NCBI GenBank assembly: GCA_965249275.1
Contig: CBDFLQ010000005.1
Coordinates: 64,001-128,000, forward strand
From: Dehalococcoidia bacterium
GTDB lineage: Bacteria > Chloroflexota > Dehalococcoidia > Plut-88900
Length of the DNA stretch: 64,000 nucleotides
Reading direction: 5' to 3'
Part shown: positions 1-64,000 of the stretch, one piece after another
Layout: every line of letters begins with the position of its first letter
Numbering within the stretch: position 1 is the first letter of the stretch
Position numbers and translations under genes: made by a program
Notes under the pieces: generated by a model
What the model was told of the DNA's origin: nothing
Database searches by the model: none
The model's input: the letters and a program-made list of their open reading frames with translations, nothing else

Positions 1-440
1 TCTCCCCCGACAATCACAGGGAACGACCCCCGCGCCAATATCTGCCTCACTGCGTGGGTGGTCTTGGCATAGTTATTCTCGACGTCCGACGGGATGATGG
101 TCACGTCCCCGCAGTCGGCCATGGTGACGCCGCGGAGCATCATCTCCTTCCGGTCGATATCGAAGTAGCCCTGGGCCTCCTTGTCCTCGAAGGCGTCCAT
201 GTAGTCATAGATGCGGTTGACGTAGCGGATGCCGTTGGGCCCAAACCGGGCCCCGGGCCGGGCGTAGGTGCCCTGGTCGTACGGCACCCCCAGGAAAGCG
301 ACATCCGCATCCAGCTCATCGATATTATTCACGAGCGGAGTGCGGAAGAACGACATCGGCACCGCCCGAGTCGCGGGCCACGGCCCATCCCACGTATCCT
401 TCAGTTCGAGAGATCGGTTAGGCTCATGCTCGGCAGTCAT
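1..440 (-). CDS. Agmatinase/arginase-family ureohydrolase (partial, runs off window start)
   Basis: Not in the ORF track. Manual translation from ATG at 440 (GGAGG upstream): MTAEHEPN...DADVAFLGVPYDQGTYARPGARFGPNGIR...MADCGDV...GSFPVIVGG, a typical ureohydrolase N-terminus. Confidence 0.85.
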   Translation of the reverse strand, partial: MTAEHEPNRSLELKDTWDGPWPATRAVPMSFFRTPLVNNIDELDADVAFLGVPYDQGTYARPGARFGPNGIRYVNRIYDYMDAFEDKEAQGYFDIDRKEMMLRGVTMADCGDVTIIPSDVENNYAKTTHAVRQILARGSFPVIVGG

Positions 441-561
441 AACGCACCTCCACGACAGTCGGGGCTAGGGGTGGGGATTATACACCCTCCCACCCCACCC
501 CCCTCCCATCCCGAGACCCCGCGAGGGACCTAAAACGCCCCTCCCCACATCCACCCCATTC

Positions 562-683
562 CCCAAGTCGCGGACCAAGGCCCATCCCAGTCATCCTTCA
601 GCTTCTGCCACCCATTAGGCTCATGCTCACCACTCATAACTCACCTCCAACGAGGGTCTCGGGGGTTGGGGGTGGGGATTATA
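562..683 (-). pseudogene. Degenerate duplicate of the agmatinase promoter, RBS and first ~24 codons
   Basis: Aligns with ~365-483; reads MSGEHEPNGWQKLKDDWDGPWSAT versus MTAEHEPNRSLELKDTWDGPWPAT, then diverges to a stop. Confidence 0.75.
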
Positions 684-962
684 CCGCGTCGGGGGCGGGG
701 CGTAGGGCGGGCCAGATCCCCTCTCCCTCGACGGAAGAAGGCCTCGGTGGGGTGATTCCTTTCCTCGAAGCTTCGGGATGAATAACACAATGGATGATCG
801 AAGGTTTTACGAAGCTGCGCTTATGAAAATTCGAAGGGGTCCTCTACGCTTCGCCAGTGCCTCTACATCCTTGGCGCAGTCCGAGTAGAGACTTAAACCT
901 TAACATCCATAACCCGTAGTACCTTGCTACGAGGCGTTGAAAACATTAGCATTCGATTTACT

Positions 963-2012
963 ATGGATTTTGTTAAGCCAGAATATGACAGGCGAGATGT
1001 CGATTGGGCGGGTTCAATGCTCAGAGGACCTCGGGAACTCTTCAAATTCTACGACCCGAATGGGATTGACCCTGAGATCGTCATCAACAACTGGCGATCA
1101 TCTCATGCATATGTGCTCAATACGTTTCAAATGGCTTTACGTCATCGAGCAATTAAGGTAGACAAAGGTGCAATTGTAGCTCAGCGTAGCAAGCGCAGGA
1201 CCTCTATCAAGGCAAAACTTGAACGTATGGATAGCTTACGGCTCTCAGAAATGCAAGACATTGCAGGGTGCAGGGCGATAGTGAGTTCGGTTAAGCAAGT
1301 TTACGAATTGGTCGAGGGTTACAAGCGTCGATACTCAAAGCACAAACTTGTTGATGAAGATGACTACATCAAGCATCCCAAATCAGATGGCTACCGAGGT
1401 TATCATCTCATATACCGCTACTACAATTCGAAATTTCCTGCATATAAAGGGCTAAAGGTAGAAATACAACTACGCTCTGGGCTGCAGCACTGTTGGGCTA
1501 CTGCAGTCGAAACCACAGACATCTTCGAACGTCAGGGATTGAAGGCGCATCAAGGAACTCCAGAATGGAGGCGCTTCTTTGCGTTAATGGGAGCCGCTAT
1601 AGCAATGCGTGAAGACTGTAAGACGGTTCCCAGAACGCCGCGTAACTGGCGCGATCTCACTACTGAATTGCGAGAGGCTGCCATGCAGTTGAATGTGAAG
1701 TCGCGGCTCAGTGCTTTTGGTGCAACGCTCAAGATTATTGGCGAGGCAGATACGCAACGAGCAGGCATCAGACATGTTCTTTTGTTTCTTGACCCAGATG
1801 AAGGTAATGAACGACTTTCCCTGTATGGCTTTCCAACCAGAAATATGGATGATGCAGCGAAGCAATACTACATCCGAGAATTAGAGAAAAAAGAGGGCAC
1901 AGACGCCGTTCTCGTTTCAGTATCAGATGCTGCAACCCTTAGGCGCGCCTATCCAAATTATTTCCTTGATACAGACGTGTTCTTACAAACGCTTGACGAA
2001 TTTATCTCGTGA
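963..2012 (+). CDS. RelA/SpoT small alarmone synthetase-family protein, fused CapRel-like toxin-antitoxin
   Basis: Synthetase motifs QRSKRRTSIKAKL, MQDIAGCR, DGYRGYH, EIQLRS..QH.WA; C-terminal LRRAYPNYF contains a YxxY motif; lower GC than flanks. Confidence 0.85.
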   Translation: MDFVKPEYDRRDVDWAGSMLRGPRELFKFYDPNGIDPEIVINNWRSSHAYVLNTFQMALRHRAIKVDKGAIVAQRSKRRTSIKAKLERMDSLRLSEMQDIAGCRAIVSSVKQVYELVEGYKRRYSKHKLVDEDDYIKHPKSDGYRGYHLIYRYYNSKFPAYKGLKVEIQLRSGLQHCWATAVETTDIFERQGLKAHQGTPEWRRFFALMGAAIAMREDCKTVPRTPRNWRDLTTELREAAMQLNVKSRLSAFGATLKIIGEADTQRAGIRHVLLFLDPDEGNERLSLYGFPTRNMDDAAKQYYIRELEKKEGTDAVLVSVSDAATLRRAYPNYFLDTDVFLQTLDEFIS

Positions 2013-2188
2013 ATCACCTTTTGGGTTCTGATTTGTAGAAAAGTCATTATTGAGTCATGGCTTGACGCAGAACCACCATCCCCCTCCCCTCTACCTCGTC
2101 GCTAAGGCCTCCACGATCCCCCACCTCCCCCCAAAAAAAGAAGCCGACCCCCATCAGGAAGGTCGGCCCCTTTGCGGTCTTTCAGTCC

Positions 2189-2851
2189 CTATGCGCTCAA
2201 CCGGAACGGCGGATACCGGTCCGTCGTCAGCAGGAAGGCGTACGCGCCGACGCGGTAGCTCCACCGCATCACGCCAACCACGAACTCGAACATTCCTTGG
2301 GGATACCGGCCTGTGACCAGGATCAACAGCCAAGCCAGTATCGTGACCAGAATGGCCAGGACCCCAAGAACGGCGAGAATTATGTAGTGCGGAATGGCCA
2401 AAAGCCACTTGAAGATGGGCAAGACCCGGTTCAGATCAGTCTCGGCGTTCGGATACTCGATCTGCAGATGCACCGACTGCTCTTCGTCCGTGGAGGGATA
2501 CTCGTCCCGGAGCACCAACAGAAACGACTCAATCCTCGCCGTGAACCGGCTCAACTCCAGGTTCCAATCGAACCACCACCTGGGATACTTCTTACGGAAC
2601 ACGATCATCAGCAGGGGCCCGATAAACAAAAACCCGCCGGCAGAGATGGGCAGCAACGCCTCGTTCAGTTCCGGGCTCCCCGTGTCGAAGTAGCCACCTA
2701 TGAAGGCACTCACCACGAGAATCGGTATCGCCAGGATGATTCGCAGCAATACCGACAGCCGGTTCCTCGACGCCTGATAATCCACGGATAACTGCACCGG
2801 ATAGTCGGAACCCCCGCCCCCCATATTGGAATTCGCTTCACTCTGCGCCAT
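2189..2851 (-). CDS. DUF4389-domain membrane protein
   Basis: Two repeats of R..LAIP...TGRYP...RW..RV.AY..L.TD.YPPF. Confidence 0.85.
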   Translation of the reverse strand: MAQSEANSNMGGGGSDYPVQLSVDYQASRNRLSVLLRIILAIPILVVSAFIGGYFDTGSPELNEALLPISAGGFLFIGPLLMIVFRKKYPRWWFDWNLELSRFTARIESFLLVLRDEYPSTDEEQSVHLQIEYPNAETDLNRVLPIFKWLLAIPHYIILAVLGVLAILVTILAWLLILVTGRYPQGMFEFVVGVMRWSYRVGAYAFLLTTDRYPPFRLSA

Positions 2852-3025
2852 GAAAACCTCCCAAATAGAAATTCACAAACCCAGCCGCCACATCCATTCG
2901 CCGAGCATAGCAGAAAGAGGCCGTCCCGTGTCCCACCCGACATGGCTGCGGAAATAGCCCAACGGCTTCCTTGAATCTCACCCTCAGGCCTCTGGCTCGA
3001 CCCCCCCTCACCGCCTCGCAGAACC

Positions 3026-3424
3026 CTAAGCCCCCACCAACACCACCCCCTGCATCCGGGCCAGTCTCCGGTCTAATGTGTAAAGAGACGTAGCTCCCAC
3101 CCGCTCGGCCGCCGCGAGAATCATCAGGTCCGAAAACCCGACTCCCCCCTGGCGGTAGCGATGCGCCGCCGCAACGACGTCATCCGCATTCTCGATTACG
3201 AGACTATCCGAAGCTGTCAAGTCCATCAGCGCCTCGGCAATCCGTGTGCGAGGGAACCGGTAGCTGCGCTCCAACACCCATGCAGCCTCGATCACTACCT
3301 CGCGGCATATGAAGCCTGGATTGTCGGAAGTCAATTGCTCCAGCAGCGAACGGGCGGCCTCCGACTGTCCCGGGTCGTCCGCCACCAAGTAGCGTACGAT
3401 CACGTTGGTGTCGACCGCGGTCAT
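3026..3424 (-). CDS. vapC: PIN-domain (VapC) toxin
   Basis: N-terminal AVDTNVIVRYL, C-terminal TLD motif; overlaps the upstream antitoxin stop. Confidence 0.9.
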   Translation of the reverse strand: MTAVDTNVIVRYLVADDPGQSEAARSLLEQLTSDNPGFICREVVIEAAWVLERSYRFPRTRIAEALMDLTASDSLVIENADDVVAAAHRYRQGGVGFSDLMILAAAERVGATSLYTLDRRLARMQGVVLVGA

Positions 3425-3654
3425 CCTTCACTCGCCCCCTCTGCGATGGCCTTGTCCATATCTTCCAGGCTCACCGACGGACCGTCGTACTTCAAGCTGC
3501 CGAACAGACGGCTCGTGGGCCGGACCGGCATTATCAGCACTCCCTCATCCAGGATCACGTACCGGACCTTGTCCCCCGCCTTCACCGACAGAGATTCCCT
3601 CACCGCTTTGGGCAGCGTCGTCTGCCCCTTCACCGTTATGCTCGATTCAAACAT
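3421..3654 (-). CDS. AbrB/MazE-family antitoxin
   Basis: SITVKGQTTLPKAVRESLSVKAGDKV swapped-hairpin motif. Confidence 0.9.
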   Translation of the reverse strand: MFESSITVKGQTTLPKAVRESLSVKAGDKVRYVILDEGVLIMPVRPTSRLFGSLKYDGPSVSLEDMDKAIAEGASEG

Positions 3655-3912
3655 GAAAACTCCCCTTCACGTCCCAGTATAGGTCATATCCTTTCATATT
3701 AGGTAATAGCAATGCGTTTAGCCTTATTGTAAGGCAATCACTGTTCCAAAAGTAGGTGGATGGGCCGCTCATCCTGAGCGGAGTCGAAGGGTCGAGCGGG
3801 GGGTGGCCCACGCACTGCCAATGCGTCGCATCTGCTAACCCCCCCAAAACAAGAGGCCGACCCCCATTCAGGCGGGCCGGCCCCTCTACGCCTGGTCTAT
3901 GCAATCTGACGG

Positions 3913-5241
3913 CTATGCTTCTTTTTCAACCACCGTCAACGCTTCGTCGATAATGGATACCATCTCGTCCGCCTCTTCACGGGTTAGCGTGAGGGGCGGG
4001 GCGATGTAGAGGAAGGGCTCCGTCCGGGTCAACATGCCCCGGTTCTCCATCTCCTCCACCAGCCTCTTCAGCTTCGGCGCACCCTTCGGGAACGGCTTGC
4101 CCGTGGCCTTGTCCTCAAGTAGCTCGACGGACAGGAGCAGACCGGTCCCGTGGACCTCGCTCACCATCGAATGCTCTTTCAGCGTTTCCAGCTGCCCCTT
4201 CAGGTAGGCCCCCGTCTCCGCCGAGTTCTGCACCAACTCCTCTTCCTCGATGATCGCCAGGTTGGCCAGCGCCGCCGCCGCCCCCGCCGGGTGCCCCGAG
4301 TACGTGTACCCGTGGGTGAACGTCTTGTCCCCGTCACCCTTGAAGGCGTCGTAGACCTTGTTGGTCACCATCACGCCGCCGACAGGCTGGTAGCCGCTGG
4401 TGACGCCCTTGGCGAAGGTCATCAGGTCGGCGGTGACGTTCCAGTGCTCCATGGCGAACATCTTGCCTGTCCGACCGAAGCCCGTGATCACCTCGTCGGC
4501 GACCATCAGGACACCGTACCTGTCGCATATCTCCCGGATCTTGGGCCAGTAGTCGTCATCGGGGACTTTCATGCCCTTGGGCACGGAGATCGGCTCGGTG
4601 ATGAAACCGGCGACGGTCTCGGGCCCCTCGAACTTGATCATCTCCTCCACGTCCTCCGCCGTCTCCCCGACAAACTTGGTGTCGATCAGCATCGGGTCCC
4701 AGATGTCCCTGTGCACATTGGGCGCGCTGTTCATGCTCAGGGCACCCACGCTGACCCCGTGGTAAGAGCCCCTGCGGGCGATGAACTTGGTCCTGCGGGG
4801 CTGGCCGTTGTTCACGTGGTACTGCCGGATGATCTTCAGCGCCGTGTCCACCGCCTCCGACCCGCCGCTGGCCAGGAACACCCTGTTCAGGTCTCCGGGA
4901 GCCAGCTCAGCCAGCTTCTTCGACAGCTTGATCGTAGGGACTGCGGGGTACGCGAAGGTGTTGGCGTAGTGAAGAGCGCCCAGCTGGTCGGCCACCGCCT
5001 CCGCAATCTTCGTGCGCCCGTGCCCGACATTCACCAGGAACAACCCCCCGATCGCGTCGATGTAGGTGGTCCCGTCACTGTCGGTCATTCGAATGCCGTC
5101 GCCCTCGACAATGATCTTCGGGCCACCCTTGCTCAGCAGGTCGTTGTACTGAGAGAAGGGCATCCACAGGTGGTCCATTGCCGCCTGCTTCAGGTCTCCA
5201 AAATCTGCATCGGCATAAGTTTTGCCGTTTGACTTCGCCAT
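3913..5241 (-). CDS. Class III PLP aminotransferase
   Basis: GSEAVDTALK, ADEVITGFGRTG, TFAKG, HGYTYSGHP motifs. Confidence 0.95.
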   Translation of the reverse strand: MAKSNGKTYADADFGDLKQAAMDHLWMPFSQYNDLLSKGGPKIIVEGDGIRMTDSDGTTYIDAIGGLFLVNVGHGRTKIAEAVADQLGALHYANTFAYPAVPTIKLSKKLAELAPGDLNRVFLASGGSEAVDTALKIIRQYHVNNGQPRRTKFIARRGSYHGVSVGALSMNSAPNVHRDIWDPMLIDTKFVGETAEDVEEMIKFEGPETVAGFITEPISVPKGMKVPDDDYWPKIREICDRYGVLMVADEVITGFGRTGKMFAMEHWNVTADLMTFAKGVTSGYQPVGGVMVTNKVYDAFKGDGDKTFTHGYTYSGHPAGAAAALANLAIIEEEELVQNSAETGAYLKGQLETLKEHSMVSEVHGTGLLLSVELLEDKATGKPFPKGAPKLKRLVEEMENRGMLTRTEPFLYIAPPLTLTREEADEMVSIIDEALTVVEKEA

Positions 5242-5342
5242 TTAAGTCCTCCTTAAACTGTCAATCCCCGTATCAATAGGGGGAATTATACACCCGACGC
5301 CCCTCCCCGCCACCCGAGCCCCTAGACCCCTTGCCCGGTAGG

Positions 5343-5900
5343 CTACTCCGGCGCTGAGAACACGCCTTCCACCTCCAGCGCTAGTCCTTTCAAAGTAGGA
5401 GAGGTTAGTTTATCTCCGGCTCCATACTCCCCGGCCACCCGATAGCCGCCAGCTTCAAGGACCAACACACGGATCGAACGGGTGTCCGGGTCCGCAATCC
5501 AATATTCACCGACTCCGTGTCGTGCGTAGATTTCCCACTTCCTGACCATGTCACGTTCCGGGTTGTTGGGCGATATAACCTCAACAACTAGCTCGGGCAC
5601 GCCGCGAATATTATCCGCCCCAAGAATGGACTTCCGATCCTTTGATATGAATATCACGTCGGGCTGTACCACGTTGGTATCTGAAAGGACCACGTCCGTC
5701 GGCGCGATGAAAACTTCACCCAAACCTCTCTCCAACACGAAGTCTTCCACGAGACGCGCCATCCGAAACAACGCTTTCTGATGAGCAAGATTCGGCGCGG
5801 CTGTCAAGACCAGTTCGCCTTCAAGCAGCTCATGGCGTTCGTCGTCCGGTGCATTGCGGTAGTCCTCGTACGTGAGAACGGCAGTATTGACGTTGGCCAT
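5343..5900 (-). CDS. Uma2-family (DUF820) endonuclease
   Basis: HELLEGEL, VVQPDV, PELVVEVISP, YARHGVGEYWIADP. Confidence 0.92.
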   Translation of the reverse strand: MANVNTAVLTYEDYRNAPDDERHELLEGELVLTAAPNLAHQKALFRMARLVEDFVLERGLGEVFIAPTDVVLSDTNVVQPDVIFISKDRKSILGADNIRGVPELVVEVISPNNPERDMVRKWEIYARHGVGEYWIADPDTRSIRVLVLEAGGYRVAGEYGAGDKLTSPTLKGLALEVEGVFSAPE

Positions 5901-6034
5901 TTCAAACCTCCTCCCCCGACCTATCTGCTTCCAAGTTTACACTACCCCTAGTTCGATAGCTGTTCAGCCCTCGGCGTGTTGAAGGCTCGCATTCTACAAC
6001 TTTCTACGGCACCCCTCCCCACCACCCGAGTGCC

Positions 6035-6433
6035 CTATAAGGGCCGGACTCCGGGCAACGAGGCCATCCTCCGGTCAAGCGTCAGGACCTCTAGCTCGGC
6101 ACGGGAATAGTCGTCCGCTATGAGCCGATCAAAGAGTCCAGCACCTCCGGAAACGTGCAGTACATCAATCACCGCCCGACCGTTAAGAGGAGCGACAAGG
6201 CCGCTTTGCAATGTTCTCGACAACTCGGTTAGGGCGTCGGCCTTGGATATTCCGTAGTGGTGCTGAACGGTGACATACGCCTCCCCAATAACTTGGTTCG
6301 AGGCAAATATCTCCGCGCCGTGGTCTTCAACTAACATTCTCAGTTCGCTCAAACAATAATTGAAGTGATCCGCCGGCTTTCCGGTTATCAATCGCACCAA
6401 GACGGAAGTGTCAATCCCGAAGCGCTGGGTCAT
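6035..6433 (-). CDS. vapC: PIN-domain (VapC) toxin
   Basis: GIDTSVLVRL...TLDRR; start placed at ATG 6433 after GGAGGAGG. Confidence 0.85.
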   Translation of the reverse strand: MTQRFGIDTSVLVRLITGKPADHFNYCLSELRMLVEDHGAEIFASNQVIGEAYVTVQHHYGISKADALTELSRTLQSGLVAPLNGRAVIDVLHVSGGAGLFDRLIADDYSRAELEVLTLDRRMASLPGVRPL

Positions 6434-6671
6434 ACCCCTCCTCCCGAAACTTGTCAATGTCGAACGGAGGATGGTCGGGTGGAATCTTGTCCCTCAACCC
6501 CCCGAGCATCGACACATCAATCCGTCTCGGGCGAAGGATGAATCCGTCGGGGCTCTCTTCCAGTTCCAGCCGGTCACCCGGGCCCACACCCAGAGCATCC
6601 AACACCCGGGCCGGGAATGTGACTTGTCGCTTCGACGTAATCTTCACTAGCATGGGAACCTCCTTACCCAT
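6411..6671 (-). CDS. AbrB/MazE-family antitoxin
   Basis: KITSKRQVTFPARVLDALGVGPGDRL. Confidence 0.88.
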   Translation of the reverse strand: MGKEVPMLVKITSKRQVTFPARVLDALGVGPGDRLELEESPDGFILRPRRIDVSMLGGLRDKIPPDHPPFDIDKFREEGYDPALRD

Positions 6672-6781
6672 ATGATATATATGTAAGGTGGTTTAGACAA
6701 GGGTTTACCCCCCAATAGCCTCCCCCCACCCCCCTGCTCTAAAATATGTTTAGGCCCTATTCATTCGAGGAGCAAACATTC

Positions 6782-7117
6782 ATGCCTGAAGACGCCCCCG
6801 CAACCCCCAGCTACACCATGGGCTACAGCGAGGAATTCCGGCAGATGCTCGACTAGCGCAGCGCCGAGACCCACGCCGCCTATCTACTACCCCACCTCAA
6901 ACCCGGCCACCGAGTCCTCGACTTCGGCTGTGGCCCCGGCACCATCTCCGTCGGGCTCGCACGCACGGTCTACCCCGGAGAGGTGCACGGCACCAAGTTC
7001 GGCTTGGCTACCCAGGAGCAGTTTGATGAATGGAGCGCCAGCCTGGACGATTGGAAAGCCGACCCCGCGGCCTCGGGCGCCCTCCCCTTTGGAGAGTGCG
7101 TGGCCTTCAATCCATAG
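6782..7117 (+). pseudogene. SAM-dependent methyltransferase pseudogene
   Basis: GAGGAG + ATG 6782; MPED...QMLD*RSAETHAAYLLPHLKPGHRVLDFGCGPGTIS; in-frame TAG and apparent large internal deletion after motif I. Confidence 0.8.
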
Positions 7118-7145
7118 CATACCGGTTAGCTGATAGGAGAGAGAG

Positions 7146-7640
7146 ATGAGCGCTATTAAACTTCTGGCCGCCGTCTACATGCTCCTGGTGGCTGCGGCCG
7201 TGGCCGTCAATTTCATCGCCATCCTCTTCTATGACCCTCCATTGGGGGGCGGGTGGTTCGCTTACTCCTCTTTGTCCGACCCTGACCCTGTGTTGGGAGA
7301 TGCCGGGTTGACCGCCTGGCAGATTCTTGACCCTCTGATGGTAGCCGGTGTGATCATGGTCCTGATGTTTGCTTTCGGCGCAAAGCGCCGCCGGGACTCC
7401 GACTCCTCCAACAGGGCTATCGACCGGGAGTACCTGGAGGCCAACGTTACTTTCTATTTCTCCGGAGTCCTCCTCCTCGCCCTCCTCTGGAACTGGATTT
7501 CATCGCAGTGGGTGGTACCCGCCGGCTACAATGGTCTGCTCTGGGTATTCATCGATACCACCCTGCCCTTCCTCCTCGCCTCTACCGGTATCCGACTCCT
7601 CCGCCGGGACCCGGCCTTTAATTGCAGTCCCAAACAATAG
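7146..7640 (+). CDS. Hypothetical membrane protein (about 4 TM)
   Basis: ORF with RBS and four hydrophobic segments. Confidence 0.7.
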   Translation: MSAIKLLAAVYMLLVAAAVAVNFIAILFYDPPLGGGWFAYSSLSDPDPVLGDAGLTAWQILDPLMVAGVIMVLMFAFGAKRRRDSDSSNRAIDREYLEANVTFYFSGVLLLALLWNWISSQWVVPAGYNGLLWVFIDTTLPFLLASTGIRLLRRDPAFNCSPKQ

Positions 7641-7659
7641 TCACCGGAGTTTTTAGCCA

Positions 7660-9381
7660 ATGGTAGAGAATGTTCTCAAGCGCAGACGCGTTATTCTTGG
7701 CGGTGTAGGGATAGTCGTCGCCCTTGTCCTCTTGCTGAGCTTCCGATGCGGCGGGGAAGAGACACTCACCATCCTCTATTGGCAGGCCCCCTCCACCCCC
7801 AACCCCTACCTTTCGGGCGGGTTCAAGGACAGGGACGCCGGTGCCATCAGTCTCCAGCCCTTGGCCTACTTCGGCCCCAATGGCGCCCTTGTCCCGGCCC
7901 TCGCCGAGGACATCCCCACCCTCCAGAACGGCGGCATCTCCCAGGACCTCACCTCAATCACCTGGAATCTTAAGGACGACCTCAACTGGTCCGACGGCAG
8001 CGACCTCACCGCCGATGACGTGGTATTCACCTGGCGCTATTGCACCGACGAAGCTACAGGTTGCACCGCCAGCAGTTCATTCGCCGACATAACTTCCGTG
8101 GAGGCCCTGGACGACTCGACCGTCAAGATAACCTTCCACACCCCCACACCCTACCCCTACGTCCCCTTCGTCAGTTCCGGGGCACCGGTTCTCAGCCAGG
8201 CCCAATTCGCCGACTGTGTCGGTGCAGCGGCCGCAGACTGTGATGACGAGAATTTCGCCCCCCTGGGCCCGGGCCCCTACCGCATCGTCGAGTTCACCCC
8301 CGACGAACTGGCCGTCTACGAACGCAACCCCCACTACTACGGAGACAAGCCTTTTTTCGACCGTATCATCCTCAAGGGCGGCGGCGATGCTCTCACTGCC
8401 GCCAGGTCTGTCCTCGACGAAGGCGAGGCCGACTATGCCTGGAACCTCCAGATAGACCCCGAGACCCTCGCCACATTGGAGGCCGCTGGCAATGGCAAGG
8501 TTATCTCCGCGTTCTCAAGCCTTGTGGAGCGCATCGTCCTCAACCAGACCAACCCCGACCCCGCTCTCGGCGAAGACCGCTCCGATTACCTGGACGGCAC
8601 AAACCCCCATCCCTTCCTCACTTTCGCCCCCATCCCCCAAGCCATGTCCCTGGCCATCGACCGAAGCCTGGTATCCGAGAGGCTCTACGGCTTCGCAGGC
8701 GAGCCCACCTGCAACCTCATCGTCGGTCCCCCGACCTACGTGTCCACCGCAAACGACGGCTGTCTGACCCAGGACATCGGCGCCGCAAACCAGCTCCTCG
8801 AAGACAACGGCGTCCTGGACTCCGACGGAGACGGCATCCGCGAATACAACAGAGTTCCCCTAAAAATCACCTTCCAGACTTCCACCAATGACATCCGACA
8901 GGAGACCCAGGTCCTGGTCCAGGACTGGTGGTCGCAAATCGGCATCGAGACAGAAATCATCCACCACGACGCAGCCGCCTTCTTCGGTGGCGATCCCATA
9001 GCCGACAAGGACGCCCTCTACAGCCGCTTCTTCGCCGACGTCCAGATGTACGCCTCCGGCCCGGACATCGACCCTCAGCAATATCTCGTGGGCCTGACCT
9101 GCGAGGAAATCCCGGACCAGGACAACAACTGGGGCGGCGACAACGTTACGCGGGCCTGCAACCCGGAGTTCGACGAGTTAGTCAAGGAGCTTTCTCATAC
9201 CCCCATTGGCCCCGACCGCGACGCCCTCGTCAGACGGATGAATGACATCCAGGTACAGGCCTACTACGAGATTCCCCTGGTGAACCGAGGCATAGTCTCC
9301 GCCCACTCCGACACCCTAAAGGGGGTGCGTATCAACGGCTGGGACAGCGAGATGTGGAATATCGCCGAATGGCGTCGCTGA
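7660..9381 (+). CDS. Peptide ABC transporter substrate-binding protein (family 5)
   Basis: N-terminal anchor; WSDGSDLTADDVVFTW, GPGPY, RNPHY motifs. Confidence 0.92.
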   Translation: MVENVLKRRRVILGGVGIVVALVLLLSFRCGGEETLTILYWQAPSTPNPYLSGGFKDRDAGAISLQPLAYFGPNGALVPALAEDIPTLQNGGISQDLTSITWNLKDDLNWSDGSDLTADDVVFTWRYCTDEATGCTASSSFADITSVEALDDSTVKITFHTPTPYPYVPFVSSGAPVLSQAQFADCVGAAAADCDDENFAPLGPGPYRIVEFTPDELAVYERNPHYYGDKPFFDRIILKGGGDALTAARSVLDEGEADYAWNLQIDPETLATLEAAGNGKVISAFSSLVERIVLNQTNPDPALGEDRSDYLDGTNPHPFLTFAPIPQAMSLAIDRSLVSERLYGFAGEPTCNLIVGPPTYVSTANDGCLTQDIGAANQLLEDNGVLDSDGDGIREYNRVPLKITFQTSTNDIRQETQVLVQDWWSQIGIETEIIHHDAAAFFGGDPIADKDALYSRFFADVQMYASGPDIDPQQYLVGLTCEEIPDQDNNWGGDNVTRACNPEFDELVKELSHTPIGPDRDALVRRMNDIQVQAYYEIPLVNRGIVSAHSDTLKGVRINGWDSEMWNIAEWRR

Positions 9382-9520
9382 TTGACCTATTTCCTCTGTC
9401 CTACTATCCTCTATCACCTACGGGAGAGGTTGCGGTGATGACATATCAAGCCCTGCGCCAACCGGAGGATCCAATGAGGCGGGGATTATCCCAAGCTTCG
9501 TAGGCAAAAGCCGAGGCAGG
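9382..9520 (+). promoter_or_regulatory. Promoter plus structured leader resembling a variant glycine-riboswitch aptamer
   Basis: TTGACC-17-TATCCT (9382-9410), then GGGAGAG-stem-CCGGAGGA..CAA-stem-AAGCTTCGTAGGCAAAAG. Confidence 0.35.
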
Positions 9521-9568
9521 CATTAAACTGAAAAAGAGCGTGTTTGCTGAATTTTCGGGAGGCCGACC

Positions 9569-9907
9569 ATGAATGTAGAAGTCCAGAGACAAGACGGCAA
9601 TCTGATAGCCTTGGTTGAAGGATCCGTCGATGGCAATAACGCCGCCGCGTTCCAGGCTTCCTTGCAGGACTCAGTCCAGCAGGGCGATAAGTCGATGGTC
9701 TTGGACCTCGGGGCGCTAGTCTACATCAGCAGTGCCGGCTTGCGGGTCCTGCTGCTCGTCGCCAAGGACATGCAGAACAGTGGCGCAAACTTTGCAATCT
9801 GCTCTCTCCAGGGGCAGGTCAGGGAGCTTTTCTCGGTCAGCGGCTTCGACCAGATCATCCAGATCAGCGACTCCCAGGAAGACGCCATCAGCTCCTTCAA
9901 CCAGTAA
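9569..9907 (+). CDS. STAS-domain anti-sigma factor antagonist
   Basis: LDLGALVYISSAGLRVLL with the phosphorylatable Ser. Confidence 0.93.
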   Translation: MNVEVQRQDGNLIALVEGSVDGNNAAAFQASLQDSVQQGDKSMVLDLGALVYISSAGLRVLLLVAKDMQNSGANFAICSLQGQVRELFSVSGFDQIIQISDSQEDAISSFNQ

Positions 9908-21070: not shown

Positions 21071-21583
21071 ATGCCCTGCAATGCTGACAATGGCCTAGTT
21101 CGTCACACAAAAGCGACCTACGGAGATTCGTTTAAGCCAGATTTGCTGGAGCAGTACAAGTTGTATGTGCAGTCAGCTGAGAATGTTAGTGCACGGCGTG
21201 TCGCATCAAGCCGTTACTTGCTGACGATTAACGCTTCTCTAATTGCTTTGTACGGACTTCAGTCCGCAGGATTCGGGCAGAGTTACTGGACATTACTGGT
21301 TCCTGCAATAGGAATTCCTATCTCCATACTCTGGTATCTGATCATCAAGTCTCATGCCAACCTAAATCGCGTGAAATTCCACGTGATCCACGAGTTAGAG
21401 CAACATTTGCCGGCGGAAATGTACAAATATGAATGGCACTTGGCTGAGGAAGGGAAAGGCAAGGCCTATCGGGCCGTGACAACCATAGAACAATGGGTGC
21501 CTATTCTATTCACTTTACTGCACGTCGCTCTGACTATCATGATAAGTCTCGCAATCACTCGTGTCATAGATTGGACGCAGTGA
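21071..21583 (+). CDS. Small membrane effector-like protein (RipA/8xMP-like, about 3 TM)
   Basis: LLEQYKLYVQSAENVSARR...TIN, LN..KF.VIHELE..LP. Confidence 0.7.
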   Translation: MPCNADNGLVRHTKATYGDSFKPDLLEQYKLYVQSAENVSARRVASSRYLLTINASLIALYGLQSAGFGQSYWTLLVPAIGIPISILWYLIIKSHANLNRVKFHVIHELEQHLPAEMYKYEWHLAEEGKGKAYRAVTTIEQWVPILFTLLHVALTIMISLAITRVIDWTQ

Positions 21584-21824
21584 CCGCATCACTAGGGCCA
21601 GCATGGAGCGGGCGACCTTAGCCCGTCTATCGGACTCGTACAACGATGAGGATTTGGCCCAGATCTGCCGTCGCTTGTACACTTGTCACCCACCTCCCAG
21701 CCCTTCCCCTCGAGATAACGAGCCACCCTCCACCCCACCCCACCCCCCTTGCCCCCTCATCCACAAATCCTTCATAATCCGGCCATCGGGATCCTGACGC
21801 TGCAGTAGCTCAAGGAGGTCGTGC

Positions 21825-22325
21825 ATGGGTGCTTTGAAGAGTTATGTAGTCCGAGTGGGTTCTTTAGAGCTCGGGATAGTCATCTTCTGGATGCTTTTCT
21901 GGCTCGCCAACGGATTAGCCAAGGTGATTCCCGGCGTCCATATCGGCGTGAAATTCGCCGAGAAGGGCGACACAAACTTCTTCACCGTCACCCTGGACAA
22001 GATGGGTTGGGGCACGAGTCTCGGCGAGTTTGCCTTCTACTTCACGGCGGCCTTTGAACTGCTCGTCGGGGTAATCTTCTTATGGGCCTTGATACAGTTC
22101 TTCATGCGAACCGGTTCGGCAGCGCGTCAGCCGTGGATACTGCTGGGGCTCTTCATCAGCGCCATCATATTCACCGTATTCGCCTTCTCGAACGTCGTTA
22201 CGGCGACCAGCCCGGATGTCCTTTTCTCGCACACGGCCTACTTCGCCTCCGTTGGCGTATCGTGGCTGGTGATCGTCGGCCAGAGCATGTGGATGCGCTC
22301 AAACGGGAACGGCGAAAGCAACTAG
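21825..22325 (+). CDS. Hypothetical membrane protein
   Basis: AAGGAGG RBS; four hydrophobic segments. Confidence 0.75.
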   Translation: MGALKSYVVRVGSLELGIVIFWMLFWLANGLAKVIPGVHIGVKFAEKGDTNFFTVTLDKMGWGTSLGEFAFYFTAAFELLVGVIFLWALIQFFMRTGSAARQPWILLGLFISAIIFTVFAFSNVVTATSPDVLFSHTAYFASVGVSWLVIVGQSMWMRSNGNGESN

Positions 22326-22449
22326 CCGTCGCACGGTAGGGCCTTGAGGCCCAAACGTGTCAAGAGAGGACCGTCACGTCCCTTGATGCCGCGCGGGCAG
22401 AACGGGCTCCCCCTGGAAGAAAAACGCCTCTCGCCCTCCCGAGCCCCGC

Positions 22450-23703
22450 TTAAACGAAACCCCTCAGCTGTACCGTGCGGGCCACCCGCTCCACCCCGAT
22501 ATCGAAGGCCGCCTGCCTCAGCGACATCCCGCTTTCTCCGGCCCTGTCGGCCACGCCGTGGTAGGCCGGCACGATCCGCTTGTACAGCTCTTCGTTGACC
22601 CGCTCCTCACTCCAGTCGAACTGCTGGATATTTTGCGTCCACTCGAAGTAGGAAACCGTGACGCCGCCTGCGTTTACCAGCAGGTCGGGCAATACCTGCA
22701 CTCCCCTTTCCTGCAATATCGTATCTCCTTCGGGAGTGGTGGGATGGTTGGCAGCCTCCAGGACTAACCGCACCGGGAGTCGACGCGCCTCTTCCTCTCC
22801 AATCACGTTTTCTATAGCGGCAGGAACGAAAACGTCGGCATCCATTTCCAGGACGTCGCCCGGCGCACAACGCTCACCCCCCGGGAACCCCTCCACCGAG
22901 CCATTGCCGGACACAAACTCGACCAGCTCGGGAATGTTCAAACCGGCGCTGTTGTGTACCGCACCCCGAACGTCGGCCACCGCCACGATTTTCGAGCCAG
23001 ACTCATGGGCCAGGCGGCAGAACCACGACCCCACGTTCCCGAATCCCTGGACGGTTATCCGTGCCTTGCTCAGGTCCAGCGACATGTCCTTGGCAGCTTC
23101 CTGCAACACGTACAGGGCACCGCGCCCCGTGGCCTGCTCCCTCCCCACCGACCCACCAACCTCCACCGGCTTGCCGGTCACAACCGGCAGCGTGTAGCCG
23201 TGGATCTTGCTATATTCGTCCATAATCCAGGCCATGGTGTTGGCGTTAGTGCCCAAGTCGGGAGCAGGAATGTCCCGGTAGGGGCCCAGAAGGTGTTCAA
23301 TGTTCTGAGTGTAGCGTCGGGTAACTGCATTGAGTTCCCGTTCGCTCAGGGCGTGTGGGTCAAGTTGAATGCCGCCCTTGGCCCCGCCGAAGGGCAGGTC
23401 CAGCAGTGCGGTCTTCCAGGTCATCAAAGAGGCCAGAGCCCTCACCTCGTCCTCGTCGGCCCGGGGATGGTATCGCACGCCTCCTTTGTAGGGACCCCGA
23501 GCCCCGTTGTGTTGCACACGATATCCGTGGAACACTTCAACGCGCCCATCGTCCATCCTCACCGGCAGCGATACCCTCAGGTCGCGCCACGGTTCCCGCA
23601 GCATCATGCATGTACCGGCATCCAGCCCGAGCCGCGCCGCCGCAGTCTCGAAGTGGAGCATCACGTCTTTCTGGGCGCTGCGGTGTTTAGCTTCGGCAGT
23701 CAT
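22450..23703 (-). CDS. Glu/Leu/Phe/Val dehydrogenase (glutamate dehydrogenase-like)
   Basis: GPYKGGVRYHP, GGAKGG, DIPAPD, VQGFGNVG, NAGGVTVSYFEW. Confidence 0.95.
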   Translation of the reverse strand: MTAEAKHRSAQKDVMLHFETAAARLGLDAGTCMMLREPWRDLRVSLPVRMDDGRVEVFHGYRVQHNGARGPYKGGVRYHPRADEDEVRALASLMTWKTALLDLPFGGAKGGIQLDPHALSERELNAVTRRYTQNIEHLLGPYRDIPAPDLGTNANTMAWIMDEYSKIHGYTLPVVTGKPVEVGGSVGREQATGRGALYVLQEAAKDMSLDLSKARITVQGFGNVGSWFCRLAHESGSKIVAVADVRGAVHNSAGLNIPELVEFVSGNGSVEGFPGGERCAPGDVLEMDADVFVPAAIENVIGEEEARRLPVRLVLEAANHPTTPEGDTILQERGVQVLPDLLVNAGGVTVSYFEWTQNIQQFDWSEERVNEELYKRIVPAYHGVADRAGESGMSLRQAAFDIGVERVARTVQLRGFV

Positions 23704-24169
23704 AAAACCTCCGGAAAGTCCTTGTCAGGGTGCTAGGCCAGGTCTCGAGGCGGATAACCATATCCTCACGCGGGGGATGGTCGTGGGTCCCGGCAATGCG
23801 CCATCGCGTCTACACCATCATTATGCCCGAAGACAGCCCCATCCGCGGAATCACCCGACGTGGCAGCGACCCTACAGACCGCGCCACAGCCTACCAACAA
23901 CAGTGCCGGGCCTCCTAGCTCCCACCCCTCGACCTCTCGCAAGTGAGTTAAGCGCGTCCACATTCTGAACTAATCGTATACACCAGACCCCCACCCCGCG
24001 TATCCTCCTCCCGGTCAACTGGTGGGTATAAGTGGATAGTAGATCGCACCGTCTTCGAGATGTGGTTAAGCGTGACTCTGGCAGGATGCTGTCCGAGGCT
24101 CGGGGAGTCTACCTTAGCCTTGTTGGAACCGTTGGTTCGGGAGCTGCGGACGCAACTGAGGCTAGTCCA

Positions 24170-25267
24170 TCAGTTTGATGAGCCACCCAGACCTCCGCTG
24201 AAATACCACGCCTGCGAACCCAAGACTTGGGGGTGTTGACCTATCTGCTTCGACAGTTCGGCTGGGAACTCAGATTCGATGGCCTCGATTGCCTCGAAGA
24301 TCAGCGGGCGGGCGAAGTCACCTGGGGAGCCGGACAGAAGCGCCATCCACACTGATGGGTAGTAACGGGCAAGTGTTCCCAAAGCAAATGAGGTCAAGTA
24401 TAGCTTGAAGAATTCGTTGAGCTTGTCGCCGTTAGGGAAGTCCGCGATTCCATGCATCAGTGCTTGGGGCCCCTCTGTTTCATGGAACAGTGGAAACTTG
24501 GACTGATGAGCAGAGCTGGCTTCATGGCGAAATACCAATCCCTGCTGAGGGATTGGAAGTGTGAGATTTGGCCATCCTTTGGGCATTGGTTGAATGGTAA
24601 CGGACCGTTGATCGACCAGTTTCAGAACCTCGTCTGGCGGCTTTGTAAACAGGAGGAAATGGGTTTCCGCCGCATAGGTGGTAACGATCGTCAGGAACCA
24701 CTTTGGGTCTCTGCCGGTTACTCCCTGAAATGAGTGCATGGTCTGTTTGAGTCGAGAGAGCAAATCGCCCAAGGTCAGGAGTCCCCCGGTCGTGCAAAAC
24801 TTGATATCGCCGAGGTCGTGCTGAAGTACTGCCTTTGACTTTGATTGGTGGCTGAAGTATTCCGTATGGTGCACATTGGGAATTGCTTCTACCAACTCAA
24901 GAAACGTGCCACGCTCGGCTTGAATTCCCAAGTCAAGAATATTTTTGATCCCACCACTCATAGTGCCTCGCCAGCCCACCTCTTTCACTCCGTGCGCCTG
25001 CGCCAGTGATTCTGATTTCTTGCTGGCATTCCTCAGGAGGATCGCCCCCCTGGACAAGGACAGCACCCCGTAGTAGAGGAGGAGCGGTTTGACGCTCATA
25101 TCCGATGAGGATGCGCTCTTGAAGTATTCCCGTCCCTGGATGAAGAAGGCGTTAATTTGCCTTGTCTTGGCGGTGTTCATCTCCCTCTGGTGGGTCTGCT
25201 GATACCACGACCTCGCCAGGTCGTATGATTCGAACCGGGAGATGTTGTGCCATTCTTGGTTGGTCAA
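24170..25267 (-). CDS. YaaC-family protein
   Basis: QGREYF...VKPLLLYYG...HG and LGTLARYYPSVW motifs. Confidence 0.75.
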   Translation of the reverse strand: MTNQEWHNISRFESYDLARSWYQQTHQREMNTAKTRQINAFFIQGREYFKSASSSDMSVKPLLLYYGVLSLSRGAILLRNASKKSESLAQAHGVKEVGWRGTMSGGIKNILDLGIQAERGTFLELVEAIPNVHHTEYFSHQSKSKAVLQHDLGDIKFCTTGGLLTLGDLLSRLKQTMHSFQGVTGRDPKWFLTIVTTYAAETHFLLFTKPPDEVLKLVDQRSVTIQPMPKGWPNLTLPIPQQGLVFRHEASSAHQSKFPLFHETEGPQALMHGIADFPNGDKLNEFFKLYLTSFALGTLARYYPSVWMALLSGSPGDFARPLIFEAIEAIESEFPAELSKQIGQHPQVLGSQAWYFSGGLGGSSN

Positions 25268-25589
25268 AGATTACCCCTCCTTTCGCTTGACGGGATGGAA
25301 ACTGAGCAGGCGAGACGAATTCAGTCTCCTTGAGCCAGATAATGTGAGCTTACCTGCATTGTACTGCGAACTTTCATCCCGATTAGCCAACACACACCAT
25401 ATGTTGCGGTACTCTTGGAATCCAGCCCTTAACCCCCCCACCCCCCACCCCTCCCTGTTGTCTTCTCAACATCCCAGACTTATTCTGTCGTGCATGAGCC
25501 GGCCATCGATAGTCCTCCCGCCCGAGCTACAAACGTGCACTGCACCAACGACCCCGTGCCATTGCCCACCTGGATAAAGGAGCTTGCAA

Positions 25590-26351
25590 ATGACCGATGT
25601 CTTTAGGGATAAAGTGGCACTTGTTACAGGTGGCAGCTCCGGTATTGGCCGAGCCACGAGCCTCGCTTTCGCCCGCCAAGGGGCCCGCGTAGCGATTGCA
25701 GACCGGGAGCCGACCGGCGCTGCAGAGACGGCTCGCATGATAGAAGATATCGGAGGCAGCGCCACAGTGTTCGAGCTCGACGTCACCAAGGCGGATCAAG
25801 TAGCCTCGGTTATAGACAGAGTAGTGCAGACCTACGGCAGGCTGGACTGCGCTTTCAACAACGCCGGTATCGGCGGTAAGGTCGCCAAAACTGCCGACTA
25901 CCCTGAGGAAGAATGGGACCGGATAATTAACGTCAACCTGAAGGGCGTCTGGCTTTGTATGAAATACGAGATTCCCGTTATGGAGAAGCAGGGCGCTGGC
26001 GCGATAGTAAACACGGCCTCCATCTACGGGCTGGCAGGCGCGGCAGGCTACATAGCCTACAACGCCGCCAAACACGGGGTTGTCGGGATCACCAGGACCG
26101 CGGCGTTGGAGTATGCAACAGCCGGTATACGAATCAACGCAGTCTGTCCCGGCTACATCCGCACACCGATGACCCAGCCTGGCATCGACGCCAATCCCGA
26201 GTTCGAGCGAAAGATGGTCTCCCAGACCCCCATGGGAAGAATGGGTATGCCCGAGGAGATCGCCGAGGCCGTCGTCTGGCTATGCTCAGACGCAGCGTCC
26301 TTCGTCACCGGCCACGCCATGACCCCAGACGGCGGCTACATGGCCCAGTAG
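25590..26351 (+). CDS. SDR-family oxidoreductase
   Basis: TGGSSGIG, NNAG, YNAAKHG. Confidence 0.95.
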   Translation: MTDVFRDKVALVTGGSSGIGRATSLAFARQGARVAIADREPTGAAETARMIEDIGGSATVFELDVTKADQVASVIDRVVQTYGRLDCAFNNAGIGGKVAKTADYPEEEWDRIINVNLKGVWLCMKYEIPVMEKQGAGAIVNTASIYGLAGAAGYIAYNAAKHGVVGITRTAALEYATAGIRINAVCPGYIRTPMTQPGIDANPEFERKMVSQTPMGRMGMPEEIAEAVVWLCSDAASFVTGHAMTPDGGYMAQ

Positions 26352-26465
26352 CTCGGCCATCGATCATCCCCGAATCCCTCCCACTGACCCATTCTTGCCT
26401 TCCCGACGCCCCAGGTGCTAACTTCCTCCCGTCGCGTTTCACCTATGCCTGGAGGAGGTGGCCCC

Positions 26466-28046
26466 TTGTTGGACATCTTGATCAAGAACGGCCTGGTGGT
26501 CGATGGTACGGGCAACCCGGGATTCTACGCCGGAGTGGGCATTCAGGGTGAGACCGTTGTCATACTCCGGGGAGACTACTCGCATATCGAGGCCACCCGG
26601 GTCATCGACGCCGCCGGCAAGGTGGTCTGCCCAGGGTTTATCGACATGCACGCCCACACCGGTCTCGTGATTCTGGCCGAGCCCGAGCACCATCCCAAGG
26701 TCCGACAGGGCATCACCACCGAGCTCGTGGGTGTCGACGGCAACTCCTACGCTCCCTTCACCTCCCACGATGACTTTCTGGACTTCGTCGAGCTGAACTC
26801 GGGCTTGGACGGGTCGCCACCCCTCCCCGGCCGCTGGTCGACGGTGGCGGAGTACCTGTCCATGTTCGACAACAAGGTGGCCGTGAACATCGCCTACGTC
26901 ATCGGCAACTCCCCCATCCGGATCTGCGCCATGGGCTGGGACGACAAACCCGCCACCGACGCCGATCTCGCCAATATGAAAGCGATGATGCGCGAAGGCC
27001 TGGAGGAGGGCGCCTTCGGCCTGTCCACCGGCCTCGACTATCCCCCCGGAAGCTACGCCGACACCGATGAACTGGTCAGCCTCGCACGGGAGGCCGCCCG
27101 GCTGGGTGGCATCTATCACACCCACCTGCGCAACACCCTCGGCGATCGGTTTCTGGACCCGGTTAAAGAGGCGCTGGAGATCGGCCAAAGAGGGGGCCTC
27201 CCTTGCCACCTCACCCACTTCTATCAGCGGATCACCCATCCGGGAAGCGCCCGTCAGCTCCTGGACCTGGTGGAGGGGTCCGTCGACGGCGGGCAGGACG
27301 TGACCATGGACTGTTATCCCTACGAGTACAGCAGCACCCGGGCGTTGATCCTGATTCCCCAGTGGGCCCACAACGGAGGCCCGAGAAAGCTGAAGGAGGT
27401 CCTGCGTTCAGAGGAAGGCCGGGAGCGCCTGCGGGACGAGGTCCGTGCTCGGGGCACCGGGTCTTGGAACGACATCTGGCTGACCTACTTCAAGCATCCC
27501 CACAATCAGAGGTTTGAGGGACGCTCCGTCGCCGAGATTGCTGAGATGATGGGCAAAAGCGAGGTCGACGCCCTATGCGACCTCCTCCTCGACGAAGACC
27601 TTCAGACTTCCTACGTGTCCCCTGGGCCGAACCTGTCTACCCTGTCCGACTTCATGACCCATCCTCTCACCATGGTCGGCACCGACGCCCTTCTCCTCGG
27701 CGACTACCCCAGCCCGAGGACCTACGGCACCTACCCGACCATCCTCTCCCACTACGTCCGCGACGAAGGCTCCATCACCCTGGAGGAGGCGGTCAGGAAG
27801 ATGACGTCCTTCGCAGCCCTGCGCCTGGGCATACCGGACCGAGGCATGCTCCTCGACAACATGAAGGCCGACGTCGTCATCTTCGACCCGGCCACCGTAA
27901 AGTCTCCGTCCACCCGCCACCGGCCAAAGCAATACCCCACGGGCATCGAGCACGTCCTGGTAAACGGCCGGCTGGTAGTAGACGACGGCGACCACACCGG
28001 CGCCCTCCCAGGCCGAGCCATCCGCCGCGGCCGCCCCTCCACCTGA
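26466..28046 (+). CDS. N-acyl-D-amino-acid deacylase (D-aminoacylase family)
   Basis: PGFIDMHAH, GLSTGLDYPPG, PRTYGTYP; TTG start after GGAGGAGG. Confidence 0.92.
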   Translation: MLDILIKNGLVVDGTGNPGFYAGVGIQGETVVILRGDYSHIEATRVIDAAGKVVCPGFIDMHAHTGLVILAEPEHHPKVRQGITTELVGVDGNSYAPFTSHDDFLDFVELNSGLDGSPPLPGRWSTVAEYLSMFDNKVAVNIAYVIGNSPIRICAMGWDDKPATDADLANMKAMMREGLEEGAFGLSTGLDYPPGSYADTDELVSLAREAARLGGIYHTHLRNTLGDRFLDPVKEALEIGQRGGLPCHLTHFYQRITHPGSARQLLDLVEGSVDGGQDVTMDCYPYEYSSTRALILIPQWAHNGGPRKLKEVLRSEEGRERLRDEVRARGTGSWNDIWLTYFKHPHNQRFEGRSVAEIAEMMGKSEVDALCDLLLDEDLQTSYVSPGPNLSTLSDFMTHPLTMVGTDALLLGDYPSPRTYGTYPTILSHYVRDEGSITLEEAVRKMTSFAALRLGIPDRGMLLDNMKADVVIFDPATVKSPSTRHRPKQYPTGIEHVLVNGRLVVDDGDHTGALPGRAIRRGRPST

Positions 28047-28261
28047 CCTTGGCGGGGCAGTTACCTCGGCCATCCCCGACCGCACCACCCTTCCACTGCG
28101 GCAGACTGCGCTCCCTTCGCTCCTTCTTGCTCGTCATGCCTCACCTCCCACCGCGGGATAGGCGGCGGGAACCGGAGCTCACAAGGGAAAGCGACTCAGC
28201 TTCCTTACCTATCGATGCTGTATTATAGTCTCGAAGATTCTCCCTGCCAGAAGGATGCGAT

Positions 28262-29329
28262 TTGACTAGGACTACCATCAAACTGAAAGTCGTTCAGGAT
28301 ACCTGCCTCGGACATACTGTGTTCAGAGGGTCAGCGCCCGCTAAGGATATCGTAGAAGCGGGGTGGATAGACTTCCATGATCCAGACCAGAATCCCCTAG
28401 GGTATCAACGTGCTTTTGACAAAACTCGAAGTGAAAAGGCTCGCATATATGCTGAAGGCACAGCTGACGCTTTTTGGCCCGAGTCTATTCTCGCAATTCG
28501 AAGCGATGCCGACCTCCTAGAGGAGGAAGAGGTTGAATGGACGTTTACTCCGGACAGTCCAACAAATGACCATTACGGCACCTTAGAGGTCACTTACACA
28601 CACGAATTGACAAGTAATATAAACGGTGAGGATGTGCCTTGGCGTAGGGCCTTCTCTCAGGTCGACTGCCAACATCGGCTGGGTTCGATGCGCGATTCAG
28701 ACAAGCCCATCACCTTCTGCGTGATTCCGGGAATCAGTCGGCACCAGGAGGCAACATTATTTCAAGTTATCAATAAGAACCAGAAGGGCATTTCAACCTC
28801 CTTGGTGGATACCATAATCTTACTTACTGTTCCTAATCCCACTAACCATATGCTGTGGGCTCGGGATCTCGATGCTGACTTGGCCAGCCCTTTCCACGGT
28901 CTTGTAGACACGGGCGGGCGCGGAAGAAAAAACACCCTAATTACATTTCGCGGCCTTCGGAACAGCCTACAGCAACTGATTCCATCCAGGTACGTCGGCA
29001 ACGGTAGCATCGACTACCAGCAGGGATATACGTTCGCCCGGAATTATTGGCAAGCTGTACATGACGAATGGCCAAAAGAGTTCGGCGATAAGAGCGCGTA
29101 TAAGATGATGGTTAACCCTGGTGTGCTGGCTCTGTCACGCCTTGGTCGACTACTCTTCGAATCCAAGGTCGACGTCCAAGACTTCGGGAAATCTTCGATT
29201 GCAACCTATCTGCAAGGAGGTAAGCCCGATGTAGATTGGTCGGTGGCTGGCCCTTTCAAGGACGCAACAGGGAAGGGTGCCGTAAAGCTGGTGTTTAACC
29301 AGCTCAAGCAATGGTTCGGCACGCCTTGA
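28262..29329 (+). CDS. DGQHR-domain (DndB-like) protein
   Basis: GYQR, P.SIL, VDCQHRL variant motif, LF..IN..QK. Confidence 0.8.
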   Translation: MTRTTIKLKVVQDTCLGHTVFRGSAPAKDIVEAGWIDFHDPDQNPLGYQRAFDKTRSEKARIYAEGTADAFWPESILAIRSDADLLEEEEVEWTFTPDSPTNDHYGTLEVTYTHELTSNINGEDVPWRRAFSQVDCQHRLGSMRDSDKPITFCVIPGISRHQEATLFQVINKNQKGISTSLVDTIILLTVPNPTNHMLWARDLDADLASPFHGLVDTGGRGRKNTLITFRGLRNSLQQLIPSRYVGNGSIDYQQGYTFARNYWQAVHDEWPKEFGDKSAYKMMVNPGVLALSRLGRLLFESKVDVQDFGKSSIATYLQGGKPDVDWSVAGPFKDATGKGAVKLVFNQLKQWFGTP

Positions 29330-29354
29330 TGTCCGCAAGCCTGGACAGCGCCTC

Positions 29355-30224
29355 ATGAGCGCTATCGTAGTAGGCAACGCAGCTTCTGTCCTCAATAGGA
29401 TTCCAGCGGGATTGGCCCAAGCCTGCATCACCAGCCCGCCGTATTGGGGTCTGCGTGACTATGAATTGGCCCAACAGATTGGAAGCGAGGATAATTTATC
29501 CACCTACCTTCGCCGTCTTGCTCGCGTCTTCGCGAAACTAAGAGCCGTAGTGAGGCCTGACGGCGTTCTGTGGCTGAACATAGGTGACACCTATACCAGC
29601 GGAAACAGAGGGTGGCGAGCTGAGGACAAACGGAATCCCGCTAGGGCAAGAGGCTGGAGGCCCGACAACCCTCCGGGAATGAAGAATAAAGAGCTTGTTG
29701 GCCTTCCGTGGGAGTTAGCGCGGGTCATCCGCCGACGAGGTTGGTACCTTCGCTCTGAAATTATCTGGCAGAAAACCAACAACCAACCTGAATCGGTGAA
29801 GGATCGTCCGACAAGATCCCATGAACAACTCTTCTTATTCTCTAACGCAGAACAGTACTATTACAACAGTCAAGAAATCGCTGAGCCTGCGAACGGTGAC
29901 GGACGGACGAAGAACCGCAGATCAGTGTGGCCTTTACAAACTGAACCGTTCAACGGAAATCACTTTGCCGTCTTCCCGACTGAATTGGTGCGGTTGTGTA
30001 TTCTTGCCAGCACCCGTCAGGGCGACCTCGTTATAGACCCCTTTTTCGGATCTGGAACTGTCGGGGTAGTTTGTCGGGAACTAGGAAGACGTTTCCTAGG
30101 CATTGAACTAAACTCCGAATACGCCGAAATCGCTAGAACTCGCCTTGAGCTTCCACCCGAGTCCGTTATTAGGTCCCGCGCGACGGATTTGAGTTCGATA
30201 TTGTCTTTGCTGAACACCAACTAA
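29355..30224 (+). CDS. N4/N6 DNA methyltransferase (beta class)
   Basis: TSPPY precedes DPFFGSGT; HFAVFP. Confidence 0.92.
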   Translation: MSAIVVGNAASVLNRIPAGLAQACITSPPYWGLRDYELAQQIGSEDNLSTYLRRLARVFAKLRAVVRPDGVLWLNIGDTYTSGNRGWRAEDKRNPARARGWRPDNPPGMKNKELVGLPWELARVIRRRGWYLRSEIIWQKTNNQPESVKDRPTRSHEQLFLFSNAEQYYYNSQEIAEPANGDGRTKNRRSVWPLQTEPFNGNHFAVFPTELVRLCILASTRQGDLVIDPFFGSGTVGVVCRELGRRFLGIELNSEYAEIARTRLELPPESVIRSRATDLSSILSLLNTN

Positions 30225-30394
30225 ACCTAGTGTGGTTGGCACCGCTCGGAAATCTAGTCATCGAGCCTTGCCTAACGCCCCTATTGGGTCTACATTCGAT
30301 ACGGAACGTGGAAGACTCGGTCGGCTGATACCCCCCACCCCCCCCACCCCTCCAAGTCCCCCTCCCAAAGAATCCCCCAGCAGCCCCCCAACCC

Positions 30395-32122
30395 CTACGG
30401 TGTGAAAACGTCCCCTGGAAGGTTCTCCCGGAGATTCCCCCACCACCCGCGGTCCACTCCGTAATGGACCACGTATCCCGCTTCCTCATCCTCCCCGATC
30501 CTTCCGGCCATGCGAACGCGCTCGCCTACGAAAACCCCCTCAAAGACTTCCTCCGGTCCACGGACCAGCACCCACTGCAGGTAATCTCCCCGGTCCATCT
30601 CTACCACCAGCTCGCCGACGTCCTGCGACACCACCTCCCCGTCAACGCTCACGCACTCATCCAGGATCACGTCAAGCAGCACAAGTAACGACCCGGGTGG
30701 CGGGATAGTCGGAGAGTTCTCCGGACACGGTTCGACAGCCGGTGAGACCAGGTTGTAGCCGACCACGGCCGCCGCGACCAGCACCCCCACGCCGAGCAGC
30801 CGGAACACCCACTTGCAGCACCTGCCGCACCCCCCTCCGCCCTTCGGCGGCTCCTCTACCTGCCCCGCAACCCGGAACTTCCGATAGTCCAGCGGCGAAC
30901 TCGATGGATCTGTCATTGTTTCCCCTCGCGCCTCCGTCTCAGGCGTGATGCCCTCAGTTAGTGGTCTCTCATACACCGTTCCCCCACCGACCTCGCTGTT
31001 CGCCGTCCTTTCAGCCTCCTCGATGTACCGCATCAGTTCCTGTTCTGCCTCGCTGCCTGGCCCCGCAGCCGCTTCTACCGCGCTTGCCGACCGTCCAGCG
31101 AGACCCCACGCCGGTGCGGACATAAAGCCGTGATAGGCTGCGCCCAGGTCGTGAGCCCCCAGGGAGGCTGCCTCACCTGAGCCGAACCATGATGGAGCCG
31201 GCGCCGAGACGTCCAGCCAGGGCTTAGCTGCATCCAGTGCGACTGCATAGGCCAACATGGAGTCGGACTCGTCCCGGCCTTGCTCCTGGTCGGGTCCGGG
31301 CAGGGATTCTTTCAAACCAAGCCACTGACCTATCTCATATGCCCCAGCGTCCGTTGGCTGCAGCTTACCCACGTTCGTCGGCGTCGCAACCAACAAATAT
31401 ATGAAGCCGATCGCCGCGCCGACCAGGGAGTTCGCCCACCATTGGGACAGCCATAAAGCCGTCCAAAACCCGCCGCCAACGCCGATCAAAATCCCGGCCA
31501 ATGCTTCCAGTTCGAATCCATCACTCCCATGTTTCCTCATTACCCGCATCGCGTTGTCATCGAAGAAGCCTCGGTCCTGGAGGTACTTCCCCAACTGGTC
31601 GCCGATGACATCCTCCCGCTCGTTTATCACGTCATGCAGCTCTTGAATCGTTGTGGGGCGCGCTGGCAATCTGTTGCATATCAACTGCTCCCAGTCAAAC
31701 TGCGCGGACCCCTTCTTCGACAGCCGGTACCGGTAGCTGCTACCTGTTCCGACGCACTCCAATTGCAGCGTGCCGCGCTGGCACATCTCGACTATCGCCG
31801 CCAGCAGCGTTCGGTCGCTGACCGTCCGGCCTTCCAGCACCGATACTGCCGCCGCCGACAGTTCGCTCGGCTGCTTGGTTACCGGCTCCGATGAGCCCGG
31901 ATACTTGATCTCCTTCCAGGACCGGTACTTGCGCCACAGCAACAGTGAGAACAGCACCCCGACGCCCACGCCAATCGTCCGGAAGCCCCAGGCCGTCAGC
32001 TGCTTCCAGTCCATATCCCGGAAATCGGGGAATCCACTCTCGGCGATAGCCCCGCCAGGGTCCAGCACGAACAACAGACCAATGGCAGCAAGGGCCACCA
32101 GCGTTGCAATCACTCCCACCAT
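30395..32122 (-). CDS. Membrane protein, DUF2207-like
   Basis: TM segments; LAAIVEMCQRG and MLAYAVAL motifs. Confidence 0.6.
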   Translation of the reverse strand: MVGVIATLVALAAIGLLFVLDPGGAIAESGFPDFRDMDWKQLTAWGFRTIGVGVGVLFSLLLWRKYRSWKEIKYPGSSEPVTKQPSELSAAAVSVLEGRTVSDRTLLAAIVEMCQRGTLQLECVGTGSSYRYRLSKKGSAQFDWEQLICNRLPARPTTIQELHDVINEREDVIGDQLGKYLQDRGFFDDNAMRVMRKHGSDGFELEALAGILIGVGGGFWTALWLSQWWANSLVGAAIGFIYLLVATPTNVGKLQPTDAGAYEIGQWLGLKESLPGPDQEQGRDESDSMLAYAVALDAAKPWLDVSAPAPSWFGSGEAASLGAHDLGAAYHGFMSAPAWGLAGRSASAVEAAAGPGSEAEQELMRYIEEAERTANSEVGGGTVYERPLTEGITPETEARGETMTDPSSSPLDYRKFRVAGQVEEPPKGGGGCGRCCKWVFRLLGVGVLVAAAVVGYNLVSPAVEPCPENSPTIPPPGSLLVLLDVILDECVSVDGEVVSQDVGELVVEMDRGDYLQWVLVRGPEEVFEGVFVGERVRMAGRIGEDEEAGYVVHYGVDRGWWGNLRENLPGDVFTP

Positions 32123-32196
32123 GGGTCACCCTCCATCCCGGGTTGTTCCACTTGCGCTCGATAGTACAGGGAATCCCCCACCCCCCCACCCCCACT

Positions 32197-32225
32197 GTGT
32201 CATCCCGAGGCCCCGCGAGGGATCT
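32197..32225. repeat. REP-like element family B (GTCATCCCGAGGCCCCGCGAGGGATCT)
   Basis: Identical copy at ~50236-50262; degenerate copy at ~506-530. Confidence 0.7.
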
Positions 32226-32240
32226 GGGGCTGGGTCCCCC

Positions 32241-33470
32241 CTACCCGATAACCGACACATTCCTCCCCAACCTGGATAGCACCTCGAGGCCGCTGTCGGT
32301 CATCAGGATCGTCTCGATGAAGCCGCCGCCCGTGCCACCCTTCCAGCCAGGGTCGGAATCGAGAACCGTGAACAGGTTTTCGTAGTTCGTGATCATTCCC
32401 GGATCGTAGCTCGCAGTCTCGAAACCCGTGTCCGGGTCGATAAACGTGTGCCCGACCCAATCGGGAGGTATCGCAATCCCCATGTTGTAGCCGCTCACGT
32501 AGGCAACGTAGGGCCGCAGCCCCATCGAGTCCATGTACTCGTCCATGGCTTTCTGAGCCACCCCCGTGGGGTCGCCCGGTCTGACTTTCGAAATCACGTG
32601 ATCGACGCTCCCGCAGGTCTTGTCCATCAGCTCTCGCCACTTCGGAGAGGGCTCGCCCAGCGAGAATAGCCGACCCAGGTCGGCGTGGTACCGATGATAC
32701 GACCCGCAGTGGTTGATCCAGACCAGGTCGCCCTGCTGCAGCTTCCGATGGCTCGGCGCCGAGTGTCGAGCCCCAAACCGCGGCCCTGATCTCACCGCAG
32801 CGCGGATGGCCGGGTCTCCCCCACCCTCTTTCATCATTGCGTGGAGCGCCACCCCGGCCAGCTCGGTTTCCATCACGCCGGGGCGTATGGAACTGCGGAC
32901 CGTCTCCATGGCCTTGTCCGCTATGGACGCCGCCTTCCTCATCACCTCTATCTCCGGCGCGGACTTGATCAACCTGACCCGGTCCACGACCCACGAGCCC
33001 TCCACAACCTTTGCGCCGGCATCAGCAAAGCCCTGCTTTATTTCGTTGATTACGACCCCGTTCGGCGCCCGGCTCCAGTTCTCGACACCCACGTTGCCCT
33101 TCAGCCAGCCGCGCCCCTTTAGAGAGCCCACTATATGCTCGGCGGGCGATTGCCCATCCCCGAAGTACTCGGCATCGTCGACCACGGCGTGCCACTCGAC
33201 GGTCGGCTGATGGTAGGGAACTTCGAAGAAAACGGTCTGCCCGGAATCGGCGTGGACGGCTACGCTGACGGGACTGGTCAGGTAGTACCAGATCATGTCG
33301 TAGCCCGTCAGGTAAGTGATGTTGGGTGGAGACGACACGAGTAGAACGTCGATCCCCCGGCGCCCCATCTCCCGACGCACCTTCTCCACCCGTTCCCTGT
33401 ACTCCCCGACAGGAAAAGCCGGCCCCCACCCCTCCCCCTCCGCCAACGCTCGACCATCAATCATCGCCAA
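32241..33470 (-). CDS. M24 (Xaa-Pro peptidase/creatinase) family protein
   Basis: Creatinase-N domain (NITYLTGY), RLIKS..EI, YHADLGR. Confidence 0.88.
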   Translation of the reverse strand: MAMIDGRALAEGEGWGPAFPVGEYRERVEKVRREMGRRGIDVLLVSSPPNITYLTGYDMIWYYLTSPVSVAVHADSGQTVFFEVPYHQPTVEWHAVVDDAEYFGDGQSPAEHIVGSLKGRGWLKGNVGVENWSRAPNGVVINEIKQGFADAGAKVVEGSWVVDRVRLIKSAPEIEVMRKAASIADKAMETVRSSIRPGVMETELAGVALHAMMKEGGGDPAIRAAVRSGPRFGARHSAPSHRKLQQGDLVWINHCGSYHRYHADLGRLFSLGEPSPKWRELMDKTCGSVDHVISKVRPGDPTGVAQKAMDEYMDSMGLRPYVAYVSGYNMGIAIPPDWVGHTFIDPDTGFETASYDPGMITNYENLFTVLDSDPGWKGGTGGGFIETILMTDSGLEVLSRLGRNVSVIG

Positions 33471-33591
33471 AGTCCTCCTCGCAAGGGATTCCCAGCTCGA
33501 CTCAACCCCGACTCTAGCCTAGGGTTCAGTCTGTGGCAAGGTTCGTCCAGGCGAGAGAAAGACCCCTCTTGCGCTAATGACCGGGGAGGTA

Positions 33592-33620
33592 TCCGCTCAT
33601 CCTGAGCAGGGTCGAAGGGT
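33592..33620. repeat. REP-like element family C (CCGCTCAYCCTGAGCRGRGTCGAAGGG)
   Basis: Copies at ~3765-3792, ~50304-50330 and ~53208-53235. Confidence 0.75.
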
Positions 33621-33805
33621 CGAGTGGATACCGGGAGGGGTTCCCGATAATAGACAGGTCACGGAAAGAGACCCCCATAGCGACGGATTTCAACAGGGTC
33701 TCCTGGCTCTAGCCTCGATTGCCCCACCCGACCCCCCTCATCTAGCACGCCGCCTACTTCACCGTCTACCTCGGGCGTGACTGGCCGATAGGCAGTGTTC
33801 CCCGG

Positions 33806-34231
33806 CTACCACACAGCCTTGAGTGCCTGCCCGACCCTAAGCCCGACCGCCACTGCGGTCAGCCCAATCGCCACCTGGAGTAACACGTTAGCTGAACCGG
33901 CGAAGTAGGCGTGGTCTCTGAACAACCTGATCGTATCGATACCGAACGCCGAGAACGTCGTAAACCCCCCGAGCACGCCTATGATCAGGAATGCCTGGAC
34001 CTCGGGGCTCAGCGGCTTATGCGCCTCTGCGAACCCCGTAATCAGGCCGATCAGGAAACAGCCCACTGCGTTCACAGCCAGGGTCCCATAGGGAAACCCG
34101 GACCCGCCCAGCCCCCCATTCACCCACACCACCACCAGGTAGCGCGCCATCGCCCCCACCACGCCCCCCGCCCCGACCCAAAGAATCAGCAAGACCCGCC
34201 TATCCCCACTTCCATAACGTTCCGCCCCCAA
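33806..34231 (-). CDS. crcB: Fluoride efflux channel FluC/CrcB
   Basis: GG..GA.ARY, FPYGTLAVN..GCFLIG, GGFTTFS. Confidence 0.93.
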   Translation of the reverse strand: MGAERYGSGDRRVLLILWVGAGGVVGAMARYLVVVWVNGGLGGSGFPYGTLAVNAVGCFLIGLITGFAEAHKPLSPEVQAFLIIGVLGGFTTFSAFGIDTIRLFRDHAYFAGSANVLLQVAIGLTAVAVGLRVGQALKAVW

Positions 34232-34475
34232 GCCAGCTTATAGAAGCGCTTAGCGGCTGTCGCCGCGCTACTCATTACCATTCACTCCTACTCTAGCTTG
34301 GATCAAACTACCCGCCTACCTGATCACTCTTTGCGGGAATATTCTTCGACGAAAACCCCAGTCTAGGCATGGTTGTCCCCCACTCACGGGCAATTGTGAT
34401 GCGTTTCCCTGGGGCTGACGATTCGCCGGATTGGGTGCGTCGATGTGGCACTTGTCCCGGTTTGCGAGGAAAGAC

Positions 34476-34868
34476 CTACACTATGGAATCTCTGTCCAGA
34501 AGACTCTCAGCCTTTGCGCGATCATCGGGGAGAATTGCGACTGTAGTGTAGTCGCCGCGCCGCTCGACTATATGCAGGCTCTGAATGTTCACGCCGCCCT
34601 GCTTGAGCTTCTCCGCCACCTTCGCCAAAGCACCCGGCTCATCCCGCAAGCTGACTATCAGTGAGTTGTCCGTGACCGTCTTGAAGCCCGCGTCGGTGAG
34701 CGCTCGCAGCGCCTCATCGTAGTCGTCGGTGGTCAGCGAGATGGCGCCCTTGTCGCCCGTGGCCTCAGCGCTAATGGTCCTTATGTTGATACTGCTGTCT
34801 GCCAAGACCCGGGTGATGTCGGCCATTACGCCCACTTCGTTCTTCGCCATGACTATGATTCTCGGCAT
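34476..34868 (-). CDS. ACT-domain protein
   Basis: Two ACT repeats (NEVGVMADIT; DEPGALAKVAEKL...NI). Confidence 0.88.
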   Translation of the reverse strand: MPRIIVMAKNEVGVMADITRVLADSSINIRTISAEATGDKGAISLTTDDYDEALRALTDAGFKTVTDNSLIVSLRDEPGALAKVAEKLKQGGVNIQSLHIVERRGDYTTVAILPDDRAKAESLLDRDSIV

Positions 34869-34882
34869 AACGGTGCGTTCCT

Positions 34883-36010
34883 CTATCTTTTATCTTTTTC
34901 TTGTTCTTTCTGCTTCAGGTAATCGTCCACGACTGCATCTATAGTCTCGCGCGTTACGTGGGGCATGGTCAGCATGTGAGCGATGTCCTCGTACGGGGCA
35001 AGCTGCCATTTGAGGATGACCTCCGCGGACGGCTTCGGGAACACAACGGTGACCGAGTTCCTGTTTCGCCACGCGGGTATGCCGCTGTCCGTGAAGCGAC
35101 TGACCGCGTACTCGGCATTATCCAGGCATCCGGCTACAATCCGCTTGTAGCCGTCCAGCCCGTGGCGCTCGAAGGCGTACCACATCATGAGCGGGGTAAT
35201 GGCGCTGCGGGAGCCCGTGAGAGTAGTGTCCAGAACGCCCACGTACTCGATGGAGCGGGCGATGCGCGCCACGTACTCCCGTTTGGTGAGAGCGATGCCG
35301 CAGGGCAGCGGTGAGCCAATCATCTTGTGTCCGCTTATGGACACGCTGTCGAAGCCGACGTCGAAGCCGTAAGGCTGTGGCTCCTCCACGAAGGGCAGGA
35401 TCATTCCGCTCAGGGCGGCGTCCGCGTGGATGTAGGAGTTGGTCACCGCCAGGTCCTTGAGTATCGCCTGCACCTTGGTCACGTCATCCACAGCGCCCTT
35501 CATGGTGGTGCCAATGTTCGCCATGAATATGACCGGCGAGTCCCGGTTGATGCGTATGGTCTCGTATAGGTCGTCGTAGTCTATCTCGCCGTTGTCCTGG
35601 CTCCTTATCATGATGTTGCGAGCCTTGAGCAGGCGCATGATCTTCACCACGCTGTAGTGGGTGTCCTGGGAGAAGTACACCACGCCGTCAGGGAATATCT
35701 CGCGCCCCAGGTACAGGCCGTACATATTGCCCTCGGTGCCGCCCGAGGTGACGTAGCCCCAGGCCTGGTCCCGAGACAGGTGCATCATGTCGGCGAACGT
35801 GTTGATTACCTCGTACTCCAACTCGTGAGTGTTGCTGCCGAAGCCGCTGCCGTGGAACGGGTCTCCGACGTTGTTGGCGCTGTACTGCAGGAAGGGCAAC
35901 AGCTCCGAGTAATCGAAGTCCTGATTGCACGGGTAGCCGACCTGCTGGGCGCTCAACTCCTCAAATTCCTTCAGCAAAGCGTCGAGGCGTTTCTGGGTTT
36001 GCGTTCTCAT
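34883..36010 (-). CDS. PLP-dependent group II decarboxylase (histidine/serine decarboxylase-like)
   Basis: GYP.N..FDY, NNVGDPF, GGTEGN, HADAA, SGHK (PLP lysine). Confidence 0.88.
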   Translation of the reverse strand: MRTQTQKRLDALLKEFEELSAQQVGYPCNQDFDYSELLPFLQYSANNVGDPFHGSGFGSNTHELEYEVINTFADMMHLSRDQAWGYVTSGGTEGNMYGLYLGREIFPDGVVYFSQDTHYSVVKIMRLLKARNIMIRSQDNGEIDYDDLYETIRINRDSPVIFMANIGTTMKGAVDDVTKVQAILKDLAVTNSYIHADAALSGMILPFVEEPQPYGFDVGFDSVSISGHKMIGSPLPCGIALTKREYVARIARSIEYVGVLDTTLTGSRSAITPLMMWYAFERHGLDGYKRIVAGCLDNAEYAVSRFTDSGIPAWRNRNSVTVVFPKPSAEVILKWQLAPYEDIAHMLTMPHVTRETIDAVVDDYLKQKEQEKDKR

Positions 36011-36067
36011 CCTATTTCTTCGACCAATATTGATTCCCGTATCCTCAGGCCCCCGTTTCCAATGTAG

Positions 36068-36230
36068 CCCCCCGCCCCGACCCAAAGAATCAGCAAGACC
36101 CGCCTATCCCCACTTCCATAACGTTCCGCCCCACCCCAACCCCTCCACCTCCACCAAAGCTCGACCATCAACCATCACCAAAGTCCTCCTAGAAAGGGAT
36201 TTCTACCTCGACTCTAGCCGAAGGGTTGGG
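36068..36230 (-). pseudogene. Chimeric duplicate of the crcB 5' segment and the M24 gene upstream region/start
   Basis: 36068-36132 matches ~34165-34229; ~36133-36225 matches ~33424-33525 with substitutions. Confidence 0.8.
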
Positions 36231-36240
36231 GCCGTGTGCA

Positions 36241-37989
36241 TCACTGCCCAGGTTTAGGCCAGCGGAGAATAGCCTGCTCAGCAAGGCTATTTGTCCTCTC
36301 AATAATCTGCGTTGGTCCCCATGTCGCATACTGTTCGAGGACTTCCCTGGTAGTCCTATATATCGTCTCGTTCCGGAGACGATCACGAGCCTCGTCCCAG
36401 TCGGTAGTGCCTTTTGTCGAATTATCAGACTGGCTAAGCGGCACTAGATTCCCGAGCAAGCCGAGGAGCTTCTGTCGTTCCTCATCGTCGTTGGGAAAAT
36501 CCTTGGCCCAGTTTCCCTTGAGCGATTGTGGGGCTAGATGATCAACTGTAATGGCGTCGAGTTGCTCGCGCGTTATTGGATTCTTGTGGTGAGCAGCAAT
36601 CTCGAGCTCTGCCAACACATATCCATCGAGCCGGCGTCCGTAGAACGGTTTGCTAGAGATGTCACGTCGAAGCTGATCATCGTCTGGGAAGTCTATGGTC
36701 TGCGTCTGGAGGTGAGCCACAAGTGACGAAGGGTTGCCACCGTTCTTTCTCCATAGACCCTTGAACACCGCGTGGAGTCCGGTCGGCTCTCGACCTGAGA
36801 ATGCCCTTCTCACCAAGAAAGACTCTACAATGCGTAGGCATTCAACAATGGCAGTTGAGGTGAGCTTCTCAAAACGTTGTGCTCTGAGCAACTGGATCAG
36901 GAATGCATAGGTTACGCGAGGTACTGGCATGCGTGCAAAACGCCTAACCCATTCTGTGATCTCAAGTGTGGCCGAGTAGTCATCTCCAGATGATAGGGCT
37001 TTGTACTCTGGCACAAATCTATTGAGGTCCTCGATGATGAGTTCTGCGGTTGTAGCTGAGTCATCGTCATCTCGAATCTTCTCGTCCCAATGCTGACTCA
37101 GTGCACGGAAGGCCCCAGCCGCTGTAGCGTTGTCATCTACTGTAAGTGTGAACGGATAGTAATAATTGTCGAGTTGTTTCCTATCATCGAACGATTCTTC
37201 AAAGGGCTCCCAGTGGTCACTAAACAATTTGATTGCAGTGGTCGGCTCTGCTGCGAGTCGCCGGAATACCTCGTTCTTCACAAGATCGCCAACCGTCAAG
37301 GCTTGGCCTTTTCGGTTCAATCGGTCGAATACCTCGTTAGGCTGATGTCGCTCAGCAATATTGATGGCTGCTATCTCCACCTTGTCGACTACAGTCCTTG
37401 CTAAGGCCTTAAGTGACTCCCCGTCGAATCCTTCCTCGCCCAAGCACCGCGCGCGCACTTCTGTTTGTGCTCGTTCAAGTGCTGCGGACATCCTTCCCGG
37501 TCTGAACCTCCCACCGTGTGGCAAGTCCCAGTCACTCTTCAACTTACGACATAGCGACACAAACTCCGGCGTGTCCGGGATCGTTGGAAGAAAGCGGGGT
37601 TTGCCCCTGGTTGTTGTTTTAGTGGACTTCAGGAATGTCTCTGCGATCGCTGTAGCTTCATATTGATGCCCGTGCTCCTGCCACTCGAGCGCGATGCCGA
37701 GGAGTGTAAGGAACAAGGTTGCGATCCGCTGCTGTCCGTCCAGCACCAAGAATCTTTCAAGAGACCCCGCGCTAGGGTCACTAGGACCCTCGTGCTTCAA
37801 GATGATGGCTCCCAAGAAGAGTGCCTCTGATTGTCCCTCCTCGACTAGTTTGATGTCTTCCCAAAACTCGTCAAGATTCTTACGATCCCACGTGAATCGC
37901 CGTTGGTAGAGGGGAGCGGATAGCAGTCGTTCAACCTCGAAAACGTAACGCACACTAATGCAACTATCTTGTTGTCTTGCCAGGGTCAC
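36241..37989 (-). CDS. GmrSD-type (DUF262 + DUF1524) modification-dependent restriction endonuclease
   Basis: P.YQR...W, LDGQQR, F..LN..G..L, C-terminal DHLAPQ...LGNLVPL...N. Confidence 0.9.
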   Translation of the reverse strand: MTLARQQDSCISVRYVFEVERLLSAPLYQRRFTWDRKNLDEFWEDIKLVEEGQSEALFLGAIILKHEGPSDPSAGSLERFLVLDGQQRIATLFLTLLGIALEWQEHGHQYEATAIAETFLKSTKTTTRGKPRFLPTIPDTPEFVSLCRKLKSDWDLPHGGRFRPGRMSAALERAQTEVRARCLGEEGFDGESLKALARTVVDKVEIAAINIAERHQPNEVFDRLNRKGQALTVGDLVKNEVFRRLAAEPTTAIKLFSDHWEPFEESFDDRKQLDNYYYPFTLTVDDNATAAGAFRALSQHWDEKIRDDDDSATTAELIIEDLNRFVPEYKALSSGDDYSATLEITEWVRRFARMPVPRVTYAFLIQLLRAQRFEKLTSTAIVECLRIVESFLVRRAFSGREPTGLHAVFKGLWRKNGGNPSSLVAHLQTQTIDFPDDDQLRRDISSKPFYGRRLDGYVLAELEIAAHHKNPITREQLDAITVDHLAPQSLKGNWAKDFPNDDEERQKLLGLLGNLVPLSQSDNSTKGTTDWDEARDRLRNETIYRTTREVLEQYATWGPTQIIERTNSLAEQAILRWPKPGQ

Positions 37990-38133
37990 GTGCGAACTCC
38001 TATTTTTGGATAATTTCTATTTTCAGGATGTACAGTGCCCGCATCTAATCGGGTTCTGACTGCGAGTCTAACATCACCGTAGCACCCCTATACCGATATG
38101 AGATTCTCAACAGTGCGAGGCCGAGCCTGAATA

Positions 38134-38454
38134 CTACCGGTCAAGCGCCTTCCGGGCACCGTCAACCTGACCCCTTAGGTGCTTGGCCGCGTCGTAAAGG
38201 AAGTCGGCATACTTGTCGGCATCGTCAGCCATATCTTTCCTTTTGGTTTCACTTGATTCTGTGGCCAGCTTCCTGAGCCGATTAGTCAGCTTTACCTTAG
38301 CACCTCGCCAGCTAGAGACAGTAAGATAGCTCCGTGCCTCGTTCCAGCCAATCCCTAGTTCTTTGCTGATTTTCGTGATGATCATACCCCCCAACGCCAT
38401 CTTATTCACCTTTTCCCTCAAATCCTCTTTGTCATTTGTTGGATGTGCCATCAT
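38134..38454 (-). CDS. Hypothetical protein (possible HTH)
   Basis: AAGGAGG RBS; ITKISKELGIGW. Confidence 0.6.
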   Translation of the reverse strand: MMAHPTNDKEDLREKVNKMALGGMIITKISKELGIGWNEARSYLTVSSWRGAKVKLTNRLRKLATESSETKRKDMADDADKYADFLYDAAKHLRGQVDGARKALDR

Positions 38455-38488
38455 GCCTCCTTACACGTTAAGCTCAAAGTGTGATACG

Positions 38489-38565
38489 TGGTGGGCGATA
38501 CTGGACTCGAACCAGTGACCTCTTGCTTGTAAGGCAAGCGCTCTCACCAACTGAGCTAATCGCCC
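38489..38565 (-). tRNA. tRNA-Val(TAC)
   Basis: Cloverleaf, anticodon loop CTTACAA, GGTTCGA, encoded CCA. Confidence 0.95.
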
Positions 38566-38580
38566 CATTCCCGGGTGAAA

Positions 38581-38657
38581 TGGTGCGCTTGGCGGGGCTC
38601 GAACCCACGACCTCTGCCTCCGCAGGGCAGCGCTCTATCCAACTGAGCTACAAGCGC
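38581..38657 (-). tRNA. tRNA-Arg(GCG)
   Basis: Anticodon arm CTGCC-CTGCGGA-GGCAG, encoded CCA. Confidence 0.93.
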
Positions 38658-38719
38658 ATCTTCGTCGCAGACTTCATACCGTCCGCTATTTCAACTATCG
38701 ATGCCGACCTTCCAAGCGT

Positions 38720-38806
38720 TGGTGCCGAAGGTGGGATTTGAACCCACACGTCCTCGTGGGACACTGCGCCCTGAACGCAGCGCGTCTGCCGTTCCGCCAC
38801 TTCGGC
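38720..38806 (-). tRNA. tRNA-Leu(CAG)
   Basis: Anticodon loop TTCAGGG, long variable arm, encoded CCA. Confidence 0.95.
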
Positions 38807-38823
38807 CCTTAACCGCACCCTCA

Positions 38824-38900
38824 TGGTGGGCGATACTGGACTCGAACCAGTGACCTCTTGCGTGTGAAGCAAGCGCTCTAACCAACTGAGCTAACCGCCC
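38824..38900 (-). tRNA. tRNA-Val(CAC)
   Basis: Anticodon loop TTCACAC, encoded CCA. Confidence 0.95.
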
Positions 38901-38938
38901 GGCCTGGAGTGCCAAAGGCGCACCTTTAACCAGCCTAA

Positions 38939-38967
38939 ATGTTAAGTCCACCCCTTTGGAGTGTCAA
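38939..38967 (-). promoter_or_regulatory. tRNA operon promoter
   Basis: TTGACA-17-TAACAT on the minus strand upstream of tRNA-Val(CAC). Confidence 0.6.
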
Positions 38968-39117
38968 CCGAGACTCTTTGAGGCAAGTGCAAAACTCCTG
39001 AGGTAGAGAGAATTCCATCTCACGACGGACAAGACAGAGGGTGTACCCGTTGCGACTCACCAGTTGTGGCCTGCTAGATTGTCGCGCCATTTGTGACATG
39101 AGTCGCTGCTATAGGCA

Positions 39118-39378
39118 GCGGTCAATCACTCCATCGAGGAATGGGCCGTCGGAGACGTTCACACCAACAGCATCGAGGGCGTCTGGAGCTTGTTCAAGCG
39201 GAGCATCATCGGGGCGTTTCACCATGTCTCGGAGAAGCATCTGGACCGCTACCTCGAAGAGCTCGAATGGCGGTTCGGAAACCGCGACAACGACCACATC
39301 TTTGTCGATACCCTCCGGCGCATCGTCCGCACCGACCCCCCTGACGTACGAGCGGCTTATCGCTTGACCAGCCTATGA
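39118..39378 (+). pseudogene. IS1595-family transposase C-terminal remnant
   Basis: VNH...VHTNSIEGVWSLFKRSIIGAFHHVSEKHLDRYLEELEWRF; frameshift before LTYERLIA. Confidence 0.85.
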
Positions 39379-39393
39379 GCCGGGTCGGAAGAG

Positions 39394-39657
39394 CTAATGT
39401 CCATTGGGCACCATAGGATCAAAGGGTTCTGCCCCAAATTCCAGGTGTAGTCGGTAAGTTTGGCCCCGCTTTCGGGCGTCCTGTTGAGCCCTCAAGGCTT
39501 CTCTGAACGCCTGTATCCCATCTCCCCATGCGTTCCTACAAACAGGGCACTCGCTCGGCACAGGCTTATCGTTCACTAGCGGGTAAACAACCTCTGACTT
39601 GCAGCACGGATTGATGCACTCAATGCGGATCGCAGTCGCCGAGGTTACCGACGGCAT
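39394..39657 (-). CDS. Small zinc-ribbon-like protein
   Basis: AAGGAGG + ATG 39657; CINPCC and CPVC. Confidence 0.55.
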   Translation of the reverse strand: MPSVTSATAIRIECINPCCKSEVVYPLVNDKPVPSECPVCRNAWGDGIQAFREALRAQQDARKRGQTYRLHLEFGAEPFDPMVPNGH

Positions 39658-39762
39658 TCTCAGCCTCCTTCTTTCGATGTGGCAACTTCCAAGCTGTACT
39701 CTATCCATGCGCTCTATCATGTCTGGAGTATAGCACTCTCCCAAAGAGCGGCTGATTGACTA

Positions 39763-40758
39763 TTAACACGGGAGCCTCTGATAGTTAAGAGCTAGACCCG
39801 TGATGTCAAATTCGGCTACAACGGTTTCGACATCGCCGGACGCCCCGAGTATCACATCTGCTCCGCGTGTTTCCATTTCCAACAGAACTGTCAGTATGGC
39901 TCTGCTATCCCGCTCGTCGAAGTAGATGGTTTCCAGATCGTCGCTACCCAGGTCTGTCCTAAACCATGTGCGGTCCTCTGAACCGGCTGCCCGAATCGAA
40001 AGCCCAACGTCTCCCAATGCTAACCAAGGACCACCACTATCGAATTTGTAGAACAATTCATCACCTTGGAAACACGAAAACCCCATCCCAGCTTCATCAT
40101 AATACGACTCGTTGGTGTCGTCATAGGCTTCTAGATGTATGAATGTTAGATCAGAGGGAAAGCTAGCGCAATTTGGATACGCACTCGGGCAATCTGGGCC
40201 GAAGTATCTCCAGTCGCCGTTCCCAGCCGCGACGCTTGGTCGTGGCGTAGCTGTTGGGAACGGGGTCGCCGTAGGCAACGACACAGGAGTCGGAGATGGT
40301 ATAGCAAGAGGGGTTGGCGTGGCGGTCGGAGTCGGGATAGGTGTCGGCGTCGGCGTAGCTGTCGGTAATGGGGTAGGTACAGGAGTCCATGTCGGCTCGG
40401 GCGTCCAGGTGGGTTCCGGTGTCCATGTGGGAGCAGGGGGTGGAGTCGGCGTTGGAGCGGGGGTATCGGTTGGGTCAGGGGTAGCCGAAGGCTCAGGTTT
40501 GGCAGTTACCGTTGGTAATGCGGACGGAACGGGGGTGGGCGTTACCGGAAGAAGCAGCATAGATGTTGCCATAGAGACTTCCGTCGATGGAGCGGTAGGC
40601 AAGGCCGTCGAAGGCATATCCGAGTCCTGCGCAGTTGTTGAAGGAGTTGGCATGGACGCTACGCTAGCGGTCGGGTCGGCTGATAGAGACTCGGGAACCT
40701 GTGGGTTGGAGCAGGTGAGAATCATGGCAACACTCAGGATCACGACTAGGAATCTCAA
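39763..40758 (-). CDS. Pro/Thr-rich lipoprotein
   Basis: Lipobox ILTC, PTPT/PTWTPE repeats, globular C-terminal domain. Confidence 0.75.
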   Translation of the reverse strand: MRFLVVILSVAMILTCSNPQVPESLSADPTASVASMPTPSTTAQDSDMPSTALPTAPSTEVSMATSMLLLPVTPTPVPSALPTVTAKPEPSATPDPTDTPAPTPTPPPAPTWTPEPTWTPEPTWTPVPTPLPTATPTPTPIPTPTATPTPLAIPSPTPVSLPTATPFPTATPRPSVAAGNGDWRYFGPDCPSAYPNCASFPSDLTFIHLEAYDDTNESYYDEAGMGFSCFQGDELFYKFDSGGPWLALGDVGLSIRAAGSEDRTWFRTDLGSDDLETIYFDERDSRAILTVLLEMETRGADVILGASGDVETVVAEFDITGLALNYQRLPC

Positions 40759-41007
40759 ATGGAACCCCCTTGCGGCAAGGATTAGGCTTCTCTACCACAA
40801 GTCGCCGTCCTGGGACCGGGAGCCACAAGGGGGCATGAGGCCCATCCTTGCCCTGGTCCTGATCCTGGACAATTGCAACTCGTGGTAGAGTCTCCCCACC
40901 TTAAGGGCACGTCTACGCCATGTCAAACAGATGCGAGATTGACATGCATTGACAACCCATTTAACCTAACGCCGCTCTAACGAAATGTACGCTTAAAGGA
41001 GAGACTG

Positions 41008-41433
41008 ATGAGCGGTAGGGATATGATACGCAGAGGGCTGGAACAACAGGATCATGATGCTGTCGTTCGAGCTGCCGAAGATGTCTATGAACAGTACGGC
41101 AAACACGCCCATATAAATCCCGGGCAGGAAAAGAACTATTCATGGAACGGCTACTGGATAGACATAATCGTTCCTATCGTGGCTGCTAAGGACGACAGGG
41201 CCTGGGTGATTGAAGTGGAAACCGCCGACTCAGTGACGGATGAGTCGGCAAGCGGCCAATGGCGGGACTACGATATAGCGTATGCAGAAGAGTGGTATTT
41301 GGCGGTGCCGGTTACGAGCAAGGCAAAGGCCGAGACACTATTGGGGGAACACGGCATTACGCATTACCGCATCGTTACTTGGGCAGCGAACACTGAGGGT
41401 GGTTATACATTCTGGGGGCTGCCTGGAATCTAG
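41008..41433 (+). CDS. Hypothetical protein, possible PD-(D/E)xK fold
   Basis: IDII...VIEVET pattern; RBS present. Confidence 0.6.
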   Translation: MSGRDMIRRGLEQQDHDAVVRAAEDVYEQYGKHAHINPGQEKNYSWNGYWIDIIVPIVAAKDDRAWVIEVETADSVTDESASGQWRDYDIAYAEEWYLAVPVTSKAKAETLLGEHGITHYRIVTWAANTEGGYTFWGLPGI

Positions 41434-41445
41434 GAGACGGCGATC

Positions 41446-41637
41446 ATGAATCAGGCGGCCAAAGACAAATTGGGTGTAAGCATACGGACCACGGCAACTG
41501 GAGAGTTACTGGTCTTTCGCTCCATATTCAATGGCTACCGGTATAGCGACGATGCATCCAGTATCAATGCCGTCAAACCTGATGACGCCCCGCAATTGCT
41601 GCAAGCGGTCCGTAAAGCCTTGGGCCTCGACTCCTAG
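41446..41637 (+). CDS. Small hypothetical protein
   Basis: AGGAG RBS directly after the previous gene. Confidence 0.5.
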   Translation: MNQAAKDKLGVSIRTTATGELLVFRSIFNGYRYSDDASSINAVKPDDAPQLLQAVRKALGLDS

Positions 41638-41654
41638 CGAAAGGTCGATATAAC

Positions 41655-42311
41655 CTAGATTTCGCTCTCCTGAGCCTGCTGATCAAGGCTATCCCATATC
41701 TGTAAGAATGCTGCTACCTGGGCAGCCAGTCCCAATTCAAAGTCTCGGGCTGTGCGTATAGGTGGGGGAATTTCTTGGCGCCGCACATCCCATATGCCTA
41801 CGTTCCACGAGTCTGACCATTCTTGGCTGGAGCTACGGGCCATGTCCATCAGGTGAATGATGATCTGCCTAGATTGACGGCTTGGCCGATTGGCATTGAG
41901 CCACAACTTCAGCACTTCATAGTCCTGGCCGGTGCGTATACACACTTCTGGCCTAACTCCAATCGTTAGTCCATTAATGTCAACGCTGACGGGATGGACT
42001 GGCAATAATTCACCTGCTCTCTTTTTCCAGTATTCAATGTAGGCTTCACCTATTGCTAAGTAAGGTTGGCACTTGCGCTGGTCCGTCAGCCCGCTCACGA
42101 GTGAATGGAGCGCATCCTCAAAGTCTCTTATGTCCCTTGTAGCCCAATGGGTACGCCGGAGCTCCTGGAGTAAGAACCCGTAGAAGTTACGTCCCATATA
42201 GTCCTTGTAGGGATTCGCTAGTTGCATGCGGATTTCGCGGACAATTCCGACTTGAGCGGCTGGTCTCACTTCGTAGAACCGTGCAAACTGCGCCATCGAT
42301 ATTCTGGGCAT
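41655..42311 (-). CDS. Hypothetical protein (ORF extends to 42638; probable start MPRISM at 42311)
   Basis: Long low-GC ORF; V.PEV...LKLW...GIWDVRR suggests a degenerate nuclease fold. Confidence 0.6.
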   Translation of the reverse strand: MPRISMAQFARFYEVRPAAQVGIVREIRMQLANPYKDYMGRNFYGFLLQELRRTHWATRDIRDFEDALHSLVSGLTDQRKCQPYLAIGEAYIEYWKKRAGELLPVHPVSVDINGLTIGVRPEVCIRTGQDYEVLKLWLNANRPSRQSRQIIIHLMDMARSSSQEWSDSWNVGIWDVRRQEIPPPIRTARDFELGLAAQVAAFLQIWDSLDQQAQESEI

Positions 42312-42697
42312 TATCGGAACTCTCTTTTCTTGGTTGGATATCCTGTGTTCAATAGTATACACCCCATAATTTGGGGTAGCAACCCCATAATTGTGGTTAA
42401 GGTCAGATAAAGAAAGGCTTAGAACCTTACGACCATACAGGACATCTTCAAGGTAGACTTCTTTGCAGTTACGGCATGGGATGGCTATGTCGCCATGGTT
42501 CATCTGCGGAGGGCCTGCCCAAGAGGCTCCATCACATACCCGATGATGGAACCCATCCTGTTCAAACCAGAAATGGATGATGGGGCCTGCATTTCTAGCA
42601 GGCCAGATCAGGATTTCGTTCAGAGTTTGCCCTGACAATGTACAGATCAGTTTAGCCTATTAGCTCCTATACTGCGGCCGCTTTCTAGGAATTATAT

Positions 42698-43982
42698 GGC
42701 TAAGCAATCCGCCTGACCATCCATCGCATTTCCTTAGCTCTCCCGTCGAGCAGATTCACCAGCGCGGTCGTCTGAAAGGTCAGCACAGACATAAGAGCGT
42801 GCAGAGTGATCTGCCGGAGTCCACGGAGACAGTGGCGCTCTAGGCGGCGCGACTCCTTGAGGGACTTGAAGACCCGCTCGATGGCTTGGCGCCGGCTGTA
42901 GAGATCACGCCACTCGGGACTGTCCCGCCGGACAGCCCCGAAGAGCCGGATATCACGCTTCGGGTCCTCCCAGACCTCTGTGTCACAGTGCCGGATGCCG
43001 CCCCGGGTGGAGGTCGCGAGATGACACCCGACACAACGGTACAGGTGGCCCCGCCGGGGATCACTTCTGACGTAGCGCATCGGGACCTGACCCAGACAGG
43101 TCGGAATCCCCAGGGCCGTATAGATGCCTTCATACAGAGCCGCTTTGGACGGCCGCCTAAGCGGGATAATTGGCAAGATGCCCTGCTGGTATAGGTACTG
43201 ATGGTTCTGCCTGGAATCGTATCCCTTGTCGGCCGTCACGACCTTTGGGCGTAGCCAATCGTGCAGGCCTTGGGCCTTGGCAATCAACGGCGGGAGTTCT
43301 GGTGAATCGCTTCGCTTGGCCGTTGTGACTATCTGGGTCAACGGTATCCCGTACCTGGAGTCCGCCACCATGTGGAGCTTGTAGCCCCAGTACCATTCCT
43401 TCTGGGACTTCGCCCGGGCGCTGGTCTTGGCAGTCCAGCTGGCTTCGGGATCGCTGATGTGTGAGCGATTCGGATTGCTATGACTCCTTACGACCGTGGA
43501 GTCTACAGCGACCTCTTGGCCGAGGTCTGGCAGCAAGGAGGCGATCTCATGTGTAAGGCAGTTGAAAGCCTTCTCGACTAGGTCTGTGTGGTAAGAAAGA
43601 CGCTGGATGAATCGGTTGAACGTCGTGCGGTGGGGTAGCTGGTTGAAACCGCAAAGCTCTTTGAGAGCCAGATTGGTCTCCAGTTCCCTTATCAACGCGT
43701 TGGTATGCGGCAGGTTCAGAAGGAACGAACAGCAGTAGGCTCTCCAGAGGGCCCGTAGCGGATAGCCAGGGCGTCCGGTTGGCCGGTAGGCCTGCAGTCG
43801 GGCCAACAGGACCCGATCGTCCAAGCAATCCAGTACTGCCTGAAGGTCAGCCAGGCCATGGGTGATTTGCTCCGGCTCACGCGGAGCACTATAATCGAAA
43901 GTAGCCACTGGAGGTGTAATCCCGATGCAGTGGTATTTGAGGTCACCGACCTGCCAGTCGGTGGCCTCTTTACTAAGGCGGT
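42698..43982 (-). mobile_element. IS4/IS1182-like insertion sequence
   Basis: Transposase flanked by an 8-bp direct repeat AATTATAT (42690-42697 and 43983-43990). Confidence 0.6.
42700..43908 (-). CDS. DDE transposase (DUF772 + DDE_Tnp_1, IS4/IS5/IS1182 superfamily)
   Basis: GRPGYP, VDST, GYKLH, ADKGYD, Y..R..IERVFKSLK. Confidence 0.92.
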   Translation of the reverse strand: MATFDYSAPREPEQITHGLADLQAVLDCLDDRVLLARLQAYRPTGRPGYPLRALWRAYCCSFLLNLPHTNALIRELETNLALKELCGFNQLPHRTTFNRFIQRLSYHTDLVEKAFNCLTHEIASLLPDLGQEVAVDSTVVRSHSNPNRSHISDPEASWTAKTSARAKSQKEWYWGYKLHMVADSRYGIPLTQIVTTAKRSDSPELPPLIAKAQGLHDWLRPKVVTADKGYDSRQNHQYLYQQGILPIIPLRRPSKAALYEGIYTALGIPTCLGQVPMRYVRSDPRRGHLYRCVGCHLATSTRGGIRHCDTEVWEDPKRDIRLFGAVRRDSPEWRDLYSRRQAIERVFKSLKESRRLERHCLRGLRQITLHALMSVLTFQTTALVNLLDGRAKEMRWMVRRIA

Positions 43983-44387
43983 AATTATATCAGAACGCGC
44001 ACTATCGTTCTACTATTTGGTGCCTGAAAGATGAGCGACGTGCGCATGGCCCGGACACTCTAACGTCCATCCGCTTGTCACCAGCAATGCAACCGGAATC
44101 GACACGGAAGCCCACTTCACATTGCTTAAGACGTTGATCACCGGGGATGAGGAACGCTTGTCGAAGCCCCAGGCAACGCCCACGCTCAGCATAGTCCTTG
44201 AATGGATTAGTTCTACGCTCACCCTTCAATCGAAGGGCCGAGGTGCTGCATTTCGCCTCCTTGCTAGCTACAATGGCACCCTTGCAACAGGGTATTAACT
44301 GGGTATAATGCAATATGAGGGCTTAACCGTGAGTCAAGCTCTGGCGTACGCGTGGACAGGGCAAGAACCATTTTTTGAGGAGGTGCA

Positions 44388-44816
44388 ATGGATAAGAAAG
44401 ACTTTGTTCTTTTGGCAGTGGCCGCTAGCCGGAACAAGGTTCTAACACCCGTACGGTTGCAGAAGGCACTCTTCTTGCTTGGACAAGCCCCTATCGTGCC
44501 AAAAGATTGGTACGACTTTGAGGCACACCACTACGGGCCATTTTGCCGCGCCATTTACAGGGACGCGAATAAGTTGCAGGAGGAAGGCTTGCTCATGCGC
44601 GTGCCCGTGGACCAAGGTGGATGGACAAACACCTACCTCACGGTTGACGGGGCAAAAAAGGCAGAGGAGGTGCAAAGAGACATGCCCGCCGCACATGCGG
44701 CCCATGTTGAGGCGGTTGTTGATTGGGTGGAAACGAAGTCTTTTGGCCAGCTCCTTACGTCAGTCTACGCCGCGTATCCCGATTACGCCGTCAACAGCGT
44801 ATTTCGCGGCCAGTAA
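44388..44816 (+). CDS. Panacea/SocA/YwgA-like winged-helix protein
   Basis: LQKALFLL...YDFEAHHYGPF...IY.D. Confidence 0.65.
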   Translation: MDKKDFVLLAVAASRNKVLTPVRLQKALFLLGQAPIVPKDWYDFEAHHYGPFCRAIYRDANKLQEEGLLMRVPVDQGGWTNTYLTVDGAKKAEEVQRDMPAAHAAHVEAVVDWVETKSFGQLLTSVYAAYPDYAVNSVFRGQ

Positions 44817-44819
44817 CAT

Positions 44820-45599
44820 ATGACCCTAATCGTCGGAATCAAATGTTTAGATGGGGTAGTAATGGGAGCGGACAGCGCTGCTACACTAGGCCCGGCGATC
44901 CTTGGTCAGCCCACAGTCACCCAGACCGCAGCAAAGCTACGCCTTGTGGATGATGCCATCATCGTAGGCGTCTCTGGGCCACTAGGATTAGCCCAACTGT
45001 ACGGCGAGCGCATAGACCATGCTTGGCGAAACATGGATCTGGGAAACACCAAGATAACTATGCCAGATGCACAGCGCAGGATTCGGGACGGGCTGCTTCC
45101 TGATATGGGCCAATCGGTCACTGTAGCGAAAGCGGCAGGCTTGCCAGCGATGGCTCTCACGAGTACTTTAGTTGCTCTACCGATAGGCGGGATTAAGGGT
45201 GAGCATGGTCTTATCTATTGCGACAACATAGGCACACCAGAGGCTATGGAGGATATACCCTTCGCTGCCATCGGCAGCGGACAGTCCCTTGCGGACCCCT
45301 TTTTAGCGTTTCTGCGCCGTGTGTTTTGGCCTGATAAGCTGCCAACATTAGCAGATGGGGTCTTTGCCGCAGTTTGGACGTTACAGCAGGCTATTGCAGT
45401 GACGCCTGGGGGAATCGGTGGACCAATTCAACTGGCGACCTTATCCAAGAAAGACGGAAAGTTGTCTGCTGAACTCATGCTAAGCGACGTTCTTGGAGAG
45501 CATCTGGAAAATATCAAACGGGCGGAACAATATCTTGCAGCTTTTGCGACGGAATCTCCAAGCGCAGCAAGTGACCCGCCTTCTTTCCCTCACAAATAA
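44820..45599 (+). CDS. Proteasome beta-subunit-like Ntn hydrolase
   Basis: M-T-LIVGIKCLDGVVMGADS (N-terminal Thr nucleophile), AIGSG, GIGGPI. Confidence 0.8.
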   Translation: MTLIVGIKCLDGVVMGADSAATLGPAILGQPTVTQTAAKLRLVDDAIIVGVSGPLGLAQLYGERIDHAWRNMDLGNTKITMPDAQRRIRDGLLPDMGQSVTVAKAAGLPAMALTSTLVALPIGGIKGEHGLIYCDNIGTPEAMEDIPFAAIGSGQSLADPFLAFLRRVFWPDKLPTLADGVFAAVWTLQQAIAVTPGGIGGPIQLATLSKKDGKLSAELMLSDVLGEHLENIKRAEQYLAAFATESPSAASDPPSFPHK

Positions 45600-45703
45600 C
45601 CCCAATTCCCTTAATATAAGGTTATGCACCCGCCCGCTCTCGGAAAGCCGGTTTACAACGAGCCGGATAAACATAAAAACAATTAAGCACTTCTCTCTGA
45701 AAG

Positions 45704-45943
45704 ATGAGCTACATAGTCGTCGTAGAGACCGTCAGGTGGACCAAGTATCCAACCCAATTAGCGACTCTGCACCTACCAGGACGGCGCTGCTCGGCTCGGT
45801 ATCGAGACGCCGATAATCCAGACCTTGACTACACCCAGGCCTTCGAAACTCCGGAGCAGGCTCAGGAGTTCGTAGACATCATCGGGATAAAGATGGAACC
45901 CTGCTTGACCTGCCGACCACTGCACGACCGGGATGCAATCTGA
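45704..45943 (+). CDS. Small hypothetical protein
   Basis: 79-aa ORF with H...C and C..C residues. Confidence 0.45.
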   Translation: MSYIVVVETVRWTKYPTQLATLHLPGRRCSARYRDADNPDLDYTQAFETPEQAQEFVDIIGIKMEPCLTCRPLHDRDAI

Positions 45944-46126
45944 GTTTTGCACTCGCCTCGAGACTCTTTTACCCTCTCCCTCGATGGGAGAGGGCTAGGG
46001 TGAGGGTGATCCCCGTCCCCCGCCCCAATCCCCCCAGGGGCGGCCGGCCGGTCGCCCTGCCCGCCACTCACGCCCCGTGACACCAACCCTCTGATCCCGT
46101 TCACATAGAGGAGTGACACAACCCCC

Positions 46127-46156
46127 TTGACACGATACGTACCTATGTTCTATATT
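46127..46156 (+). promoter_or_regulatory. Sigma70 promoter with LexA-like box
   Basis: TTGACA-18 nt-TATATT; GTAC-ctat-GTTC at 46139-46150. Confidence 0.65.
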
Positions 46157-46162
46157 AGGCCA

Positions 46163-46830
46163 GGTCTAGACTACCTAACCCAACCACCTTAAGGAGGAAT
46201 CACAACCCAGGGGGGAACCCCAGCCCCGGCCCATAACAAGGACTCAACGTCCAAGCCCATCCCAACGGTCGCCTAGCGACCCGCGGCTCAAGCAAACGCC
46301 GCCATCTCCTCGACTAAGGCCCCGGCTATCCCTTCCCTCTGTCCCCCAGGCGATGGAAAGACGCCCTGGTTCGCTATCGTTCCATGTGAGGCTCCTAACG
46401 GAGATGCCGCTCCTTCAAGCGGAATAGCGGTCGGATAGGCCCGGCGCCGAGGCCCTCTCGGTACACCGTCCGCTTAATCAAGCCGGGAGCCGGTGGTCTA
46501 CGCGCTCCGGGTCGCACCGGCAAACTTGGACACATTACGCCTGCAAGAGGCCCGGCATCGGACGCTGGACGGGCCTCCTAGCCGCCCTATAGCGGTGCAG
46601 CCAACCCCCCGGAGTCGGACTCGGACCTGCTGGCCCTGAAGGTCCCTGCCCATGTCCGGCGTATACAGGGCCAAAGGCCGCAGCAGCGGCAAAAGCGGGC
46701 CGGACGCCCTTGCCCCAGGGCGTCGGAGCACCCGAAGCACATGAACGGGGGTAGCGTCCAGCCAGCGTCTTCCATCGCCAATCCCCTCCCAACAGACAGA
46801 ACCGAAACCCACAAACCCCACAACTGAATA
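46163..46830 (+). ncRNA. Candidate large structured ncRNA, copy B
   Basis: Paralogous to 14068-14600; long closing rod ~46349-46388/46738-46779; many internal hairpins; no ORF. Confidence 0.65.
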
Positions 46831-46872
46831 AAATCCCGGCGTGTCACTAATCTACCGAACGGCTGCACGGGC

Positions 46873-47045
46873 TTGAACCCCACCCCGCCACCCGCTACAA
46901 TAGCCCCCGCAGCCGACCGCGAGCGGCGGTAAGCATCACAGCCCCGAGCCATACATAGACCCAATGGCCGGCATCCATATAGAGCCGGACCGGGTTGACC
47001 ATACAGGTATAGCGAACCCTCGCGGTCGGGTTGCGAGGGTTTTTG
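46873..47045 (+). promoter_or_regulatory. Promoter plus attenuator leader (pan-motif-like) of the peptidase-panB-panC region
   Basis: TTGAAC-17-TACAAT; CCGACCGCGAG (46913-46923) is complementary to CTCGCGGTCGG (47019-47029) in the terminator. Confidence 0.65.
47015..47045 (+). terminator. Intrinsic terminator/RBS-sequestering hairpin
   Basis: AACCCTCGC...GCGAGGGTT followed by a T-run; contains the GAGGG RBS. Confidence 0.75.
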
Positions 47046-48020
47046 TTGTACGACACGATTACCGACGTACCAGGCGTTCAGGTCGGTCATTACACCGACC
47101 CGGTAGCCGTCACGGGCTGCACCGTGGTCCTCTGCCCAGAGGGCGCGGTCGGCGGCGTCGATGTTCGTGGCGCCGCACCCGGCACCCGTGAGACCGACCT
47201 TCTTCGACCCCTTAACCTTGTCCAGCAGGCCCACGCCGTTGTCCTCAGTGGAGGCAGCGCCTACGGTCTAGCCGCCGCCGACGGGGTGATGACCTACCTC
47301 GAAGAGCGTGGCATAGGCTTTCCCGTCGGCGTCGGCGTCGTACCCATAGTGGCCTCGGCCATCCTCTTCGACCTGGCCATCGGCGACCCCACCGTCCGCC
47401 CCCGCCCCGAGAACGGCTACCAGGCCTGCGCCGCCGCCGACTCCACGGCCCCCACCCAAGGCTCGGTGGGTGCAGGTACGGGCGCAACAGTCGGCAAAGC
47501 CCTCGGCCCCGACCGTGCTGTTAAGGGCGGCCTCGGCTGCTCCAGCCGACGGGTTGGCGATTACGTCGTCGGTGCCATCGTCGCAGTCAACGCGCTTGGC
47601 AGCATCTTCAACGCCGAGACCGGACGCTTGGTCGCGGGCCCCCGAGGCGCGGACAACCTCGGCTTCCTGGACAGCGTCGATCTGTTGGAGAGCGCGGCGG
47701 CCCCGGTAGAGGCCTCGGCCCTCCGCAACACTACCCTCGCCGTCGTCGCCACCGACGCCCCTCTCACCAAGGAGCAGGCCAACAAGGTCGCGCAAATGGC
47801 CCACGACGGCCTCGCCATGGCAATCCGGCCCGCCCACACCATGTATGACGGCGACGTCGTCTTCGCCCTGTCCACCGGCAAAGCCACCCCCATCCCCGAC
47901 GTCACCCCCTTCGGCGCCGCCGCCGCCCGAGCCCTCAGCAGCGCCATACTCAAAGCCGTAATCGAGGCCTCGGGCCTGGGGGGCGTCCCCTCAGTCTCAG
48001 ATTTGAAGGTCAATGTCTAA
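47046..48020 (+). CDS. P1/S58 (DmpA-like) peptidase
   Basis: ITDVPGVQVGH, DVRG.APGTRETD, LSGGSAYGL, NTTL, AHDG, DGD.VF. Confidence 0.92.
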   Translation: MYDTITDVPGVQVGHYTDPVAVTGCTVVLCPEGAVGGVDVRGAAPGTRETDLLRPLNLVQQAHAVVLSGGSAYGLAAADGVMTYLEERGIGFPVGVGVVPIVASAILFDLAIGDPTVRPRPENGYQACAAADSTAPTQGSVGAGTGATVGKALGPDRAVKGGLGCSSRRVGDYVVGAIVAVNALGSIFNAETGRLVAGPRGADNLGFLDSVDLLESAAAPVEASALRNTTLAVVATDAPLTKEQANKVAQMAHDGLAMAIRPAHTMYDGDVVFALSTGKATPIPDVTPFGAAAARALSSAILKAVIEASGLGGVPSVSDLKVNV

Positions 48021-48032
48021 ACGTATTCAAGG

Positions 48033-48530
48033 AGTATTGATAACCTACCTAAATACGGGGGGTGTAGAGGGGCCCAGCCCCTTTGCCCGGATTCTGAAGA
48101 AGAGGTCCAGTCCCCTCTCCCTTGATGGGAGAGGGTTAGGGTGAGGGTGTTTCCGAACCACAAGGCAGGACTGGAAGAGTTCTTTCATAGCCCGTAGGTA
48201 GCAAGGTGCATGACAAAGGTTCCTGGAGTATTGACAGCCTACCGAAATACAGGGTGCGCAGAGGGGCGAAGCCCCTTTGCCGGTAGTCTGAGGGTGTCCC
48301 TCAGATATAACTTTCTCTTTCTCCCTTTCCGGGAGGAGACCCTGGCCCGTAGGTAGCAAGGTGCATGACAAAGGTTCACCAAGTATTGACAGCCTACCGA
48401 AATACAGAGTGTGCAGAGGGGCGAAGCCCTCTTTGCCGGGAGTCTGAGGGTGTCCCTCAGATACAACTCCCTTTTCCTTCCTTTCCGGGAGGAGACCCTG
48501 GCCCGTAGGTAGCAAGGTGCATGGCAAGGA
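48033..48530 (+). repeat. Tandem array of three ~155-194 bp structured units
   Basis: Units start with AGTATTGA at 48033, 48227 and 48382 and share GCCCGTAGGTAGCAAGGTGCATG. Confidence 0.88.
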
Positions 48531-48537
48531 GAATCGA

Positions 48538-49374
48538 ATGAGGACCACCACGGCATCCATCATCAAGATGAAGCGGAACGGCGAGAAGATCCCCATGCTC
48601 ACCGCCTACGACTATCCGACCGCCAAGCTCCTCGACGAGCTGGGCATTCCCATGATCCTCGTCGGCGATAGCCTTGGTATGGTCGTCCTCGGCTACGAGT
48701 CGACCGTCTTCGTCACCATGGATGACATGGTCCACCACACCAAGGCCGTGGCCCGGGGCGCCAAACGCTCCCTCATCGTCTCCGATTTGCCCTTCATGAG
48801 CTACCGTCAGGGGAAGAAGGAAGCCCTTACAAACGCCGCCAGACTTCTCCAGGAGGGCGGCGCCCAGGCCGTCAAGCTCGAGGGTGGTGAGTCCGTCGCC
48901 GACACCGTGCACCACATCGTCGAAAACGGCATCCCGGTCATGGGTCACATCGGGCTCACGCCCCAGTCGGTGAACCAGCTCGGTGGCTACCGCTGCCAGG
49001 GCAAGACCCCCGAAAAAGCTGCCCAGCTTCTCAGAGACGCCAAGGCCCTGGAGGATGCAGGCGCATTCTCTATAGTCCTCGAATGCGTCCCCGCTCCCTT
49101 GGCTCAACTCATAACCGAACGAGTCTCCATCCCGACCATCGGCATCGGCGCCGGTGTCTACTGCGACGGCCAGGTACAGGTGATTAACGACATCCTCGCC
49201 ACCTGCCCCGACTACACACCCAGGCACGCTCGAACCTACGCATCCGTCGGCAGCTCCACCACCGACGCCATAGCCCGCTACCGGGACGACGTCCGTGGCT
49301 CTAGTTTCCCCACCGAGAAGCAGAGCTTCACCATGGATCCCAGCGTTCTCTCCGAGCTCCTGCAGTACGCCTAG
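48538..49374 (+). CDS. panB: 3-methyl-2-oxobutanoate hydroxymethyltransferase
   Basis: MLTAYDY, LVGDSLG, AVKLEGG, GHIGLTPQ. Confidence 0.97.
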   Translation: MRTTTASIIKMKRNGEKIPMLTAYDYPTAKLLDELGIPMILVGDSLGMVVLGYESTVFVTMDDMVHHTKAVARGAKRSLIVSDLPFMSYRQGKKEALTNAARLLQEGGAQAVKLEGGESVADTVHHIVENGIPVMGHIGLTPQSVNQLGGYRCQGKTPEKAAQLLRDAKALEDAGAFSIVLECVPAPLAQLITERVSIPTIGIGAGVYCDGQVQVINDILATCPDYTPRHARTYASVGSSTTDAIARYRDDVRGSSFPTEKQSFTMDPSVLSELLQYA

Positions 49375-49386
49375 CCCTCCCCGCAT

Positions 49387-50223
49387 ATGCAGGTCCTGGA
49401 CACCATCACCGCATTCAGAACAGCCCGAGCCTCGGCCCCCGGCACCCTCGGCCTGGTCCCGACCATGGGCTACCTCCACCGGGGTCACATGGCCCTCGTC
49501 GAGCGCTCCGCTGCGGAGAATGACGTAGTAGCCGCCTCCATCTTCGTCAACCCGACCCAGTTCGGCGCGGGCGAAGACTTCGCCTTCTACCCCCGAGACC
49601 TCGACCGCGACCTCAGCATGCTCGAAAAGGCCGGTGTGTCGCTGGTCCTCACTCCCACTCCCGACGAGATGTACCGACCGGGTGCCGAGACCAAGGTCAA
49701 CCCCGGCCCTATCGCCACCCTCCATGAAGGGGCCTCGAGACCCGGGCATTTCGTCGGCGTGGCGACCGTCGTGGCCAAGCTGTTCCATATCGTCAAGCCT
49801 GACAGGGCCTACTTCGGGCAGAAGGACGCCCAGCAGCTCGTCATCATCAAGCGGATGGCCCGGGACCTGGACTTCGACCTGGAGGTGGTCGGTGTCCCAA
49901 CTGTCCGTGAGCCCGACGGCCTGGCCATCAGCAGCAGAAACGTCTACCTGGACCCCGACCAGCGCCGGGCCGCAACCGTCCTCTGGAAAGCCCTCGACAC
50001 CGCCCAGTCCCTCTGCCGCGATGGCATTCTCTCCTGCCCCGAGATCAAGGCCGAGATGTCCCGCATCATCGGCGAGGAGCCCCTGACCCGCCTAGACTAC
50101 GCAACCATCGCCCACCCCGAGACCCTTGAAGACCTCACTACCGTACAGGACGGCGCCCTCGCCCTCCTCGCCGTCCAAATAGGCAACACCCGCCTCATAG
50201 ACAACCTCCCCCTTATCCTCTAG
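49387..50223 (+). CDS. panC: Pantoate--beta-alanine ligase
   Basis: VPTMGYLHRGH, SIFVNPTQF, FGQKDAQQ, SSRN, RLIDN. Confidence 0.97.
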   Translation: MQVLDTITAFRTARASAPGTLGLVPTMGYLHRGHMALVERSAAENDVVAASIFVNPTQFGAGEDFAFYPRDLDRDLSMLEKAGVSLVLTPTPDEMYRPGAETKVNPGPIATLHEGASRPGHFVGVATVVAKLFHIVKPDRAYFGQKDAQQLVIIKRMARDLDFDLEVVGVPTVREPDGLAISSRNVYLDPDQRRAATVLWKALDTAQSLCRDGILSCPEIKAEMSRIIGEEPLTRLDYATIAHPETLEDLTTVQDGALALLAVQIGNTRLIDNLPLIL

Positions 50224-50423
50224 CCCTTGTTCCTGTGTCATCCCGAGGCCCCGCGAGGGATCTAGGACTTGCCCGTCCACATCTCTCCCTTGGGGAGGGG
50301 GGTCCGCTCACCCTGAGCAGAGTCGAAGGGTATCAAGAGTGGAACAGGGTGGGGCCTCCCACCCCCCCACTATGCTAAAATCTTCCCGCATTCCCCACCC
50401 CCAAACACGGAGCACCCCCGACC

Positions 50424-51209
50424 TTGAAGATACTGGTCACCAACGACGACGGCATATCCTCCCCTGGCCTCTGGGCCCTCGCCGAAAGCCTTAAAGAGAT
50501 TGGCGAGGTCGTAGTCGTCGCCCCAGACAGGCAGCAGAGCGGCGTCGGGAGCTCCGTGACCCTGCACCACGCCGTACGCATGGCCCCGACTATGTTCAAC
50601 CGAGACGGCATCAAGTCCTACGCCGTCGAGGGCACACCCGGCGACAGCGTCATCCTCGCCACCGAGAAGCTGGTCGAAGGGAAGATAGACCTGCTCGTCT
50701 CCGGCATCAACACGGGCTCCAACCTGGGGAATGACGTATTCGTTTCAGGCACAGTCGGGGCGGCTCTTCATGGTTTCTTCCGAGGCATCCCCTCACTCGC
50801 AGTCTCCGTTACCGCTCTCTACGACGTTCACTTCCCGGTCGCCGCCCGCATGGCCTATCTCATCGCCGCCAAGGCCCGGGACGGCAAGCTCCCGCCCCGA
50901 GCCCTCATCAACGTCAACGTCCCCAACAAGCCCCTGGACCAGTTGAAGGGCGTAAAGGTCACCCGCCTCGCCGACGGCTCCTACACTGAGGTCGTCGAGG
51001 AGGGTAACGACCCCCGGCGCCTCCACTACTGGATCAACCGCACGAGGCCCAACTGGACCATCCAGCCCGGCACCGACATCTGGGCCGTCTCCAACGACTA
51101 CATCTCCATCACTCCCCTCCAGAACGACGTCACCGCCCACTCTTCCCTCCCGGATGTCACCGGCCTCGCCGAGAACATGTTCCAAGACCTGACAAACGGC
51201 CTAGAATAG
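50424..51209 (+). CDS. surE: 5'/3'-nucleotidase SurE
   Basis: ILVTNDDG, GTPGD, SGIN.G.N, SGTVGAA. Confidence 0.96.
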   Translation: MKILVTNDDGISSPGLWALAESLKEIGEVVVVAPDRQQSGVGSSVTLHHAVRMAPTMFNRDGIKSYAVEGTPGDSVILATEKLVEGKIDLLVSGINTGSNLGNDVFVSGTVGAALHGFFRGIPSLAVSVTALYDVHFPVAARMAYLIAAKARDGKLPPRALINVNVPNKPLDQLKGVKVTRLADGSYTEVVEEGNDPRRLHYWINRTRPNWTIQPGTDIWAVSNDYISITPLQNDVTAHSSLPDVTGLAENMFQDLTNGLE

Positions 51210-51283
51210 TAGGGTCCGGAATCCAGGGCGGGATCGGGGGACTGTCTTATCCCCTCTCCCTCGATGGGAGAGGGGACTGGCCC

Positions 51284-52584
51284 GGTACAGACCGGGCAGA
51301 AAGGTAACACATAAACCGGGGACATGGGTAACACATCGTGGGATTGTATTAGGCAATCCCAGAGGAGGAAGATGTGTTGCCTTGGAAAGACACGAGCATA
51401 GAATCGGAGCGGTTGCAGTTCATCGAGCGTCACACTGCGGGAGAGGAGACTATTGCTGAGCTGTGCCGCCGGTCCGGGATCAGCCGCAAGACGGGCTACA
51501 AGATAATCGGCCGATACGAGGCGTATGGTGAGGACGGTCTACTTGACCTAAGCCGGGCTCCTCACAGCCATCCCAACGCCACTTCCATAGAGGTGGCTAA
51601 GCGTATCATCGAGGCGAAGCGCACCCATCCCACATGGGGCCCGAAGAAGATCGTCGCCTGGTTGCATTCCATCGAGCCCTACGTGCCCTGGCCTTCCTCC
51701 AGTACTGCGGGCGCCATACTGGACCGTGTGGGTCTGGTGAGGCGGCGCAAGCGGCGGCGCAGGGCTACACGCTGGGGCGAGCCCTTCGCCCACGCCCGGC
51801 ACCCCAATGACGTGTGGGCCATCGACCTGAAGGGCTGGTTCCGCACGGATGACGGAATGCGGATAGACCCCCTTACAGCCCAGGACGCCATGTCCCGCTA
51901 CTTACTGGTATGCGACCCTCTCGACCGCCCTGCCGGCCCGGAAGTCAAGCGCTCTCTGGAGAGAACCTTCCGAGAGTACGGCATCCCTCGGGCCATACGC
52001 ACCGACAATGGTCCGCCCTTCGCCAGTGTGGGTCTGGGCAGCCTCTCACCACTCTCAGCATGGTGGGTCAAGCTCGGGATCGTACCCGAACGCATAGAGC
52101 CCGGTCACCCCGAACAGAATGGACGCATCGAGCGCCTTCACCGGACCCTCAAGGCCGAGACCGCAACACCTCCAAAGGCCAACTGGAGACGACAACGCAG
52201 AGCCCTCGAACGCTTCAGACACACCTACAACTTCGAGAGGCCACATGAGGCCCTGGGGCAGCAACCACCAAGCCGGCTGTACACGCCCTCGATCAGACCC
52301 TATCCCACACGTATCAGCTCGCCCGAGTACAACGCCGGTGTCACCGTACGTAGTGTCCGCAGCAACGGACAGATCAAGTGGAAGGGAGATATGCTCTACG
52401 TGAGCGAGTCCCTCAAGGGCGAACCCATCGGCCTGGTCCAGATAGACGAACGAACCTGGTCCATACAGTTCGGGCCACTCATCATCGGACTCCTTGATGA
52501 CCCCACCAGAAGGGTCGACAAAACCCCAGTCAAAGTGTTACCTATGTCCTCGGTCTAACTGTTACCCATGTCCCCGGTCGTACA
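51284..52584 (+). mobile_element. IS481-family insertion sequence
   Basis: Imperfect TIRs with two internal repeats at each end (ACCGGGGACATGGGTAACA / TGTTACCCATGTCCCCGGTCGTACA). Confidence 0.85.
51374..52558 (+). CDS. IS481-family transposase (rve integrase core)
   Basis: PW...ER..FI HTH, W.IDLKG, TDNGPPF, PEQNGRIERLHRTLK. Confidence 0.93.
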   Translation: MLPWKDTSIESERLQFIERHTAGEETIAELCRRSGISRKTGYKIIGRYEAYGEDGLLDLSRAPHSHPNATSIEVAKRIIEAKRTHPTWGPKKIVAWLHSIEPYVPWPSSSTAGAILDRVGLVRRRKRRRRATRWGEPFAHARHPNDVWAIDLKGWFRTDDGMRIDPLTAQDAMSRYLLVCDPLDRPAGPEVKRSLERTFREYGIPRAIRTDNGPPFASVGLGSLSPLSAWWVKLGIVPERIEPGHPEQNGRIERLHRTLKAETATPPKANWRRQRRALERFRHTYNFERPHEALGQQPPSRLYTPSIRPYPTRISSPEYNAGVTVRSVRSNGQIKWKGDMLYVSESLKGEPIGLVQIDERTWSIQFGPLIIGLLDDPTRRVDKTPVKVLPMSSV

Positions 52585-52652
52585 GTGAGGGTGATTTTGA
52601 CGCGATAATGGAACTGGCGAGAGGTTTATAAGGACTATCTGGAGGTACAACC

Positions 52653-53135
52653 ATGAACCCCGAAATTGAAGGCTACGCCCACTTCATAGACAAGCTGCTG
52701 AAGAAAGCCGACGAACACGCCGCTTCCCTCTCCACCGACGCCCTCAACTGGGAACCCCTGGACGCCGACACCAACTCCGTAGCGGCCATCGCCGCCCACA
52801 TGTGCGGCGTCGTCCGATGGTGGGTGGCACAGGGTTTGACGGGCAAAGAAGTAGGCCGGCAGCGGGACACCGAGTTCGTCGCCCAAGTCGACGCCAACGG
52901 TGAGATCGACTTCTGGGGCGCCCGCAGGACCATCGCCGACGTCATCTCCGAGACCCGGTCCATCGCCGCCGACGTCCTCGCCAACCTCGACCCTGCCTCC
53001 CTCACCGAGCAGAGCGCCGTCGACACCCTGGGCCCCCGAATCAAAAGGTGGACCCTAGTCCACACCATCGACGAGCTTTCCCAGCACATCGGTCACATGG
53101 AACTAACCATCCAGCTCTACAACGCCCGGGCCTAG
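52653..53135 (+). CDS. DinB/DUF664-family protein
   Basis: NS......H and H.I.E..QH.GH metal-binding motif. Confidence 0.85.
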   Translation: MNPEIEGYAHFIDKLLKKADEHAASLSTDALNWEPLDADTNSVAAIAAHMCGVVRWWVAQGLTGKEVGRQRDTEFVAQVDANGEIDFWGARRTIADVISETRSIAADVLANLDPASLTEQSAVDTLGPRIKRWTLVHTIDELSQHIGHMELTIQLYNARA

Positions 53136-53453
53136 GCACTCCTGTACCGTCATTCCGCCCCTTTCTCCGTCATTCCCGACTCCGACCGGGAATCCAGGGG
53201 CCGGGATTCCGCTCGCCCTGAGCAGGGTCGAAGGGTCTCAAGAGCGGAATGGGCGGGGCGGCCTTATCCCCTCACCCTCGATGGGTCGCAGATGCGCCGA
53301 GGCGTAAGAGGGCTAGGGTCGAAGACTCGCCGGGGAGAGCCGTAGGCTCGCTGAGGAGAGTGAGGGTGATCTTCCCAAATGTGACACGACCCGATTGACG
53401 GGCTGGTGCGCAGGTGCTAGATTATTTTCCGCCCTGCCCCGACGGTAATTCTC

Positions 53454-53529
53454 GGCAACGTAGCTCAGCGGTTAGAGCGGGGTCTTCATAAGGCCTAGGT
53501 CGCTGGTTCGAACCCAGCCGTTGCCACCA
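53454..53529 (+). tRNA. tRNA with CAT anticodon (probably elongator Met)
   Basis: GGCAACG acceptor stem, loop TTCATAA, encoded CCA; paired 1-72 excludes initiator; Ile2 not fully excluded. Confidence 0.9.
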
Positions 53530-53617
53530 AGTTCCTCATCCCATGTTTTGAGCATTTGCGACCCATGCTGGGCGTACATGTGTGCTATACTGCCTATTAG
53601 CTCCTCCACCCTAGCAA

Positions 53618-55090
53618 ATGAGGCAACCCAACTACATGGTCACAGAACAAAACACTGCTTTAGCCGCTCAAAATTCAGTGCCTCTTAAGCTCGACGAGCC
53701 ACAGGCTGATGCCGAGAACCCCTGGGGAGACGACCTTCTTGGTCGACAACGTATCGCCACACGGCTCACCAATCTTATCGCAACCCAAAAGCCACCGTTG
53801 ACAATTAGCCTTCATGGCCAATGGGGAACCGGAAAGACTTTTGTGCTCACGCGTTGGCAGAAAGCCCTGGTAAGGAAGAACTATCAGGCCATCTACTTCA
53901 ATGCGTGGGAAGATGACTTCAGTGATGACCCTTTGCTGGCCATAATCGGCCAGCTAGCAGATTACTTCAGCGAAGGCAACCTCAAAGAAACCTTACAAAA
54001 GGCGACCCAGAGTATCATCCCATTGCTCCTAAGTAATGCTTCCAGTCTTCTGAATCAGTTTACAGGATTGACAACCGAATTCGACCACAACTCGCCTACA
54101 AAGGGCGACCTACTCAAAGAGTATCGTCACCAACGCACTACCAAGGATCAACTTAAGGGGAATCTTCAAAGATTGGCTGCAGAGGTATATGACGATAGCA
54201 AGCATCCCTTGGTCTTCATCATTGATGAACTCGACAGATGCCGGCCTACCTTTGCCATTGAACTATTGGAGCGAGTTAAGCACATATTTGATGTGCCAAA
54301 CATGGTGTTCGTGTTTGGCCTTAACCATGATGAACTCTGCAATTCATTGGCATCTGTTTATGGAAACATCGAAACAGACGTTTACCTGAGGCGTTTTTTT
54401 GATTTTGAGTTCAATCTCCCTGAATCTGATTCACAGGTTTTTGCTTTACATTTGATTGATACGTTTAAAATTGGCGATGCGTTCAAGCAACTTGGAGACG
54501 TGAGTGGCAGCAGGGTACACATGGCCGACTACAATAACTTTAGGAGGGTTTTCCCCGAGCTTTGGAATGCCTTGGGCCTTTCACTACGTGATATCCGCTA
54601 CGGTATACAGCTACTTGCCCTCCTTACAAGTAATGTTCCTGCAGGCATGTTCACGCATCCGTACTTGCTTGCTGTCCTGATAGGAATAAAATTCACGAAT
54701 CCTGATTTCTATCATAAGTTGGTCGGTGGAAACTTTCAGGCTAGCGAAATCATGGATTTCATCGACGGCATTGTGCAGCGAAACTCGCTCACAGGGAGTG
54801 TGACGGCCCATTTAGACCGAATAGAGGGCTTCCTTTATTGTGCCGACAATACAAATCGCGATGACCAGATGAGCGGAGAGAATGCGTATACTGAACTCAT
54901 ACGTTTGCGCCAGGGTGACGTTGAATCAGGGTTTCAAGTTATCTCGAAAAGGGCTCAGGTCGCTGAGCCTGAGCAAATCAGTCGAATAATTCGAGGAATT
55001 GAGGCTAGCCACGAACTAGATGTTACAAACAAGACTTTCGCTAATTTAGCGCCTTTCATTGATGTATATCAAGCTCAATTGAGACGCTAG
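53618..55090 (+). CDS. KAP-family P-loop NTPase
   Basis: GQWGTGKT, FNAW, FIIDELDRC.P, YLRRFFD; low GC. Confidence 0.92.
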   Translation: MRQPNYMVTEQNTALAAQNSVPLKLDEPQADAENPWGDDLLGRQRIATRLTNLIATQKPPLTISLHGQWGTGKTFVLTRWQKALVRKNYQAIYFNAWEDDFSDDPLLAIIGQLADYFSEGNLKETLQKATQSIIPLLLSNASSLLNQFTGLTTEFDHNSPTKGDLLKEYRHQRTTKDQLKGNLQRLAAEVYDDSKHPLVFIIDELDRCRPTFAIELLERVKHIFDVPNMVFVFGLNHDELCNSLASVYGNIETDVYLRRFFDFEFNLPESDSQVFALHLIDTFKIGDAFKQLGDVSGSRVHMADYNNFRRVFPELWNALGLSLRDIRYGIQLLALLTSNVPAGMFTHPYLLAVLIGIKFTNPDFYHKLVGGNFQASEIMDFIDGIVQRNSLTGSVTAHLDRIEGFLYCADNTNRDDQMSGENAYTELIRLRQGDVESGFQVISKRAQVAEPEQISRIIRGIEASHELDVTNKTFANLAPFIDVYQAQLRR

Positions 55091-55154
55091 ATAGTCGCCT
55101 ATCCCCCCACCCCCCAAGAACTTTTCCCCTAAAACAATCAAAATTCGTGCCTGG

Positions 55155-55577
55155 ATGATCGCAACAATCAAAACCTTCCCCATCATCACACTCCCAGCCC
55201 TCCTCGCCCTGCTGGTAATCGCCTGTGGGAGCGGCGAACCCGATACCTACCGCATAGGCGTCATGGAGTCCCTCACCGGCGCCGGCGAGACCTATGGCAC
55301 GGTCGCCCTCCAGTCCAAGCAGATGGCCCTGGACGAGATCAACGCCGCCGGTGGCATCGATGGTCGCATGCTGGAGTTCGTCGTTGAGGACTCCAAGTGC
55401 AGCGCCCAGGACGCCATCACCGCCTACACTAAGCTCACCAACTTGGACGGTATTAAGATCATCCTCGGCGCCTTGTGCAGCGGCGCGATGCTTGGCGTCG
55501 CCCCCCTCGCCGAGGAGGACGGCGTGGTCCTGTTCTCGGGCCTAGCCAGCAACCCCGACATCGCCAACGCCTTATAG
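55155..55577 (+). pseudogene. Truncated branched-chain amino acid ABC substrate-binding protein
   Basis: Lipobox, SLTG, INAAGGIDGR, EDSKC; stops at 140 aa (family is typically ~400 aa). Confidence 0.8.
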
Positions 55578-55588
55578 TCCTCAGTGAA

Positions 55589-56362
55589 TTGAAGAAGCTG
55601 CCAAGCAATAAGAGAAACCACAGAAGGCTCCCCACGCGGGGTCAAGACCAAGTCTCCTACAACGGCACCACCCTCGACTACGAAATCCGCCGCAGCCCGC
55701 GGCGCAAGAAGACCGTCGAGATCAGGCTGACTCCCCAGGGAGTCCTCGTGGCCGCCCCATCCAGGGCCTCCGACGACGCGATTCGGGACATCGTGCTCGA
55801 CCGGGCCCCGTGGATCGTCAAAAGGATGTCCGATCTCCCGGAAGAGCCGCTTCCCAGGCGCTTCGTCACCGGCGAGACCCTCCCCTACCTCGGCCGCAAC
55901 GTCGAGATGATCGTCGAGGACGGAGCGACTTCTTCGACCCAAGTCAGCCTCCACCAAGGTAAGTTTCAGGTCTCCGTGCGCCCTACTCTCGATAGAGATG
56001 TGCGCCAAGAGAGCATCCTGCAGGCCTTCGCCGCGTGGTACCGGGCCTGCGCCGAAGACCACATTGCTGAGGAAATGGACCTCTGGTGGCCTCGACTCGG
56101 GGTGGGTGAGAGGTCTCAGGTGATCATCGGGAACCAGCGCAGCCGCTGGGGAAGCTGCACCCCCGACGGCACCCTCCGATTCAGCTGGCGCACCATGATG
56201 CTCCCGCCTCAGGTCATCGAATACATCGTCGTACATGAGCTCGCTCACCTGACCGTAAAGGCCCACTCGACTGAATTCTGGGACTTCGTGTCCCGCGCCC
56301 TCCCGGATGTCAAAGATAGGCGCAAGCTTCTGCGGGAGGTCGGTCCGGCCCTCCCCCTGTAG
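55589..56362 (+). CDS. YgjP/DUF45 (M48-like) zinc metalloprotease
   Basis: RS.RRK, RWGSC, YIVVHELAHL...HS..FW. Confidence 0.9.
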   Translation: MKKLPSNKRNHRRLPTRGQDQVSYNGTTLDYEIRRSPRRKKTVEIRLTPQGVLVAAPSRASDDAIRDIVLDRAPWIVKRMSDLPEEPLPRRFVTGETLPYLGRNVEMIVEDGATSSTQVSLHQGKFQVSVRPTLDRDVRQESILQAFAAWYRACAEDHIAEEMDLWWPRLGVGERSQVIIGNQRSRWGSCTPDGTLRFSWRTMMLPPQVIEYIVVHELAHLTVKAHSTEFWDFVSRALPDVKDRRKLLREVGPALPL

Positions 56363-56416
56363 CCACCAGATTGGCGCGCTATAGCCCGGTTAACCTGTGG
56401 CATAATTTACGTAGCT

Positions 56417-57607
56417 ATGCTCCCTTTACGTCCGGCAACCGCCATCCTTATCCTGTTTGCGACAGTCCTGTTGATCACCCTTTTGGTCGCATGCGGCGGA
56501 CAAACTGCCGACTCCCCCTCCCCGACTCCTGCTCCAATTCCCACACCCACACCGGCTTCAACAGCGCTTCCATCCCCCACCCCACCCCCTTCGCCTAGCC
56601 CACCAGCCGAACCTACGCCCACGCCCATATACGAACGGGCTATGCAGCTCCCCCACGATGAGGGCGTCCATGCCTCTCCCCTCGAGTGGTGGTACTTCAA
56701 CGGTCACGTTGCCACGGAGGGCGGACGGGTATTTAGCTATCACTTCGTGACATTCCAGTCGGTCTTGGCGGATGGATTCACTCCTCGGTTGGCGCAACTC
56801 AGCTGGGCCGACCATGACATGGATCTCCACCTCACCGCGGAGCAGCCCGACCTGCCCATCCTGGAGACCACTTCAGGTGAGTTTGACCTATCTATAGTCG
56901 ACTGGCGCATGAGCGGAGACAGCCAGACATATCATCTCTCGTTCCAGATAGGGGATTACACGGTGGAGCTCGAGGCCGATTCTCGGAAGCCAGCCGTGCT
57001 CCATCACGACACCGGGCTGGTCGACCTGGGCATAGCAGGCAAGACCTATTACTACTCCCGCACAGACCTGGAGACCTCGGGCACGGTATCGGTATCCGGC
57101 GACACCCTTCCCGTGACCGGGGTTTCCTGGTTCGACCATCAGTGGGGAGACTTCTCCACGGCGCAGATCGGCTGGGACTGGCTCAGCCTCAATCTGGACG
57201 ACGGCTCCGACATCATGGTCTCGGTGGTCTGGGAGCAGGCGGAGCGAAAGCATATCGCCGCCTATGGCACCTACGTCCCGCCTGACTCCGCTCCGATACA
57301 CCTGCCGGCCGCCGACATCTCCCTGGAACCCACCGGGACCTGGACCAGCCCCGACACCCAGGGCGTCTACCCCATGGGCTGGAACCTCCTCGTCGACTCC
57401 CTGGACATGGACCTCATTCTGACCCCTGCGATAGAGGAGGCCGAGTTCGCCATCAGCACCTTCATACCCATAATCTACTGGGAGGGAGCCGTGACACCGA
57501 CGGGCAGTAAGGGCGGGATCGATGTATCGGGCAAAGGCTTCGTCGAAATGGTGGGCTACGTCCCGTCGGCGCCTATCGCACCGCCGACCACACCAGCCCA
57601 ACCCTGA
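56417..57607 (+). CDS. AttH/CrtC-like lipocalin-fold lipoprotein
   Basis: EWWYFNG, YYYS, WFDHQWG, GWDW, YWEG, GFVEMVGY. Confidence 0.85.
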   Translation: MLPLRPATAILILFATVLLITLLVACGGQTADSPSPTPAPIPTPTPASTALPSPTPPPSPSPPAEPTPTPIYERAMQLPHDEGVHASPLEWWYFNGHVATEGGRVFSYHFVTFQSVLADGFTPRLAQLSWADHDMDLHLTAEQPDLPILETTSGEFDLSIVDWRMSGDSQTYHLSFQIGDYTVELEADSRKPAVLHHDTGLVDLGIAGKTYYYSRTDLETSGTVSVSGDTLPVTGVSWFDHQWGDFSTAQIGWDWLSLNLDDGSDIMVSVVWEQAERKHIAAYGTYVPPDSAPIHLPAADISLEPTGTWTSPDTQGVYPMGWNLLVDSLDMDLILTPAIEEAEFAISTFIPIIYWEGAVTPTGSKGGIDVSGKGFVEMVGYVPSAPIAPPTTPAQP

Positions 57608-57706
57608 CCGTCGCATCCTCGACAGCACTTACCAATTCGATGATGCAAACCGGATAGAATCGGCCTTAACCTTCGGTTAGTCTTGGCGGGAATCCAGGAG
57701 GCGCCT

Positions 57707-58813
57707 ATGACGACAATGCAGAGACCCTTAGAAAAGGCCCGACTCGACCTCTTGTGGCAAGCCGTCCTCCAACGGGATCCGACCTATGACGGCTCCGTCA
57801 TCTACGCCGTGCGCACCACCGGCATTTACTGTCGCCCCATCTGCCCCAGCCGCCGACCCTATCGAGCCAACGTTAGATTCTTTGCAGATTCCAAAGAGGC
57901 CCAGTCGGCGGGCTATCGAGCCTGCCTGCGCTGCTTCCCAGACCAGCCGCGGCAAGAGAATCGCAATAGCAGCCTCGTGAAACGTGTCTGCCATCAGATC
58001 GACTCTCACCTCGACCAGCACCCCGATGGCCTGCCTTCCCTTGCCCAGTTGAGCCAAGCCGTCGACATCAGCGCTTCCCACCTGCAGCGTGTCTTCAAGA
58101 AGGAAACGGGCCTGACGCCTCGGCAGTACGCGCACACCGGCAGACTGGAGCGCTTCAAGTCCCTGGTCCGGGACGGTAGCCCAGTCTCCGCGGCGATGTT
58201 CGACTCCGGGTTTAGCTCCTCCAGCCGACTCTACGAAGACTCCGACGGCCAATTCGGCATGACCCCCGGCCGATACAGGAGGGGTGGTGCAGGAACGACC
58301 ATCGGATACCTGGTCGCGGAATCGCCACTCGGCTCTCTGCTGGTAGCGGCAACCGGCAAGGGGATCTGCTCCGTGAAGCTAGGGGACGACGCCTCAGTTC
58401 TGCTGAATGACCTGCAGACAGAGTTCCCGGCAGCCGCCTTCCAGGAGGGCGACGAGACCCTGCGGGGTTGGCTTGAATTAGTGCTGGAATACCTGGAAGG
58501 AGAGCGTCTCGGCCTCGATTTGCCCCTCGATATTCAGGCCACGGCCTTTCAACGCCGAGTCTGGCGTATGTTGCAGTCAATCCCCTACGGCGAGACCCGC
58601 TCCTACCAACAGATGGCCCTCGACGTGGGCCTAACCGGCAGTGCCGGCCGGGCCGTCGGCAACGCTTGCGCCTCGAATCCCGTCGCTCTCGTCATCCCCT
58701 GTCATCGTGCGGTGCGAAAGGACGGCTCTCTCGGAGGCTACAGGTGGGGCCTCCATCGTAAAGAGGCCCTTATTGCGATGGAACGTCGTAAGAGTTCCGA
58801 AGACCCCAACTGA
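57707..58813 (+). CDS. ada: Bifunctional Ada regulator/O6-methylguanine-DNA methyltransferase
   Basis: TTGIYCRPICPSR, CLRC, AraC HTH, IPCHR. Confidence 0.95.
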   Translation: MTTMQRPLEKARLDLLWQAVLQRDPTYDGSVIYAVRTTGIYCRPICPSRRPYRANVRFFADSKEAQSAGYRACLRCFPDQPRQENRNSSLVKRVCHQIDSHLDQHPDGLPSLAQLSQAVDISASHLQRVFKKETGLTPRQYAHTGRLERFKSLVRDGSPVSAAMFDSGFSSSSRLYEDSDGQFGMTPGRYRRGGAGTTIGYLVAESPLGSLLVAATGKGICSVKLGDDASVLLNDLQTEFPAAAFQEGDETLRGWLELVLEYLEGERLGLDLPLDIQATAFQRRVWRMLQSIPYGETRSYQQMALDVGLTGSAGRAVGNACASNPVALVIPCHRAVRKDGSLGGYRWGLHRKEALIAMERRKSSEDPN

Positions 58814-58855
58814 GCGGCCTCGCCTGTCGATCTGCTGTTTCGACCGGTCTGTAGC

Positions 58856-59566
58856 CTATTGAGTTGGGGGTTGGGTCGCTCCCACCTGACGCAGCCACAG
58901 CGCCACAACCATCGCCAAAAGCGCCATCACCGCCACCCCAATGCTCACAACCGGCCACGGCGACTGCCCCAGCGTTCCCCCCAACTGCGACACCCCCATC
59001 CCGACCATCAGCAGCGCTCCCGTTATACCCAGGCTTCCCCCGGCCACCGCCCCCAGTACCAGCCCCTCGTTTCTCACTACCACGCCCTGCTCCCTGCTCT
59101 CAAGCCGCAGTTCCGCCAACTTCCCCTTCAGCCGCCTAAGATCTGCAGTCCTGTGCAATGCGGTCAGCAGAAGCAGCGACACCAGTAGCAGCAGTGCCAC
59201 CAGGTACTGAGGTATCTCCGTTGTGAACATCGGGTACTTCCAGAACGACAGCCAGTCCACCTGGTTGTATGAAAGGGCCGCAGGCATCTGCGGCGCAAGA
59301 GCCGCGATACACACCAGCCAGAACGACACCCGTTGCATTCCGCGGGCCTGAAACACCCAGTACAGCCCTATCGGTATTCCGAAGATTGCGGCCAGGATCA
59401 GCGAGAACACCGTCGAGCCCCAGTCCTCCCACTCCCGGATCTCCAGTAGCCACTCCCATCCCTTCTCCACGTCCACCGCCGCTCCTCCGGTCTGCCAGAT
59501 CATCCACGCCGCCACCCCAATCAGGTAACCCAACAGCGCCGTCTCCAAAATCCAGAATCTCACCAT
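58856..59566 (-). CDS. Membrane protein in the MoxR operon
   Basis: Multiple TM segments; immediately downstream of the DUF58 gene. Confidence 0.7.
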   Translation of the reverse strand: MVRFWILETALLGYLIGVAAWMIWQTGGAAVDVEKGWEWLLEIREWEDWGSTVFSLILAAIFGIPIGLYWVFQARGMQRVSFWLVCIAALAPQMPAALSYNQVDWLSFWKYPMFTTEIPQYLVALLLLVSLLLLTALHRTADLRRLKGKLAELRLESREQGVVVRNEGLVLGAVAGGSLGITGALLMVGMGVSQLGGTLGQSPWPVVSIGVAVMALLAMVVALWLRQVGATQPPTQ

Positions 59567-59570
59567 CGTC

Positions 59571-60905
59571 TCACGCTCCCAGGTAGATATGTTGCATGAG
59601 CGTAGTCGTGAAGTCCTGCTCTGCCGGGTCCCAGGAAACCACCGAAGCCCCTACCTCCCGGATCGGCTTGTACAGCTGCCGGGCTTCCCATCGCATCAGG
59701 TCTTGCGTCCGTGCCTCCATACCCGCTTCCCCTTGCCTGACTCCCGCCGCTTCCACATGCACCACTCTGACCGGGTTCAATCTGCGCGTCCGAGACCTGA
59801 GCGCCACAAGGCGTTTTATCCCCGCAACGAACCCGTCGATGGACTGGGTCTGACTCCCGTCACGAGGGTAGTGAACATCCAACCGGGTAATGGCGTAGAC
59901 CTCCGGCTGAAGCCGGTACAGAAAGCTCTTGCACCACTCCACCGCCGCCGACAGGTCCTGCCTCGCGGGTCCCGGCTGAAGGGTGGTCAGCATATCCGTG
60001 AGACGTTTGAACTGTTTGCGGCCCAGGTCCGGCGTCAGGATATCGTTCGGGGTGTTGTAGATGTACGCCCCCAGCGTGTACCCCTGGGACAGATAGTACT
60101 GGGCTATGCTGCCCGCGGCCTCCACCGCATGGTCTATCAATGATGACAGCGTTGTACCCACTTCCATGTACTCAGCCCCGTCCAGGAAGATCCAGATCGC
60201 CTTACGTCCCTCAGCCTCGTACTGATTTACCAGCAGGGGATTGGCGCTGTAGGAGTTTCGCGCACTCGCCTTCCAGTTGACTATCCGCATAGGGTCGCCG
60301 GGGGAGTAGGGCCTCAGGTCCTTGAAATCGGTTGTGGAGGGACCCAGCGTAGCCACGTCCGTCCTGAAAAAGCGGGTGTACGCCCTCGCACGGACCTCCT
60401 TGACCCGACGCACCGCCTGAATGCGGGGCACCACCGAAAACTCCTGCGTTTCGCCCGCCGTGCCGCGGTTCCGGCGTTGAAGCCCCAGAGCGCCCTCCGT
60501 GTCCCACGACGTCTCTCCCAGCTCGTACAGTCCTCTCTTCGGGCAAAGGAACTCATAGGAAAGGTCGTAGGTCTTGGGGCCGGGCCACTTCCACACCGCC
60601 CGGAAGTTGTTGCCCTCTACTACCTCCATTTCCGCGGGAAGCTCATCGTGCACGTACAAAGTTCCGAGCCCCGATCTCACGTGCACCCTGCGCCGCACCT
60701 CCAGCCTGTCCCCCGCCCAGCACACCAGGCGCGTCATTTCTCGCTCTACCTCAATCCCTCCCGGGGGTGTCAGCAGAGTGCCCAGCAGGACTATGAGAAG
60801 CACGAATACCGAGCCCGCAAGCAGGATAGGGTTCCCGAACACCAGGGCCAGGGCCAGCAGAAGGAAGGCCAGCGCCAGCCACCGGGCTGGCAGCGCAGAG
60901 AGCAT
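59571..60905 (-). CDS. DUF58-domain protein
   Basis: LRPYSPGDPMRIVNWKASAR. Confidence 0.9.
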   Translation of the reverse strand: MLSALPARWLALAFLLLALALVFGNPILLAGSVFVLLIVLLGTLLTPPGGIEVEREMTRLVCWAGDRLEVRRRVHVRSGLGTLYVHDELPAEMEVVEGNNFRAVWKWPGPKTYDLSYEFLCPKRGLYELGETSWDTEGALGLQRRNRGTAGETQEFSVVPRIQAVRRVKEVRARAYTRFFRTDVATLGPSTTDFKDLRPYSPGDPMRIVNWKASARNSYSANPLLVNQYEAEGRKAIWIFLDGAEYMEVGTTLSSLIDHAVEAAGSIAQYYLSQGYTLGAYIYNTPNDILTPDLGRKQFKRLTDMLTTLQPGPARQDLSAAVEWCKSFLYRLQPEVYAITRLDVHYPRDGSQTQSIDGFVAGIKRLVALRSRTRRLNPVRVVHVEAAGVRQGEAGMEARTQDLMRWEARQLYKPIREVGASVVSWDPAEQDFTTTLMQHIYLGA

Positions 60906-61906
60906 TAGGCGCCGTCCCTGCGGCCCAGCTCGGTCGGGACCGGGACTTGCGCCACGACTTCATCTATCACCGCCTCTGGCCTCATTCCCTGCAACGTCGC
61001 CTCGATGTTTAATATTACGCGGTGTCCTAGAGCTTCCGACGCCACCATTTTCACGTCGTCCGGTATGACGAAGTCTCTTCCGTGGATCAGTGCCATACTG
61101 CGGGACACCTTCAGCAGGGCGAGGCCCCCCCGAGGGCTCACGCCCAGGGACACGTGGGGATGCTGCCGGGTCAACCGCACCACCTGTGTGATGTAGTCGA
61201 TCATCACCTGGTCCACATACACGTTTGTCTCTACGATCCGTTGCAACCCGACGAAGCTATCCGCATCGAGCACAGGTTCCACATCTTCGGTCGGGTCGTC
61301 CTTCTGCCACTGGATGCGTCGTTGCAGAATGCTGCTTTCCTGTTCCTGGTTAGTCGGATATCCCGTCCCGAGCCGGAACAGGAACCTGTCCAGCTGTGCC
61401 TCGGGCAGAGGATATGTCCCCTCCTGTTCAATCGGGTTTTGCGTGGCGATTACCAGGAAGGGCGGCTGCAGGGGCAGAGTATCTCCATCGATGGTGACCT
61501 GACGCTCTTCCATCGCTTCCAGCAACGCGGCCTGTGTCTTGGGAGGAGCGCGGTTGATTTCGTCAGCCAGCAGCACGTTGGTGAACACCGGTCCCTGGAT
61601 CAGTTCGAATAACCCCGTGTTCTGGCGCCACACCTTCGCTCCCAGGATGTCCGCAGGGAGCAGGTCGGGCGTGAACTGCACCCTCTTCGTATTACTGCCG
61701 ATTGCCTTGGTGAACACCTTCGCCAGCAGCGTCTTCCCCAGCCCCGGGTAGTCTTCGAAAAGCACGTGACCGTTGGCCAGGGCTGCAGCCAGCAGCTTCC
61801 TCAACAGCAGCCGATTCCCGACAAAGACCTCCGATACCCTGTCTATGATCCTGTCGCAGACCGGCCCCGCCTCTTCTACCTCTATTTGACTTTTACTCTT
61901 GTCCAT
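60905..61906 (-). CDS. MoxR-family AAA+ ATPase
   Basis: PGLGKT, QFTPDLLP, ADEINRAPPKTQ, NPIEQEGTYPLPEAQLDRF. Confidence 0.96.
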   Translation of the reverse strand: MDKSKSQIEVEEAGPVCDRIIDRVSEVFVGNRLLLRKLLAAALANGHVLFEDYPGLGKTLLAKVFTKAIGSNTKRVQFTPDLLPADILGAKVWRQNTGLFELIQGPVFTNVLLADEINRAPPKTQAALLEAMEERQVTIDGDTLPLQPPFLVIATQNPIEQEGTYPLPEAQLDRFLFRLGTGYPTNQEQESSILQRRIQWQKDDPTEDVEPVLDADSFVGLQRIVETNVYVDQVMIDYITQVVRLTRQHPHVSLGVSPRGGLALLKVSRSMALIHGRDFVIPDDVKMVASEALGHRVILNIEATLQGMRPEAVIDEVVAQVPVPTELGRRDGA

Positions 61907-61921
61907 TTTGTCTCTCCGGCC

Positions 61922-64000
61922 CTAATCTCCCGGCAGAATGCGTCGTCGCGCGACCCCCGCCGGAGTTGTACAAATCTTCTGGTCATCCCCCGCTCTCACC
62001 TTCCACCGAGTTCCCTCCTCCGACAGCACTTCTATTGCCTCTCCTTGTGGAATATTCGACGCGAAATAACGCCCCAAGCGATCATAGACTGACACTGGTG
62101 CGGCCAGAACGACTAGAGGCAACTCGCCAGCCTTTCCATCTCCAAACAGGTGAGACAGTGCTGCATCGATTATCCGAGCCCGCCGCTCCTTCTGCCTTTG
62201 GTCCATGCCTTCCCTCGACCGCAGCAAGGAGAGCGGACCACCCCGACCTCCATCCGTTATTGTCAGCACTGGGAACCAAAGCGCTACCGCCAGATCCAGG
62301 GGTGCGCCCTTCTGCCAATAGGCCGCTGCAAGGGTCATGGCCAGTGCCTCGGGCTGCGAGCCGTCCTCGACAAAGGGCCCGCTCAAATCCCTAATGCGCT
62401 GTTCTTCTATCTCCGGTGGGGGCTCGGGGTCTCGCTTGAGGACAGCATCCATGCGGCTCAACGATTCAGCTAGCGCCGAGGCCCGCCTCCGCATGGCTCG
62501 GACCCGCTTTCGAGGCCACGGGTCCCACGCAGTTGAGGTCTCGGGGTTGCGTCTCATGGGCTCGAACACGGCTGGAATCTCTTCCAGGGGCGTCCGATTG
62601 CGAAGAAGCAACCCCAGCATGTACCTCCAGAGATAGCCCCACCTTCCCGTCTCGACGTACTGCTTCTGCAGGTCCACCAATCCTTTGAGGCGCAGGTCTC
62701 GCCGCTCCTCCACAATCTGCACGTGCCGGGACCAGTGCGGCCACTCCGCCGGAGGGCCTCCCTCGGGGAGCACCTGCTGTCTCGCGTGGCTTCTCATCCG
62801 ATTTATCGCAATTGCAGCAAAGAGCACCACCGCCATCCATTCATATATCGGAGCGAACCACATCACGTCGTAGACCAATGGACGTATCAGCAAGCCGTAG
62901 AGCGCCAGGAAGGCCCCCAGGAACGCGGTCCTGTATACGGACTTCGCCAGAAGCCGGGCCACGGCGCTCACAGCCCACACCGCGTTGGACGTGTAGTATC
63001 GAGCCATGAAAGACAGTCCCGCCGCGAAAAAGCCGCAGGCTACCGCCGCTCCCAACAATGGGAACCCGTGTCCCAACTCCGCTATCCCCGCGCCCATGAG
63101 CCAGACCACCGCCCCGACTGTGCTGTATCCCACGGCTTTGGCCAGAGGCATATACTCAGTCCCGCCCGAGTCCCGCGCCCCCGCTGGCAGCTTAATAACG
63201 AAGTACAACCCCGCAATGAACACCCCGGCTAGGTGCCGCGCCTCGTAGAGTTGCCCGAAATGGGGCTGTGTAGCGTATCCAATTAGAAGATGCGGCCACC
63301 TGTTTAGAAAGAGGGCGGTCACGTTTGGGAGGGAGCTGAGAGCGCCCCAAACGACCAGCCCTCCGCTCACCCCTGCGAGCAGGATCCCTGCCCCTTTGAC
63401 TACCACCGGAGGCGGGATCCACCATCTCCTCTTGTTAGACTGCGCCATCATCTGCGCCGTACCACCGAGCCTTCCGCCCGCATAGCTGGCTGCCAGGGCC
63501 ACCCACAGGGCAACTTGCAGCTCTCGGTTGGGGAAACCGTGCTCGGTCAGCCAGCCGGCGTGAAGTATCACGTAGACTATGACAAACGCTATGAGCCGGA
63601 CCCAGGGGACAGGGAAGATCTGGCTGGCAACCAGGAATCGGACGCTCGACGCCCGCACTACCGCCACAAACACGAATATCCCGGTTAACCCACCGATCAA
63701 ATTGTAGTAGGTTCCCGGGTCGGGCCGAGTCCCGGCAAGGGATAGACCTGCACTCATCAAGATCGCCATCCAAGCCCCGGCCCTAAGCAAACGTACCGCG
63801 ATCCTAAGCGCCAGCCCTGTCCTTGCCCTGAATTCTTCCGGGAGTCTCAGGGCCTGCCTAAGTCTATCTTTGGGCTGTATCCAAGGCAGCAGACTCACCA
63901 CCATAGAGATGAAGGCAGCGGCCAGCACGGGCCCCAGAAGCATCTGAAAGGCGAATTCCGTTTCAGGCAGTCGCAGCACTTCGAATATCCAAAGTGCCGA
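61922..64000 (-). CDS. Large multi-pass membrane protein (partial, frame open to window end)
   Basis: Many TM segments; no stop between 63979 and 64000. Confidence 0.7.
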   Translation of the reverse strand, partial: SALWIFEVLRLPETEFAFQMLLGPVLAAAFISMVVSLLPWIQPKDRLRQALRLPEEFRARTGLALRIAVRLLRAGAWMAILMSAGLSLAGTRPDPGTYYNLIGGLTGIFVFVAVVRASSVRFLVASQIFPVPWVRLIAFVIVYVILHAGWLTEHGFPNRELQVALWVALAASYAGGRLGGTAQMMAQSNKRRWWIPPPVVVKGAGILLAGVSGGLVVWGALSSLPNVTALFLNRWPHLLIGYATQPHFGQLYEARHLAGVFIAGLYFVIKLPAGARDSGGTEYMPLAKAVGYSTVGAVVWLMGAGIAELGHGFPLLGAAVACGFFAAGLSFMARYYTSNAVWAVSAVARLLAKSVYRTAFLGAFLALYGLLIRPLVYDVMWFAPIYEWMAVVLFAAIAINRMRSHARQQVLPEGGPPAEWPHWSRHVQIVEERRDLRLKGLVDLQKQYVETGRWGYLWRYMLGLLLRNRTPLEEIPAVFEPMRRNPETSTAWDPWPRKRVRAMRRRASALAESLSRMDAVLKRDPEPPPEIEEQRIRDLSGPFVEDGSQPEALAMTLAAAYWQKGAPLDLAVALWFPVLTITDGGRGGPLSLLRSREGMDQRQKERRARIIDAALSHLFGDGKAGELPLVVLAAPVSVYDRLGRYFASNIPQGEAIEVLSEEGTRWKVRAGDDQKICTTPAGVARRRILPGD

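What the first reader, a model, noticed from the sequence alone, without database searches (positions are those of the whole stretch)
46111..46830. Copy B of the ncRNA: same scaffold, larger and unrelated-looking internal domain
Seen: the closing rod is longer here (GGCGATGGAAAGACGC..TGG..CGCTATC.GTTCCATGTG pairs with CACATGAAC..GGTAGCG.CCA..GCGTCTTCCATCGCC). It encloses ~350 nt of hairpins such as CTCC-TAAC-GGAG, GCCGGTG/CACCGGC, GAGGCCC/GGGCCTC, TGGCCCTG/CAGGGCCA and GACGCCCT/AGGGCGTC. Apart from the CTCC-TAAY-GGA hairpin and a short TGGACGGG, I see little shared with the interior of copy A. Inference: a constant scaffold carries an exchangeable cargo domain, and the long helix could be an RNase III-type processing or circularisation stem that releases a variable RNA.
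Basis: partly seen in the sequence, partly recalled or inferred. Interest (0 to 1): 0.85.

Follow-up and report, generated by a model that had tools for sequence, protein, structure and literature searches.

The report
Promoter-seeking mobile cassette with conserved core
The supposed RNA gene is one of about 55 copies of a gene-less jumping DNA cassette that lands just upstream of gene promoters, carries its own promoter, and has a non-coding core kept unusually well conserved.

Summary
The long rod is real, but the hairpins inside it fold no better than shuffled sequence (z -0.36).

Copy B (window 46092-46867) is one of 53-55 copies in this 2.9-Mb genome. All nine genomes of one uncultured Dehalococcoidia genus gave 25-65 matches; 3 other genera of the family gave none. 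Rfam has no match.

**Shown**
- It is a transposon-like cassette of 0.74-0.9 kb without a gene. It has TG..CA ends, imperfect terminal inverted repeats of about 27 bp and 5-bp target-site duplications (10 of 17 perfect, against 3 of 272 in controls).
- Two filled/empty site pairs place the right end 5 bp from a resident -35 box.
- A near-consensus promoter reads inward.
- The cores fall into about ten types, not unrelated cargo.
- Between orthologous copies the core is 97.2% identical, against 84.1% at third codon positions. At two loci it has been swapped outright.

**Inferred**
- Each copy is a selected gene for a roughly 0.6-kb non-coding RNA, spread by an IS481-like transposase.

Transcript ends, processing and function remain untested.

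The parts
46087..46091 (+). Five bases left of the cassette. They match the five bases right of it at only 2 of 5, so no intact target duplication remains at copy B.
   Evidence: The left flank (44300-45950) has no counterpart in five relatives, which suggests a rearrangement at the element.
46092..46119 (+). Left end, starting with TG. It forms an imperfect terminal inverted repeat with the right end and contains the GTGACAC block.
   Evidence: (pair I1).
46127..46156 (+). Inward-reading promoter P1: TTGACA, 18-nt spacer, TATATT. It matches 11 of 12 consensus positions.
   Evidence: The same promoter is aligned in the copies. Copy A has TTGACC-17-TATTAT at 14033-14061.
46163..46348 (+). Conserved leader, C-rich and G-poor and mostly unpaired. 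Its invariant blocks are AAGGAGGAA (46191-46199), GGACTCAACG..GCCCATCC (46240-46262) and CGCCATCTCCTC (46300-46311).
   Evidence: It folds weakly (20 pairs, -11.5 kcal/mol). GC skew is -0.24 to -0.42. The start at about 46163 is inferred from the -10 box.
46349..46388 (+). 5' strand of the closing rod. The core GGCGATGGAA is present in all 53 copies.
46389..46737 (+). Core of the 9-copy type. It is G+C-rich with balanced G and C, and has no conserved reading frame.
46738..46779 (+). 3' strand of the closing rod, ending in TTCCATCGCC.
   Evidence: The class-specific extensions of the two arms are complementary to each other.
46780..46837 (+). C/A-rich, G-poor tail ending in ACAACTGAATAAAA. Homology with the orthologous loci of G002 and G005 begins inside it, at 46823.
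46838..46867 (+). Right end, finishing with CA. It is the inverted-repeat partner of the left end.
46873..46901 (+). Resident promoter P2 of the downstream unit (TTGAAC-17-TACAAT). Its -35 box lies 5 bp from the cassette end. It is not part of the cassette, being present at the cassette-free site in G007.
14020..14600 (+). Copy A. It has the same promoter, leader, core rod (arms at 14245 and 14545) and tail, but another core type (2 copies). It lacks the outer end modules and has no promoter-like site between it and the GlnRS gene at 14628.

Best explanation
Copy B is one member of a genus-specific family of non-autonomous mobile cassettes, 0.74-0.9 kb long and with no gene.

**Shown**
- The cassette has TG..CA ends, imperfect terminal inverted repeats of about 27 bp and 5-bp target-site duplications.
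- Relatives hold clean empty sites.
- Its right end typically lies 5 bp from the -35 box of a resident promoter, reading the same way as that gene.
- A near-consensus promoter at the left end points inward. It is followed by a C-rich, largely unpaired 200-nt leader, a rod whose two arms co-vary, a 290-520-nt core in about ten types, and a C/A-rich tail.
- Between orthologous copies of sister species the core is as conserved as first and second codon positions.

**Inferred**
- The cassette is moved in trans by an IS481-like transposase. Such elements in this genome have the same TG..CA ends, the same 5-bp duplication and related end sequences.
- After landing, each copy is kept by selection as a gene for a roughly 0.6-kb non-coding RNA made from its own promoter.
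- In that RNA the leader and rod are the common scaffold and the core is the copy-specific working part.
- The G-poor leader and tail may serve as loading sites for a protein such as Rho, and the rod as a stabilising or processing stem.
- What the RNA acts on is not known. Its fixed place beside promoters makes the neighbouring gene the first suspect.
For: **Copy number and range**
- blastn finds 53 copies. The covariance model gives 55 matches in G000 and 25-65 in each of the 8 other same-genus genomes.
- All 53 copies keep the promoter, the 5' arm and a 3' arm.

**Mobility**
- In G000, 10 of 17 end-to-end pairs have a perfect 5-bp duplication and 2 of 17 match at 4 of 5. Mismatched control pairs give 3 of 272.
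- In relatives, 7 of 15 are perfect and 5 of 15 match at 4 of 5, against 0 of 210 in controls. About 8 of these 15 are orthologues of G000 copies.
- Two filled/empty pairs were found: G002/G005 against G000 C7:~435880, and G001 against G000 C5:~630650, where a single copy of the 5-bp target sits in the empty site.

**Target**
- TTG follows the right duplication in 10 of 17 G000 pairs and 7 of 15 pairs in relatives.
- Both empty sites keep the -35 box.
- 42 of 53 copies have a co-oriented downstream gene.

**Possible helper**
- An IS481-like element of 1056 bp is present in 11 full copies. It has TGTA..TACA ends and a 5-bp duplication.
- Its ends match the cassette's right end at 18 of 30 aligned positions (my count).

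**Selection**
- Over 10 orthologous pairs the core is 97.2% identical (n=3617) and the rod 96.6%. Third codon positions are 84.1% (n=7277), other non-coding flank 93.0% and first plus second codon positions 97.9%.
- The closest paralogues are at most 95.7% identical.

**Not coding**
- There is no 3-base periodicity, and no frame is kept open in two of the three large core types.
- My gene caller called an ORF inside 3 of 53 copies: a weak one (score 6) and two that are the neighbouring genes running into the element.

**Promoter and rod**
- The promoter matches 11 of 12 consensus positions.
- The two main arm classes differ at three pairs, with matching changes on both sides.

**RNA libraries**
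- Contigs from runs X16 and X17 cover 46239-46781 piecewise. One 103-nt contig is identical to 46345-46447.
Against: **Weak support for a structured RNA**
- The core folds no better than shuffles on either strand.
- G.U cells are no commoner than A.C cells: 113 against 107 in the 28-sequence alignment of copy B's type. The other types are mixed. The paired strand therefore cannot be told, and a DNA-level palindrome fits equally well.
- Double changes occur at 21 of 183 predicted pairs, against 5-15 in the slid controls. This is only a modest excess.
- The leader has almost no consensus structure.

**Transcription not shown**
- The RNA-library contigs cannot show strand or ends, and may come from carried-over DNA.
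- No terminator-like site lies between the tail and P2.

**No matching helper found**
- The cassette's end motifs occur only in the copies themselves plus 3 orphans.
- The IS481-like element targets a different site, a repeat palindrome.

**Incomplete family picture**
- Only 14-22 of 53 copies carry the outer end modules. Duplications could not be checked for the rest, which include copy A.
- 11 of 53 copies face a convergent gene.

**Limits of the selection test**
- The 10 pairs cover 8 G000 loci and three close relatives.
- BLAST shows only what aligns, and in 1 of 10 pairs no core positions aligned.
Confidence: 0.55

Rival explanations
1. It is a giant cis-acting leader. Transcription from P1 runs through the cassette into the neighbouring gene, and the type-specific core senses a signal or protein and decides on read-through, so the cassette is a mobile regulatory 5' region.
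For: - 42 of 53 copies have a co-oriented gene beginning 80-440 nt after the 3' arm.
- Copy A has no promoter-like site between itself and the GlnRS gene.
- No terminator-like site follows the tail.
- The core is specific to each copy and conserved.
- 4 of the 13 copies of one core type precede Amidohydro_2 genes.
Against: - 11 of 53 copies face a convergent gene.
- Many downstream genes have a promoter of their own, which also exists at cassette-free sites.
- The downstream genes have no common function. Among the 40 scanned are tRNA ligases, UvrA, Lgt, deformylase, amidohydrolases and others.
- No Rfam riboswitch or leader family matches.
Confidence: 0.15
2. It is purely selfish repeated DNA: an oversized MITE with no role for the host. 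The rod and hairpins are DNA palindromes, or the ends of a nested older element, and the promoter is incidental.
For: - It has terminal inverted repeats, target duplications and empty sites.
- There is no excess of G.U over A.C.
- The core folds like shuffled sequence.
- The genome holds several other repeat families and IS elements.
- A second family with another leader ends in similar rod arms. This would fit a rod-bounded module that is itself an inserted element.
Against: - The core is 97.2% identical between orthologues, against 84.1% at third codon positions and 93.0% in other non-coding flank.
- All 53 copies retain the promoter and both arms.
- No copy pair is more than 95.7% identical, so there has been no recent burst.
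- Orthologues are closer than paralogues, so gene conversion does not explain the conservation.
Confidence: 0.12
3. It works as DNA: a mobile upstream control region. Its conserved core and end blocks would bind proteins such as nucleoid or transcription factors, which act on the adjoining promoter. Any RNA made is a by-product.
For: - The cassette sits at a fixed distance from the -35 box.
- The left-end block also stands in front of the groES-groEL promoter.
- Conservation comes without a folding signal or strand-specific wobble.
Against: - A 290-520-bp core conserved almost base for base is far more than known operator arrays need.
- An 11-of-12 promoter that points into the core is kept in every copy.
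- The G/C skew changes sharply between leader, core and tail on one strand, which is a transcript-like asymmetry.
Confidence: 0.08
4. One reading: the rod is an RNase III or circularisation stem that releases the enclosed RNA as the active product.
For: - The rod is 16-40 bp long, is kept in all 53 copies and its arm extensions co-vary.
- The enclosed part is the most conserved part.
- In Neisseria, RNase III binds and cuts hairpins formed by Correia elements (PMC2649163, abstract only).
Against: Nothing tested here bears on cleavage. Contigs cannot show ends or back-splice joints, and the two joints listed are single-contig replacements typical of other family members.
Confidence: 0.1

Closest known systems
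Prokaryotic MITEs, for example Correia repeat-enclosed elements of Neisseria (review PMC10969869, sections 2 and 3.3 read; PMC2649163, abstract only)
   Same: - Non-autonomous and multi-copy.
- Terminal inverted repeats and target-site duplications.
- Intergenic location.
- Can bring promoters, and their transcripts form stem-loops.
- Thought to be moved in trans by IS transposases.
   Different: - Size is 739-902 bp, against 'typically <500 bp'.
- It is G+C-rich rather than AT-rich.
- The promoter reads inward into a long conserved core, rather than outward from an end.
- The core comes in about ten types and is under strong purifying selection.
- Insertion is at a fixed 5 bp from -35 boxes.
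Mobile insertion cassettes (MICs): IS ends around passenger DNA without a transposase (seen only in the search listing: PMC6199540, PMC5444012; features otherwise recalled)
   Same: IS-type ends enclose a passenger of several hundred bp, with no transposase inside.
   Different: As I recall, known passengers are protein genes. Here the passenger is non-coding, has its own promoter, and the cassette reaches about 55 copies per genome.
IS481-family insertion sequences
   Same: TG..CA ends, a 5-bp duplication and related end sequences (18 of 30 positions), as in the IS481-like element of this same genome.
   Different: - There is no transposase gene.
- The interior shows no similarity to the transposases (tblastn best E 3.9).
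- The target differs: upstream of -35 boxes rather than a repeat palindrome.
Large structured bacterial RNAs of unknown function (OLE, GOLLD, ROOL, raiA; Rfam)
   Same: Size near 600 nt, a conserved non-coding sequence and its own promoter.
   Different: - No Rfam match.
- Tens of diverged copies per genome rather than one or a few (recalled).
- Carried by a transposon-like unit.
- The folding signal is weak.

Membership tests
MITE (as defined in PMC10969869, section 2.1) | Terminal inverted repeats of about 4-30 bp | tested here: met
   The ends align as an imperfect repeat of about 27 bp starting with TG (pair I1, 99). They were found in 14-22 of 53 copies.
MITE (as defined in PMC10969869, section 2.1) | Flanking direct repeats from target duplication | tested here: met
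   5 bp. 10 of 17 pairs are perfect in G000, against 3 of 272 in controls. The empty site holds a single copy. The repeat is not intact at copy B itself (2 of 5).
MITE (as defined in PMC10969869, section 2.1) | No transposase; non-autonomous | tested here: met
   My gene caller called no ORF of its own inside 50 of 53 copies. The other 3 are a weak call (score 6) and two neighbouring genes that run into the element. There is no codon periodicity and no tblastn hit to the genome's rve transposases better than E 3.9.
MITE (as defined in PMC10969869, section 2.1) | Total length typically <500 bp | tested here: not met
   739-902 bp for 15 of the 17 end-to-end pairs in G000; the other two, at 1029 and 1199 bp, look like mispaired ends. 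Copy B is 776 bp.
MITE (as defined in PMC10969869, section 2.1) | AT-rich, in AT-rich intergenic regions | tested here: not met
   100-nt windows across copy B have 46-72% G+C, and the core 62-72%. The genome is 59% G+C.
IS481 family insertion sequence | Encodes an IS481-type DDE (rve) transposase | tested here: not met
   There is no ORF and no similarity. Only the ends and the duplication length resemble those of the IS481-like element.
Any Rfam RNA family (riboswitches, T-box, OLE, GOLLD, ROOL, raiA, group I/II introns, ribozymes) | Covariance-model score at or above the family's gathering score | tested here: not met
   Only 5 tRNAs in the 64-kb window. Nothing of note at E<10 in 45900-47100. 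0 matches in 20 other copies with their flanks.
Structured non-coding RNA gene (generic) | Transcribed from a defined strand with defined ends | tested here: inconclusive
   There is an 11-of-12 promoter. RNA-library contigs cover 46239-46781 piecewise, but contigs show neither strand nor ends, and DNA carry-over is possible.
Structured non-coding RNA gene (generic) | Conserved secondary structure supported by covariation | tested here: inconclusive
   The rod arms co-vary between the two classes. In the core, 21 of 183 pairs have double changes against 5-15 in slid controls. G.U equals A.C. Folding z is -0.36.
Structured non-coding RNA gene (generic) | Purifying selection on a non-coding sequence | tested here: met
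   The core is 97.2% identical, against 84.1% at third codon positions and 93.0% in other non-coding flank, over 10 orthologous pairs.

The most novel reading that the evidence does not exclude
The cassettes are a transposon-borne, diversifying family of large functional RNAs, delivered precisely to the upstream edge of promoters. Each copy's core would be a specific regulatory or targeting module for the adjoining promoter or gene, or the RNA itself might help choose the -35-proximal target. That would make them a mobile, programmable RNA layer over some 50 housekeeping operons in one lineage of uncultured bacteria.
Probability: 0.15. Interest if true: 0.9.

Novelty: new variant of a known kind. 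Interest (0 to 1): 0.7.

Why it matters
Non-autonomous bacterial transposons are usually seen as small, decaying passengers. This one differs in four respects.

- It is about 0.8 kb long and fills roughly 1.5% of a 2.9-Mb genome (55 copies of about 0.8 kb; my arithmetic).
- It inserts at a fixed distance from promoter -35 boxes.
- It carries its own strong promoter.
- It holds a non-coding core that evolves about as slowly as amino-acid-determining codon positions.

If the core is a working RNA, this is a case of an RNA gene family that multiplied by transposition and then specialised copy by copy. It would also give a clean system for two questions: how a DDE transposase finds promoters, and how mobile DNA seeds new regulatory RNAs.

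If the core works as DNA, it would be an unusual mobile upstream control region.

Either way, automatic annotation of these genomes misses it entirely.

Tried and rejected
**Known RNA families.** Rfam was run at gathering scores on the whole window, at E<10 on 45900-47100 and on 20 other copies. It returned nothing relevant.

**Coding core.** No 3-base periodicity was found. One type (13 copies) has an open frame across the core in the three members printed, but shows no third-position excess, and the frame is not open in the other types. Rejected.

**Remnant of a transposase gene.** tblastn of three rve transposases against the 53 copies gave a best E of 3.9. blastn found only a shared 26-nt flanking repeat. 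Rejected.

**G.U wobble as proof of the RNA strand.** My first impression from the 10-bp core stem did not hold up in the type-wise count. Dropped.

**End modules as mere promoter-upstream boxes.** I considered this after finding the left module at the groES-groEL promoter. The target duplications and empty sites show they are element ends, and the groES site looks like a truncated left end.

**Function-specific leader such as T-box.** The 40 downstream proteins scanned are diverse.

**Spread beyond the genus.**
- blastn: 0 of 3 other genera of the family and 0 of 29 other families of the class.
- Covariance model: 0 of 3 other genera.
- A pattern scan of genome contigs gave single hits in two Burkholderiales records, a Puia record and a deltaproteobacterial record. 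I take these as chance and did not look at them.

**Literature.** Six searches found no description of this element. I saw listings and abstracts only, except PMC10969869, where I read sections 2 and 3.3 and some passages. Supplements were not consulted.

**RNA runs.** Parts of the stretch without contig cover (46044-46231) prove nothing. Runs X16-X19 carry the label 'sponge metagenome'. I draw no habitat conclusion beyond that label.

**Complementarity between core and downstream leader.** The script for this gave no answer, so it was not tested.

**Loci from the model search.** The tool reported that they could not be cut out.

**First hand-in.** One search was turned back because the confidence field was missing. 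This report is the same with that field added.
Full report
**1. The observation**

The 10-nt arms 46349-46358 and 46770-46779 are perfectly complementary. In the minimum-energy fold they extend, with bulges, into a rod over 46349-46388 and 46738-46779 that closes off 349 nt.

With the rod, the 451-nt stretch folds better than shuffles (z -2.57). The 345-nt interior alone does not: z is -0.36 on the + strand and -0.32 on the - strand. Copy A's interior gives z -1.79. So the rod is real, but the interior hairpins are what a 62-72% G+C sequence gives by chance.

**2. A large family, not two copies**

- The 261-nt 5' part of copy B has 53 blastn matches of at least 70 bits in the window's own 2.9-Mb genome, at 69-82% identity. 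A 54th copy turned up later at C7:805 kb.
- A covariance model of the 5' part gives 55 matches in G000 and 25-65 in each of the eight other genomes of the genus. It gives none in the three other genera of the family.
- blastn also found nothing in 29 other families of the class.
- Record titles name the genus only as uncultured Dehalococcoidia.
- Rfam has no match in the window, in the region at E<10, or in 20 other copies.

**3. Anatomy shared by the copies**

- All 53 copies have a promoter. In copy B it is TTGACA-18-TATATT, 11 of 12 consensus positions. In copy A it is TTGACC-17-TATTAT.
- A leader of about 200 nt follows, with invariant blocks. It is C-rich and G-poor (GC skew -0.24 to -0.42) and has almost no consensus structure (20 pairs, -11.5 kcal/mol).
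- All 53 copies then have the 5' arm. A 3' arm lies 300-530 nt further on, followed by a C/A-rich tail.
- Beyond the 10-bp core, the arms fall into two main classes whose extensions are complementary to each other. They differ at three pairs with matched changes.

**4. The interiors**

By blastn the interiors form groups of 13, 12, 9 (copy B's group), 6, 4, 3, 2 (copy A's group), 2, 1 and 1. Several short motifs recur across groups. They are diverged or mosaic relatives, not unrelated cargo.

They show no codon periodicity and no frame kept across types. They have no similarity to the genome's transposases.

A second family of about nine copies has the same promoter but another leader, ends in similar arms, and shares core types.

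**5. It is a mobile cassette**

- In 14-22 copies the unit is bounded by two modules that are imperfect inverted repeats of each other. They start with TG and end with CA.
- Of 17 left-right pairs in G000, 10 are flanked by a perfect 5-bp direct repeat and 2 by a 4-of-5 repeat. Mismatched left-right controls give 3 of 272.
- In loci held from relatives, 7 of 15 are perfect and 5 of 15 match at 4 of 5, against 0 of 210 in controls. About eight of these 15 are orthologues of G000 copies and so are not independent.
- First filled/empty pair: G002 and G005 carry an 875-bp cassette where G000 (C7:~435880) has an uninterrupted site, with flanks 94% identical.
- Second filled/empty pair: G001 carries one, flanked by a 5-bp repeat, where G000 (C5:~630650) has that 5-mer once.
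- No copy pair in G000 is more than 95.7% identical, so there has been no recent burst.

**6. Where it lands**

In both empty sites the 5-mer is followed directly by a -35-like TTGA(C/G) box with a -10 box at the right spacing. TTG follows the right-hand repeat in 10 of 17 G000 pairs and 7 of 15 pairs in relatives.

Copy B's right end (46867) lies 5 bp from TTGAAC-17-TACAAT at 46873-46901. That promoter is also present in G007, where no cassette is present.

By my own crude gene calls, 42 of 53 copies have a co-oriented downstream gene and 11 a convergent one. The 40 downstream proteins scanned are diverse. They include peptidase S58, Leu- and Gln-tRNA ligases, UvrA, Lgt, deformylase, arginase, seven Amidohydro_2 proteins and others.

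**7. A candidate helper**

G000 has 22 rve-domain frames in three IS groups. One group is a 1056-bp element in 11 full copies with the following properties.
- Its best NCBIfam hit is the IS481 family, at 189.7 bits against a cut-off of 224.
- Its ends are TGTA..TACA.
- It makes a 5-bp duplication inside a repeat palindrome.
- Its ends match the cassette's right end at 18 of 30 aligned positions (my count).

The chemistry fits, but the target and ten or more end positions differ. No transposase gene flanked by the cassette's own ends was found in G000. The helper is therefore inferred.

**8. Selection**

I compared ten orthologous locus pairs, covering eight G000 loci, with G002, G005 and one further relative. 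Identities were as follows.

| Class | Identity | Sites |
|---|---|---|
| Third codon positions | 84.1% | 7277 |
| First and second codon positions | 97.9% | 14561 |
| Other non-coding flank | 93.0% | 5770 |
| Core | 97.2% | 3617 |
| Rod arms | 96.6% | 327 |
| Leader | 92.4% | 1768 |
| End plus promoter | 90.8% | 748 |
| Tail | 93.2% | 646 |

Orthologues are closer than any paralogue pair, so conversion among copies does not explain this. The core is therefore held by purifying selection at each locus.

In one of the ten pairs no core positions aligned. At copy B's own locus, G002 and G005 hold a cassette with a different core of about 440 nt, G001 a third core of about 290 nt, G003 a remnant, and G007 none. 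Homology starts sharply at 46823, and the left flank is unique to G000. Cores are thus either almost unchanged or exchanged outright.

**9. Is it an RNA?**

*For.* The inward promoter is kept in all copies. The one-strand composition changes sharply between leader, core and tail. The rod arms co-vary. The core is conserved. Contigs from RNA libraries X16 and X17 cover 46239-46781 piecewise, and one of 103 nt is identical to 46345-46447.

*Against or open.*
- Contigs show no strand or ends and may stem from DNA.
- The core's folding energy is ordinary.
- In the 28-sequence alignment of copy B's type, 94.4% of cells pair, but only 21 of 183 pairs show double changes, against 5-15 in the slid controls.
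- G.U cells (113) equal A.C cells (107).

I therefore rate 'mobile cassette' as shown and 'selected non-coding function' as well supported. 'Works as a roughly 0.6-kb RNA' is the most likely reading but is unproven.

**10. Comparison with what is known**

The closest kinds are prokaryotic MITEs such as Correia elements, and mobile insertion cassettes. The unit meets the MITE features of inverted ends, target duplication, absence of a transposase and multiple copies. It fails the features of size (<500 bp) and AT-richness (PMC10969869, section 2.1).

I did not find three features in the papers I could see:
- an inward promoter feeding a long core;
- cores that are type-diversified and strongly conserved;
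- insertion 5 bp from -35 boxes.

I file it as a new variant of a known kind.

**11. Limits**

- The gene calls are my own crude ones.
- The selection test rests on close relatives and on what BLAST aligned.
- Copies without the outer end modules, which include copy A, could not be tested for duplications.
- The last script, testing complementarity between core and downstream leader, returned nothing.

Noticed in passing
window 46902-47050: Promoter P2 is followed by a conserved stretch of about 140 nt that ends in a strong terminator-like hairpin with a T run (47014-47042), just before or overlapping the start of the peptidase S58 gene. It is conserved in all five relatives searched, including the cassette-free G007. 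The only Rfam hint is a weak His_leader match (16.7 bits, E 7). It may be a small RNA or an attenuator.
   Followed up: no
window 13764-13840 (- strand): A degenerate tRNA-like sequence, 71% identical to the tRNA at 38489-38565, lies 180 nt upstream of copy A. Rfam does not call it.
   Followed up: no
window 48026-48527: Three tandem units of about 155 nt (81-93% identical) lie right after the peptidase S58 gene (families D3, D5, D6). A 67-nt piece recurs at the same place in relatives.
   Followed up: no
window 708, 9961, 45961, 48102, 51241: A palindromic repeat family of about 50 nt has 5 copies in the window (family D2). It is the insertion target of one IS group. It is by far the most deeply covered part of the stretch in the RNA-library contigs, with depth 300-700 at 45950-46043.
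   Followed up: partly
window 51284-52584: One of 8 near-identical copies (99.4-100%) of a 1301-bp IS with a 401-codon rve frame. It looks recently active.
   Followed up: partly
G000 C5:156945, C5:477201, C5:735537, C5:272055, C6:141657, C6:946494, C6:841594, C7:453337, C7:724391 (outside the window): A second multi-copy family has the same promoter cassette but a different leader of about 330 nt. It ends in rod arms like those of the finding and shares core types with it.
   Followed up: partly
G000 C6:928803 (- strand, outside the window): The left-end module of the cassette, with its -35 region, stands directly upstream of a CIRCE-like inverted repeat and the groES-groEL genes. It looks like a truncated cassette end recruited as promoter DNA.
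   Followed up: no
tails and leader loops of many copies, e.g. L177:~1400-1480 and G000 C5:477201: A mini-hairpin module of about 22 nt occurs one to three times in tandem in the tails. It is also inserted into leader loops of both families.
   Followed up: no
G000 C5:2066 (-), C7:110680 (+), C6:411198 (+) (outside the window): The same promoter type drives three paralogous small proteins (136-175 aa). One is followed by a 463-aa protein that looks like a phage terminase large subunit by eye; this was not tested.
   Followed up: no
window 44388-45943: The genes left of copy B have no counterpart in five same-genus genomes at E<1e-10, so copy B sits at the edge of strain-specific DNA. They are a 142-aa protein with a faint SocA-antitoxin hit, a 259-aa protein with a weak proteasome-beta-like N-terminus and a 79-aa ORF.
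   Followed up: no
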